Origin: Patescibacteria group bacterium
Lineage (GTDB): Bacteria > Patescibacteriota > Patescibacteriia > UBA11705 > JABHMO01
Direction of reading: 5' to 3'
Assembly: GCA_018818405.1 (NCBI GenBank)
Contig: JAHIRY010000040.1
Coordinates: 1-45,508, forward strand
DNA length: 45,508 bases
Shown here piece by piece: positions 1 through 45,508 of this stretch (positions are counted from its first letter, which is position 1; the number at the start of each line of letters is the position of its first letter). The position numbers were made by a program, and so were the translations under genes. A model generated the notes under the pieces. That model had not been told where the DNA came from. It did not search any database and saw only the letters and a program-made list of their open reading frames with translations.

Positions 1-1
1 C

Positions 2-268
2 GGTCAAAACGCCGTAATTATTTCTCTCTCGCAAATCCTCGAGCACTTCAACGGGAACATGGAGAACTTTTTCAACTTCCTCGGCGGTTTCCACGGCTCT
101 CATCAACGGACTGACGAAAATAATTTCAATTTCTTTATTTAAAAGTTGTTTTGCCAATTCACGAGCTTGTTCTATCCCTTTTGCTGTCAAATGATCATCA
201 TAATCTCCGCCGAACCGGTCTTCAATATCTCCGGTGGTTTCTCCATGCCGAATTAAATATATTTTCAT
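2..268 (-). CDS. Histidine phosphatase (phosphoglycerate mutase-like) family protein, 3' end runs off window
   Basis: Not in ORF track; manual translation from ATG at 268: MKIYLIRHGETTGDIEDRFGG...SPLMRAVETA...LRERNNYG, with RHGE motif and SPLxRAxET. Confidence 0.9.
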   Translation of the reverse strand, partial: MKIYLIRHGETTGDIEDRFGGDYDDHLTAKGIEQARELAKQLLNKEIEIIFVSPLMRAVETAEEVEKVLHVPVEVLEDLRERNNYGVLT

Positions 269-322
269 AAACAATAATCTTAAATTTTACATCGTTAGTA
301 TAAGGCATAAACGAAATTTCGC

Positions 323-832
323 CTACCGGTTTTTCAAAAAATCAACGATTGCTTGGCCGAAACGGGACGCGGCCGCCGGTCCGTTGGCTGTAATCATATT
401 TCCATCGATTACAATATCATCGGCTGAAACAATCGCTTCGCCTTCGACCAAATATTTTTCACTGCCGGCGCAAATCGTCGCTTTTTTATTTTTCAAAAAT
501 CCGCCGCGCGCCAAAATCGCCGGCGCAATGCAAATGGCGGCAACAAGTTTGTCTTGTCCGTGAAAATAATTAACCAAACCATTGATTGTTTCATCTCCGA
601 TAAAATCGAAAGCTCCCGGTCCGCCGATGATAATTATTCCGGAATAATCAGCTTCAACAACATCGGAAAAAGCCAAATCCGGCTTCACCGTTCCGCCGAG
701 CTTGCCGGCTGCGATGTCATGACTTTTCGCGCACACATCAGCTTTGATTCCATTTTGTTCGAGAACAGAGCGCGTATCAAAAAGTTCTTCGTCGCGAAAA
801 TCTTTCTGTGCGATGATCATTAACACTTTCAT
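323..832 (-). CDS. DJ-1/PfpI family protein
   Basis: F.DEE acidic motif, IIGG.G loop, AAICIAP nucleophile Cys, ITANGP. Confidence 0.92.
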   Translation of the reverse strand: MKVLMIIAQKDFRDEELFDTRSVLEQNGIKADVCAKSHDIAAGKLGGTVKPDLAFSDVVEADYSGIIIIGGPGAFDFIGDETINGLVNYFHGQDKLVAAICIAPAILARGGFLKNKKATICAGSEKYLVEGEAIVSADDIVIDGNMITANGPAAASRFGQAIVDFLKNR

Positions 833-906
833 AAATAATATTGTTTAAGTTTCCGGTATTGCGTTAAAATTCTAGCATTTTTTCCGCTGAATTTCAATAG
901 CGAAAT

Positions 907-1911
907 TTATTGATTAAATATTTCCCTCGCAGTCTCCCACATGCTGTAGTCGCCGTAATTTTCCATCAAATAATACCACCATTCCGCGCCCCAGAGATAC
1001 GCGGAAGAAAAACCGGTTTTTCGAGAATAATCCGCAATGCCCCGAAGATCATCCGCCATCATGAATTTCTTTTGTTCTTCAATGGATGAATCTTTTATCC
1101 CTCGAGGCAACCAAGGCTCTGCCTGCAATTCGGCAATTATCACATCGCCCGGATCAAGTCCCACCAAGCGCGCTTTTAACCAATAAAAAACCGGCGGAAA
1201 ATTGTAGCTCCAATAACCGAAATATTTATTATAAGTTGTTCGATAAATGCTCGTGCCAAACAAATCACCGATATTGGCGGCGCCAACCCAGGAACTTAAT
1301 TCGCCGCTGTCGGTAATCAATACGGGACGGCTGTCCAATGTTTTCACCAAGGAAATTTCTTTGCGCAGGAAATCGATATCACTCGGCGGACATTCGCCGA
1401 AAATATTCAGAAACGGTTCATTTTCCACTTGCCACATTTTTATATTTTCATATTTGCGATAACGCTCAATCACTTGCTTCATCATGGAAATCTGATAATC
1501 CTTCACCGATTCTTCGGGCAAATCGTTTATCCAGAGCGGGTTATGGCATTCCGGCCAGTGCGGAGTGCGCCGGCCAAGAACAAATATTATAGCTACTCCC
1601 CTTTTTTCCGCTTCAGTCACTTGCCAATCAAGCGCGCGGTAATCACGCTGCCACTTTTTCGGTTCAATTTCATTCCACGGCGCGGAAATTCTGATGGTTT
1701 TCACCTGCAAATCATCCAAAATCGCCAGATATGTTTGCTTCCAGTCAAGTCCGAGATATTGGCTGTAGCTTTTTGAAAATGTGACGCCCAATTGGAAATC
1801 GGGACTGGCAAAACTCTGCGCCTGCAAAAAACCAAAAAAAGCTATTAACATCAATGCGATCGCTTCACAAATAAATATTGAAATATATATTTTTTTTCTT
1901 AATGGCGACAT
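907..1911 (-). CDS. Membrane-anchored clan GH-A glycoside hydrolase (GH5/GH42-like)
   Basis: N-terminal hydrophobic anchor; WQVENEP acid/base motif; ELQAEPW nucleophile-like motif; GRRTPHWPECH. Confidence 0.75.
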   Translation of the reverse strand: MSPLRKKIYISIFICEAIALMLIAFFGFLQAQSFASPDFQLGVTFSKSYSQYLGLDWKQTYLAILDDLQVKTIRISAPWNEIEPKKWQRDYRALDWQVTEAEKRGVAIIFVLGRRTPHWPECHNPLWINDLPEESVKDYQISMMKQVIERYRKYENIKMWQVENEPFLNIFGECPPSDIDFLRKEISLVKTLDSRPVLITDSGELSSWVGAANIGDLFGTSIYRTTYNKYFGYWSYNFPPVFYWLKARLVGLDPGDVIIAELQAEPWLPRGIKDSSIEEQKKFMMADDLRGIADYSRKTGFSSAYLWGAEWWYYLMENYGDYSMWETAREIFNQ

Positions 1912-1950
1912 AAAAATTAAATTGCTGTTTATTATTTACAATGACAACGA

Positions 1951-2862
1951 TTAAATAACCATAAAAAACAAACCTACAAAAATCAGTATAATGGCGGCTG
2001 TTTCCTGAATAATTTCAAGCCGGGAAAATTGCTCGCGAAAAAAACGCGGAAATTTTTTTGAAACGATAAATATCAAAATTAACAATATTGCGTATTGCAA
2101 ACCGGCCAGCGCGTTGACAACCGTGGCGCTCGCAAAATAAATCGCAACATTCATTCCCAGGAAATAAAGGCCGGCTAAAGATTTATTAATCGCGAGAATC
2201 GCAAAACCGGATTTTGTTTTTTTTCCCGTCTTTGCTTTTTTTTCTTTTCGAAATATTTCACGGCGAACAGAGCCGGAAAAAAGTAATGGGAGCGCGGCCG
2301 CGAAACAGCCGACTCTCGCCCAGGCGAATCCGGTGGAAAAAGATTCTTCCAGATAAACCGCGCGCGCGAAAACATAGGAAATTCCGAAAAATATTCCGGC
2401 AATGAGCGCCCAAATCAAGCCTATGTGCCAGCCATTGATCTTTCGGCTTTTTTCAAATGAAATCAAGAAAATGCCGGCAAGCAAAAAAGCGATCGCAATC
2501 AATTGATTTTGCGCCAGGCGTTCGCCCAGCCAGAAATAAGAAAGAACAAATGAAACGATGGGAACAATGCCACCGACAAACGGGCTGATGTGCGAAGCTT
2601 CACCTTTTTTCATGGCAATGTAAAAAAACAAAAGCGCGACAGTAAAAAAGGCGCCGGACAGCAATGAAATTATCAACAGTCTTATTTCCGGATGAAAATT
2701 AAAATCAAAAAAGACAAACGCCAAACCGAGCAAATTCACCACCGCGGTCCAAAAAGTCAGAGCAAACGGATTGAATATTTTTTTTGTCAATAAAAATTTG
2801 TCGAGAAAAATCGCGACAGCATTGGCGAATTGAGATATTAAAACGATTGGAAGCCAAATCAT
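1951..2862 (-). CDS. EamA/DMT family transporter
   Basis: About 10 hydrophobic segments, GEASHISP and LGERL motifs. Confidence 0.8.
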   Translation of the reverse strand: MIWLPIVLISQFANAVAIFLDKFLLTKKIFNPFALTFWTAVVNLLGLAFVFFDFNFHPEIRLLIISLLSGAFFTVALLFFYIAMKKGEASHISPFVGGIVPIVSFVLSYFWLGERLAQNQLIAIAFLLAGIFLISFEKSRKINGWHIGLIWALIAGIFFGISYVFARAVYLEESFSTGFAWARVGCFAAALPLLFSGSVRREIFRKEKKAKTGKKTKSGFAILAINKSLAGLYFLGMNVAIYFASATVVNALAGLQYAILLILIFIVSKKFPRFFREQFSRLEIIQETAAIILIFVGLFFMVI

Positions 2863-2969
2863 GTTAATATAATAGCATATTTTAAATTCTTCTTGTAGCG
2901 AATAACGCGCTCTCTTGCAAACAATTTACAATAATAAACGGCCGAACTTTTTTGTTCGGCCGCGAGATT

Positions 2970-3467
2970 TCAAAACGCGAGAAACAATTGAACTGCCGGC
3001 GATTTTTTTCGAACCGGCTCGTCCGGAAAAAAACATTTAAACGCATTATCTTTGGTGACAGCGCCGAAGATTCCCAGCGCTGATTTCAAAATGCCGATGA
3101 ATTCTTTTTGATCCGAGCGGGAAAAACTGAGAATTGAGGAAAACTTCAAAGCAACAATCCACCGGCGATAACCGAGAACTTTCGGAACACATTCTTCGCA
3201 AAAACACTTCAGAAAAACGGTTCGCCCGCCGCTGTCATCGCACAGAACAACAGCTGCCGGCCGGTTGCAATCGCATTTCAACATTACGCGCGAATTTTCG
3301 CCGAGCGCGAGCACTTTTTCCACTCGAGCAATCAAATTGCGTTTGCTCTTGTCAGACGCGAACAAACGCGGAATCTTTTTCAAAAAAGAATAGCCCTTCG
3401 GATCGAACATCAGCTGTTCGACCGCTTTTCCATTTAATTCTCCAAACCAAATGTTGTAAGGTTCCAT
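2970..3467 (-). CDS. Hypothetical protein with CxC and CxCxxC motifs
   Basis: 165-aa ORF filling the gap between co-oriented genes; KCDC and CFCEEC. Confidence 0.6.
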   Translation of the reverse strand: MEPYNIWFGELNGKAVEQLMFDPKGYSFLKKIPRLFASDKSKRNLIARVEKVLALGENSRVMLKCDCNRPAAVVLCDDSGGRTVFLKCFCEECVPKVLGYRRWIVALKFSSILSFSRSDQKEFIGILKSALGIFGAVTKDNAFKCFFPDEPVRKKSPAVQLFLAF

Positions 3468-3527
3468 CAGCTCCTCCGCTGTTTGTTTTCAACAAATAAC
3501 AATACCAATAAAACACTATTTTGTCAA

Positions 3528-4280
3528 CTACTCGAGGAATAACAATAATGACATAACTCCGATTCCCAGAATAATAGCGGTCAACTGATAAATCGCTTTG
3601 CAGCCGGTGCATTCGCCTTTGTGCAATTCGGGAATCAGATCCGAGCCTGCAATGTAAATAAATCCGCCTCCGGCAATTGACAAAAGAATCAAGGAAAGTC
3701 CTTCGATATTTCCGGCCAGCAATAAGGTTAAAATCGCGCCGGCCATGGCGAAAATTCCGGAAATAAAGTTCCAAAATAATGCCTTGCCTCGGGAAAATCC
3801 GGAATAAAGCAAAACTCCGAAATCGCCTATTTCCTGAGGAATTTCATGAAAAATCACAGCCAAGGTTGTGGCGATTCCGAGCGGAACGCTGAACAAAAAA
3901 CTGCCGGCGATAATCATTCCATCGAGAAAATTATGAAAACCGTCGCCAACCAAAATCGTATAAGCCATTGGTTTCAGCTTGTGTTCACTGCAATTTCCTC
4001 CTTTGTGGCAATGATGCCAATGAATGATTTTTTCCACAATGAAAAAAAGTATTAAACCTAAAAGAAAATAAAAACCGGTCAGCGTGGTAAATTTTTCTTC
4101 TTCAACAATTTCCGGAAGAATGTGAATAAAAACATCGCCCAAAAGAGCGCCGACGGAAAAACTGACCAAATACAACAAAAGGTGCTGAAGTTTTTCATGC
4201 TTTATTCCCATGAATAAAACGCCGACCAGAGAAATAAAACTGACAATAGCAACTCCGGCAATCGTGTAAAACCAAATCAT
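3528..4280 (-). CDS. ZIP family metal (Zn) transporter
   Basis: GDGFHNFLDG and FHEIPQEIGDFG signature motifs, His-rich loop HWHHCH. Confidence 0.93.
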   Translation of the reverse strand: MIWFYTIAGVAIVSFISLVGVLFMGIKHEKLQHLLLYLVSFSVGALLGDVFIHILPEIVEEEKFTTLTGFYFLLGLILFFIVEKIIHWHHCHKGGNCSEHKLKPMAYTILVGDGFHNFLDGMIIAGSFLFSVPLGIATTLAVIFHEIPQEIGDFGVLLYSGFSRGKALFWNFISGIFAMAGAILTLLLAGNIEGLSLILLSIAGGGFIYIAGSDLIPELHKGECTGCKAIYQLTAIILGIGVMSLLLFLE

Positions 4281-4303
4281 AAATTAAATGTTTAAATTAT
4301 TTA

Positions 4304-6145
4304 TTACCGATATGAATCAACCAAATGCAAAGATTTCAAAACCGACCACTCTTTTGTTTTTTTCAATTCATCCATATTATCCAAATCCAAATCTTCCAGA
4401 ATATAACTGTCATCTATGTAAATTCCCAACGCCATTTTCAAGCTTTTTTGTTCCGACGCGGTTGTATGCGAATATAAAGATTTCAAGGCCGTAAAATCTT
4501 TTTTCGAGTCATCCTCCAGCAAATCAAAGAAAAATGCAAAATCAATGTCCTCGCAAATATCTTCTATAAAATAAGTATCTTTACCGCACATAGAGAGAAG
4601 AGCCTTCAACAGCATTGAATATTCTCTTGTTCTGTAGATATCGGTTAAACCCGCTTGCCTGCACTCGGCCGCAAGCTCGTAATGCAGATTTTCCGCTTTT
4701 TCCAGTATTGCGCTTTTCAATTCTTCGGTTAATAATTCCGGCCGTCTTTTCAAAAGCGCGACGCCGAATCTCAAATCATCCAAAGAAAGGAAATCTTGCA
4801 AATTATGCACGCATTCTTTTTCTTCAAACTCATGCAAATCATAAAACTCGCCCAAATATTTTGGAATGATTTTGTATTGAGTCGGGGGCAAAAAGAAAAA
4901 CAAAATTTCAACTTCTTTCCGAACTTCTTCGCCGACAGCCGATGCCGCCCGCGAAAGCCCCTCCATTGTTCGGACGGTTGAAACAAACTTTTCCTTTAGA
5001 TTTATTTCCAGCTTAGCCAAACATTCTTTGAGCGGCTGATCAGTGAAATCGCTTTCTTTCAGATACTCTATTTTCCATATGAGCTTTTGCATATGACTGC
5101 CGGCAGTGCTGAATGCGCCAGCCCTATTGTCAAAATCAAAAAGCCGATAAGCCGAAGCGCCGAAATTCCGTTCCTCCGCTTCTTCATAAGCGGCTACAAT
5201 TTCATTATGCAAGATATCAATATAATCATTCGCTCTGCCAATAAATCTCAACTGCCTCGCCGCCGAATCCTCCAGCATCCGCCGTTCTTCTCCCTCAAAA
5301 AAGCCGACTAATTCTCTCTTGTCTTGATAACTGGAGACTCTATGATTCAGTCTGTCCGCAGGAATAAACGCACCCAGATAACCATCATTAATATTGTGAA
5401 CATTTTCATGATTAATTGTCTTTTCTTCTTCAGCGGGAGTTGATGCTTTGATGAAATTGAAGGGCGTGTCCGTATAATGAATTCCTTGCGTTCGCCTGTC
5501 ATTTGCTGAAATTTTTCTTTCGAAAGCCGACGGCTTCATTACTATATTCAAGCTGAACGGCGATCTGCCAATGCGCTGAATGTCCTCGGCTTTTATTTCT
5601 TTTGGAATGCGAGGATACAGCAGTTTAATTTCATGAATAAGCGATTCCGGTTCTTCCGGTAAATTTCTGACAATATTATTTTTTTTCAATATAATTCCTA
5701 TCTGCCTGCGCATGAACGCCAAAAAATCAACAATTCCTTGCGGATCCAAAAGAGCTTCCATTTCTTTTTGTTTTTCCTCTTCTTTTTGTTGTTCCTCACG
5801 TCTTTCCGTTTCCTCATTCATCTCTTCAGATTCCCAGTCTGATTCATCATCTTCAGCGAATATCTTTTCCAGCTCAGCGGCAAGTTCTTCCTCTTGTTTT
5901 TGCCTATATTCCGCGTATATTCGCGCGCGCGCTACCAATTCGGGCGGAAATTTTTTTACGCTTTTATCCCAGATTTCCTCGACTTTTTCTTTTATCGCCG
6001 GATCATTCGGATCGAATTTTTCCGCCGCGCGAAAAAACTCTGCCGCGAATTGAACTTTTTTCCGCAGATTATTCAAAATTTCTCGGCGGCGTTCCGGCCA
6101 GATCGATTCCGGCTTCGGTTTCTGCGTCATTGTTTCTTTGACCAT
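4304..6145 (-). CDS. Hypothetical 613-aa protein with acidic stretch and HExxH motif
   Basis: Long ORF; HENVH motif; no family recognised. Confidence 0.75.
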   Translation of the reverse strand: MVKETMTQKPKPESIWPERRREILNNLRKKVQFAAEFFRAAEKFDPNDPAIKEKVEEIWDKSVKKFPPELVARARIYAEYRQKQEEELAAELEKIFAEDDESDWESEEMNEETERREEQQKEEEKQKEMEALLDPQGIVDFLAFMRRQIGIILKKNNIVRNLPEEPESLIHEIKLLYPRIPKEIKAEDIQRIGRSPFSLNIVMKPSAFERKISANDRRTQGIHYTDTPFNFIKASTPAEEEKTINHENVHNINDGYLGAFIPADRLNHRVSSYQDKRELVGFFEGEERRMLEDSAARQLRFIGRANDYIDILHNEIVAAYEEAEERNFGASAYRLFDFDNRAGAFSTAGSHMQKLIWKIEYLKESDFTDQPLKECLAKLEINLKEKFVSTVRTMEGLSRAASAVGEEVRKEVEILFFFLPPTQYKIIPKYLGEFYDLHEFEEKECVHNLQDFLSLDDLRFGVALLKRRPELLTEELKSAILEKAENLHYELAAECRQAGLTDIYRTREYSMLLKALLSMCGKDTYFIEDICEDIDFAFFFDLLEDDSKKDFTALKSLYSHTTASEQKSLKMALGIYIDDSYILEDLDLDNMDELKKTKEWSVLKSLHLVDSYR

Positions 6146-6196
6146 AAATTTTCAGCAATCAGTTTTTTATTTATTCAATCTTTTTACAAAGAATCT

Positions 6197-7315
6197 TTAA
6201 TTTTTATTTTTCAAATATCGCGCGGCCAGAACCGTCGCGATCGGCACCGCCAGAATCAAGCCAATGCTTCCGGCCAGAGTTCTCACAATTTCCGTTGCGA
6301 TCATTTCATTGTTGACTATTTGTCCGAACGAACTGTTTTCATTGGTGGTGAAAAGCAATAACAAGGGCAAAGAAGCCCCGGCATACGCGAGAAACAAAGT
6401 GTTGGTCATTGAACTGATGTGGTCAACCCCGACGTTCAATCCTTTTTTATATAATTCATAAGTTGTCAATTTATCATTTGCACTTCGCAATTCCTCGACT
6501 GTTGATATTTGAGAAATAACAACATCATCCAATACGCCCAATGTTCCGAGAATTATTCCGGCGAGCAAAAGTCCTTGGAAATTTATGGAAAAATCTATTT
6601 GTCCCATCAAAAACAAAACTTCCTCCGAAGCGGTTCCGCTTAATTTTGTTAAAAAAGAAAAAATAATTGAAATAATGCTCGTAATAAACAAACTCAGAAC
6701 AATGCTGAACATGGCGACATGGGATTTTTTCGTCCAGCCCCAAGTCAAATATATTATTGAAGCCAATATAATTGTTGAGCCGACAATGCTGACCAAAAGA
6801 GGGCTGTATCCTTTTAAAATAAAAGGAATAATTCCCAGCATAATGATCAGAAAAGTAATAATCAGACTTAAAATGGATTTAATGCCTTTTCCTCGTCCCA
6901 CCCAAGCGGTCAAAAGAGCAAACAGCGCGGCCAGAAAATAAATATATCCGGTTCTGACATAATCTATAATATAAAAAGCCATTTCGCCGTCAGGCAGACT
7001 GGAAGCTGAGACAATGACTTTGTCTCCTTTTTTGACTGAAGTTTTTTGAAAAACATCAATGTCGCCGATGCCGTAATAAATCACTTCTTTGTCTTTCCAC
7101 TCGCCTTTTGTTCCGCGCAATTTAACATTCTGCTGAATTTCGGTCGAGCCGTCTTCCCTTTCAATGGTTTTTTCTTCCAAAATTTGAACGGCCTTTGCTT
7201 CAAACACTTGCTCGTCGGCAATCGGCTGATCGCTGGATTCCGCCGGTTCCTGAGCAAAGAGCAAGACCGGGAAAAAAATCATCAGCAGTGAAATTGTTAT
7301 TATCAGCTTTTTCAT
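6197..7315 (-). CDS. YibE/F family membrane protein
   Basis: GxLDDVxISQ, GVDHISSMTNTLFLAYAGASLPLL, EIVRTLAGSIG; start moved to signal-peptide-like MKKLII (7324 also possible) rather than track start 7420. Confidence 0.9.
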   Translation of the reverse strand: MKKLIITISLLMIFFPVLLFAQEPAESSDQPIADEQVFEAKAVQILEEKTIEREDGSTEIQQNVKLRGTKGEWKDKEVIYYGIGDIDVFQKTSVKKGDKVIVSASSLPDGEMAFYIIDYVRTGYIYFLAALFALLTAWVGRGKGIKSILSLIITFLIIMLGIIPFILKGYSPLLVSIVGSTIILASIIYLTWGWTKKSHVAMFSIVLSLFITSIISIIFSFLTKLSGTASEEVLFLMGQIDFSINFQGLLLAGIILGTLGVLDDVVISQISTVEELRSANDKLTTYELYKKGLNVGVDHISSMTNTLFLAYAGASLPLLLLFTTNENSSFGQIVNNEMIATEIVRTLAGSIGLILAVPIATVLAARYLKNKN

Positions 7316-7387
7316 AATTTCCATTATACACATCCAGCATAGCAAAAATCGCCCGCGAGTGGCAACCCCGTTAAGCACTTTATAATA

Positions 7388-7416
7388 TTGACGAAAAGCT
7401 ATTTTTGCGTTAGTAT
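7388..7416 (+). promoter_or_regulatory. Sigma70-like promoter for the tRNA-Gln locus
   Basis: TTGACG (7388-7393), 17-nt spacer, TAGTAT (7411-7416). Confidence 0.5.
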
Positions 7417-7462
7417 ACAACTAGGTTTTATTTATTATTGCGGAATAAATCATGCGATTTAT

Positions 7463-7586
7463 TTTAAATTGTTCGGCGATCGTCCTCCTTCGCTGAAGCA
7501 GCGGAGGATAAATCTAAATTCTTTTATAAAATTTAAATTGTTCGGGGATCGTCCTCCTTCGCTGAAGCTACGGAGGATAAATCTAA
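7463..7586 (+). repeat. Tandem imperfect 55-bp direct repeat (69-bp period): tRNA-Gln 5' end plus inserted hairpin
   Basis: 7463-7517 vs 7532-7586, 52/55 identical by manual alignment. Confidence 0.9.
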
Positions 7587-7644
7587 TGGTAGGACTCCAG
7601 GTTTTGGTCCTGGCTATCTAGGTTCGCCCCGTCGCCGGACGGGG
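7542..7644 (+). pseudogene. Disrupted tRNA-Gln copy
   Basis: Matches the intact tRNA from 5' end to GGTTCG but has a 30-nt insert in the D stem; after the T loop it continues as hairpin CCCCGTC-GCCG-GACGGGG with no normal T stem, acceptor end or CCA. Confidence 0.8.
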
Positions 7645-7671
7645 TGACACCTTGAACAATTGATACTTTAT

Positions 7672-7745
7672 TCGGGGATCGTCTAATGGTAGGACTCCAG
7701 GTTTTGGTCCTGGCTATCTAGGTTCGAATCCTGGTCCCCGAGCCA
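7672..7745 (+). tRNA. tRNA-Gln(TTG)
   Basis: Acceptor TCGGGGA/TCCCCGA, anticodon arm CCAGG-TT TTG GT-CCTGG, GGTTCGAATCC T arm, discriminator G, encoded CCA. Confidence 0.97.
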
Positions 7746-7747
7746 TG

Positions 7748-7777
7748 AACTACTCGCTTTTTTAGGCGGGAGTTTTT
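7748..7777 (+). terminator. Intrinsic terminator after tRNA-Gln
   Basis: Bulged stem AACTACTCGCTT/AGGCGGGAGTT followed by T run. Confidence 0.55.
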
Positions 7778-7912
7778 GTTTTACCGAAGTATGCGAGAGT
7801 TCGTGGCAGGCTCTTCAATTCACTATTTTTGATTATATATATATTGGTTCGAATCCTTCTTTGGTTGTTTAATCGCCCATATATAGTATAATAAATTTTA
7901 GATTTAACATTT

Positions 7913-8326
7913 ATGACAGATTATACAATCATTTCAAAATTTAGAAATAAAGAAAATTGTGATCTACTTGCTAAAAAATTAGAAGAGAAAGGCAAGAGTT
8001 GTTACAATTTTTGTAATAAGCCCGCTGATCCCAATAATCCCGAAGCTCATCCGGAAGAACAAATGAGGGTATTCGAGGAAACAAAAGATTTTTTTAATAA
8101 TGAATATTTTAAAAAAGTTTTCAAGGAAGATCTAGCCGGATTAAAGAATGCTAATACGGTAATCATGCTATTGCCGGCAGGAAATTCAGTTCACATAGAA
8201 GCTGGCATTGCATACGGTCTAGGAAAGAAACTTGTGTTAATAGGAGAGCCGGAAAAGCCTGATAGTCTTTATTTAATATTTCATAAAAGATACAAAGATA
8301 TTGATGAATTTTTAAAAACTATCTAA
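7913..8326 (+). CDS. Nucleoside 2-deoxyribosyltransferase-like (NDT) protein
   Basis: DLAGLKNANTVIMLLPAGNSVHIEAGIAYGLGKK fits the NDT D...D...ExGxAxxLGK pattern. Confidence 0.75.
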   Translation: MTDYTIISKFRNKENCDLLAKKLEEKGKSCYNFCNKPADPNNPEAHPEEQMRVFEETKDFFNNEYFKKVFKEDLAGLKNANTVIMLLPAGNSVHIEAGIAYGLGKKLVLIGEPEKPDSLYLIFHKRYKDIDEFLKTI

Positions 8327-8450
8327 TTCAGTTCTAACATTGTCCGCGCCCCCGAGCCATGAATAATTTTCAATTATTATATCATAGAAACGGGGATGAG
8401 AAGTTTATTCCGAGGATGATGTGATAGAAATAACGATTCCCGAGACAACG

Positions 8451-8479
8451 AAAAAAACTCAGCTTTGTGAGTTTTTTTT
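8451..8479. terminator. Bidirectional terminator-like hairpin
   Basis: AAAAAAACTCA...TGAGTTTTTTT. Confidence 0.6.
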
Positions 8480-8592
8480 GAGTTACTGTACTAGAATAAA
8501 AAGGGAACCCCGATCAGATAGGCTATTCCATATATAATGGAAAAATAAACAAAACACTCTTTAAACCTGCTAAAAAATATTCCCAAGAATTC

Positions 8593-8781
8593 TTATTTGG
8601 ACTTATATGCTGTTTGATAAGTATCTAACAACTTACGCTGTTCCTTAATTGCCCCCTCCGCCGCTTTTTGAACAATTCTCTTTTGCTCTCGAGAAGACAA
8701 TCCAAAAAATGTTACCTCTTTTGAAGTACCAATTCCGAAAAATTTTTTCATTATACTTTTCATAAAGAAATTATACAACAT
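8593..8781 (-). CDS. Small protein overlapping the zeta toxin stop; candidate antitoxin or partner
   Basis: 62 aa, ATG overlaps the zeta gene end by 11 nt. Confidence 0.55.
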   Translation of the reverse strand: MLYNFFMKSIMKKFFGIGTSKEVTFFGLSSREQKRIVQKAAEGAIKEQRKLLDTYQTAYKSK

Positions 8782-9478
8782 TTCTCAATACCTTGTCTAA
8801 TGACATAATATCATACTTATTTTTTATGAAAATGTCAACCTTGTCAATATTTATCTTAAAAGTCTTCGCGGTATTATCAATATTTTTTTCAACAAAATAT
8901 AATAAAACATTATCCTTAAAATATTCTTTTATTTTGTTCGTTGTTTCAATGGAATTAAAATATTTTTCTATAAAGGCTTCTTTAGGAACCCTTCGACCTT
9001 CTATTTTTTCTCTTTTCTTTGTAAAATCCCAAGCAATTACTGGATTTTGATAAATAAAGAAAATACCAACCATCCGCCGCCTACGTAAGGTTCTTTTAAT
9101 ATTGCTTACCTGCTTATCATAATTACAAAAAGTACTATCCATAATACAATTATACTTTTTTTGTAGAACAAAATCGTACAACTTCTCTACTCCAAGATTA
9201 CAAGCTGATTGTACCAAATCTGAATTTTTTCCATCATATGACGGGAGGGCATATCTTATTTCATCTGCATCAATACGAACAAATGGTTTTCCCAGCAGCG
9301 ATATAAGAGTCTTGGCGAATTCTGTTTTTCCAGCGCCCGGTGCTCCTGCCATGAAAAATGTAATTGGGTTGGTCACTGGTTCGACATTAGATTTTTTTAT
9401 ATAATCTTCAACTATCTTTTTTTTATTTGTTTTAAGAAACTCCAATGCCCCTAATTGTATTTCTTTATCCTTTAACAT
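8771..9478 (-). CDS. Zeta toxin family P-loop kinase
   Basis: Walker A GAPGAGKT, RIDADEIR, IMDST, ExRxV motifs. Confidence 0.85.
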   Translation of the reverse strand: MLKDKEIQLGALEFLKTNKKKIVEDYIKKSNVEPVTNPITFFMAGAPGAGKTEFAKTLISLLGKPFVRIDADEIRYALPSYDGKNSDLVQSACNLGVEKLYDFVLQKKYNCIMDSTFCNYDKQVSNIKRTLRRRRMVGIFFIYQNPVIAWDFTKKREKIEGRRVPKEAFIEKYFNSIETTNKIKEYFKDNVLLYFVEKNIDNTAKTFKINIDKVDIFIKNKYDIMSLDKVLRNVV

Positions 9479-9639
9479 ACCCTGATATTATACATGGATT
9501 ATACTTAAATTTTCAACACCAGCCTCAGCGGCAAGTCCTAAAAAACTCACTTCAGTGTGCTTTTTGTGTTACAACTTGAAATTTAATTTTAATTGTGATA
9601 AGTTATCACTTAATGAAAATTCAAAGAGGAGGCAAGCTC

Positions 9640-10335
9640 ATGGGAAACGGACAACAGCCGAATCATTTGAAAATGCTCTTTAACAAAAAACTGGAAGTGC
9701 TAATCAGCCTTATACTTTCCACGGCGACAGATTGTTTGCATCCGGAGGAAGTCAAACAACTTAAAAAATTACAAAGTATTGCCAATCGTGGAGAAAAAAC
9801 TTGGAAAAGATTGCCGCTGAATACTGCTTATGATGCTTTGTTTTTTATTTTGTACGGATTTCGACCGACGGATTCACCCGAAGACATAAAAACTCTTGTA
9901 ATTGCCAGGGCAAAAATCATTGTTGATTTGATAGCGGGACAAGACAAATGGAATTTCGCGGATTTATTTAAAATCTGGGAAAAAACCACCTTAATCGGTA
10001 ATACCGTTTCCAATCCGGTCATTGGCGCGCGGTTGGTGACATTGCACAGCTGGCAAAGATTCTATTCGAGAAATCCGACAAACACAATTATTAGCGAGAT
10101 ATTGAAAAAAAATTTCACCGACGCTTTCGAGCTGGCAGTCCCGGAAAAATTAAGCGGAAAGGCGCTGGTTGACCGATTGATCCAAAATAAATTCGAACCG
10201 GTATTATACCTCAGGTGCGCAAAACGAAATTTACGATTTGTCGTGCATGATTATGAAGAATCAAACGGCAACAAAGGCGCGATACTAACAGTTGAAGTTC
10301 CTCTGATTTCCAGACATCATCGCGAGCGATGGTAA
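9640..10335 (+). CDS. Hypothetical protein
   Basis: ORF with GAGGAGG SD 7 nt before ATG 9640; upstream TTGAAA-N17-TAAGTT with extended TG. Confidence 0.7.
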   Translation: MGNGQQPNHLKMLFNKKLEVLISLILSTATDCLHPEEVKQLKKLQSIANRGEKTWKRLPLNTAYDALFFILYGFRPTDSPEDIKTLVIARAKIIVDLIAGQDKWNFADLFKIWEKTTLIGNTVSNPVIGARLVTLHSWQRFYSRNPTNTIISEILKKNFTDAFELAVPEKLSGKALVDRLIQNKFEPVLYLRCAKRNLRFVVHDYEESNGNKGAILTVEVPLISRHHRERW

Positions 10336-10407
10336 AAACAGACCGCAGGCAAAATTGCCGGCGGTCATTTTTTTTATTTTTAACAATTCGCGAGAAAATA
10401 AATCGGA

Positions 10408-10548
10408 TTATTTTTTTCCTTTGCCCGATGTTCTCGCGGCGGCAAAACGGGAAGTCTCCGAACCGCTTACTTTGGAAGAAGAACCGCGCGGACGCAATTT
10501 GTCTTGTTTTCTCTGCAAATATTTTTGCATCGGTGTTTTGTATTTCAT
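10408..10548 (-). CDS. Putative small basic protein (46 aa)
   Basis: Below ORF-track cutoff; MKYKTPMQKYLQRKQDKLRPRGSSSKVSGSETSRFAAARTSGKGKK; extended -10 TGATATAAT just upstream. Confidence 0.4.
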   Translation of the reverse strand: MKYKTPMQKYLQRKQDKLRPRGSSSKVSGSETSRFAAARTSGKGKK

Positions 10549-10657
10549 ATGGCAATGTCATTATATCATTTTTTTCATTTAAAAATAAAATAATCGCGCA
10601 AATCTTTTTCATGTCTCTCAAAATATGCTATGATGAATTTGCAAATAAAAATAAAAT

Positions 10658-11995
10658 ATGGATTCAGAAAAAAAAGCTTATGTTGTCGCGGTTGACATGG
10701 GATACGGGCATCAGCGAGCCGCCTATCCCCTGCGAAAGCTGGCGGTAAATAATAAAATCATAAATACCAATTCTTATCGCGGCATTCCCAAGTCCGACAA
10801 AAAAATTTGGCAAACAAGCCGGGAATCTTATGAATTCATTTCCCGATTCAAAAAAGTTCCGATTCTGGGAGAAGCCGCTTTTGACATTTTTAATCTGCTG
10901 CAAAGCATTCCGGATTTTTATCCCAAAGAAAATCATTCCGCGCCGACGCTCCAGCTGAAATACATTTATCATCAAATAAAAAGCAAAAAATGGGGAAAAC
11001 ATTTAATTGAAGAGCTGAGCAAACGGCCGCGTCCGCTCATTACCACCTTTTTCATTCCCGCGCTAATGGCCGATTATTACAATTATCCCGGAGAAATTTA
11101 TTGTCTGGCGACTGACACGGACATCAGCCGGGCGTGGGTGCCGATGAATCCCAGGAAAAGCAAAATCAAATATTTCTCGCCGAGCTATCGCGTGGCGCAA
11201 CGATTGAAATTGTACGGAGTGGATGAAAAAAACATTTTTGTCACCGGATTTCCCCTGCCCGATGAAAATGTCGGAAAAAACGAAATCATTGTAAAACAAG
11301 ATCTGGGAAAAAGGCTTTTCAATCTGGATCCGAAAAAAATTTACACAAGCAACTACAGAGAAACTATTTGCCAACATCTGGGAGCAAAAAATTTTCCAAA
11401 GAAAAAATGCCATCCGCTAACGCTGATGTTCGCGGTCGGCGGAGCGGGCGCGCAAAGAGAATTGGGAATCAGAATTGTAAAAAGTTTGAGAAAAGAACTA
11501 AAAAACAACACTCTAAACATTATTCTGGTCGCCGGAATTCACAATGATGTCAGCCGATATTTTCGCAATGGCATCAACAAGCTCGGCCTGAGAAAAAATC
11601 TGGACAAAAACATTAAAATAATTTACAGCCAGAACAAGCATAATTATTTCAAGAAATTCAACCGCGCCCTGAGGCACACTGACATTCTCTGGACAAAACC
11701 GAGCGAACTCAGCTTTTACACCGCGCTCGGCCTGCCGATAATCATGTCCGAGCCGCTCGGATCGCAAGAAGTTTTCAATCAACACTGGCTAAGGACTCTC
11801 GGTTCGGGCATAAATCAGGAAAATCCCGATTATACCAATCAATGGCTCTTTGACTGGCTGGACAGCGGCTGGTTTGCCGAGGCGGCAATGGACGGATTTC
11901 TGAAAGCATCGACTCAAGGTCTGGAAAATATCGATAAAGTCATTCATCACAAACCGGAAAAAACGGTCAGCATTACAAAAGTATTGCCATATTAA
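10658..11995 (+). CDS. Glycosyltransferase-like protein (GT-B; MGDG synthase/UgtP-like)
   Basis: N-terminal DMGYGHQRAA resembles GxGHxxAA; GFPL, GGAG, TKPSEL and LGLPII resemble the GT28 C-terminal domain. Confidence 0.6.
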   Translation: MDSEKKAYVVAVDMGYGHQRAAYPLRKLAVNNKIINTNSYRGIPKSDKKIWQTSRESYEFISRFKKVPILGEAAFDIFNLLQSIPDFYPKENHSAPTLQLKYIYHQIKSKKWGKHLIEELSKRPRPLITTFFIPALMADYYNYPGEIYCLATDTDISRAWVPMNPRKSKIKYFSPSYRVAQRLKLYGVDEKNIFVTGFPLPDENVGKNEIIVKQDLGKRLFNLDPKKIYTSNYRETICQHLGAKNFPKKKCHPLTLMFAVGGAGAQRELGIRIVKSLRKELKNNTLNIILVAGIHNDVSRYFRNGINKLGLRKNLDKNIKIIYSQNKHNYFKKFNRALRHTDILWTKPSELSFYTALGLPIIMSEPLGSQEVFNQHWLRTLGSGINQENPDYTNQWLFDWLDSGWFAEAAMDGFLKASTQGLENIDKVIHHKPEKTVSITKVLPY

Positions 11996-12019
11996 AAAAG
12001 AGGCTGACGCCTCTTTTTT
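11994..12019. terminator. Bidirectional terminator between convergent genes
   Basis: AAAAAAGAGGC-TGAC-GCCTCTTTTTT. Confidence 0.85.
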
Positions 12020-12052
12020 GAAATAATCGAATCGGAAATAAAAAGATCGGGT

Positions 12053-13666
12053 TTATTTTTTCACGCAAGCGGAAACAAACGCGTTGAACAGCGGATGGCC
12101 GGTGAACGGTCGGGATTTGAATTCCGGATGAAACTGCGTGGCAACGAAAAACGGATGACTCGGAATTTCAATAATCTCGGCCAGCAGTCCGTCCGGAGAA
12201 TTTCCGGCGATCATCATTCCGTTTTTTTCTAATATTTCACGGTAATCATTGTTCAATTCATAGCGATGGCGGTGCCGCTCGGAAATATTTTCCATTCCGT
12301 AAGCGGAAAAAGATTTTGAACTTTTTTTCAGAACGCACGGATAATCGCCGAGCCGCATGGTCGCGCCGTAATTTTTCTGTTCTAGATTTTTTATTTGTTC
12401 CGGCATTACATGGATCACTTGATCTGACGCGTTCGGATCAATTTCCTGCGAAGTTGCGCCGGAAATTCCGCAAACATTGCGCGCGAATTCAATGAACGCG
12501 AGCTGCATGCCGTAGCACAATCCGAGAAAAGGAATATTATTTTCTCTCGCAAATTTAATGGCCATCATAATTCCTTCCGTTCCCCTCGCGCCAAATCCGC
12601 CGGGCACAACAATGCCGTCAACTTGCGGCAATTCATTTATTTTTTGCGGATCATTTTCATATTCTTCCGAATCAAGCCATAAAATTTTCGGAATTCTTCC
12701 ATTCAACCACGAAGCGTGATTGATGGATTCAATCACTGAAATGTAAGTGTCTCGGCAGGATTTCAAATTAAAATATTTTCCCACAATTCCAATAGTCACT
12801 TCATCGGACAAATTTTTTATTTTTTCCGATAACGATTCCCATTCGCTCAAATCCGACTGCCGAGCTTCCAGATTCATCGCTTTGAGCAACACCTCGCCCA
12901 AATTTTCTTTTTCAAAATTAACGGGAATATCGTAAATCGAATTCACATCAGGCGCGGAAATAATTCTTTCTTTCGTCAGACTGCAAACCGTGCTGATTGT
13001 ATTCTTGATAGCATCGCCGACCGGACTCTCTGCTCGGCACAAAATAAAATCAGGCGCTATTCCGGCTGAATTCAGAGTTCTGATCGCGTATTGCGTCGGC
13101 TTTGATTTTTGCTCGCCGAGAAGACGAGGCGTCGGCAGATAGCTGACCATGACAAAAGAAACATCTTCCGGATTTTTCGCTTTCATCATGCGCGCGGCTT
13201 CCAAAAACAATAATAATTGATATTCTCCGACAGTGCCGCCGAGCTCGACAATCGTCACTTCAGAGTCATTTTTTTCCTGGCATTGCATGATTCTCCGAAT
13301 AATTTCATTGGGAATATCGGGAACAACTTCCACATCTTCGCCATTATATTCCAGATTTCGTTCTCGGCGAATGACTTCCTGATATACTTGGCCGGTGGTG
13401 ATATAATTGTCGCGCGTGCAAATCTGATCGGTGAATCTTTCATAATTTCCCAGATCTTGATCAGCTTCCACTCCGTCCATTCCGACAAAAACTTCGCCGT
13501 GCTCAGCCGGACGAATGGTTCCCGCGTCAATATTCACATACATGTCGCACTTGATATTGGCAATGCGAAAACCTTTTGATTTTAAAATACTTCCCAGCGA
13601 AGCGGCGGCCACGCCTTTTCCCACAGAGGACATTACTCCGCCAACAACAAAAATAATTTTTTTCAT
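12053..13666 (-). CDS. pyrG: CTP synthase
   Basis: GGVMSSVGKG, VPGGFGARG, GLCYGMQ, RHRHRYE, QFHPEF. Confidence 0.98.
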   Translation of the reverse strand: MKKIIFVVGGVMSSVGKGVAAASLGSILKSKGFRIANIKCDMYVNIDAGTIRPAEHGEVFVGMDGVEADQDLGNYERFTDQICTRDNYITTGQVYQEVIRRERNLEYNGEDVEVVPDIPNEIIRRIMQCQEKNDSEVTIVELGGTVGEYQLLLFLEAARMMKAKNPEDVSFVMVSYLPTPRLLGEQKSKPTQYAIRTLNSAGIAPDFILCRAESPVGDAIKNTISTVCSLTKERIISAPDVNSIYDIPVNFEKENLGEVLLKAMNLEARQSDLSEWESLSEKIKNLSDEVTIGIVGKYFNLKSCRDTYISVIESINHASWLNGRIPKILWLDSEEYENDPQKINELPQVDGIVVPGGFGARGTEGIMMAIKFARENNIPFLGLCYGMQLAFIEFARNVCGISGATSQEIDPNASDQVIHVMPEQIKNLEQKNYGATMRLGDYPCVLKKSSKSFSAYGMENISERHRHRYELNNDYREILEKNGMMIAGNSPDGLLAEIIEIPSHPFFVATQFHPEFKSRPFTGHPLFNAFVSACVKK

Positions 13667-13692
13667 AATTCAAACAACTGAAATTTTATTTT

Positions 13693-14139
13693 TTACGAAA
13701 CGATTTTCGCGGAAATGCGCAGTTCGCTTTTCAAACCCGGCGCAACATCAATGCCGATTTTGTATTCACCTTCCTTTTTTATCGGCTGTTCCAATTTTAT
13801 TTGTTTCACTTTCAAATCAATTCCCTGTTCTTCCAAGGATTTTATTATTTTTTCGCGAGTGACGCCGGCAAAAAAAGTTCCTTTTTCATCGGCTTTTTCC
13901 GAAAAACTTATGACAGTTGATCTCAGACGAGAGGCCAATTCTTCCGGATTCACCGATTTTTTAATTTTCTTTTTTTCAACAGCCTTTTCAGTTGCTCGCA
14001 CTTTTGTTATTTCTCTTTCTGTGGCAAGGTTTGCCAATCTGCTCGGCAGTAAATAATTTCTCGCGTAACCGACGGCAACTTCTTTCACCTCGCCTTTTTT
14101 CCCCAACAAATTAATGTTTTTCAATAAGATCACTTTCAT
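13693..14139 (-). CDS. rplI: 50S ribosomal protein L9
   Basis: MKVILL...[21 protein letters not shown]. Confidence 0.97.
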
Positions 14140-14167
14140 AAAATTTTACAATTATCCTCCTCATTAA

Positions 14168-15433
14168 TTATTTCTTTAGCAATTCCAGCGCTTTGTCCAA
14201 TTGAGGATCTTTCTTGTTTTCATAATCTTCCTTTGTCAGATCCACTTCAATGTCAGGCGCGATTCCTTCTTCATTGATGCTCCGGCCGTTCGGAGTCAGC
14301 CATTTCGCGATCGTGATTTTCAGAGCAGATCCGTCAGGCAATTTTTTCAACGCTTGAACAGAACCTTTGCCAAAACTTTTCTTTCCCACAATATCCGCGA
14401 TTTTGTAATCCTGAAACGCGCCGGCGACAATTTCCGAAGCGGATGCGCTGCCTTCATTGATCAGCACAACCGTTTTTATTCCTTTGAGCGGACTATTATT
14501 TTCCGCGTTGTATTTTATTTCATTTCCATCACCCATTTTTTCAATCAAAAGCAAATCATCCTGAATCCAAGCTGAGGAAATATTGAGTGCTGTATCCAGA
14601 AACCCGCCGGGATTGTTGCGCAAATCCAGAATAATTCCCTGAACATTTTTTGATTTTGCTTCTCTGACAAATTGAGAAAACAAATCATCAGTATCGCCGT
14701 TGAAACCGCTCATTTCAACATAAGCGATATTATTTTCCAAAAATTTCCACTTTACGCTTTTCATTTTGATTGTATCTCGCAGAATCTTCACATCGCGCGC
14801 TTCTTCTTCTCCGCTCACAATCAACAATGTCACTTCAGTTCCTTTCGAACCGCGAATCAGATGAACCACTTTGTCGAGCGGCTCGCCCACAACTTCCTTG
14901 CCGTCAACCGCCAATATTTTATCGCCGGACTTGAGTCCCGCTCGGCTGGCCGGCGTATCAGGCAGCGGCGCTATCACGGTAGCGATGCCGTCCTTGAGTC
15001 CGAGTTGCGCTCCGATGCCTTCAAATTCTCCGGAAATTTGCAACTCAAATTCTTCATTTGTTTTCGGATCAAAGAAAACGGTGTAAGGATCATCAAGACC
15101 GGCGACCAATCCTTCGAGCGCGCTGTAAAATATTTTTTGTTCATCAATCTTTTCCTTGTCAACAAAATCACTGTTTATCAGAGTCCAAACTTGTTCCACC
15201 AAACTATTTTGAAAAACTTTCGGCAGTTCCGTTTCCTTGTATATGTCAGGATTCAATTTTAAATTTATTTTTCCGCTGGTTATTTTTCCGATAACAAATC
15301 CGCCGACCGAAGAAATTATTATTAAGACAATTATTCCGATAATCGCCAATCCGAATCGTAAATTTTTCTTTTTTGCGCTGGCTTGCATAGTTATTGAAAC
15401 ATTGGAAAATTCCGCAAATGTTTTTTTCCGCAT
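14168..15433 (-). CDS. ctpA: S41 carboxy-terminal processing protease with PDZ domain
   Basis: LDDPYT, GIGA, LDLRNNPGG, SASASEI (Ser), FGKGSVQ (Lys); real start may be near 15388. Confidence 0.93.
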   Translation of the reverse strand: MRKKTFAEFSNVSITMQASAKKKNLRFGLAIIGIIVLIIISSVGGFVIGKITSGKINLKLNPDIYKETELPKVFQNSLVEQVWTLINSDFVDKEKIDEQKIFYSALEGLVAGLDDPYTVFFDPKTNEEFELQISGEFEGIGAQLGLKDGIATVIAPLPDTPASRAGLKSGDKILAVDGKEVVGEPLDKVVHLIRGSKGTEVTLLIVSGEEEARDVKILRDTIKMKSVKWKFLENNIAYVEMSGFNGDTDDLFSQFVREAKSKNVQGIILDLRNNPGGFLDTALNISSAWIQDDLLLIEKMGDGNEIKYNAENNSPLKGIKTVVLINEGSASASEIVAGAFQDYKIADIVGKKSFGKGSVQALKKLPDGSALKITIAKWLTPNGRSINEEGIAPDIEVDLTKEDYENKKDPQLDKALELLKK

Positions 15434-15483
15434 AAAGATACGGCAATAAAATATTTATCGAAATTTTCAAACTATTTATTTTA

Positions 15484-16737
15484 TTATTCCACTCGTTTGA
15501 TATCAGCGCCGACATTTCCCAGCCGTTCTTCAATCTTTTCATAACCGCGGTCGATCTGATAAATATTATCAATTTCAGTTGTGCATTCCGCGACCAATCC
15601 GGCCAGAACCAAGGAAAAACCGGCGCGCAGATCCGGACTTTCCAGCCGGCGGCCGTACAATGGAGTCGGTCCGTTCACAATCACGCGATGAGGATCGCAC
15701 ATAATTATTTTCGCGCCCATCTGATTCAACTTGTCAGTATAAAACAATCGGCCTTCAAAAATCGTTTCATGAACCAAGCTGACGCCCTTTGCCTGAGTCA
15801 GCAATACGGTGAACGGCTGTTGCAAATCAGTAATAAATCCGGGATATTCATGCGTGACAATATCCACGGCTCTGATATTTTTTGACGCAGTGACTTCAAT
15901 CCAATCTTTGCCGACTTTGTAATCAACTCCCATTTTGTCAAACATGGAAAACAAAGATTCCAAATGATCCGGACGGCAATTCACGACGCGCAGAGGATTG
16001 CCGACCAGCGCTCCCAAAATGGCAAAACTGCCGGCCTCAACTCGATCGGGAATTATTTCAACTTCTCCGGCGTTCAATTTTTTCACGCCCTCAATAATGA
16101 TAGTGGAAGTGCCGGCGCCGGAAATTTTCGCGCCGCAAGCATTCAAATATTCAGCCAGCGCCGGAATTTCAGGCTCGGCCGCGGAATTTTTCAACACGGT
16201 TTTTCCCTCCGCCAGAGCAGCGGTCATCATCATCACTTCAGTGGCGGTGACGGAAATTTTGGGAAAGAAAAAATTCATTCCTTTTAATTTCACTGCTTTG
16301 AAATGATAGCTGTCGTTTTCCTCAGTTATTTTCGCTCCGAATTTTGCAAATCCATCGATAAACAAATCTATCGGACGCTGTCCGATGGCGCAACCGCCCG
16401 GATGCGGCAATTTGACTTCGCCTTTTCGGAGGAGAATCGGACCGATGAGCAGAATGGCGGCTCGAATTTTTTTCACCAATCCGGGATCAAGCTCGGTTGA
16501 AGTTATTTCCGCTGTTTGCATTTTTACGGTTGTTCCTTGCCGCCGGATCTTGCTGCCCACGGATTGGCACAATTCAAGCAGCCGATCAACCTCTTCAATG
16601 TTCGGAACATTTTTCATTGTAATTTCCTTTTCCGACAAGAGCGAAGCGGCAATCACTTTCAACGCTTCATTTTTCGCGCCGTGCACGGAAATTTCTCCTT
16701 TTAATTTTTTCCCGCCGTTTATAATGAATTTTGACAT
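15484..16737 (-). CDS. murA: UDP-N-acetylglucosamine 1-carboxyvinyltransferase
   Basis: GAKNEAL, PGGCAIGQRP (catalytic Cys), DRVEAGS, SPDLRAG, IDRGYE. Confidence 0.97.
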   Translation of the reverse strand: MSKFIINGGKKLKGEISVHGAKNEALKVIAASLLSEKEITMKNVPNIEEVDRLLELCQSVGSKIRRQGTTVKMQTAEITSTELDPGLVKKIRAAILLIGPILLRKGEVKLPHPGGCAIGQRPIDLFIDGFAKFGAKITEENDSYHFKAVKLKGMNFFFPKISVTATEVMMMTAALAEGKTVLKNSAAEPEIPALAEYLNACGAKISGAGTSTIIIEGVKKLNAGEVEIIPDRVEAGSFAILGALVGNPLRVVNCRPDHLESLFSMFDKMGVDYKVGKDWIEVTASKNIRAVDIVTHEYPGFITDLQQPFTVLLTQAKGVSLVHETIFEGRLFYTDKLNQMGAKIIMCDPHRVIVNGPTPLYGRRLESPDLRAGFSLVLAGLVAECTTEIDNIYQIDRGYEKIEERLGNVGADIKRVE

Positions 16738-16803
16738 AAATTTATCACAAAAAAGTAATATAAATTATACAATGCCAGTTTATCACAAATTTTTCCTAAA
16801 ATA

Positions 16804-16827
16804 AAGAAGGGGCTTTCACCCCTTCTT
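16804..16827. terminator. Terminator hairpin downstream of the 957-aa gene
   Basis: AAGAAGGGG-CTTTCA-CCCCTTCTT. Confidence 0.7.
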
Positions 16828-16842
16828 GTATCTCTAATTCAC

Positions 16843-19716
16843 TTAAAATCCATATTCCAATTTATCCGGCTCTGCCGGAAAAATCTGATCAGGTTCAGGC
16901 AGGTCTGTCTGCCAAGCAAATTTAACATAATCAACATCTGCGGTTAATCGCTCTTCACCTTGCGCGACCAGCGTTTCCATTTCTTCTGAAGATCCCAATC
17001 CCAATGATTCAGGAGCGGCTGCCGCCGGCGCCTCTAAAACAGCGGGGCTCGGAACCTCAACATCAGGAACCACTCGCATAAATTTCATTGCGTGCTCGGA
17101 AATATGTTCTTTTCCAATACTCAATTCCGGCAATCCGCCGGGACCTTTGCCCGGAACAAGTTCCAGGTGCAATCCCGGATGCGGAGTTTTTACATAGCCC
17201 CATTCTTCGGGCGTGAATTTGAATTTCAACTCTTTCAGCATATTTACTTTCCAATCATGAATTTGCTGAGCGCTCATCCCCTTGAACATTTCCGGATTTT
17301 GATTGATCAATCTGCTCATTCCATGCAAGAAACCTTCTCCTGAAGTAAGCTCTGTTCCCAGCTTTCCCATCGGAGCAATGGCTTCCACCGCTTCGGGCTC
17401 GATTTCGCCCGCTCCGCCCGGTCCTTCAATCGGCGCTTTTGCCGGAGCTGCTTCGGCGAATTTTCCGTGCAGATATTCCTGGATAATTCCGCTGCCGACC
17501 AGCAATCCGATTCCGATCGCCGTTGCTTTCATGGCCGCGTCAGCGTAAATCGCTTTTTTGGTTCTTTCTTCAATGGCTTTGTCGGTTGCCGCCATGTTCT
17601 CCTTGAAGAACGCGGCCAGCGCCGCTTTTTTATTTTCAATTGTTCCTTCCTGCTGTTCCAGCATTTTTATCTTTTCTTTCATTTCCGCTCGCGCTTCTTC
17701 TTCCGCTTCTTTGGTTATTATTTCATTGTCATCCAGAACAGACACCAATTCCACTTGAACTTTCGTATCCAGCTCCCAGTCGGATTCCGCCAGTTTGCTC
17801 TCATCAATTTCCTCCGGCTTTTTTCCTTTCCAAGCTTCAATGATCTTGCGATCAAGCATTTCCATTCCCGGACCGTAGGCGGTGACTCCGCTGTTCTTCT
17901 CGATAAATGTCTGAACATCGGGCGGAAGCTTGTCGAATTTATCCTGCAATTCGCCGGAAACTTTTGCCCATCGTTTATAATTCTCAGTTGTCGGATCATC
18001 TCCCTTTTGCGGAGACAGCTTGTTGTCCATCAAATATTTCAGTTTCAAATAACCAATGGCTGCGGCGACTTTTTCTTGAATCTTTTCATTTTTCCTGTCT
18101 TCGATCGCATCATTGAGCAATTCCCGTTTCGGACTGTCCGGCGGAGCTTCCGTCTCGTCGGCTTTGAGAGCTTCTTTCATTCGCTTGTATTTTTCTTTCA
18201 TCAAAAGCCGATATGTGGGATTTTCAGATGGTTTATATCCCTGCAAAACAGGCACTGATTCAAAATAAGTGATCATTTTGTCCAGATCCGCATTGTCCAT
18301 TTGCGGCGCTTCTCTGGCTTCGAGTTCAAGCAATTTCTCATTGTACTTGTCGCGAGCGCCCTCTTTGTTGCTGCGCCTTTTCATCCAAGTAATATTATTT
18401 TCCGCGACAAAAGAATCCATTTCTTTCTGGCTTTCGGCTGATAATTTAATTTTCGGCGCCAATGCGTCCGCTCCTTTTTTCATCAAATCATAGGAACCGA
18501 CTCCGGCTCCGACACCGCCAATGATTTTTCTGTAAGCCAGAACTCCGGGAAGCGCGCCAATGGGACCGGCCAAAAGAAATCCGCCGCCAACCAATCCGAC
18601 GGCAACGCCCAGTCTCAGGACTCCGGTTTTTTTCCACCATTTGTAAAATTTATTTCCCCAGCCTTTTTCTTTTGCAAAAGCCTCGGCTCTGTCATCAGCC
18701 AGCAATGCTTGTTCAGCCAGCATGAGCTTAACATTTTCCGCCACTTCCACCGCTCTTTCCGCGGAATATTCTTTGTACGCGTCATTGCGTTCCATTTGCG
18801 ACTGCTTGTATCCGCCTCGATCAACCACTCGGCGCATCCAGCCGGTAATTCCGCTGTATTTATTAGTGAGAGCCGCGTCTTTTTTCGCAAAGCTTGCTCG
18901 CAGTTCATCCAAATTAGGCTCAGCAGCCGTTTCAGCGCCGGATTCAGGAGTCGGCGGTTCTGTCGGCGGAGCTTCCGGAGTTGAGGGCGGAGCTTCCGGC
19001 AATTCCGGCGGAGCTTCAGGTTTTTCTGGCGGAGCTTTTGTTTTTTCCGTCGGAATTTCAGGAGTTTCAGGAACAATTTTCGTCGGCGCTTCCGGTTTCT
19101 TCGGCGGAGTTTTCGGAATTTCAGTCATCTCAGGTAAACTAATATCTTCCTCGCCGACATGCACGGGCGGTTCTTTTAAAATATCCATTACTTTATCACG
19201 CAATCCGAGGTCATCGGTAATTGTCCGCACTGCCGGGCTGTCAGGCGTTGCGCCTTCATCTCTAATTGCTTCCAATCGTTCGATAAGTTTATAAGTTGCA
19301 ATATTTCGTCTGCCATGCGAATCGCGAAAACTGCCGATCTTTCGCACTGAATCAATCAATGAATCAATATCAGTTGCTTCTCGAATCAATTTTGTCGCTT
19401 CGCGCGTCGGCATTTCTTCTTTTTTCACTCTTTTTGCCGGCTTGGCCGCGCCCTCTTCGAGCGCTGTCAGGCGCGCTTCCAGTTCAGCTCTTTTTTGTTC
19501 CGCTGTTTTTCGCAAAGGTTGAGCTTCTTTTTCAGCGCCGGTATCTTCCAGCTTTCCCAAAACCGAATCAAAATGGGCAAGCGTTGCCTGCGCCTCTTTC
19601 ATTATTTCTTCGCGCAATTCAGCCGGCGTCTTTTCTTTTTTTTGTTCCGGCGCTTCTCTGGCCGCTTCAGCTGTTTCAAACGGCTTTTTTTGCACGGATT
19701 CTGCTTTTCTAGCCAT
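16843..19716 (-). CDS. Large hypothetical membrane-associated protein with Pro/Glu-rich repeats
   Basis: 957 aa; 7-aa xAPPxxP repeats (GGCGGAGCTT x4 near 18966-19037); Gly-rich hydrophobic segments. Confidence 0.85.
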   Translation of the reverse strand: MARKAESVQKKPFETAEAAREAPEQKKEKTPAELREEIMKEAQATLAHFDSVLGKLEDTGAEKEAQPLRKTAEQKRAELEARLTALEEGAAKPAKRVKKEEMPTREATKLIREATDIDSLIDSVRKIGSFRDSHGRRNIATYKLIERLEAIRDEGATPDSPAVRTITDDLGLRDKVMDILKEPPVHVGEEDISLPEMTEIPKTPPKKPEAPTKIVPETPEIPTEKTKAPPEKPEAPPELPEAPPSTPEAPPTEPPTPESGAETAAEPNLDELRASFAKKDAALTNKYSGITGWMRRVVDRGGYKQSQMERNDAYKEYSAERAVEVAENVKLMLAEQALLADDRAEAFAKEKGWGNKFYKWWKKTGVLRLGVAVGLVGGGFLLAGPIGALPGVLAYRKIIGGVGAGVGSYDLMKKGADALAPKIKLSAESQKEMDSFVAENNITWMKRRSNKEGARDKYNEKLLELEAREAPQMDNADLDKMITYFESVPVLQGYKPSENPTYRLLMKEKYKRMKEALKADETEAPPDSPKRELLNDAIEDRKNEKIQEKVAAAIGYLKLKYLMDNKLSPQKGDDPTTENYKRWAKVSGELQDKFDKLPPDVQTFIEKNSGVTAYGPGMEMLDRKIIEAWKGKKPEEIDESKLAESDWELDTKVQVELVSVLDDNEIITKEAEEEARAEMKEKIKMLEQQEGTIENKKAALAAFFKENMAATDKAIEERTKKAIYADAAMKATAIGIGLLVGSGIIQEYLHGKFAEAAPAKAPIEGPGGAGEIEPEAVEAIAPMGKLGTELTSGEGFLHGMSRLINQNPEMFKGMSAQQIHDWKVNMLKELKFKFTPEEWGYVKTPHPGLHLELVPGKGPGGLPELSIGKEHISEHAMKFMRVVPDVEVPSPAVLEAPAAAAPESLGLGSSEEMETLVAQGEERLTADVDYVKFAWQTDLPEPDQIFPAEPDKLEYGF

Positions 19717-19737
19717 ACTTTTTTAAAATTTATTTTT

Positions 19738-19920
19738 TTATTCGGAAATATTTTTTATGTTTTGCATTGCCTCCGCGAGTTTGCCTTTTTCAATTTTCGC
19801 AAGCTCTGCTTTTATGAACGCATTGCCTTCGGATTCCAATTCATTTATCGCCTTTACAAATTCTTCATAAGCGGCGTTCATCTTTTCAACAATGATTGCT
19901 TGTTCGTTTTCATTTGACAT
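19738..19920 (-). CDS. Small coiled-coil hypothetical protein
   Basis: 60 aa, tightly packed between co-oriented genes, helical E/K-rich. Confidence 0.7.
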   Translation of the reverse strand: MSNENEQAIIVEKMNAAYEEFVKAINELESEGNAFIKAELAKIEKGKLAEAMQNIKNISE

Positions 19921-19932
19921 AAAAAATATAAC

Positions 19933-20286
19933 TTAAGGCGTTTGTTCAGCCGCTTGAAGCATTTCGGCTTTTAATTTCACCACTTCTTCTTTTACAATGT
20001 CCTCCAAATTCGGAACTTTTTCTCCGATAAACGCTAAAACCGCCTGCGGATTTTGTTCCATTTCCGCCATTTGTTTTTGATCCTCATCGGCCATTACTTC
20101 CATAATGCGAAGCATTACTCTTTTTTGAACCAGCTCATTCATTTGTTCGAGCATGGCTGATTTTTCGTCGTCGGGCAATGACTGCAGTCCGAGCAAACCG
20201 ATGATATTCGCCCTCAATAAATCGGTTAAAACTTGATTTGGCATAACTTTTTTATTATTATTTATATTTAATTTAGTTGAAATCAT
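19933..20286 (-). CDS. DUF5663-like protein
   Basis: NIIGLLGLQSLPDDEK...LVQKRVMLRI pattern typical of this CPR family; probable start 20244. Confidence 0.65.
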   Translation of the reverse strand: MISTKLNINNNKKVMPNQVLTDLLRANIIGLLGLQSLPDDEKSAMLEQMNELVQKRVMLRIMEVMADEDQKQMAEMEQNPQAVLAFIGEKVPNLEDIVKEEVVKLKAEMLQAAEQTP

Positions 20287-20375
20287 TTTATCTTATTTTA
20301 ACAATATCGCCAAACGCAGTTGATTTTTTATCGATTTTAAGCTATAAATTACTTGATAACCAATAAGCTAAATTT

Positions 20376-21728
20376 ATGAATATTCGAACTCGACGCATTA
20401 TCGCGCTGATATTTATCGGCATTTTCTTTGTCAGCGCGCCGATTCTCATTCTATATACAGCCGGATTCCGCTATGACATCAAGAAAGGAGGGCTGGAAAA
20501 AACCGGCGCTCTTGTCATTGAGACTACTCCGAGAGGAGCGACCGTCACACTGAACGGCCAGCCGGAAAATACGAAAACGCCGGTTCGGCTGAACAATGTT
20601 CTGCCCGATGATTACGAAATCTCAGTGGAAAAAGACGGCTACTATTCCTGGTCGAAAAAATTATCTGTCCTCAGCCGGGAAACCACTTTTGCCGAAGACA
20701 TTGTTTTGTTCGCAAAAAACGACGCCGAGAAATTGGTTGAAAATAAAATCGAGCGGCTGGACTTTTCTCCTCAAAAAAAATTCGCGGTTTATTCGACCGC
20801 TTCCGGTGAAGGATACGAACTCTTTCTCCTGGATCTGGGAAATCAAAAAACGAAAAGCTTGCTCTCCGGCGAACAACCATTTAAAAATCCAACCTCCATC
20901 TGGGCGAATGACGCGACAAAATTCCTTTTCCTGTCAAAAGAAAACGCAATCGTTTTTTCCACGACTTTTTTCAAGCAATCGAGCGATCTTTTTCCGTATA
21001 TTATTGAAAATGATTTGACTGATTTCAAATGGGACATCGGCAATGATGAAATACTTTTCGCGAGGAGCGGAAATTCGGTTTACAAAATAAACGCGGCGCT
21101 GAACCGGCTGGAAAAACCGGAACTTATTTTTCAAATGGATGACACGAAAAAACTTTTTGATTTTTTCATTTTTGAAAATGAAATATACACGATCGAACGG
21201 ATTCAAACAAAAAACATTTTGACCAAGTATCCGCTGAAGAACGGCGCGGCCAACAAAATAAGCAAGAGCATTGAGCTGAAAAATGAAAATTACAAATTTG
21301 ATTCCGTTTATCGCAATTTATTGGCGGTGAAAAACAATGAAAACAATTATTACTTCGTAAACCTCGAACTGGATAATATTGTTTTGTTCAAAAACAATAT
21401 ACAAAAGATGGAACTTTTCAACAATGAATTACTATTGATTCAGACGGATCAAGAATTATCTTTTCTCAATCTTGCGAACGGAGACATCAGCGAAAAAACA
21501 ATCGCCCGATACAGCCAAGGACTGCAAAATTCCGCTTGGCACAAATCAGCCAATTATGTTTTCGCGCTCCAAGAAAACAAGATCAGCATAATTGAAATGG
21601 ATGACAGAAACGGACACTTTGCCATCGAGATCCCGCTTTCCGCGATTTCAGACTTTGCGGTTGACGCGAAATGCAAAACCATTTTTTATCTTCAGAACAA
21701 TTATCTCTGGAAATTGGCGATTCAATAA
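20376..21728 (+). CDS. PEGA domain protein
   Basis: N-terminal TM, TGALVIETTPRGATVTLNG...PDDYEISVEKDGYYSWSKK, beta-rich C-terminus. Confidence 0.85.
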   Translation: MNIRTRRIIALIFIGIFFVSAPILILYTAGFRYDIKKGGLEKTGALVIETTPRGATVTLNGQPENTKTPVRLNNVLPDDYEISVEKDGYYSWSKKLSVLSRETTFAEDIVLFAKNDAEKLVENKIERLDFSPQKKFAVYSTASGEGYELFLLDLGNQKTKSLLSGEQPFKNPTSIWANDATKFLFLSKENAIVFSTTFFKQSSDLFPYIIENDLTDFKWDIGNDEILFARSGNSVYKINAALNRLEKPELIFQMDDTKKLFDFFIFENEIYTIERIQTKNILTKYPLKNGAANKISKSIELKNENYKFDSVYRNLLAVKNNENNYYFVNLELDNIVLFKNNIQKMELFNNELLLIQTDQELSFLNLANGDISEKTIARYSQGLQNSAWHKSANYVFALQENKISIIEMDDRNGHFAIEIPLSAISDFAVDAKCKTIFYLQNNYLWKLAIQ

Positions 21729-21738
21729 TTTTATCCGC

Positions 21739-21770
21739 AAAAAAAGCTCCGCCTGGGCGGAGCTTTTTTT
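21739..21770. terminator. Bidirectional terminator
   Basis: AAAAAAAGCTCCGCC-TG-GGCGGAGCTTTTTTT, perfect 15-bp inverted repeat between convergent genes. Confidence 0.9.
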
Positions 21771-21779
21771 ATATGGAAA

Positions 21780-22664
21780 TTATTTGCTTAATTTGATGTA
21801 AACGCCGGTGGCGAAACTCTGCAAGTAAGTATTGCTGGAACCGCGAATGGCCAAGACCGCGACGAACGCGACGATCGCCGCCAAAATGCCGATGATAATC
21901 ACGCCGACTTTTCCGACGATCAATAACGAAACCATGCCGGACAAAACAAACGGCAACATGAGAATAACCAAGGCGAGAATCGTAGCGAAACCGATTGCCA
22001 GCCAAAGTCCGACGTGAATTAATTTTGAAACAAAAGTGATGACAAAATTATTTACCAACAATTTCATTCCCGATTTGATCGCTTTCCAAAATTTATAATT
22101 TTCCAGAACAATGAAACAATAGCTGAAATGCTTGAAAAGACCGACAAACAAATTGTAGATTACCAATAATACGGCCGCGATAATTAAAATTGCCAGGAAT
22201 ACCGCATTGCCGGAATTGCTCATGTACAAATAAAGCGGAGCCGCGATTACCGCGACATTTACCAAAAGCAGAACCAATTCCAAGAGAATCAGCTGAGGCA
22301 ATTTTTTCAAACCCACTTTTACCAACTGCCAAAACTTGTATCCGCCGCCCTCGAACAAAAGACCGATTCCCATAATCAATCCGGCGCGTGCGATCAAGCT
22401 GATTAACACGAATAATAATGACAATAACAGAATAATTGCCACCATTGCAATCCAGAACGAACCTTCTTGGTTCATTGATGCGGACAAACTATTTGCCAAT
22501 GATCCATTGGAAAAATCAGCCATCATTTGCTGGAAATCGGAAATATCATACTGCAGCATCAGACTTCCGCCGCAAGCGAGCAGTCCCAGCCACCAGAGAG
22601 AAACATTTCTAATTGTCAATTTCCACGCTTTTTTTAACAAATCGCCGAAGGGAAAATTCTTCAT
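21780..22664 (-). CDS. Multi-pass membrane protein
   Basis: LLKKAWKLT...LWWLG start, about 6 hydrophobic helices. Confidence 0.8.
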   Translation of the reverse strand: MKNFPFGDLLKKAWKLTIRNVSLWWLGLLACGGSLMLQYDISDFQQMMADFSNGSLANSLSASMNQEGSFWIAMVAIILLLSLLFVLISLIARAGLIMGIGLLFEGGGYKFWQLVKVGLKKLPQLILLELVLLLVNVAVIAAPLYLYMSNSGNAVFLAILIIAAVLLVIYNLFVGLFKHFSYCFIVLENYKFWKAIKSGMKLLVNNFVITFVSKLIHVGLWLAIGFATILALVILMLPFVLSGMVSLLIVGKVGVIIIGILAAIVAFVAVLAIRGSSNTYLQSFATGVYIKLSK

Positions 22665-22786
22665 ATTGATTTTTTACGCGAACGCAAATGATTTTCGCAG
22701 TTTGAAATCCGCGCGTTTTTATTTTTGAATTAATCGCGCATTGTCTCAATTTTCAAAAGACAAATAACGGATCAATCAACTTTAAA

Positions 22787-24445
22787 TTATTGATTTAAAT
22801 TTTCAGGACAAGCTCCCATGCTTTTTTGATACAGCTGAGTGGCTCGCAAATTTGACGCGCGCAGGAGCGAGTCGCAGGTGCCGGCGTCAATCCATCTTCC
22901 TTTTATCATTTTAACATCTAATTCGTTTATCGCCAAATAAGCTTTGTGAATTTCAGTAATATCCGTCTCCGGCCGCCAAGTCGGTTTTATTCCTTTTGCA
23001 ATATGGCAAACACGCGAATCGTAGATATAAGCTCCGGGAATGGCAAAATCGCTTTTCGGATTTTTCGGTTTTTCTTCGATTGACAGCACTTTTTTATTTT
23101 CATCGAATTCCACCACTCCGAATCGCTCGGGATCAGGAACTTTAACGGCAAAAATTCTTCCGCCACCTTTGAAACTTTGGACATCTTCCGTAAAATCATG
23201 ATCAAAAAATAAATTGTCGCCGAGAATCATCGTCACATTGTCATCTCCGATAAATCTCTCGCCGATGAGATAAGCTTCGGGCAATCCGCGCGGCTCGTCC
23301 TGAATTTCATAAGTGATGCGCACGCCGAATTCTTTGCCCGAGCCGAGCAAATTCAAATAATGTCCGGCGTATTCCGGAGAAACTATCATCAAAATGTCTT
23401 TTATTCCGGCATTGATCAATGTTTCCAGCGGAAACATCACCATCGGCTTGTCATAAATCGGCAAAAGCTGTTTGCTGGTAATCTTTGTCAGCGGATACAA
23501 GCGAGTTCCCTTTCCTCCTGACAAAATGATTCCTTTCATATTTCTCGTTTCATTGATTTCCACTGACTGAACTTTTTTTTCTTCCGATTTTTCTTCGGGT
23601 TTCATTTCTCCGATATCCAGCAAAAACTCGCCAAGCGCATCCTGCCAACTTCTCTGCGGAGGCAGTTTTGTGTTTTTCAAAATGGAAAAATCCGGTCTTC
23701 GCGCCGGCCGGGGAAATTTGTCGCTCGGCACAGCATTCATTTTTACTTCTTTTTTCAATTGGCGGAAAATTTCTTCGGCAAATTCATACCAACTGCAAGA
23801 ACCGCTGTTCGTCACATGATAAATTCCGTAAGCGTATTCATTTTCAACAATCTTCTTTGTCAGGAGCGCCAAATCCGGCGCATATGTCGGACTGGCGACT
23901 TCTTCATTCACCACTTCCAGCAAATCTCTTTCGCGCGACGCCTGAATTATTTTTTCAACAAAACTTTTTTTCGCTCCCGGCTGAGAAGACGCGCGGCCGA
24001 ACAATCGCGAAGTTCGGAGCAAATAACATTTTTCACAGAAATACATGGCTTTTTCAGCGATCAATTTCGATTCTCCGTAATTCGATATCGGCGCGGCAAA
24101 ATCGGTTTCCAGATAACCGTCTTTCTTGCTTCCGTCGAAAATATAATCAGTGCCGTACTGAACGAAAATCGCGCCGATTTCCTGCGCGGCCTTGGCAACA
24201 TTCAACGGACCTTCTCCGTTTATTTTGTTCGCCAATTCGAAATTTTCTTCACAGCCGTCAACATCATTATACGCGGCCGCGTTTATTATCAAATCAGGAT
24301 GCAATTCACTGATTTTTCTTTTCACTGTTTCAAAATCGGAAATATCCATTTCATTTCTGCCCCAAAGATACAATTTTTCTTCTGCGAACGCTCGAGCCAA
24401 TTCCTGCCCCAGCATTCCGCGCGCGCCGAGAATTAAAACTTTCAT
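22787..24445 (-). CDS. rmlD-rmlA: Fused dTDP-4-dehydrorhamnose reductase (RmlD) and glucose-1-phosphate thymidylyltransferase (RmlA)
   Basis: N-half GARGMLG, NAAAYNDVD, YGESK, PARRP; C-half GIILSGGKGTRLYPLTK..SKQLLPIYDKPM, LGDN, EEKP; one uninterrupted frame. Confidence 0.93.
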   Translation of the reverse strand: MKVLILGARGMLGQELARAFAEEKLYLWGRNEMDISDFETVKRKISELHPDLIINAAAYNDVDGCEENFELANKINGEGPLNVAKAAQEIGAIFVQYGTDYIFDGSKKDGYLETDFAAPISNYGESKLIAEKAMYFCEKCYLLRTSRLFGRASSQPGAKKSFVEKIIQASRERDLLEVVNEEVASPTYAPDLALLTKKIVENEYAYGIYHVTNSGSCSWYEFAEEIFRQLKKEVKMNAVPSDKFPRPARRPDFSILKNTKLPPQRSWQDALGEFLLDIGEMKPEEKSEEKKVQSVEINETRNMKGIILSGGKGTRLYPLTKITSKQLLPIYDKPMVMFPLETLINAGIKDILMIVSPEYAGHYLNLLGSGKEFGVRITYEIQDEPRGLPEAYLIGERFIGDDNVTMILGDNLFFDHDFTEDVQSFKGGGRIFAVKVPDPERFGVVEFDENKKVLSIEEKPKNPKSDFAIPGAYIYDSRVCHIAKGIKPTWRPETDITEIHKAYLAINELDVKMIKGRWIDAGTCDSLLRASNLRATQLYQKSMGACPENLNQ

Positions 24446-24472
24446 AAAATTTAAATTTATTTATTACATGCA

Positions 24473-25486
24473 TTATCTCTTTTTGTACCAAAGATCATAA
24501 TAATCTTTGTAATCGCCGGATTTTATTCTGCGCCACCATTCCTGATTGTTCATGTACCAATCGATCATGCTTCTGATGCCGGAATCAAAATCGATTTGCG
24601 GACGCCAGCCGAGTTCAGCCTGAATTTTATAAGGTTTTATCGCATAGCGGCGGTCATGGCCCGGCCGGTCTTTCACGTATTCTATCATTTCATCGCCAAA
24701 TCCCATGCAACTTAAAATCATTTTCGTCAATTCTATATTTGATTTTTCACAGCGCGCGCCGACAACATAGGTTTCACCGATTTTCCCGCGATGAATCACC
24801 GCGTCAACGGCAGAACAATGATCATCGACATGAATCCAATCGCGCACATTTTTTCCGTCGCCGTAGAGCGGAACTTTTTCTCCTTGCAACAAATTCGTGA
24901 TAAACAAGGGAATCATTTTTTCCGGAAACATGTATTGACCGTAATTGTTCGAACAATTGGAAATCGTAATCGGCAAACCGTAAGTGTGGAAATAAGCGCG
25001 GACCAGATGGTCGGAAGCGGCTTTTGACGCTGAATACGGACTCCTGGGTTCGTACGGAGTTTCCTCGATAAACGCTTTGTCCGAATCTTCCAGAGGAAGA
25101 GAACCGAAAACTTCATCAGTGGAAATATGATGAAATCGCTTGTTTCCCAGCTTTCTCGCGGTTTCCAGCAAAACCTGAGTTCCCAGCACATTTGTCCTGA
25201 TAAAATCATCCGCGCCGAGCACAGAGCGATCGACATGGGATTCGGCCGCGAAATGAACGATAATGTCACAGTCAGCCGCAATATGCTCGAGCAATTCGGA
25301 ATTTAAAATATCACCTCTGACAAATTTATAATTCGGGTGATATTCAAAATCTTTTAAATTTTCCAAATTGCCGGCATAAGTCAATTTATCAAGATTTATA
25401 ATCTGATAATCCGGATATTTGTTCAAAATATAACGAATGAAATTCGAGCCGATAAATCCGGCTCCGCCCGTGACAAGCAGTTTCAT
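24473..25486 (-). CDS. rmlB: dTDP-glucose 4,6-dehydratase
   Basis: TGGAGFIGSNF, HFAAESHVDRS, STDEVFG, YSASKA, DRPGHDRRY. Confidence 0.97.
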   Translation of the reverse strand: MKLLVTGGAGFIGSNFIRYILNKYPDYQIINLDKLTYAGNLENLKDFEYHPNYKFVRGDILNSELLEHIAADCDIIVHFAAESHVDRSVLGADDFIRTNVLGTQVLLETARKLGNKRFHHISTDEVFGSLPLEDSDKAFIEETPYEPRSPYSASKAASDHLVRAYFHTYGLPITISNCSNNYGQYMFPEKMIPLFITNLLQGEKVPLYGDGKNVRDWIHVDDHCSAVDAVIHRGKIGETYVVGARCEKSNIELTKMILSCMGFGDEMIEYVKDRPGHDRRYAIKPYKIQAELGWRPQIDFDSGIRSMIDWYMNNQEWWRRIKSGDYKDYYDLWYKKR

Positions 25487-25833
25487 AATATTTTTTTTAT
25501 TTTCTAACTCGCTGAAAAATATTTATTACGATAAAACTTCCGACAAAAAACCGCGAAATTTAACGAGGCTCTCGGCAGGCAACAAAAATCTTTATTCCCC
25601 GCCGTTATTGAAAATTTTTCTGAAATTCCTTATTTCATTTCTGACACCTTACTACTTTTCGGAAATTTGCGCAATGAAAATAATCACAAAAAATGCTCTT
25701 TGTAAAGTCGCATCCGGCTTACGCTAAAATGCTTGCTGAAAAAGTTTTGGCAATGCATTTTTTCGGCTGAAATTGCTTGACAATAGTCAAATTTTAATTT
25801 CTTTATTTTATTTCCCGCCAAGAGGAGGAGGAC

Positions 25834-26100
25834 ATGAAAAATAAACAGCCGGAAACAGAAGCGGAATATTATAACGAGATCAACGAACTTTCACAAAAAC
25901 TCGTTTTTTCCATCGCGGAGCAAAATGAATCCGCGACAAAAGAGTATCAGCGAAAACTTGAAACATTGTTCCCCGCCATTGCGGAAAAATTCGGGGTTGT
26001 CCTTTCCTTTTCTCCGGACAAAGAACAATCGGAATTGCCTCCGGGCGAAATTCATTATCGGCAATGGCTGAAAAAAATGGGAAATCGAAACAAGCAGTAA
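25834..26100 (+). CDS. Hypothetical small protein
   Basis: 88 aa with strong GGAGG SD, followed by terminator-like AAAAAGCTG...CAGCTTTTT. Confidence 0.65.
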   Translation: MKNKQPETEAEYYNEINELSQKLVFSIAEQNESATKEYQRKLETLFPAIAEKFGVVLSFSPDKEQSELPPGEIHYRQWLKKMGNRNKQ

Positions 26101-26225
26101 AATCAAAAAGCTGGCGGAAACATCCGACAGCTTTTTTATTGATTGAAAATTAACAGTCGAACTGTTTATTCTTTGCCATTATTATTTTCAATAAACGATT
26201 TCATTCTTATCCCGTTTCACTTTTG

Positions 26226-26630
26226 CTAAAACGCGGCTTTTATTTTTTCCGCCACTTGTTCGATTTCTCCTGGTTCATACGGTTTGCCGCCGAAAAGTTT
26301 GTGTCCGTCGCCCTCGCGCCGCGGAACAATGTGAAAATGCAAATGCGAAATAATCTGGCCGGCGGCCGCGCCGTTGTTCACGGAAAAATTGAACGCGTCA
26401 TAATTCAATCCGGACATAATGGCGCGGGAAATTTTCGGAACAATGGAAATCAACGAACGCAAAGTTTCGCCGCTCGCGTCCAACAAATTCTCGCAATGAA
26501 CCTTTGGCACAACCAGCGCGTGTCCCGGATTTGAAGGATTTATATCCAGAAAACAAATAATGGATTCATCTTCATAAATGATTTCCGCCGGGACTTCCCG
26601 ATTGATGATTTTGCAAAATAAACAATCCAT
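26226..26630 (-). CDS. HIT family hydrolase
   Basis: CLFCKII, GHALVVPK, HLHFH triad. Confidence 0.95.
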   Translation of the reverse strand: MDCLFCKIINREVPAEIIYEDESIICFLDINPSNPGHALVVPKVHCENLLDASGETLRSLISIVPKISRAIMSGLNYDAFNFSVNNGAAAGQIISHLHFHIVPRREGDGHKLFGGKPYEPGEIEQVAEKIKAAF

Positions 26631-26658
26631 AAAAATATTTTAAAAAAATAAACGTGTA

Positions 26659-27243
26659 TTAAATTCCTTTTTTCAGGAGACTGATCAGAGCGAAAAATAC
26701 GCTGATGTAAAAAAATATTTGCGCCAAGGAAATCAAAACCGGCATAGCGGCAAAAAGTCCGATCATGAGAAATGAGGCGCCGAAACATTGCAGATTCATT
26801 TTTATTTTTCCGTAATTGTTCGCCTGAATGCCGATCGGATTGGCTGACACCTTGTTCACAACGCCGGCAAGAATAAAAGTTGTTTCAATAACCAAAACCA
26901 AAACAGCCAAAACCAAATTTATTTTCAAAAGCAAAATGGCGACAACCGAGCCGACCAGCAATTTGTCAGCCACCGGATCCCACACCTTGCCCCATTCGGT
27001 AATCTGATTTCTCAGCCGCGCGAGAGCGCCGTCGAGAAAATCGGTGATTGCCAGCAAAATAAAAATCACAAACGAAATCCGATATTCGCCGGCCACCAAA
27101 TAAACGATCAAAGCGGGAGTGAAAACCAAACGGATAAACGTCAAATGATTGGGCAATAATTTTTTCGGAATAATCGGCAAGAACGGTTTTACCAAACAAT
27201 CAAACGGCGCCAATTTTTCTCCATTCATTAATTTTTCGATCAT
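26659..27243 (-). CDS. CDP-alcohol phosphatidyltransferase (PgsA-like)
   Basis: PNHLTFIR, TDFLDGALAR...TEWGKVWDPVADK, GKIKMNLQ. Confidence 0.9.
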   Translation of the reverse strand: MIEKLMNGEKLAPFDCLVKPFLPIIPKKLLPNHLTFIRLVFTPALIVYLVAGEYRISFVIFILLAITDFLDGALARLRNQITEWGKVWDPVADKLLVGSVVAILLLKINLVLAVLVLVIETTFILAGVVNKVSANPIGIQANNYGKIKMNLQCFGASFLMIGLFAAMPVLISLAQIFFYISVFFALISLLKKGI

Positions 27244-27282
27244 TTGATTTTCAAAATTATGAAGACTTTAAAAATATTTTAT

Positions 27283-27738
27283 TTATCTGTTTTTTGTCGT
27301 CCAATCGAAATTTATCGAAGGATCGTCGAACGGAATTCTCTCTTCATCGGGATTGGCCGGATCATATGTTTTATTGGTGTGATAAAAAAGTCCGACAACT
27401 TCATTTCCCAAAACTCGGTAGCCGTGCGCCACTCCCGGCGGAATCGAAATCAGACAAGGATTATTTTCGCCGCTGAATATCACTTGAGTTTCTCCTCTTG
27501 TCGCCGAATCTTCGCGCTTGTCATACAATACCACTTGCGCGTTTCCGCGGCAGACGAACCAGACATCGAATTGTTTTTTGTGCCAATGAAAAGCTTTTAT
27601 CACTCCCGGAAAAGTTTCCGTATAACTCGTTTGTTTCACTTCGCAAAAAGTTTCTTCGCCGAATTTTATGATTTCAGCAAAAAAACCGCGATCATCATTG
27701 AATTTTTTCAGCTGTTTGATTTTCACTCCGTCAATCAT
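27283..27738 (-). CDS. rmlC: dTDP-4-dehydrorhamnose 3,5-epimerase (cupin)
   Basis: DDRGFF, GVIKAFHWH, IPPGVAHGY. Confidence 0.88.
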   Translation of the reverse strand: MIDGVKIKQLKKFNDDRGFFAEIIKFGEETFCEVKQTSYTETFPGVIKAFHWHKKQFDVWFVCRGNAQVVLYDKREDSATRGETQVIFSGENNPCLISIPPGVAHGYRVLGNEVVGLFYHTNKTYDPANPDEERIPFDDPSINFDWTTKNR

Positions 27739-27788
27739 AGGATTTCTTGTTAATGAATAATCGATTATTGAATTTTAATCAGCTTCAA

Positions 27789-29846
27789 TTATTTTACCGC
27801 GATATTAATTCCGGCGGTAAAACCGTTCGGCCAAGGGAAAATCTGGGAAATCATTGTGCCGTCAGTGTTAAACATTTTGACATGCGGTCCGCCGCCTTTT
27901 CCGGCGGCAGTAATAATGTCAATTTTTCCGTTTCCATCCCAATCTCGAGCCGCGACTTTTACGCCGCCCAGAAATTTTGAATTGTAAGCTTCGAAACCGA
28001 ATAACTTTTTTCCGTTGTAATCATAGCCGTTTACATAAGAACGAGAACCGGCGCCCGCACCTGCAAGTATATCTTTTTTTCCGTCATTGTTCAAATCAGA
28101 TATCGCAACATTCGCTCCTGATAAAACAGATGCGGAAAAAGCGATAAAACTGTTTTTCAAATTTCCTTTTTCATCGAAAATTTTAATTTTCGGCAAAAGG
28201 CCTGATTTCGGTCCGGCGACAATATCATCTTTTTTGTCGCCATCAACATCGCCGACCGCGATATTTATTCCATTTTTAAAATCTTTGTTAAAAGCGAGGA
28301 ATTCCCGTTCAAGCTGTCCGTTTTGATTGAAAATTTTTATTGTCGGATCAGACTTTGATTCGGGCGCGACAACAATTTCCACTTTGCCGTCAGAATCAAC
28401 ATCGCCGGCGGAAACATTTACTCCGCCTCGAAAATTAATGTCATAAGCGAGAAAACTGCTGATTATTTTTCCCTGAAAATCAATAACTCGGACAAACGGC
28501 TGATCGCCGGCAACCGCTCCGGAGACGATTTCGCTGACGCCGTCATTATTTACATCAGCCAATTGAAAATTCAATCCGTGAAATTTATCTCCGCTGAAAA
28601 CTTGCAATTCTTTGATCGTTTGGAATTGCGAATTCAAAATTTTAATTGTTCCCGTTCCGGAAGCGGCCTTTGAAACCAGCAATTCAGAGGTGGAAACTAT
28701 GGGCTCTGCCTCGGGAGAACTTTGTTCAGCCGGCAATGCGGGAACAGAGGTTGAAACTTTCACTTTGTCAATCGCTTTTTTGATATTCAAAAGTCCGCTT
28801 CCCGCTTTATTTTCATATTTCGGATCCTGCAAAAACATCAATCCGCTTTCATCGGTTATCAATTTGATAATTTGCGCGGGACTGAGCGTCGGATCAACCG
28901 ATTTCAAGAGCGCGGCTCCGCCGGAAACGAGCGCGGCGGCAAAAGAACTGCCATTCCAATTTTCTTCGATCAAATTTCTAAAATCCAAATAATTGGTATT
29001 TTGATAAACAGAACTGACGATCTCTTCTCCCGGCGCGCCGATGTCAATGCAATCGGCGCCGTAATTGGTGAAAGTTGAAATTTGATTTTTCTTGTTGGTG
29101 GAAACAACTCCCAAAATTCTATTGACAGAAGAATCGCGATCATAACAAACGGGATAAAGCGGGTTGGCGCTCATGTCAGCGCCGGCAAGATCCATGTTTT
29201 CCGAATTTCCCGCTGCAGCCACAATCAAAACGCCTTTGTCATACGCGTTGATAATGCTTTTCTTCAGAGTGTCGCTGTATTCAGAACCGGCAAAACTCAA
29301 ATTGATTATATTCGCGCCGTTTTTCACCGCATAATCAATGGCTGAACTGACAGCCGATGAATTTCCATTGCCAACGGAATTCAGCGCCAGCAATGGCATT
29401 ATTTTTACATTTGAAGCCACGCCTTTTATTCCAATGTTATTGTCGCTGATCGCGGCAATTATTCCGGCAACAAATGTGCCGTGATTGACAGATGTCTTGG
29501 AATATCCCAGCAAAATATCCGGCTCAGTATCAGCTGAATTGGAAACAAAATTCCAGCCATGAATATCATCAATATATCCATTGTTGTCATTGTCTTTTCT
29601 GTCTCCGGCGATTTCGCGGCTGTTCGTCCAGATATTTCCCTGCAATTCCGGATGATCCAGATCAACGCCGGTATCAATGACAGCCACAATAATATTGGGA
29701 GTTCCCCGCGTCGTCTGCCAGGATTCATCCGCTTTGATTGTCTTCAAATACCACTGTTTAATATAATAAGGATCATCGGCCGCCAAGGCCGTTGAAGTGA
29801 ATAGAAAACAAAAAAACACTAAAATTACAAAAATTTTAAATTTCAT
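27789..29846 (-). CDS. Secreted S8 serine peptidase with C-terminal FG-GAP-like repeats
   Basis: Signal peptide from MKFKIF; VAVIDTG, NHGTFVAG, VAAAGN, NGSSFAAA; repeats FxAY..F.GGV.V..GDVDxDG. Confidence 0.9.
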   Translation of the reverse strand: MKFKIFVILVFFCFLFTSTALAADDPYYIKQWYLKTIKADESWQTTRGTPNIIVAVIDTGVDLDHPELQGNIWTNSREIAGDRKDNDNNGYIDDIHGWNFVSNSADTEPDILLGYSKTSVNHGTFVAGIIAAISDNNIGIKGVASNVKIMPLLALNSVGNGNSSAVSSAIDYAVKNGANIINLSFAGSEYSDTLKKSIINAYDKGVLIVAAAGNSENMDLAGADMSANPLYPVCYDRDSSVNRILGVVSTNKKNQISTFTNYGADCIDIGAPGEEIVSSVYQNTNYLDFRNLIEENWNGSSFAAALVSGGAALLKSVDPTLSPAQIIKLITDESGLMFLQDPKYENKAGSGLLNIKKAIDKVKVSTSVPALPAEQSSPEAEPIVSTSELLVSKAASGTGTIKILNSQFQTIKELQVFSGDKFHGLNFQLADVNNDGVSEIVSGAVAGDQPFVRVIDFQGKIISSFLAYDINFRGGVNVSAGDVDSDGKVEIVVAPESKSDPTIKIFNQNGQLEREFLAFNKDFKNGINIAVGDVDGDKKDDIVAGPKSGLLPKIKIFDEKGNLKNSFIAFSASVLSGANVAISDLNNDGKKDILAGAGAGSRSYVNGYDYNGKKLFGFEAYNSKFLGGVKVAARDWDGNGKIDIITAAGKGGGPHVKMFNTDGTMISQIFPWPNGFTAGINIAVK

Positions 29847-29968
29847 ACAAAAGATAATTTCATACAAAATAATTATAGCTGATTTTAATGAATTTGGGAA
29901 AATTCCAAGCTTGACAAACAACCTGTTATCTGTAATAATAAGTTGAAATCTCGGGCAAGGAGGCTAGG

Positions 29969-30856
29969 ATGAGCTCGAAAAACGAGAAATTCGGCCGAAT
30001 GGCCGAAGTGGTTCCTTTCAAACCCAGACCAAAAAAACAAGACATGGAGACAAGAGCGAGAATTCCGCATTCTGATCTGGATTCATATTTCGAAAACATG
30101 ATAAGATTGAAATTGCTTTCGAGAGATGATGTGAATCTCTTGGAAAAAGCGCTGGCTCCGCTCTTGGCGATTTTTCCTTTTCTGGAAACCATTGAAACTG
30201 TCAGAGAAGAAATCGCGCAGGAAGGCGTCACCAAAGACTTTATTCGCAGTGAAGAGCGCTGCAACTGGCTGAGCGCCGGAAGCAAAGGCGAAAGCTTCAT
30301 TGCCGGATTTGACTTTGAAAAAGCGTATGATCATTTCCTCGTCACCAGCGAGGAGGATGAAAATCGAACGGTTGTTTTTCTGGGAGGGAAAAACTCCGCG
30401 CAAAAATATGTTCCGCCCAGCCGGGCTGATGCGGAAACTTTCTTCTTCGTGATTCTCCGAATGTTCCGCTATCAATTCAATATTGAAATGAAGAGGGACA
30501 TTGATGAGCTGAACGAAAAAATCGCGGAATTGGAGGAAATCGAAGAACGAGAGAGAAAACTCAGAGATGAGGAAGATGAAGCGTCCGCTCCTCCATTGTC
30601 AGAGCTGGCAAAAGAAGCGGAGGCGCAGGAAAAAATCAAAACAACGATGGATGATGTTCGTCTCGTTGAACTCATGGCAAAGATGGGTGATCTCGCTGAA
30701 GACAAGGATGATGATGACGACATTCCGTCATTGTCGGAATTGACAGCGGAGAAATCGGTGAAAAAGCAAATCAAACCGCTGGAACCGCCAAACATGGATC
30801 CGCGGACTGAGCCGATTTCCCTGTGGCAAAAAATTCTCGCGTGGCTCAACTCTTGA
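29969..30856 (+). CDS. Hypothetical protein with acidic coiled coil
   Basis: AAGGAGG SD 5 nt before ATG; TTGACA at 29911; own terminator. Confidence 0.75.
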   Translation: MSSKNEKFGRMAEVVPFKPRPKKQDMETRARIPHSDLDSYFENMIRLKLLSRDDVNLLEKALAPLLAIFPFLETIETVREEIAQEGVTKDFIRSEERCNWLSAGSKGESFIAGFDFEKAYDHFLVTSEEDENRTVVFLGGKNSAQKYVPPSRADAETFFFVILRMFRYQFNIEMKRDIDELNEKIAELEEIEERERKLRDEEDEASAPPLSELAKEAEAQEKIKTTMDDVRLVELMAKMGDLAEDKDDDDDIPSLSELTAEKSVKKQIKPLEPPNMDPRTEPISLWQKILAWLNS

Positions 30857-30874
30857 AAACAGCCGCGCGAAAAA

Positions 30875-30910
30875 CGCGAGCCGGACATTCCGGACTCGCG
30901 CTTTTTTTTT
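30875..30910. terminator. Terminator between convergent genes
   Basis: CGCGAG-CCGGA-CAT-TCCGG-A-CTCGCG followed by T run. Confidence 0.75.
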
Positions 30911-32714
30911 ATTCATTTACTCTTTCTTTGTTTTCTCGCACAACCTTTTCAATGAATTCCGTGAATGGAATCGCGCCCAAATCGCCTTTGCCGTGCCGGC
31001 GGACAGCTACTGTTTTGTCTGTCTCTTCTTTTTCTCCGACAACCAAGAGATACGGAACTTTTTCTTTTTCACCGTTTCTTATTTTCTTTCCCAGTGATTC
31101 ATCATCATTATCGAGAACAACGCGAATTTCATTTTTCTTCAATTCCCGCGTTATTTCCTCTGCGTATTGATTGAACTTTTCCGAAATTGGCAGGACTTTC
31201 ACCTGAACCGGAGACAGCCACAGCGGAAAAGCGCCGGCATAATGTTCGATCAGCAAACCGATGAATCTTTCGAACGAACCCATGAGCGCGCGATGCAGCA
31301 TATACGGCCGTTCTTCTTTTCCTTCCGAATTGATATAGGTCATGTCAAATCTTTCCGGCAAATTGAAATCAAATTGAAGAGTGGAACATTGCCATTCTCG
31401 GCCGAGCGCGTCTTTAACTTTGTAATCCAGCTTCGGTCCGTAGAACGCGGCTTCACCTATTTCTTTTGAATATTCGATTCCCAGTTCAGAGGCGACTTTT
31501 TCCATTACAGCTTCAGTGAATTCCCAGCCTTCATCATTGCCCGTGTATTTTTCCTTGTTCGCCGGATCGCGCAATGACAAATAAATTTTATAATCGGAAA
31601 AACCGAATGAATCGAAAATATATTTTATAAAATTCGCCACTCGCTTTAATTCTTCCGCCACTTGCTCTCTCGTGCAAATGATATGCGCGTCATCCTGAGT
31701 AAATCCGCGAACGCGAGTCAATCCGGACAATTCGCCGGATTTTTCATAACGATAAACAGTGCCGCATTCCGCCCAGCGCAGAGGAAGATCTTTGTAAGAA
31801 TGCATTTCGGATTTGTAAATTTCAACATGAAACGGACAATTCATCGGCTTTAGCAAATATTCTTCTTTCGGTTTGTCCGAACCGGCGGAAGTTTGCTGTT
31901 CTTTCAATGATTTGCTCACTTCGATTGACGGATACATGCTCTCATTGTAAAAATTCCAATGTCCGGAAGTTTCCCAAAGCGCGCGACTGCCGATGTGCGG
32001 ACCGCGCACCAATTCATAACCGTTTTCCAGATGCGCTTTGTACCAAAAATCTTCAATCACCCGCCAGAGCATCGCGCCTTTCGGCTTCCACAGAGGAAGA
32101 CCGAGGCCGACGACCGGATCGAGAACAAACAAATCTTTTCCAATAACGCGATGATCTCTTTTTTCCGCTTCTTCCAAAAGATTCAAATAATTTTCCAATT
32201 CTTCATTCGTTTCAAATGCCAAGCCGTAAATTCTCTGAAGCATTTTGTTTTTTTCATCGCCCCGCCAATACGCGCCCGCCAACTTTTGCAATTTAAATGC
32301 GCCGATCTCGCCGGTTGACTCAACATGAGGACCGCGGCACATGTCTTCGAAAACAACATTGCCGTCTTTGTCGATATTTTTGTAAAAACTTATTTCCGTT
32401 TCTCCTTCGCGCGCCAGATCGTCAATCATTTCATGTTTATATTCATTGCCTTTAACTTTTTCCAAAGCTTCGGAAATCGGCAATTTATATTGTTCAAATC
32501 GGTATTTTGCTTTTACAATATTTTTCATTTCTTTTTCCAGCCGTTTCAAATCTCCCGGAGCAAAAGATTCTTCACCCAGATCAAAATCATAATAGAATCC
32601 ATTGTCAATCGCCGGTCCGATAGTTAATTTCGCGTTCGGATAAAATTTCAATACAGCCTGCGCCAAAATGTGCGAAAGAGAATGGCGCATGATTGTTAAT
32701 TTTTCATTGTCCAT
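30909..32714 (-). CDS. thrS: Threonine--tRNA ligase (no N-terminal TGS domain)
   Basis: RHSLSH, DMCRGPHV, RDHR, KPMNCPFH, LTRVRGFTQDDAH, GSFERF; start MDNEK at 32714. Confidence 0.97.
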   Translation of the reverse strand: MDNEKLTIMRHSLSHILAQAVLKFYPNAKLTIGPAIDNGFYYDFDLGEESFAPGDLKRLEKEMKNIVKAKYRFEQYKLPISEALEKVKGNEYKHEMIDDLAREGETEISFYKNIDKDGNVVFEDMCRGPHVESTGEIGAFKLQKLAGAYWRGDEKNKMLQRIYGLAFETNEELENYLNLLEEAEKRDHRVIGKDLFVLDPVVGLGLPLWKPKGAMLWRVIEDFWYKAHLENGYELVRGPHIGSRALWETSGHWNFYNESMYPSIEVSKSLKEQQTSAGSDKPKEEYLLKPMNCPFHVEIYKSEMHSYKDLPLRWAECGTVYRYEKSGELSGLTRVRGFTQDDAHIICTREQVAEELKRVANFIKYIFDSFGFSDYKIYLSLRDPANKEKYTGNDEGWEFTEAVMEKVASELGIEYSKEIGEAAFYGPKLDYKVKDALGREWQCSTLQFDFNLPERFDMTYINSEGKEERPYMLHRALMGSFERFIGLLIEHYAGAFPLWLSPVQVKVLPISEKFNQYAEEITRELKKNEIRVVLDNDDESLGKKIRNGEKEKVPYLLVVGEKEETDKTVAVRRHGKGDLGAIPFTEFIEKVVRENKERVNE

Positions 32715-32895
32715 ATTTTTATAAGCGAGAAAGCGTAAAAGCGAGATAAGTTTACCCCGCCCGCGGCGGGGCGAGTTAAGCATATGCAGCGGCGGATTGC
32801 ATCCGCCGAAACGTCGTGTCGCGACGCAAAATCTTGCGCCCAATTCTAAATAGTCTTAACGCATTTTATTTGCTTTGACGCATTCGTTTATTAAT

Positions 32896-33130
32896 AAAAA
32901 AACCAAGGTCATAAAAATTAACCTTGGGGTCCCACCAGACAGCCTGCCGTCCATTTTATCTTTCGAAATTAATAAAATCTGACGGCCTGCCGTCCGCAGC
33001 TCCGCAGAGCGCAGGACGGTTCCACCCAAGTTTCTCTGAAATTTTTCAGAGACACTCTTTTCGCCAAAACTTAGTTTAGCTCTTCGCTAAAATCCGAGTC
33101 GGATAATCGGTTGGTGGCCGATTCAATCGT
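32896..33130 (-). promoter_or_regulatory. T-box riboswitch (Thr specifier ACC) with intrinsic terminator
   Basis: T-box AGAGAAACTTGGGTGGAACCG; antiterminator CTTGGG/CCCAAG and GTCC/GGAC flanking the UGGAACC bulge; overlapping terminator CCAAGGT..ACCTTGG-T7; stem ATCGG-CCACCAA-CCGAT. Confidence 0.85.
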
Positions 33131-33144
33131 TTTGAACTGTTTGC

Positions 33145-33172
33145 ATTATATCAAAATCAAATAAATCGTCAA
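33145..33172 (-). promoter_or_regulatory. Sigma70 promoter of the thrS leader
   Basis: TTGACG-N16-TATAAT on the minus strand. Confidence 0.75.
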
Positions 33173-33179
33173 TTATCAA

Positions 33180-34325
33180 TCATTTACTGGGACGAACTAT
33201 TGTAATGACGATATGATCTTTCAAGCTGGGAATTCTTTTCACCCAGAACGGCGAAAGCGAAATTTTCACTGATTCGACGGAATCGAAATTCGCCAAATAC
33301 AATTCCACGCCTTTTGTGCTCAAGCCGGCGATTTTTTCCTTGTCGAAAATAGCATTGTCTTCCTTTATGATATTTTCTCCTTCAACATGCACTCGCACAT
33401 TGGCTGTCTTTGTATCAACATTGTAATTTTGAACATTGTAGGAAAAATTATTCATATTCAAACTCAACAACTGCTGGCCGTCCGGCACGATTGACTGCAA
33501 ACGACTGCCCGCAAGTTCGAGAATTTTCTCCTGATCCAGCGCAATGGCGGAAATTTTCAGTTTCATTTCAACCGTAAATTTATCCTTTACCGATTCCACC
33601 GGATCGGAAACATTTTCTGACACAACTTCTTTTGCCACAATGATTACCGCGTAATTTTTTCCGGAAACTTGCAGATTGAAATCTTCGAGCGCTTTTGCTT
33701 TCAAGTCTTCTTCCAATTTTTCTTTTGCGCGCGCGATGTCAGCGGCTTTTATCACGCTCACGGAAACGCCCGTGCTCTTCAAGACCGATTGGCTCTCCGC
33801 GTAAACCAGCGATTGCATGCTCTGAGACAATCCGGGAATAATGAAATTCGTTGCCGGCAATTCTTCAAATGAAGTCGGATCATCCGCGTAAACATCTGCT
33901 TCGACCTGTCCGTTGGCCGGAATATCCACGCGATCGGTCAGTCGCAATAAAACGCCGTTCGGATCCAGCAGTCTGGTGGTTTTTACCAGCGCTTGGCTGT
34001 CCCCTCTTTTATTGTAAACAATGACTTTTCCAATGGAATTTCCTGAAAGTCCTTTTGAACCGGTGGCTGTTTCCTCGAGCGAGCCGTCAACCTCTGTTTC
34101 CATCAATTTCGCCTGTAGCGAACCGGATCCGCCTCCGCCGTCAGCCTCCACGTCAGCGACAAATTCGGTTTCAAGCTTCGTCACGCGCGGAGTCACTTCG
34201 ATCACCGCTTTGCTCGCTGAAAAATAAAAAATTATTACAACCAACAAAACCGTGATAACGACAAAACCCAATATCATTTTTTTATAGCCCTCGCTCACGC
34301 CAGGGTGATTGCTTCGTATATACAT
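33180..34325 (-). CDS. Baseplate J-like domain membrane-anchored protein (common in CPR)
   Basis: N-terminal TM; GKVIVYN...Q.LVKTTRL, VYAD..., F.IPGL pattern. Confidence 0.6.
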   Translation of the reverse strand: MYIRSNHPGVSEGYKKMILGFVVITVLLVVIIFYFSASKAVIEVTPRVTKLETEFVADVEADGGGGSGSLQAKLMETEVDGSLEETATGSKGLSGNSIGKVIVYNKRGDSQALVKTTRLLDPNGVLLRLTDRVDIPANGQVEADVYADDPTSFEELPATNFIIPGLSQSMQSLVYAESQSVLKSTGVSVSVIKAADIARAKEKLEEDLKAKALEDFNLQVSGKNYAVIIVAKEVVSENVSDPVESVKDKFTVEMKLKISAIALDQEKILELAGSRLQSIVPDGQQLLSLNMNNFSYNVQNYNVDTKTANVRVHVEGENIIKEDNAIFDKEKIAGLSTKGVELYLANFDSVESVKISLSPFWVKRIPSLKDHIVITIVRPSK

Positions 34326-34465
34326 AAGTTAATGTTTTTATTTTTACTCATTTTTAATTTTATCAAAAAACAATGAAAAACAAAAGCGGAAAGATTGAAT
34401 CGCGTTGAAACCGGATGAAAGTCTGTTAATAACTTTGTTAAATAAAAATTCCGTTTGGCAGAGAT

Positions 34466-35278
34466 TCACAGCGGACTTTTTATATTTCGCAAAGCCATGT
34501 TGGTCAGATGCGTGTAAATTTGCGTTGTTCGGATATTTTGATGGCCGAGGAGTTCCTGCACATAGCGCACGTCCACTCCGTTTTCCAGGAGATGCGTGGC
34601 AAAGCTGTGGCGCAAAGAATGAAAAGTTGCTGATTTCCCAACTTTTGCTTTCTTCAATGCATTCTCAAAAATTTTCTGCGCGGTTCTCTCGGTCAATCTG
34701 CCGCCGCGCTCGCTTTCCAGTAAAAATTCATCAAAATCACGACAGCCAATCATTTTTATCAGGTCATCTTTCAGTTTTTCCGGAATTACTGAAATTCGAT
34801 CTTTTCCTCCTTTCGATTGTCTGATCGCAATTTGCAAATGAACGCAATCGATGTCTTTTATTTTTAATTTTACAATTTCCGAAACACGAAGTCCCGAGCC
34901 ATAAGCAAGCGCAATAAGCATCCGATGTTTATTATTTCTGATGGAAGCAAGAATTACGGCAATCTCTTCTCGAGAAAAAATTACGGGCAAGCGTTTCGGT
35001 TTGCGCGCATATTTCAAATTAATGCAAAACGGCGCTTTTACTATATTCTCATAAAAAAACTTGATTGCATTCAATCGCACATTAACGGTTTGACCGGAAA
35101 TGCCGCGTTCCAACAAACCCGCCAAATACTTTTTCGTCTTGTATTCATCGAATTTTTCAAAATCACAACCCAAATATCTGAAATAATCCTCAATACAACT
35201 CAAATAACTTTTCACAGTACTCCGGCTGTAATTTCGATACTTCAATTCAATTTCCATTTTCTCAATCCATTGTTGCAT
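34466..35278 (-). CDS. Tyrosine recombinase, IntI-like but lacking the IntI-specific insertion
   Basis: YSxxT..Y SAM-like N-domain, PKRLPV, GLRVSE, KGGKDR, HSLRHSFATHLL, LLGH, TQIYTH; only about 20 aa between the KDR strand region and the pre-HxLRH helix. Confidence 0.93.
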   Translation of the reverse strand: MQQWIEKMEIELKYRNYSRSTVKSYLSCIEDYFRYLGCDFEKFDEYKTKKYLAGLLERGISGQTVNVRLNAIKFFYENIVKAPFCINLKYARKPKRLPVIFSREEIAVILASIRNNKHRMLIALAYGSGLRVSEIVKLKIKDIDCVHLQIAIRQSKGGKDRISVIPEKLKDDLIKMIGCRDFDEFLLESERGGRLTERTAQKIFENALKKAKVGKSATFHSLRHSFATHLLENGVDVRYVQELLGHQNIRTTQIYTHLTNMALRNIKSPL

Positions 35279-35301
35279 AGAACCCCTCCCTTTGTTATAA
35301 T
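35273..35301 (+). promoter_or_regulatory. Pc-like cassette promoter overlapping the recombinase start codon and SD
   Basis: TTGCAT-N17-TATAAT with extended TG. Confidence 0.75.
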
Positions 35302-35313
35302 TATCTTAATCAA

Positions 35314-35322
35314 ATTATAACA
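35314..35322 (-). promoter_or_regulatory. Pint-like extended -10 promoter for the recombinase
   Basis: TGTTATAAT on the minus strand; SD GGGAGGGG before ATG. Confidence 0.6.
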
Positions 35323-35362
35323 TAAATCATAACACAATTCGTTTTAGCTACCAATTATTGCA

Positions 35363-35401
35363 TCTTATACGAAAACATTTCGCATAAGAACGAGTTATAT
35401 G
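35363..35401 (+). other. attI-like primary recombination site
   Basis: Hairpin TCTTATACGAAA-ACA-TTTCGCATAAGA, then ACGA and core GTTATATG; CGCATA box shared with attC right arms. Confidence 0.7.
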
Positions 35402-35622
35402 AAATACATGTTTTCCTTTTGGGGCTATCGCCCCAGCTCTTAAAAAGAATCCGATTTTGTTTTTCTTTTATTATAGAGGGGAAATATGGAGTTTTCTTCG
35501 CTACGCTACGAAAACATTTATTTTATAAGGGGAATAAGCGGTATTTCCTCCGCTTCGCTCCGGAAACGGTTTATTTATTAGGGGAAAACGAATACAATAA
35601 CATTTGTTAAAACATAATAACT

Positions 35623-38214
35623 ATGGCAAACGATAAAGAAGCAAAAGCGCGAATAAAAATTAATAAACTCCTTGAGGATTCAGGGTGGCGTTTTGATGAT
35701 TCTAAAAATGGAAAAGCCAACATCCAACTTGAGGCTGGCGTAAAATTCAATGAACTCGATGAAAATTTAGAAAACGCCGTAACCAGCGATGGTCGTCGCG
35801 GAGCAATTGATTTTCTCTTACTTGATAAAGACGGACGCGCGCTTGTCGTATTAGAAGCAAAAAAAGAATCAATTGATCCACTTTCCGCAAAAGAACAAGC
35901 TAGAAATTATGCACGCAACGTCAATGCACGTTTTGTAATTCTTTCAAACGGCAATATTCATTATTTTTGGGACACTAAACATGGCAATCCGGAAGTGATT
36001 TCTAGATTTCCTACCCAAGATTCAATTACTCAATTCGAAAAATGGGAACCAAATCCAAAAGAATTGGCCGAAACAAAAGTAGATGAAAATTATATTATTG
36101 AATCCCAAATGCCGGGATTTGCCAACGATCCAACTTTTCAAAATACCGACACACGAGGAGAATTTCTAAAAAACAACAATTTAAAACAACTCCGACCTTA
36201 TCAAGTAAACGCAATAAAAAGCCTTCAAACTTCGGCGCAATCAGGACAGAATCGCTTTTTGTTTGAAATGGCAACAGGCACAGGCAAAACCCTTATTTCC
36301 GCCGCCGTCATCAAGTTATTTCTCAAATCAGGCAATGCGCGCAGAGTTTTGTTTTTAGTAGATCGTCTTGAACTTGAAGATCAAGCATTTAAGGCATTTA
36401 GAAACTATTTGGGGCATGATTATGGAACTGTAATTTACAAAGATTCTCACGATTCTTGGCAGAACGCACAAATTGTCGTTTCCACAATTCAGACATTTCT
36501 TGCCGGAGACAGATACAAAAAAGATTTTTCGCCAACCGATTTTGAATTTGTTATTTCCGATGAAGCCCATCGTTCAATTGGAGGAAACAGTCGTGCCGTA
36601 TTTGAATATTTTGTCGGCTATAAATTGGGATTAACCGCTACTCCAAAAGATTATCTAAGAGGATTTGACGGAGAAAATGGCGACACTCAAAGAGAATTTG
36701 AAAGAAGGCAACTTCTCGATACTTACAAAACTTTTGGCTGTGAATCAGGCGAACCAACTTTTCGCTATGATCTTGTCGCCGGAGTAAATGATGGATTTTT
36801 GATCAATCCGATTGTGGTAGACGCACGGACAGAGATAACCACTGATTTGCTTTCCGACGAAGGATTGGCAGTTCACAAAACAAATGAAAATGGCGAATCA
36901 ACTGATGACATTTTCAACGAACGGCATTATGAGCGTAAATTTTTCAACGAGGAAACCAACATCGCCATGTGTAAGGCGTTTATGGATAATGCGCTTTTTG
37001 ATCCAATGGCAAAAAAACGAGGCATTGAATTGTTTGGCAAATCAATTGTTTTCTGTGTTTCTCAAAGGCATGCTGCCAAAATTACCAATATTCTCAACAA
37101 ACTAGCTTTTGAGAAATGGCCAGATCAATACAATGAATCAGATTTTGCCGTTCAAGTTACTTCTCTAGTACAAAACGCCCAGCAAATGACTATAAATTTT
37201 GCCAATAACATGCTTTCAGGCAAGGTACGACAACCCGAAGGCTATGATTCCAGTAAGACCAGAATTGCTGTAACTGTGGGGATGATGACTACTGGCTATG
37301 ATTGCCAGGATATTTTAAATCTTGCTTTGATGCGCCCTGTTTTTTCTCCGGCTGATTTTGTGCAAATCAAAGGGCGTGGCACTCGCAAATATACTTTTGA
37401 ATATGAAGATTATAATTCGGACGAAACTATCGCAGAACCAAAAGAACATTTTAAATTTTTCGATTTCTTTGCAACCTGCGAATACTTTGAAAATGAGTTT
37501 CCTTATGATGAAAAAATTAAACTCCCTGTAGTAAAACAAATTAAATCCGTTGAAGATATTGTTAAAAACCAAGCTAAACAAGGCGAGTTTGTCGATGAAA
37601 ACGGAAACAAAATTTTCAAAGGTCCAATTGACTTGGCAGAAAGCGACGAAGTGGCATCAATAACAGAAACACCGGTCGGAGTAGAAGGTATGCGAATTGA
37701 CCGCGAAGGATTCAAGAGAGCGGTAGAAGAAGATATACGCGGAAACGAAACCCTCAAAAACCTTTGGGAAAATGGCGATACTGAAGAAGCCGAAGATTTT
37801 GCTAAAAAACATGTACTTGATAAACCAAAATATTTTCTCAATCTTGATAAAATTCGTAAAATTTTCAATGTTGATCGTCGAATTAGCGTCAAAGAATTTT
37901 TGCAGGTTGCCTTTGGTGACAAAGATACCTTTGAAATGAAAGATGATTTATTGGAATCAGAATGGGATAAATTTCAAGAAGTAAATTTCAATAATCAGGA
38001 AATTGAAACAGAAAAATATCAAGCGATAAAAATGTTTTTCAAAGCGTATATCGTAGACGAAGAAGTCCGCGATATTATTAAACGAAACCAGCCGGCGGAC
38101 TTTTATCACTGTGCTTCATTTGATTTTTCCGAATATCAAAGACTAAATGGCTTTAAAGAACTCGTGCCAAGATACATCAAAGATTATGTATCACTTAATA
38201 CTTTTATGAATTAG
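35623..38214 (+). CDS. hsdR: Type I restriction enzyme R subunit
   Basis: D...EAK nuclease motif, ATGTGKT, DEAHRS, LTATP, MMTTGYD, QIKGRGTR. Confidence 0.93.
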   Translation: MANDKEAKARIKINKLLEDSGWRFDDSKNGKANIQLEAGVKFNELDENLENAVTSDGRRGAIDFLLLDKDGRALVVLEAKKESIDPLSAKEQARNYARNVNARFVILSNGNIHYFWDTKHGNPEVISRFPTQDSITQFEKWEPNPKELAETKVDENYIIESQMPGFANDPTFQNTDTRGEFLKNNNLKQLRPYQVNAIKSLQTSAQSGQNRFLFEMATGTGKTLISAAVIKLFLKSGNARRVLFLVDRLELEDQAFKAFRNYLGHDYGTVIYKDSHDSWQNAQIVVSTIQTFLAGDRYKKDFSPTDFEFVISDEAHRSIGGNSRAVFEYFVGYKLGLTATPKDYLRGFDGENGDTQREFERRQLLDTYKTFGCESGEPTFRYDLVAGVNDGFLINPIVVDARTEITTDLLSDEGLAVHKTNENGESTDDIFNERHYERKFFNEETNIAMCKAFMDNALFDPMAKKRGIELFGKSIVFCVSQRHAAKITNILNKLAFEKWPDQYNESDFAVQVTSLVQNAQQMTINFANNMLSGKVRQPEGYDSSKTRIAVTVGMMTTGYDCQDILNLALMRPVFSPADFVQIKGRGTRKYTFEYEDYNSDETIAEPKEHFKFFDFFATCEYFENEFPYDEKIKLPVVKQIKSVEDIVKNQAKQGEFVDENGNKIFKGPIDLAESDEVASITETPVGVEGMRIDREGFKRAVEEDIRGNETLKNLWENGDTEEAEDFAKKHVLDKPKYFLNLDKIRKIFNVDRRISVKEFLQVAFGDKDTFEMKDDLLESEWDKFQEVNFNNQEIETEKYQAIKMFFKAYIVDEEVRDIIKRNQPADFYHCASFDFSEYQRLNGFKELVPRYIKDYVSLNTFMN

Positions 38215-38216
38215 AC

Positions 38217-38474
38217 ATGTCTAAAAATAAAAAAAAACAAACAATCGGATTTTGGGATAAGGGAAAAGAAACAACACTTATTAATTGTTCTAGCGAAGGT
38301 TTTGATATTGGCCTAAAGTCAGAGGGTGAAGGGCTACTGGCTAAAAATTTTAAATCGCTAGGTAATACTACAAATTCTGATTGGTATGAAAAATGGTGGA
38401 TGAAATATATTATTTTTCCTCTTGCTGTACTAATCATTGGAGCTTTTGTTATTTTTTATATTGGATTAAATTAA
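38217..38474 (+). CDS. Small protein with C-terminal TM helix within the R-M operon
   Basis: 85 aa; 2 nt after hsdR stop and 4 nt before hsdM start; WWMKYIIFPLAVLIIGAFVIFYIG. Confidence 0.7.
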   Translation: MSKNKKKQTIGFWDKGKETTLINCSSEGFDIGLKSEGEGLLAKNFKSLGNTTNSDWYEKWWMKYIIFPLAVLIIGAFVIFYIGLN

Positions 38475-38478
38475 AACT

Positions 38479-40980
38479 ATGCTTACATCAGAAACAAAAC
38501 GACATATTGATGCGGCTAGGCAAGTCCTCGTGGGCGTAGTGCCAAACCCAACATCACAAATTGATCAGATTACCAACGCGCTGATCTATAAATTTATGGA
38601 TGACATGGATCAATCGGCTATAAAAGCCGGTGGCTCACCATCTTTTTTTACTGATGATTTGGAAAGATATGCTTGGACACGCCTGATGGATAGCAGACTT
38701 GGCAATCAAGAAAGAATGAATCTGTATTCAGAAGCTCTGATTAAATTTTCGCAAGCTAAACAATTACCCGAACTTTTTAGAAATATTTTTAAATCCGCAT
38801 TTTTGCCATATCGCTCACCGGAAGTTTTAGGATTATTTTTAAAAGAAATAAATTATTTTGATTATTCTCACCCAGAAGATTTGGGCGATGGCTATGAATA
38901 TTTGCTTTCAATCATGTCCTCTCAAGGCGATGCAGGACAATTCCGCACCCCTCGCCATATTATTGATTTTATCGTTGATGCTATCAACCCGACAAAAGAC
39001 GACAAAGTACTTGATCCTGCTTGCGGAACAGGTGGATTCTTGGTCAGCTCATACAAGCATATATTAGAACAACACGACGGCAAAAATGATCCGGAAAAGA
39101 AAGAAAAACCGCTCACCCCAGATGACAGAAGAAAACTTTTTCAAAACTTTGAAGGATATGATATCGATCCAGGCATGGTGCGAATTGCGCAGGTCAATAT
39201 GTATCTGCATCAATTCAAAAATCCGAAAATTTTTCAATACGACACTTTGGGAATGGATGAACGCTGGAATGACAAGTTTGATGTAATACTCGCCAATCCG
39301 CCGTTTATGTCGCCAAAAGGTGGTGTTCGTCCGCATAGTAAATTTAGCGTGCAGTCGAGCCGATCAGAGGTTTTGTTTGTGGACTACATCATGAACCACT
39401 TGAAACCCAAAGGCCGAGCAGGTGTAATCGTACCAGAAGGAATTATTTTTCAATCAGGAAGTGCGCACAAACAACTTCGCAAAAACCTCGTCAATGACGG
39501 GCTGTATGCAGTCGTGAGCTTGCCAAGTGGAGTGTTTCAGCCATACAGCGGTGTAAAAACCAGTATTTTGCTTTTTGATAATGAACAAGCGAAGCAACGA
39601 AGTGAGGTTTTGTTTGTAAAAGTGGAAAATGACGGCTTTGATCCGGGCGCAACAAAAAGACCTATTAGCAAAAACGATTTGCCGACTGCTTTGGATATTT
39701 TAGACAAATGGAAAACTGGCGAGAAAGTGGAAAGCAAGTTGGCGGTTTATGTAGAAAAATCCAAAATTGCTGAAAACGGAGACTACAATCTTTCCGGTGA
39801 TCGCTATCGTGTAGCAACAGATTACAGCAATGCAAAATGGCCGATGGTGGAGTTGGGAGAGGTTTCAGAAATATTAAACGGCTACGCTTTCAAGAGTGAA
39901 AAATACACAAACAATGGTATTCGAGTTATTCGAATTACAAATGTACAAAAAGGTAAAATTGTTGATGATGATCCTAAGTTTTACTCTGAAGATTCAATTA
40001 ACGAAATTGGGAAATTTTTACTCGCTAAAAGTGATCTTTTGATTTCTCTCACTGGTAATGTCGGTAGAGTTGGATTGTTACAATCTGACTTATTGCCAGC
40101 CGGACTGAATCAACGAGTTGGTTGTATTCGTCTAAATGACAGCAAACAAGTTTCAATCAGTTATCTTTTTCATGTATTGAATACAGAATTATTTGAAGAT
40201 GATTGTATAAGAGCTTCAAGTGGTGTTGCACAGAAAAATTTAAGTACAGAATGGTTGAAAAAATATCAAATTCCTGTCCCACCTCTCGAAATTCAAGAGC
40301 AAATTGTGGCCGAGTTGGACGGCTACGCAGGCATAATCTCCGGCGCCAAACAAATCTCCCAAAATTGGAAACCAAAAATTGACATCGATCCGGAGTGGGA
40401 GAAAGTGAAGCTGGGGGAAATTGCAACGCTTGTTCAAGGTATAAATACTGCGGTGGATAAGCTTCACTATATTGAAGATGGTATAAAGGTTTTGCAAGCA
40501 AATAATATTTATCAAGGATCTGTGAATTTTGATAATTTAAAATTTATAACTGCAAAAGAATTTTCAGCGATTAACACAAAATACAAACCCACGAAAGAAG
40601 ATGTTTTATATTCAAATATCGGTGCTAGATTTGGGTATGCTTCAACTATAGATTTTGATGATAAATTTACATTTTCCTGGAATGTTATGAGAATGGTTAT
40701 TTTAGATAAATCAAAACTAGACAAATTTTATCTAAAAAATATTCTTAATTCTGATTTACTTCGACAGGTTGTGCTAAGTCAAGCATCAACAAGTACGATG
40801 CCATTTATATCTGGAAAAGATTTGAAGGCAATCGAAATCCCTCTTCCACCTCTCGTTATTCAAAAGCAAATCGTGAAAAAAATCGAGGCCGAGCGCACGC
40901 TGGTGGAATCTGCCAAAAAGTTGATTGATATTTACGAAGAAAAAACAAAAGAAACGATTTCTAAACTGTGGAATGAATAA
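38479..40980 (+). CDS. hsdM-hsdS: Fused type I methyltransferase-specificity subunit (HsdM-HsdS)
   Basis: GQFRTP, DPACGTGG, NPPF (m6A); two target recognition domains closed by PPLEIQEQIV and PPLVIQKQIV. Confidence 0.92.
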   Translation: MLTSETKRHIDAARQVLVGVVPNPTSQIDQITNALIYKFMDDMDQSAIKAGGSPSFFTDDLERYAWTRLMDSRLGNQERMNLYSEALIKFSQAKQLPELFRNIFKSAFLPYRSPEVLGLFLKEINYFDYSHPEDLGDGYEYLLSIMSSQGDAGQFRTPRHIIDFIVDAINPTKDDKVLDPACGTGGFLVSSYKHILEQHDGKNDPEKKEKPLTPDDRRKLFQNFEGYDIDPGMVRIAQVNMYLHQFKNPKIFQYDTLGMDERWNDKFDVILANPPFMSPKGGVRPHSKFSVQSSRSEVLFVDYIMNHLKPKGRAGVIVPEGIIFQSGSAHKQLRKNLVNDGLYAVVSLPSGVFQPYSGVKTSILLFDNEQAKQRSEVLFVKVENDGFDPGATKRPISKNDLPTALDILDKWKTGEKVESKLAVYVEKSKIAENGDYNLSGDRYRVATDYSNAKWPMVELGEVSEILNGYAFKSEKYTNNGIRVIRITNVQKGKIVDDDPKFYSEDSINEIGKFLLAKSDLLISLTGNVGRVGLLQSDLLPAGLNQRVGCIRLNDSKQVSISYLFHVLNTELFEDDCIRASSGVAQKNLSTEWLKKYQIPVPPLEIQEQIVAELDGYAGIISGAKQISQNWKPKIDIDPEWEKVKLGEIATLVQGINTAVDKLHYIEDGIKVLQANNIYQGSVNFDNLKFITAKEFSAINTKYKPTKEDVLYSNIGARFGYASTIDFDDKFTFSWNVMRMVILDKSKLDKFYLKNILNSDLLRQVVLSQASTSTMPFISGKDLKAIEIPLPPLVIQKQIVKKIEAERTLVESAKKLIDIYEEKTKETISKLWNE

Positions 40981-40987
40981 ATAAATT

Positions 40988-42781
40988 ATGCCTCATATAA
41001 TCAAGCACAATTTACTGAAAAAAACTCTCGACGAAATCGCAGAGACTGCGCCGGATCATCTGACGATTTACCATCCGGACGAGAGCGATCAAGATGGCCA
41101 AATTCACAAATATTCTCGGACACAAATCCACCTTTTTTTAAGAGTCCATTTTGGATTATTAGACTTTAATATTGCCGAAGATCAGATTACTGACGGCACA
41201 GATGACGGTGGTCTGGATGCGTATCATATTGACGCAGAAAAGAAAACTATCTATCTTATACAATCAAAATATAAAACTACCCCGGAAGGATACCTTAACA
41301 ATGATGTCGATTGGCGCGAATTCTTTAAAATGGAGCTAGATCGTATTGTCCAAGGCGAAACGGCCTCGTCATCAGGTCACCAATATAATGGAAAAATAAG
41401 AGGTCTCCAACAAAAAATTGGAGAAATTGCTGATATAGCACGGTGGAACTATACACTGATATATTTAGGAAATGTCCCTTCTGCTATTACAAAAGAAAGG
41501 TTGTTAACTGTCAGCGGTGGAGTTTGCACAAACACAGAGATACTACACGGAAACGATTTCTATAACCAAGTTTTAATCCCATATCTTAAGCGTGACTTTT
41601 ACGACAAAGAAGACTTCTCCTTTGAGATATACATCAATCAAGAACGATCAGCAAATCGTATCAGATATTCCGTTGATTTAGCTGATGGCGAATCTGCGGA
41701 GGTCCAGCTTTGTTTTGTCCCAACAATGGAAATAGCAAGGATGATGTCGCAATACAGAAATTCGATTTTACAATACAATCCACGTTGTTATGTAGGTATC
41801 AAAAATACCGGTGTTAATGCTGACATCAGAGACTCAGTTTCTAACACGGCACATAATGAATTTTCATTACTTAACAATGGCATTACCGTTGTCTGCAATG
41901 AGGTAAATTACAACGATAATACTGCGCAACGAGGAAGAGCTTCAATTACTGTATCTAATCCACAGATAGTAAATGGCGGTCAAACAGCGTTTACTTTAGC
42001 ACATCTATTTGAGAATAATTCTGACAATTCAATTTTTGACGGAAAAGAAGTTCTCACAAAATTTATAATTATTGTAGGCAATCGAGATGAAATGATAGAA
42101 AAAATATCTAATGCTACCAATAATCAAAATCCAATAAGGCCAAGGGATAAAGCCTCAAATGATCTAAAAATGATTCAATTGCAGTCGGGCCTCTTTGATC
42201 AATATGGCGTTCTACTCGAAAGAAAGCAGGGAGAATTTTATGACTCGATAAAAGAGGGTCTTATAGACAAAAAAAATGTAATAGACAGCGTTATTCTTAT
42301 GCGTCTTTTGCTTGTATATCGTGGTTCAGTTGCAAGAGCAAGAAGTGCTGGAGAGGGTGTGCTTTTTAGAGATTACAACCTTGACGGAGTTGAAGTTAGC
42401 GAAATTTATAAGCTCATTCGAATTTACAATAAAATCTCTAATCTCGACCAACCTAGTGAAAGAGATGGACGAAAACGTTACCAAATTAATATCTGGGGTA
42501 ATGGACTTAGATACGGTCAATGGGCTATTATATATGCAGTTTATCAATTATCTAAATCCGGTGAAAATCTTAATGATTGTTTGAATCGTGTTCAATCACG
42601 ATGGATAGATTTCGAAACTACTGTTGCAAATCATGAACATAATCAAAGTTATTCTTCTGACGGCTTCGATTATGCAAACTATTATAAAGGAAGTACCATT
42701 GATCGAGATTTAAATGAATATATCCCTAATATAGGAGAATTAGTAGAATCAAAAACCGATGTGGAAATTCCGAAGATATAA
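40988..42781 (+). CDS. AIPR family (abortive infection phage resistance) protein
   Basis: DGTDDGGLDA...IQSKY nuclease-like N-terminus; NPRCYVG, LLNNGIT, PQIVNGGQT, ATNNQN. Confidence 0.88.
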   Translation: MPHIIKHNLLKKTLDEIAETAPDHLTIYHPDESDQDGQIHKYSRTQIHLFLRVHFGLLDFNIAEDQITDGTDDGGLDAYHIDAEKKTIYLIQSKYKTTPEGYLNNDVDWREFFKMELDRIVQGETASSSGHQYNGKIRGLQQKIGEIADIARWNYTLIYLGNVPSAITKERLLTVSGGVCTNTEILHGNDFYNQVLIPYLKRDFYDKEDFSFEIYINQERSANRIRYSVDLADGESAEVQLCFVPTMEIARMMSQYRNSILQYNPRCYVGIKNTGVNADIRDSVSNTAHNEFSLLNNGITVVCNEVNYNDNTAQRGRASITVSNPQIVNGGQTAFTLAHLFENNSDNSIFDGKEVLTKFIIIVGNRDEMIEKISNATNNQNPIRPRDKASNDLKMIQLQSGLFDQYGVLLERKQGEFYDSIKEGLIDKKNVIDSVILMRLLLVYRGSVARARSAGEGVLFRDYNLDGVEVSEIYKLIRIYNKISNLDQPSERDGRKRYQINIWGNGLRYGQWAIIYAVYQLSKSGENLNDCLNRVQSRWIDFETTVANHEHNQSYSSDGFDYANYYKGSTIDRDLNEYIPNIGELVESKTDVEIPKI

Positions 42782-42977
42782 AATAATAGTGTGTTTTCGG
42801 TCGGGGCAATTCACCCCTTTTCTTCCCCTCTTGCCCCTCCCTCAAACAGAAATAGGAGTTTTGGGCTTCGGGCATTCACCCCTAACCCCTCTGCCCTTCG
42901 CCCAAAACAGAAAAACAAAATCAGATTCTTTTTAAGAGCGATTTGCTATCGCAAATCAAAAGGAAAACATGTACATC

Positions 42978-43104
42978 ATATAACACTGCGTATGCGGTTA
43001 CGGCTTGCTCCGTACCTCCGCAAGCCTACACCCATATTTGCCAGTGGTAAGCACTTCGTGCAATTATACCACTGGCAAACATCGCATACGCAGGAACGTT
43101 AGCT
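42978..43104 (+). other. attC-like site 1 (127 bp)
   Basis: ATATAAC...GTTAGCT; arms CTGCGTATGCG/CGCATACGCAG. Confidence 0.85.
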
Positions 43105-43123
43105 GAAATTTTAAAATTTATTT

Positions 43124-43837
43124 ATGCCTGAAAAATATAATAATCCGTCGCCCCCAGAAAAAGAAAGTGGATTTTATAGCGACATCGTTCGGCGGTATGA
43201 AACAGAAGTAAATCGCTTTGTTCCAGGTTATGCTGAGGAAATTGTTCCTCTCGTAACTGGTGAAGTAATCAGAAAAGCTCATAACGGAGCTGTTTTAGAC
43301 CTTGGCTCTGGCGTAGGGAATGTAGATGAAATCATTATAGATCAAGCAAACCCTCAATCCATTGACTTAGTTGAAATTTTAGAGCCAATGATTGAAGAAT
43401 CTAAAAAGCGATTGGAAGATAAAAATTCCACCATTCGTTTTCATGAGATGTCCGCTGAAGATTTTGAAGCCGAACCAAATAGTTTTAATGCAGTACTGTC
43501 AAACCTTGTTATTCACAATATCCCTTATGAAGACAAAGTTAGACTTATAAGCAATATTCATAAGTGGCTTAAAGATGGTGGAATTTTTATCTGGACTGAT
43601 CTTGTGAGCTTTTCTGATACCGCCGAACTCGAAAGATGTTTTGAAGAGCGTAAAAAAATAGCCATTTCGATGGGGGCGACTGAGGAATTCGCAGAAGAGA
43701 ATTTTAAAAAGGAACGAGAAGAAGATAATATGATTACCGTTGAACAAATGACTGAAATGCTACAACAAGCTGGTTTTCAAAATATTGAAATTCTCTGGAC
43801 TCGGTACAATGAAGTGGTCATGCGAGCAACGAAATAA
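43124..43837 (+). CDS. Class I SAM-dependent methyltransferase (loosely CmoA-like), cassette 2
   Basis: VLDLGSGVG motif I, NLVIHN, LKDGGIF. Confidence 0.85.
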   Translation: MPEKYNNPSPPEKESGFYSDIVRRYETEVNRFVPGYAEEIVPLVTGEVIRKAHNGAVLDLGSGVGNVDEIIIDQANPQSIDLVEILEPMIEESKKRLEDKNSTIRFHEMSAEDFEAEPNSFNAVLSNLVIHNIPYEDKVRLISNIHKWLKDGGIFIWTDLVSFSDTAELERCFEERKKIAISMGATEEFAEENFKKEREEDNMITVEQMTEMLQQAGFQNIEILWTRYNEVVMRATK

Positions 43838-43850
43838 ATTTTAAAACATC

Positions 43851-43926
43851 AGCTAACATTGAATATCTGGTTCCGCTTCGCTCCACCCAAATTGCTCGCA
43901 ACTTCAGATATCCAGAAACGTTGTAC
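43851..43926 (+). other. attC-like site 2 (76 bp)
   Basis: AGCTAAC...GTTGTAC; arms TTGAATATCTG/CAGATATCCAG. Confidence 0.85.
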
Positions 43927-44174
43927 GAAATTCCAACTAGTAAACGAGGTAGATTGAAAGTTTGTGCAAACAAAAAAGCACGTCTTAAAAACGAACTTTT
44001 AACTGATTACCCGTCGGAACTGTCGTACAACACCGAGTATGCGGTTGCGTGAAGAAGAAATTATTGATTTTTCTTTTCATTTTAAATCTGGCTCTTTTCA
44101 ATTTTTTCTATCAGAAAGTGAAGCGCCCTGCCCGAGATGTCTCGAACAGGGCGTGATCTATGACATGAAGGAAG

Positions 44175-44549
44175 CTACGGACCCTCGAACATGATCCGCC
44201 TGCCAACCGCCCGATTGTATGCGCTGTCCTCTCCCGTCAAATCCTTTGACGTATTGTTACCCATTGCGAAAATGGTTGCGAACAGATCTGACACCATCGG
44301 GCGATCAATGCTGTCAAGTGCCAGAAGCGCTGTAAACACTGAACTGACTGGATCAGAACTCCCTGTTGCATTGTCGAGGTTGTGAGTCGAGAACTCTCTG
44401 TGAGACACCACGTATCCACCATCAGGGTTATAGCTCTTGAGCCACGCTTCCCTGTCTTTGATGAAAAGTGCTGCATCATCACCACTCAGAAGATGCCAAG
44501 AGGTTGCCAGTTCGGCACCCTCAGCGACACGCACGAAAACATGCTTCAT
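44175..44549 (-). CDS. Hypothetical 124-aa protein inside attC3, antisense to the array
   Basis: AGGAGG SD 7 nt before ATG; own promoter; hairpin 44124-44153 after the stop. Confidence 0.7.
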   Translation of the reverse strand: MKHVFVRVAEGAELATSWHLLSGDDAALFIKDREAWLKSYNPDGGYVVSHREFSTHNLDNATGSSDPVSSVFTALLALDSIDRPMVSDLFATIFAMGNNTSKDLTGEDSAYNRAVGRRIMFEGP

Positions 44550-44589
44550 GTTTTACCCTCCTAAATTCGTCGCGGAATTGCGACTTCAT

Positions 44590-44619
44590 ATATTAGCAGA
44601 TCCACACCCCACCTGTCAA
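44590..44619 (-). promoter_or_regulatory. Promoter of the attC-embedded gene
   Basis: TTGACA-N18-TAATAT with extended TG. Confidence 0.65.
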
Positions 44620-44879
44620 GCCAACGAGGGACGAAAAAATTGAAAAGAGCCCTAAATTAAGGAAAAAAATCAATAATTTCTTCTTCACTCCACCCAAATC
44701 CCGCTCTTGAAATTGAGGGTTTTAAGGGGTAAAATAGGTTGGTGTTGAAGCGAAAGTTTGTACTAAAAACGAAGGGCGGGACTTCGCATACTCGGGGACG
44801 TTAAACGTAATCAGTAAAGTGGCTATAAAGTGGAAGTCGTTCCGATAACTTTTTTAATTAGTATCATTTTTTAATTAAC

Positions 44880-45506
44880 ATGACTCAAATCGTAGAAACT
44901 TGCAAATTCGTTGTTGATAATTCTCAACACGTAAAAATAAACTTGGAAAAGGTTGATGAGTTTGTCAATTATTTTAGTCATTCCCATATCAAACATTGGT
45001 TTAATGAATCGCCCTTTAATATTAGAAATTTAGCCCCCAAAGAAAGATTGCATTTTTTATTGGTGTTTAATTCGATTAGTTTTTCTTATTGGGGAGATCC
45101 AAAATGGAGAATTAATTATCATTCCAAAGAAATAGATGGAGCCTATGGAATGATTGGAGCAATTGGCAGAGCAATTGAAAATAAGACTCCCATTTTGGAT
45201 GCAAAATTTCTTTCTGAGATTAAAGAAGAAGAGTTTAGTAAAATTTTAGAAGGAACTGTTCAAATTCCTCTTTTTGAAGATAGATTAAATATTTTGCGAG
45301 AAATTGGAACAATCCTCTTGGAAAAATTTGAAGGCGATTTTACTAACCTCATCAATCAAGCCAATGGCGATTCACAAAAATTATTGAGTTTGATAATTGA
45401 GAATTTTCCTTCTTTTAATGACTCCTCAATTTACAATGGAAGACAAGTTTATTTTTACAAGCGTGCACAACTTTTAGTTGCTGATGTTGTGCAAGCTTTC
45501 AACGGA
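44880..45506 (+). CDS. Queuosine salvage protein (Qng1/DUF2419 family), partial, cassette 4
   Basis: Not in ORF track; manual translation MTQIVETCKFVVDNSQHVKIN...FNSISFSYWG...IPLFEDR...FPSFNDSSIYNGRQVYFYKRAQLLVAD. Confidence 0.85.
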   Translation, partial: MTQIVETCKFVVDNSQHVKINLEKVDEFVNYFSHSHIKHWFNESPFNIRNLAPKERLHFLLVFNSISFSYWGDPKWRINYHSKEIDGAYGMIGAIGRAIENKTPILDAKFLSEIKEEEFSKILEGTVQIPLFEDRLNILREIGTILLEKFEGDFTNLINQANGDSQKLLSLIIENFPSFNDSSIYNGRQVYFYKRAQLLVADVVQAFNG

Positions 45507-45508
45507 CA

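Follow-up and report, generated by a model that had tools for sequence, protein, structure and literature searches.

The cassette array and its recombinase

The window, that is, the whole stretch of 45,508 nucleotides that was analyzed, carries around attC site 3 a complete integron-like array consisting of a recombinase gene, an attI site, and cassettes with matching ends. As in canonical integrons, the array adjoins attI and a divergently transcribed gene for an IntI-like recombinase. The encoded protein (34466-35278, reverse strand) is a short IntI/Xer-like tyrosine recombinase of 270 amino acids, assigned by NCBIfam and PDB matches. Its best NCBIfam match is the integron integrase model TIGR02249 (223.8 bits, under the cut-off of 265, in two stretches), and its best PDB match is VchIntIA (2A3V; E 5e-43, also in two stretches), which is 320 amino acids long. 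Unlike the recombinase of a classical integron, it is only 270 instead of about 320 amino acids long and scores below the model cut-off, which places it outside the IntI-type integrases as defined by an extra domain and that cut-off. The match profile is consistent with the absence of the IntI-specific extra domain.

The attI-like site (cgcataagaacgaG|TTATATGA, 35381-35402, forward strand) contains in TTATATGA the complement of the R'' box TCATATAAC of attC site 1, and two more attI copies lie on C1 and C5. The R'' box of each attC site complements the first bases of its own cassette (TTAGCTG/CAGCTAA, TTGTAC/GTACAA, and TTATATGA/TCATATAA), a relation that is known from canonical attC sites and was found in cassette 3 and likewise in cassettes 1 and 2. 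The cassette after site 3 starts with TTAAAC and carries a Q_salvage gene (44880 onward). A 7.7-kb restriction/abortive-infection cassette (type I restriction, AIPR) lies beside the cassette that is described below. No relevant family was returned by Rfam over positions 34000-45508.

Anatomy of attC site 3

A genuine attC-type site, site 3 (44025-44806), closes the third cassette (43921-44800) of the array. Known attC sites are about 57-141 bp long and have a short variable terminal structure. With 782 bp, site 3 lies outside this range, as its central structure of about 740 nt holds a 375-nt coding sequence together with its own promoter and terminator. The arms, inverted repeat, promoter, Shine-Dalgarno sequence, open reading frame (ORF), and terminator, which had been proposed in an earlier note on this DNA, were all located within a few bases of the positions given there.

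The cassette begins at the crossover G|TTGTAC following attC site 2 with a gene-less structured leader of about 100 nt (43921-44024, forward strand), whose start TTGTAC (43921) is complementary to the R'' sequence GTACAA (44025) of site 3. Because the usual cargo position holds just this leader, the gene inside site 3 is the sole gene of cassette 3. In the alifold consensus of the leader, GTTGTACGA pairs with TCGTACAAC and TTCCGAC with GTCGGAA; this fold is weakly supported because most consensus pairs never vary.

The left arm of the site (44025-44049, forward strand) comprises the R'' box GTACAAC (44025-44031), the L'' box ACCGAGTATGCGG (44032-44044), and the linker TTGCG. The right arm (44781-44806, forward strand) consists of ACTT, the L' box CGCATACTCGG (44785-44795), the spacer GGAC, and the R' box GTTAAAC (44800-44806), and the crossover falls between G44800 and T44801. 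The R' box conforms to the core consensus GTTRRRY, and the R'' box is one position off RYYYAAC. [quoted passage not shown] In its imperfect palindrome, AAC...GTT cores, and G|TT crossover, site 3 resembles canonical attC sites, especially the long branched ones and the Vibrio cholerae repeats. It differs from them in its L stem, where neither the sequence nor the fold contains a bulged, extrahelical base of the kind that sets strand choice, and strand asymmetry, if any, sits in the spacer and the hairpins rather than in the L stem.

A further difference from canonical attC sites lies in the central part, which forms a three-way junction with a conserved motif. The attC site is predicted to fold into the R/L stem, hairpin 1, the junction TCCACCCAAAT, and hairpin 2. 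The junction (44689-44699, forward strand) is intact, as had been claimed, and as it is in sites 1 and 2; the same motif was found in short attC sites of this genome and its relatives. Hairpin 2 (CCCGC...GCGGG, 44700-44780, forward strand) bears in its loop a predicted sense promoter, TTGAAA-N17-TAAAAT (44707-44735; promoter scan, 10/12 matches). Among the 18 listed instances, its -35 hexamer is invariant and its -10 hexamer is identical in 17, with variation in the 17-nt spacer, and in the C1 copy this promoter is readable with identical hexamers and spacing.

Hairpin 1 is where the site departs most from the canonical form. The variable terminal structure of attC sites can be as short as 3 nt or as long as a 65-bp branched structure, and its replacement hardly affects recombination (PMC2727003). 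Site 3 shares this tolerance of variation in its central part; unlike in canonical sites, the structure spans about 740 nt, within which an entire expression unit is housed, and the normal cargo position is left to the leader. The insert is enclosed by a clamp of 57-60 bp whose left arm (44049-44108) pairs with the right arm (44633-44688, both given on the forward strand), detected in the repeat search as 57 nt at 75% plus 42 nt at 74%. When aligned, the clamp arms form two perfect helices (about 23 and 20 bp) that are parted by a conserved asymmetric internal loop. The endpoints of the clamp coincide exactly with those of the ordinary short hairpin 1 of sites 1 and 2, L009 site 1, L015 site a, and C23. 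When the bottom strand was folded as single-stranded DNA, the outer arms, hairpin 2, the long clamp, and the terminator of the insert were kept in both the minimum free energy (MFE) and the centroid structure, with a z-score of -6.8 against 20 shuffles.

The nested antisense unit

The clamp encloses a self-contained unit that points against the array. It starts with a predicted promoter on the reverse strand (44619->44590; TTGACA-N18-TAATAT with a TG before the -10 box; 10/12 matches), which is followed by a 5'UTR hairpin read from the sequence (GTCGCAATTCCGCGAC, 44584-44569, reverse strand) and an AGGAGG Shine-Dalgarno sequence (44562-44557, reverse strand) seven bases ahead of the ATG at 44549. 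The orphan ORF (44549-44175, reverse strand) encodes 124 amino acids with a pI of 5.0 and no transmembrane segment, and an intrinsic terminator with a 13-pair stem (44153-44124, reverse strand), present in MFE and centroid folds, completes the unit. The GC content of the insert is about 50% vs about 33-38% in its flanks. The inner GTT-like motifs beside the -35 box were considered as hidden crossover sites and dismissed as too degenerate. Similarly, a long sense-strand ORF (starting MNALPTEVW) that runs antisense through the cargo was discarded, as it is closed in site 3 and is expected by chance in GC-rich DNA.

The 124-amino acid protein has no match in Pfam, NCBIfam, PHROG, PADLOC, or the PDB (including a profile search of PDB sequences), and the earlier claim that it lacks transposase and reverse transcriptase motifs agrees with the Pfam and NCBIfam results. 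These searches speak neither for nor against the earlier suggestion that the cargo may be a toxin, immunity, or defence gene. A full HMMER search returned 34 proteins, four of which are homologues of similar size (106-122 amino acids); the remaining matches are mostly long multidomain proteins (two of the four that were scanned are WD40-repeat proteins) and were discounted as effects of repeats or composition. The AlphaFold2 model, built on a four-sequence alignment, is poor (pLDDT 50.7). Homologues match at 94% (L009), 69% (L061/L066), 65% (L049), and 43-47% (P0009 in L050), and with a dN/dS of 0.21-0.30 at a dS of 0.6-1.0, the pattern of codon substitutions indicates that the ORF is under purifying selection. 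The L050 homologue lies outside any attC site and has no flanking inverted repeat, which indicates that the clamp belongs to the site and not to the gene.

Recurrence of the loaded cassette and diversity of its cargo

The cassette of about 880 bp (gene-less leader, arms, clamp, junction, and hairpin 2) recurs in more than 20 contigs. The architecture was located in C1 (same genome), L009, L015, L032, L042, L038, L021, L029, and 19 metagenome contigs, and the left arm of site 3 is also present in C1, L009, L015, L032, L042, and L053-L070. As the same structure occurs in independent assemblies, an assembly artefact was rejected, and because of this recurrence the architecture is more than a product of chance. 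Among 401 genomes of the class, only G000 itself and G017 contain the leader-plus-arm pattern, and the arm pattern had no match in viral contigs. Nineteen complete slots of the site-3 scaffold were parsed, 17 when two duplicates (L053 of L015 and L054 of L032) are left aside.

Within this common frame the cargo differs. All-against-all BLASTP resolved twelve unrelated ORF families, ten of them in the site-3 scaffold, and the diverged C1 copy holds a different gene behind a clamp of its own. The search for other sites with genes in hairpin 1, which had been suggested beforehand, thus yielded at least ten unrelated ORFs, and the possibility raised at the same time that the site is never seen with other cargo is contradicted by the many other cargos found. 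Apart from a weak cupin match of the L065 ORF, the other slot ORFs have no match in Pfam, NCBIfam, PHROG, or PADLOC. The regulatory elements are retained regardless of the gene: the conserved -35 box, Shine-Dalgarno sequence, and terminator are present in every complete slot, and in 16 of the 19 listed slots the distance between the -35 hexamer TTGACA and the outer end of the excerpt is 66-69 nt (74 nt in L015/L053 and 82 nt in L069). The 5'UTR hairpin recurs in L058, L062, and L042, where it precedes other ORFs, and in L062 and L067 the unrelated ORFs end in front of a terminator hairpin that is nearly identical, its outer stem being common to other types.

In ten comparisons the scaffold is mostly 82-100% identical to site 3, with few exceptions, and the promoter/UTR and terminator of the slot are 29-74% identical. 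Identity amounts to 95-100% in the arms, 88-95% in the left arm of the clamp, 75-100% in its right arm (at least 89% in seven of the ten), and 82-87% in the junction, hairpin 2, and L'/R'. The leader is 68-93% identical in the nine instances carrying it and 39% in L054, which has another leader. The promoter/UTR reaches 29-70% and the post-stop region with the terminator 40-74%.

The loaded cassette also changes neighbors. On its upstream side it is joined at the GTT core to at least 10 different sites, mostly at G|TTGTAC, and on its downstream side at least eight different cassette starts follow; an identical loaded cassette was seen in three array contexts (L059, L068, and L070). Joints off the G|TT rule were seen in L061/L066, and L065 and L069 read ATT, not GTT, downstream. 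The claim that the gene is accommodated rather than disruptive is borne out by the conserved scaffold, the unrelated cargo ORFs, and the joining of the loaded cassette at GTT in many contexts.

These data bear on whether site 3 might be a dead attC site in which a foreign GC-rich fragment landed by accident and whose remnant is carried passively. The foreign composition of the insert (about 50% GC vs 33-38%) would agree with such an origin, as would the decayed derivatives L056, in which the left half is deleted, and L060, a rearranged copy. Nevertheless, the arms are complementary at 11/11 positions, R''/R' is as intact as the junction, purifying selection acts on the ORF, conservation of the scaffold greatly exceeds that of the cargo in more than 15 instances, and loaded cassettes are found at many positions in arrays, joined at the GTT core. 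Passive carriage of a dead site is therefore very unlikely.

The orientation of the slots addresses a different reading, namely an invertible, phase-variable segment that is flipped by the tyrosine recombinase and thereby switches its gene between antisense and sense. Inverted repeats do flank a promoter-bearing segment here, and the array recombinase has weaker matches to models of tyrosine-type DNA invertases. Yet all 19 complete slots are antisense, in the same orientation with respect to the asymmetric clamp, and none is inverted. The sole sense-oriented gene is that of L060, in which the clamp is truncated and a small repeat is inserted. Furthermore, the unit has its own promoter and terminator, and flipping would therefore not switch the gene on or off. 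We regard an inverton as extremely improbable.

The clamp and the possibility of a transposable element

The clamps of site 3 and C1 differ in about 19 columns that are changed on both arms, a pattern of matched changes that comes from two lineages only, the site-3 type and the C1 type. Co-evolving transposon ends would give the same matched-change signal as pairing within the clamp.

The segment could instead be a non-autonomous transposable element of the MITE or mobile-insertion-cassette type, with 57-bp terminal inverted repeats and a passenger gene, that targets hairpin 1 of attC sites in a manner similar to the targeting of attC by IS1111-attC elements and group IIC-attC introns. It is like these elements in that long inverted repeats surround a passenger gene and no transposase is encoded. 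Two diverged versions (the site-3 and C1 types) occupy the identical position GGTTGC|GTGAA...TTCAC|TCCACC, related clamp bases (TGAA and purines) occur in the L038 and L021 sites with other arms, and both clamp arms change together as the ends of a transposon do. On the other hand, an IS or MITE remnant with target duplication, which the earlier note had raised as a counter-explanation, was not recovered: the flanks GGTTGC and TCCACC of site 3 and C1 contain no direct repeat, and there are no IS or MITE copies. Unlike mobile insertion cassettes and MITEs, the segment is not multicopy, as the 1.06-Mb genome has no other copy except the diverged C1 site (a weak match). None was found outside the attC frame by scaffold searches that were seeded with the clamp and junction or with the arm, a design that does not find copies outside attC sites. 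Neither Pfam nor NCBIfam detects a transposase or reverse transcriptase motif, the site-3-type clamp always occurs with the same arms and hairpin 2, and the clamp ends exactly at the normal limits of hairpin 1. It is the cassette as a whole, cut at the GTT core, that changes neighbors and not the clamp-bounded segment, and a homologous gene outside attC sites lacks such repeats. A transposable element is thus an unlikely explanation of site 3.

Relation to known systems

Insertions into attC sites are not new. IS1111-attC elements and group IIC-attC introns also place foreign DNA inside attC sites, but they carry the gene for a transposase or a reverse transcriptase, and they interrupt the site; the site-3 unit has no such gene. 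In the slot, unlike in these elements, a constant frame surrounds variable cargo, and the loaded site appears to have remained mobile.

Sedentary chromosomal integrons contain promoter-bearing cassettes, for example those with toxin-antitoxin genes, whose genes lie between attC sites and are expressed independently of their distance from the array promoter. Position-independent expression is predicted here as well; the site-3 gene, instead, lies inside the attC site. No toxin-antitoxin signature was found in the slot unit, which consists of a single small acidic ORF without family match.

Phage morons are promoter-ORF-terminator units of atypical composition. The slot module resembles them in its predicted sigma-70-type promoter, single small ORF, intrinsic terminator, and GC content unlike that of its surroundings. 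In contrast to morons, the modules are located in the recombination-site hairpin of a cellular cassette array and not between phage genes, and they have no PHROG match. For integrons, no published description of a gene inside an attC hairpin was found.

Proposed function of the slot

Taken together, site 3 is probably functional as the recombination site of a mobile family of integron-type cassettes in the Patescibacteria whose gene lies inside the attC site and not beside it. Hairpin 1 would have been lengthened into a 57-bp clamp around a self-contained module that points against the array. In folded single-stranded DNA the clamp would join the distant halves of the attC site, so that the loaded cassette would remain open to excision and insertion by the short IntI/Xer-like recombinase. 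Indirect support for recombination in this form comes from the many contexts in which the loaded cassette is joined at the GTT core and from the predicted stability of the single-stranded fold. The slot gene would be transcribed from its own promoter, whatever its distance from the array promoter, and such position-independent expression fits the conserved -35 box, Shine-Dalgarno sequence, and terminator. Modules may be swapped between cassettes through recombination in the clamp arms and in the semiconserved promoter and terminator flanks. The conserved, outward-directed promoter in hairpin 2 would restart the transcription of downstream cassettes.

Since the same hairpin houses at least 10 unrelated genes in related DNA, the site probably acts as a second cargo slot, as had been suggested. 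This suggestion fits the many unrelated cargos and the conserved -35 box, Shine-Dalgarno sequence, and terminator of each complete slot, with the correction that the cassette is not an ordinary one with an additional gene, as its usual cargo position is gene-less. No empty copy of the exact site-3 scaffold was found, the nearest being L011 with the same arms and different hairpins.

More tentatively, and at present with doubt, the loop closed by the clamp may be a natural frame for ORF capture, through which genes would acquire their link to attC sites (cassette genesis). The fixed frame would consist of the arms, clamp, -35 box, terminator tail, and outward promoter. Unrelated and mostly GC-richer modules would be recombined into it, possibly from host or other foreign DNA, and would then travel as cassettes. 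As a further part of this tentative proposal, the back-to-back promoters flanking the junction might aid the extrusion of the giant site from the duplex via negative supercoiling between them.

Implications

In the usual description, an integron cassette consists of a gene without a promoter and a short attC site behind it. The slot changes this model, in that a cassette may have two cargo positions or the inner one only. By default, IntegronFinder discards attC candidates longer than about 200 bp, and sites like site 3 would therefore be missed. An attC-type site apparently tolerates an insertion of about 640 nt when a long clamp closes the insert, and the loaded sites, the same-arm sites with short hairpins, and the clamps with matched changes form a natural set of constructs for the limits that folding sets on recombination.

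The slot is also relevant to the origin of the association between genes and attC sites, and provides further evidence that the ultra-small Patescibacteria possess an undescribed integron-like system whose recombinase is short. Finally, it hints at a reservoir of small orphan proteins in the Patescibacteria that are predicted to be constitutively expressed.

An integron-like array in the window

The source genome (G000; 1.06 Mb in 48 contigs, the window being contig C16), whose sequences have Patescibacteria MAGs as nearest named relatives, carries in the window a tyrosine recombinase gene (34466-35278, minus strand; 270 aa). The integron-integrase model is its best match, at 223.8 bits in two stretches and under the cut-off of 265, and its closest solved relative is VchIntIA (2A3V; 320 aa). 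After the gene comes an attI-like site, cgcataagaacgaG|TTATATGA, and then three cassettes, each with its own first bases reverse-complemented in the R'' of its attC site. Cassette 1, whose 7.7 kb include AIPR and type I restriction genes, starts with TTATATGA and has the matching R'' TCATATAA, the methyltransferase cassette 2 pairs TTAGCTG with CAGCTAA, and cassette 3 pairs TTGTAC with GTACAA. Such a match between R'' and the first bases of the cassette is a hallmark of integron cassettes. The attC sites of this family share an architecture of R'', L'', GGTTNCG, hairpin 1, CCRCCCAAAT, hairpin 2, ACTTC, L', and AAC-GTT.

G000 holds three near-identical attI-like sites (window 35381-35396; minus strand of contigs C1, 2833-2818, and C5, 736-721). 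Only the window copy adjoins the recombinase gene, and the gene upstream of the C1 copy is RNase Y-like. Cassette 1 (35395-43098, ends matched) contains hsdR, a small ORF, fused hsdM/S, and the AIPR gene, and on inspection no attC was apparent within it; the methyltransferase cassette (43101 onward) is also present on C5, after the first cassette there. Several cassettes open with a conserved noncoding leader of ~150-200 nt, an GGGCTATCGCCC hairpin followed by repeats ending in TATAAGGGGAAAAC (window 35396-35620; C1 minus, 2035-1880; C23 minus, 2295-2140; and L039, a contig from outside G000, 268-365, re-oriented). A ~60-nt hairpin repeat (…GGGCATTCACCCC…CCCTC…AAAC), which looks like a miniature mobile repeat, occurs as two tandem copies directly before attC site 1 (42790-42930), on C1 (1-70), and within a rearranged slot on L060 (925-990, re-oriented).

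Anatomy of the loaded attC site

Site 3 (44025-44806), which closes cassette 3, has the left arm GTACAAC-ACCGAGTATGCGG (44025-44044) and the right arm CGCATACTCGG-GGAC-GTTAAAC (44785-44806), with complementarity of 11/11 between the L boxes. Between these arms, a repeat search found two inverted repeats, one 57 nt long (75%) and the other 42 nt (74%). They belong to the clamp, a lengthened hairpin 1 (44049-44108/44633-44688), whose aligned arms give two perfect helices (~23 and ~20 bp) on either side of an asymmetric internal loop and whose ends coincide exactly with the boundaries of an ordinary short hairpin 1. The clamp encloses the slot, a gene unit on the minus strand consisting of a promoter (44619-44590; TTGACA-18-TAATAT, with TG preceding the -10), the Shine-Dalgarno sequence AGGAGG 7 bases 5' of the ATG, an ORF of 124 aa (44549-44175), and a terminator hairpin with 13 pairs (44153-44124). 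The arms, repeats, promoter, AGGAGG, ORF, and downstream hairpin are as described in the earlier note. The GC content of the insert is ~50%, versus 33-38% in the flanks, and the predicted single-stranded fold of the bottom strand retains the arms, hairpin 2, clamp, and terminator (z-score of -6.8).

A second promoter, TTGAAA-N17-TAAAAT (44707-44735, plus strand, by sequence scan), lies in the hairpin-2 loop; it is directed at the next cassette (Q_salvage gene at 44880) and stands back to back with the slot promoter, ~88 bp separating the -35 boxes. Among the listed instances, its -35 hexamer is invariant (18/18) and its -10 identical in 17 of 18, the spacer being variable; the C1 copy has both hexamers at the same spacing.

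The segment from R' to R'' of cassette 3, where the gene usually lies, is a conserved leader of ~100 nt, so that the slot gene is the only gene of the cassette. The earlier proposal of a second cargo slot is supported, with this as the one correction. On L009 and L032 an ordinary sense gene precedes the same loaded attC, giving two cargos; on L021 the outer segment is only ~25 nt. The leader ends are predicted to pair (GTTGTACGA with TCGTACAAC, and TTCCGAC with GTCGGAA); most pairs are invariant, and support for the pairing is weak.

Recurrence with unrelated cargo

Genes in hairpin 1 were found at other sites as well. On C1 (minus strand, 2712-2039) the leader and arms of site 3 directly follow the second attI with a different clamp (GTGAAAGAGAAAAAGG...), whose slot holds another GC-rich antisense ORF (98 aa), likewise equipped with a TTGACA promoter, Shine-Dalgarno sequence, and terminator of its own and placed identically (GGTTGC|GTGAA...TTCAC|TCCACCCAAAT). 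Some 19 clamp columns are altered on both arms between the two copies, which shows that pairing has been kept. In other genomes and metagenomes, L009 has the site-3 unit (protein identity of 94%) within the attC that belongs to another cassette, one with DUF5680, and L015, from another family of the same order, combines the leader, arms, clamp, and hairpin 2 of site 3 with an unrelated ORF of 68 aa. A genome-collection scan for the clamp and junction added the site-3-type sites L032, L042, and L039 as well as L038, another attC type with different arms, a 10-bp clamp, and a nested antisense gene; a metagenome scan added 19 further contigs. Another attC type from the genome-collection scan (L021/L029) has a 25-bp perfect clamp and a nested DUF2584-like ORF in sense orientation. 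Within the class the leader-plus-arm pattern is sporadic, occurring in just 2 of 401 genomes.

All 19 complete slots parsed in the site-3 scaffold (17 without the two fetched twice, L053 = L015 and L054 = L032) are antisense, with near-fixed spacing between the -35 TTGACA and the clamp. An inverton, in which the slot would change orientation, is scarcely credible, as inverted slots number 0/19 and the nested unit is self-sufficient either way round. All-against-all BLASTP sorts the slot ORFs into twelve mutually unrelated families, and ten of these occur in the site-3 scaffold. They encode proteins of 63-124 aa that are hydrophilic and for the most part acidic.

In C23 (minus, 8325-7623), a sense gene of 199 aa resembling HEAT/DNA-alkylation-repair proteins lies inside hairpin 2 of another attC, flanked by two copies of the palindrome GCGAGCTCGC; the same arms occur with a short hairpin 2 on C48 (minus, 38422-38331) and C23 (minus, 3377-3285).

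Conservation and movement

In ten comparisons with site 3, identity is 95-100% for the arms, 88-95% and 75-100% for the left and right clamp arms, 82-87% for the junction, hairpin 2, and L'/R', and 68-93% for the leader (39% in L054, whose leader is of another kind). It is 29-70% for the promoter/UTR and 40-74% for the post-stop region and terminator, and the ORFs either lack any relationship or have reached synonymous saturation (site 3 versus L061: dS ~1.0, dN/dS 0.21). Slots with different ORFs share promoter, UTR-hairpin, and terminator types as a mosaic. Neighbors change by whole cassette and not by the clamp-bounded segment: the loaded cassette is joined upstream to attI or to one of various attC in at least 10 different ways, mostly G|TTGTAC, and downstream to at least eight different starts. 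A single cargo (MSDESIRE..., 98-100% identical) turns up in three settings (L059, attI/TTAGGCG; L068, attC/TTAGGCG; L070, attI/TTGTAC), which argues that a loaded site has been recombined. That site 3 might be a dead attC is very improbable, being contradicted by the conserved scaffold and the many GTT-core joints; together with the varied cargo, these bear out the earlier view that the gene is accommodated rather than disruptive.

L061 and L066 start their cassettes with TTATATG and not TTGTACG, though GTACAAC persists as R''. Perhaps exchange does not invariably fall at G|TT, or perhaps the core is converted; the mismatch might be a hint of two-strand exchange of the Xer type.

On L056 (1765-1960, re-oriented), a deletion derivative has its leader fused to the decayed right clamp arm via the short homology ATTGAAA(A)G, with R''/L'' and cargo gone. 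L060 (300-1020, re-oriented) is a rearranged copy with an inserted small repeat, a truncated right clamp arm, and a GC-rich sense gene with its own promoter, the sole non-antisense case seen in the site-3 scaffold. As these two copies prove loss of the structure to be possible, the fact that it is intact in most cases is informative.

The slot protein and the place of the slot among attC sites

The 124-aa ORF is real, because its dN/dS is 0.2-0.3 in deeper comparisons, and an orphan, with no match in Pfam, NCBIfam, PHROG, PADLOC, or PDB. Structure prediction, suggested earlier, gave a poor AlphaFold2 model (pLDDT of 50.7). Distant homologues lie outside attC in self-promoted modules (L050, 3001-3327, and L074, 409-735, both plus strand); the L050 module, which includes a small hydrophobic ORF upstream, has 52% GC versus 37% in the surrounding AT-rich locus. 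The clamp might be read as the terminal inverted repeats of a transposable element, such as the IS or MITE remnant raised as a counter-case in the earlier note. This is unlikely: target duplication and transposase are absent, no extra copy turned up in G000, and the L050 homologue lies outside attC without a clamp, although the searches were seeded with attC sequence. For the nested product itself, we commit only to a small protein predicted to be cytoplasmic and constitutively expressed; to assign it to defence, counter-defence, or addiction would be guesswork.

Judged by title or abstract, none of the papers returned by a full-text literature search describes Patescibacteria integron arrays or genes housed within attC sites. 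In published attC sites the variable terminal structure spans anything between 3 nt and a branched structure of 65 bp, and swapping it alters recombination ~2-fold or less (PMC2727003). We infer both the slot mechanism and the protein function, and since the variable terminal structure is replaceable, it is plausible that an attC site tolerates a clamped insertion.
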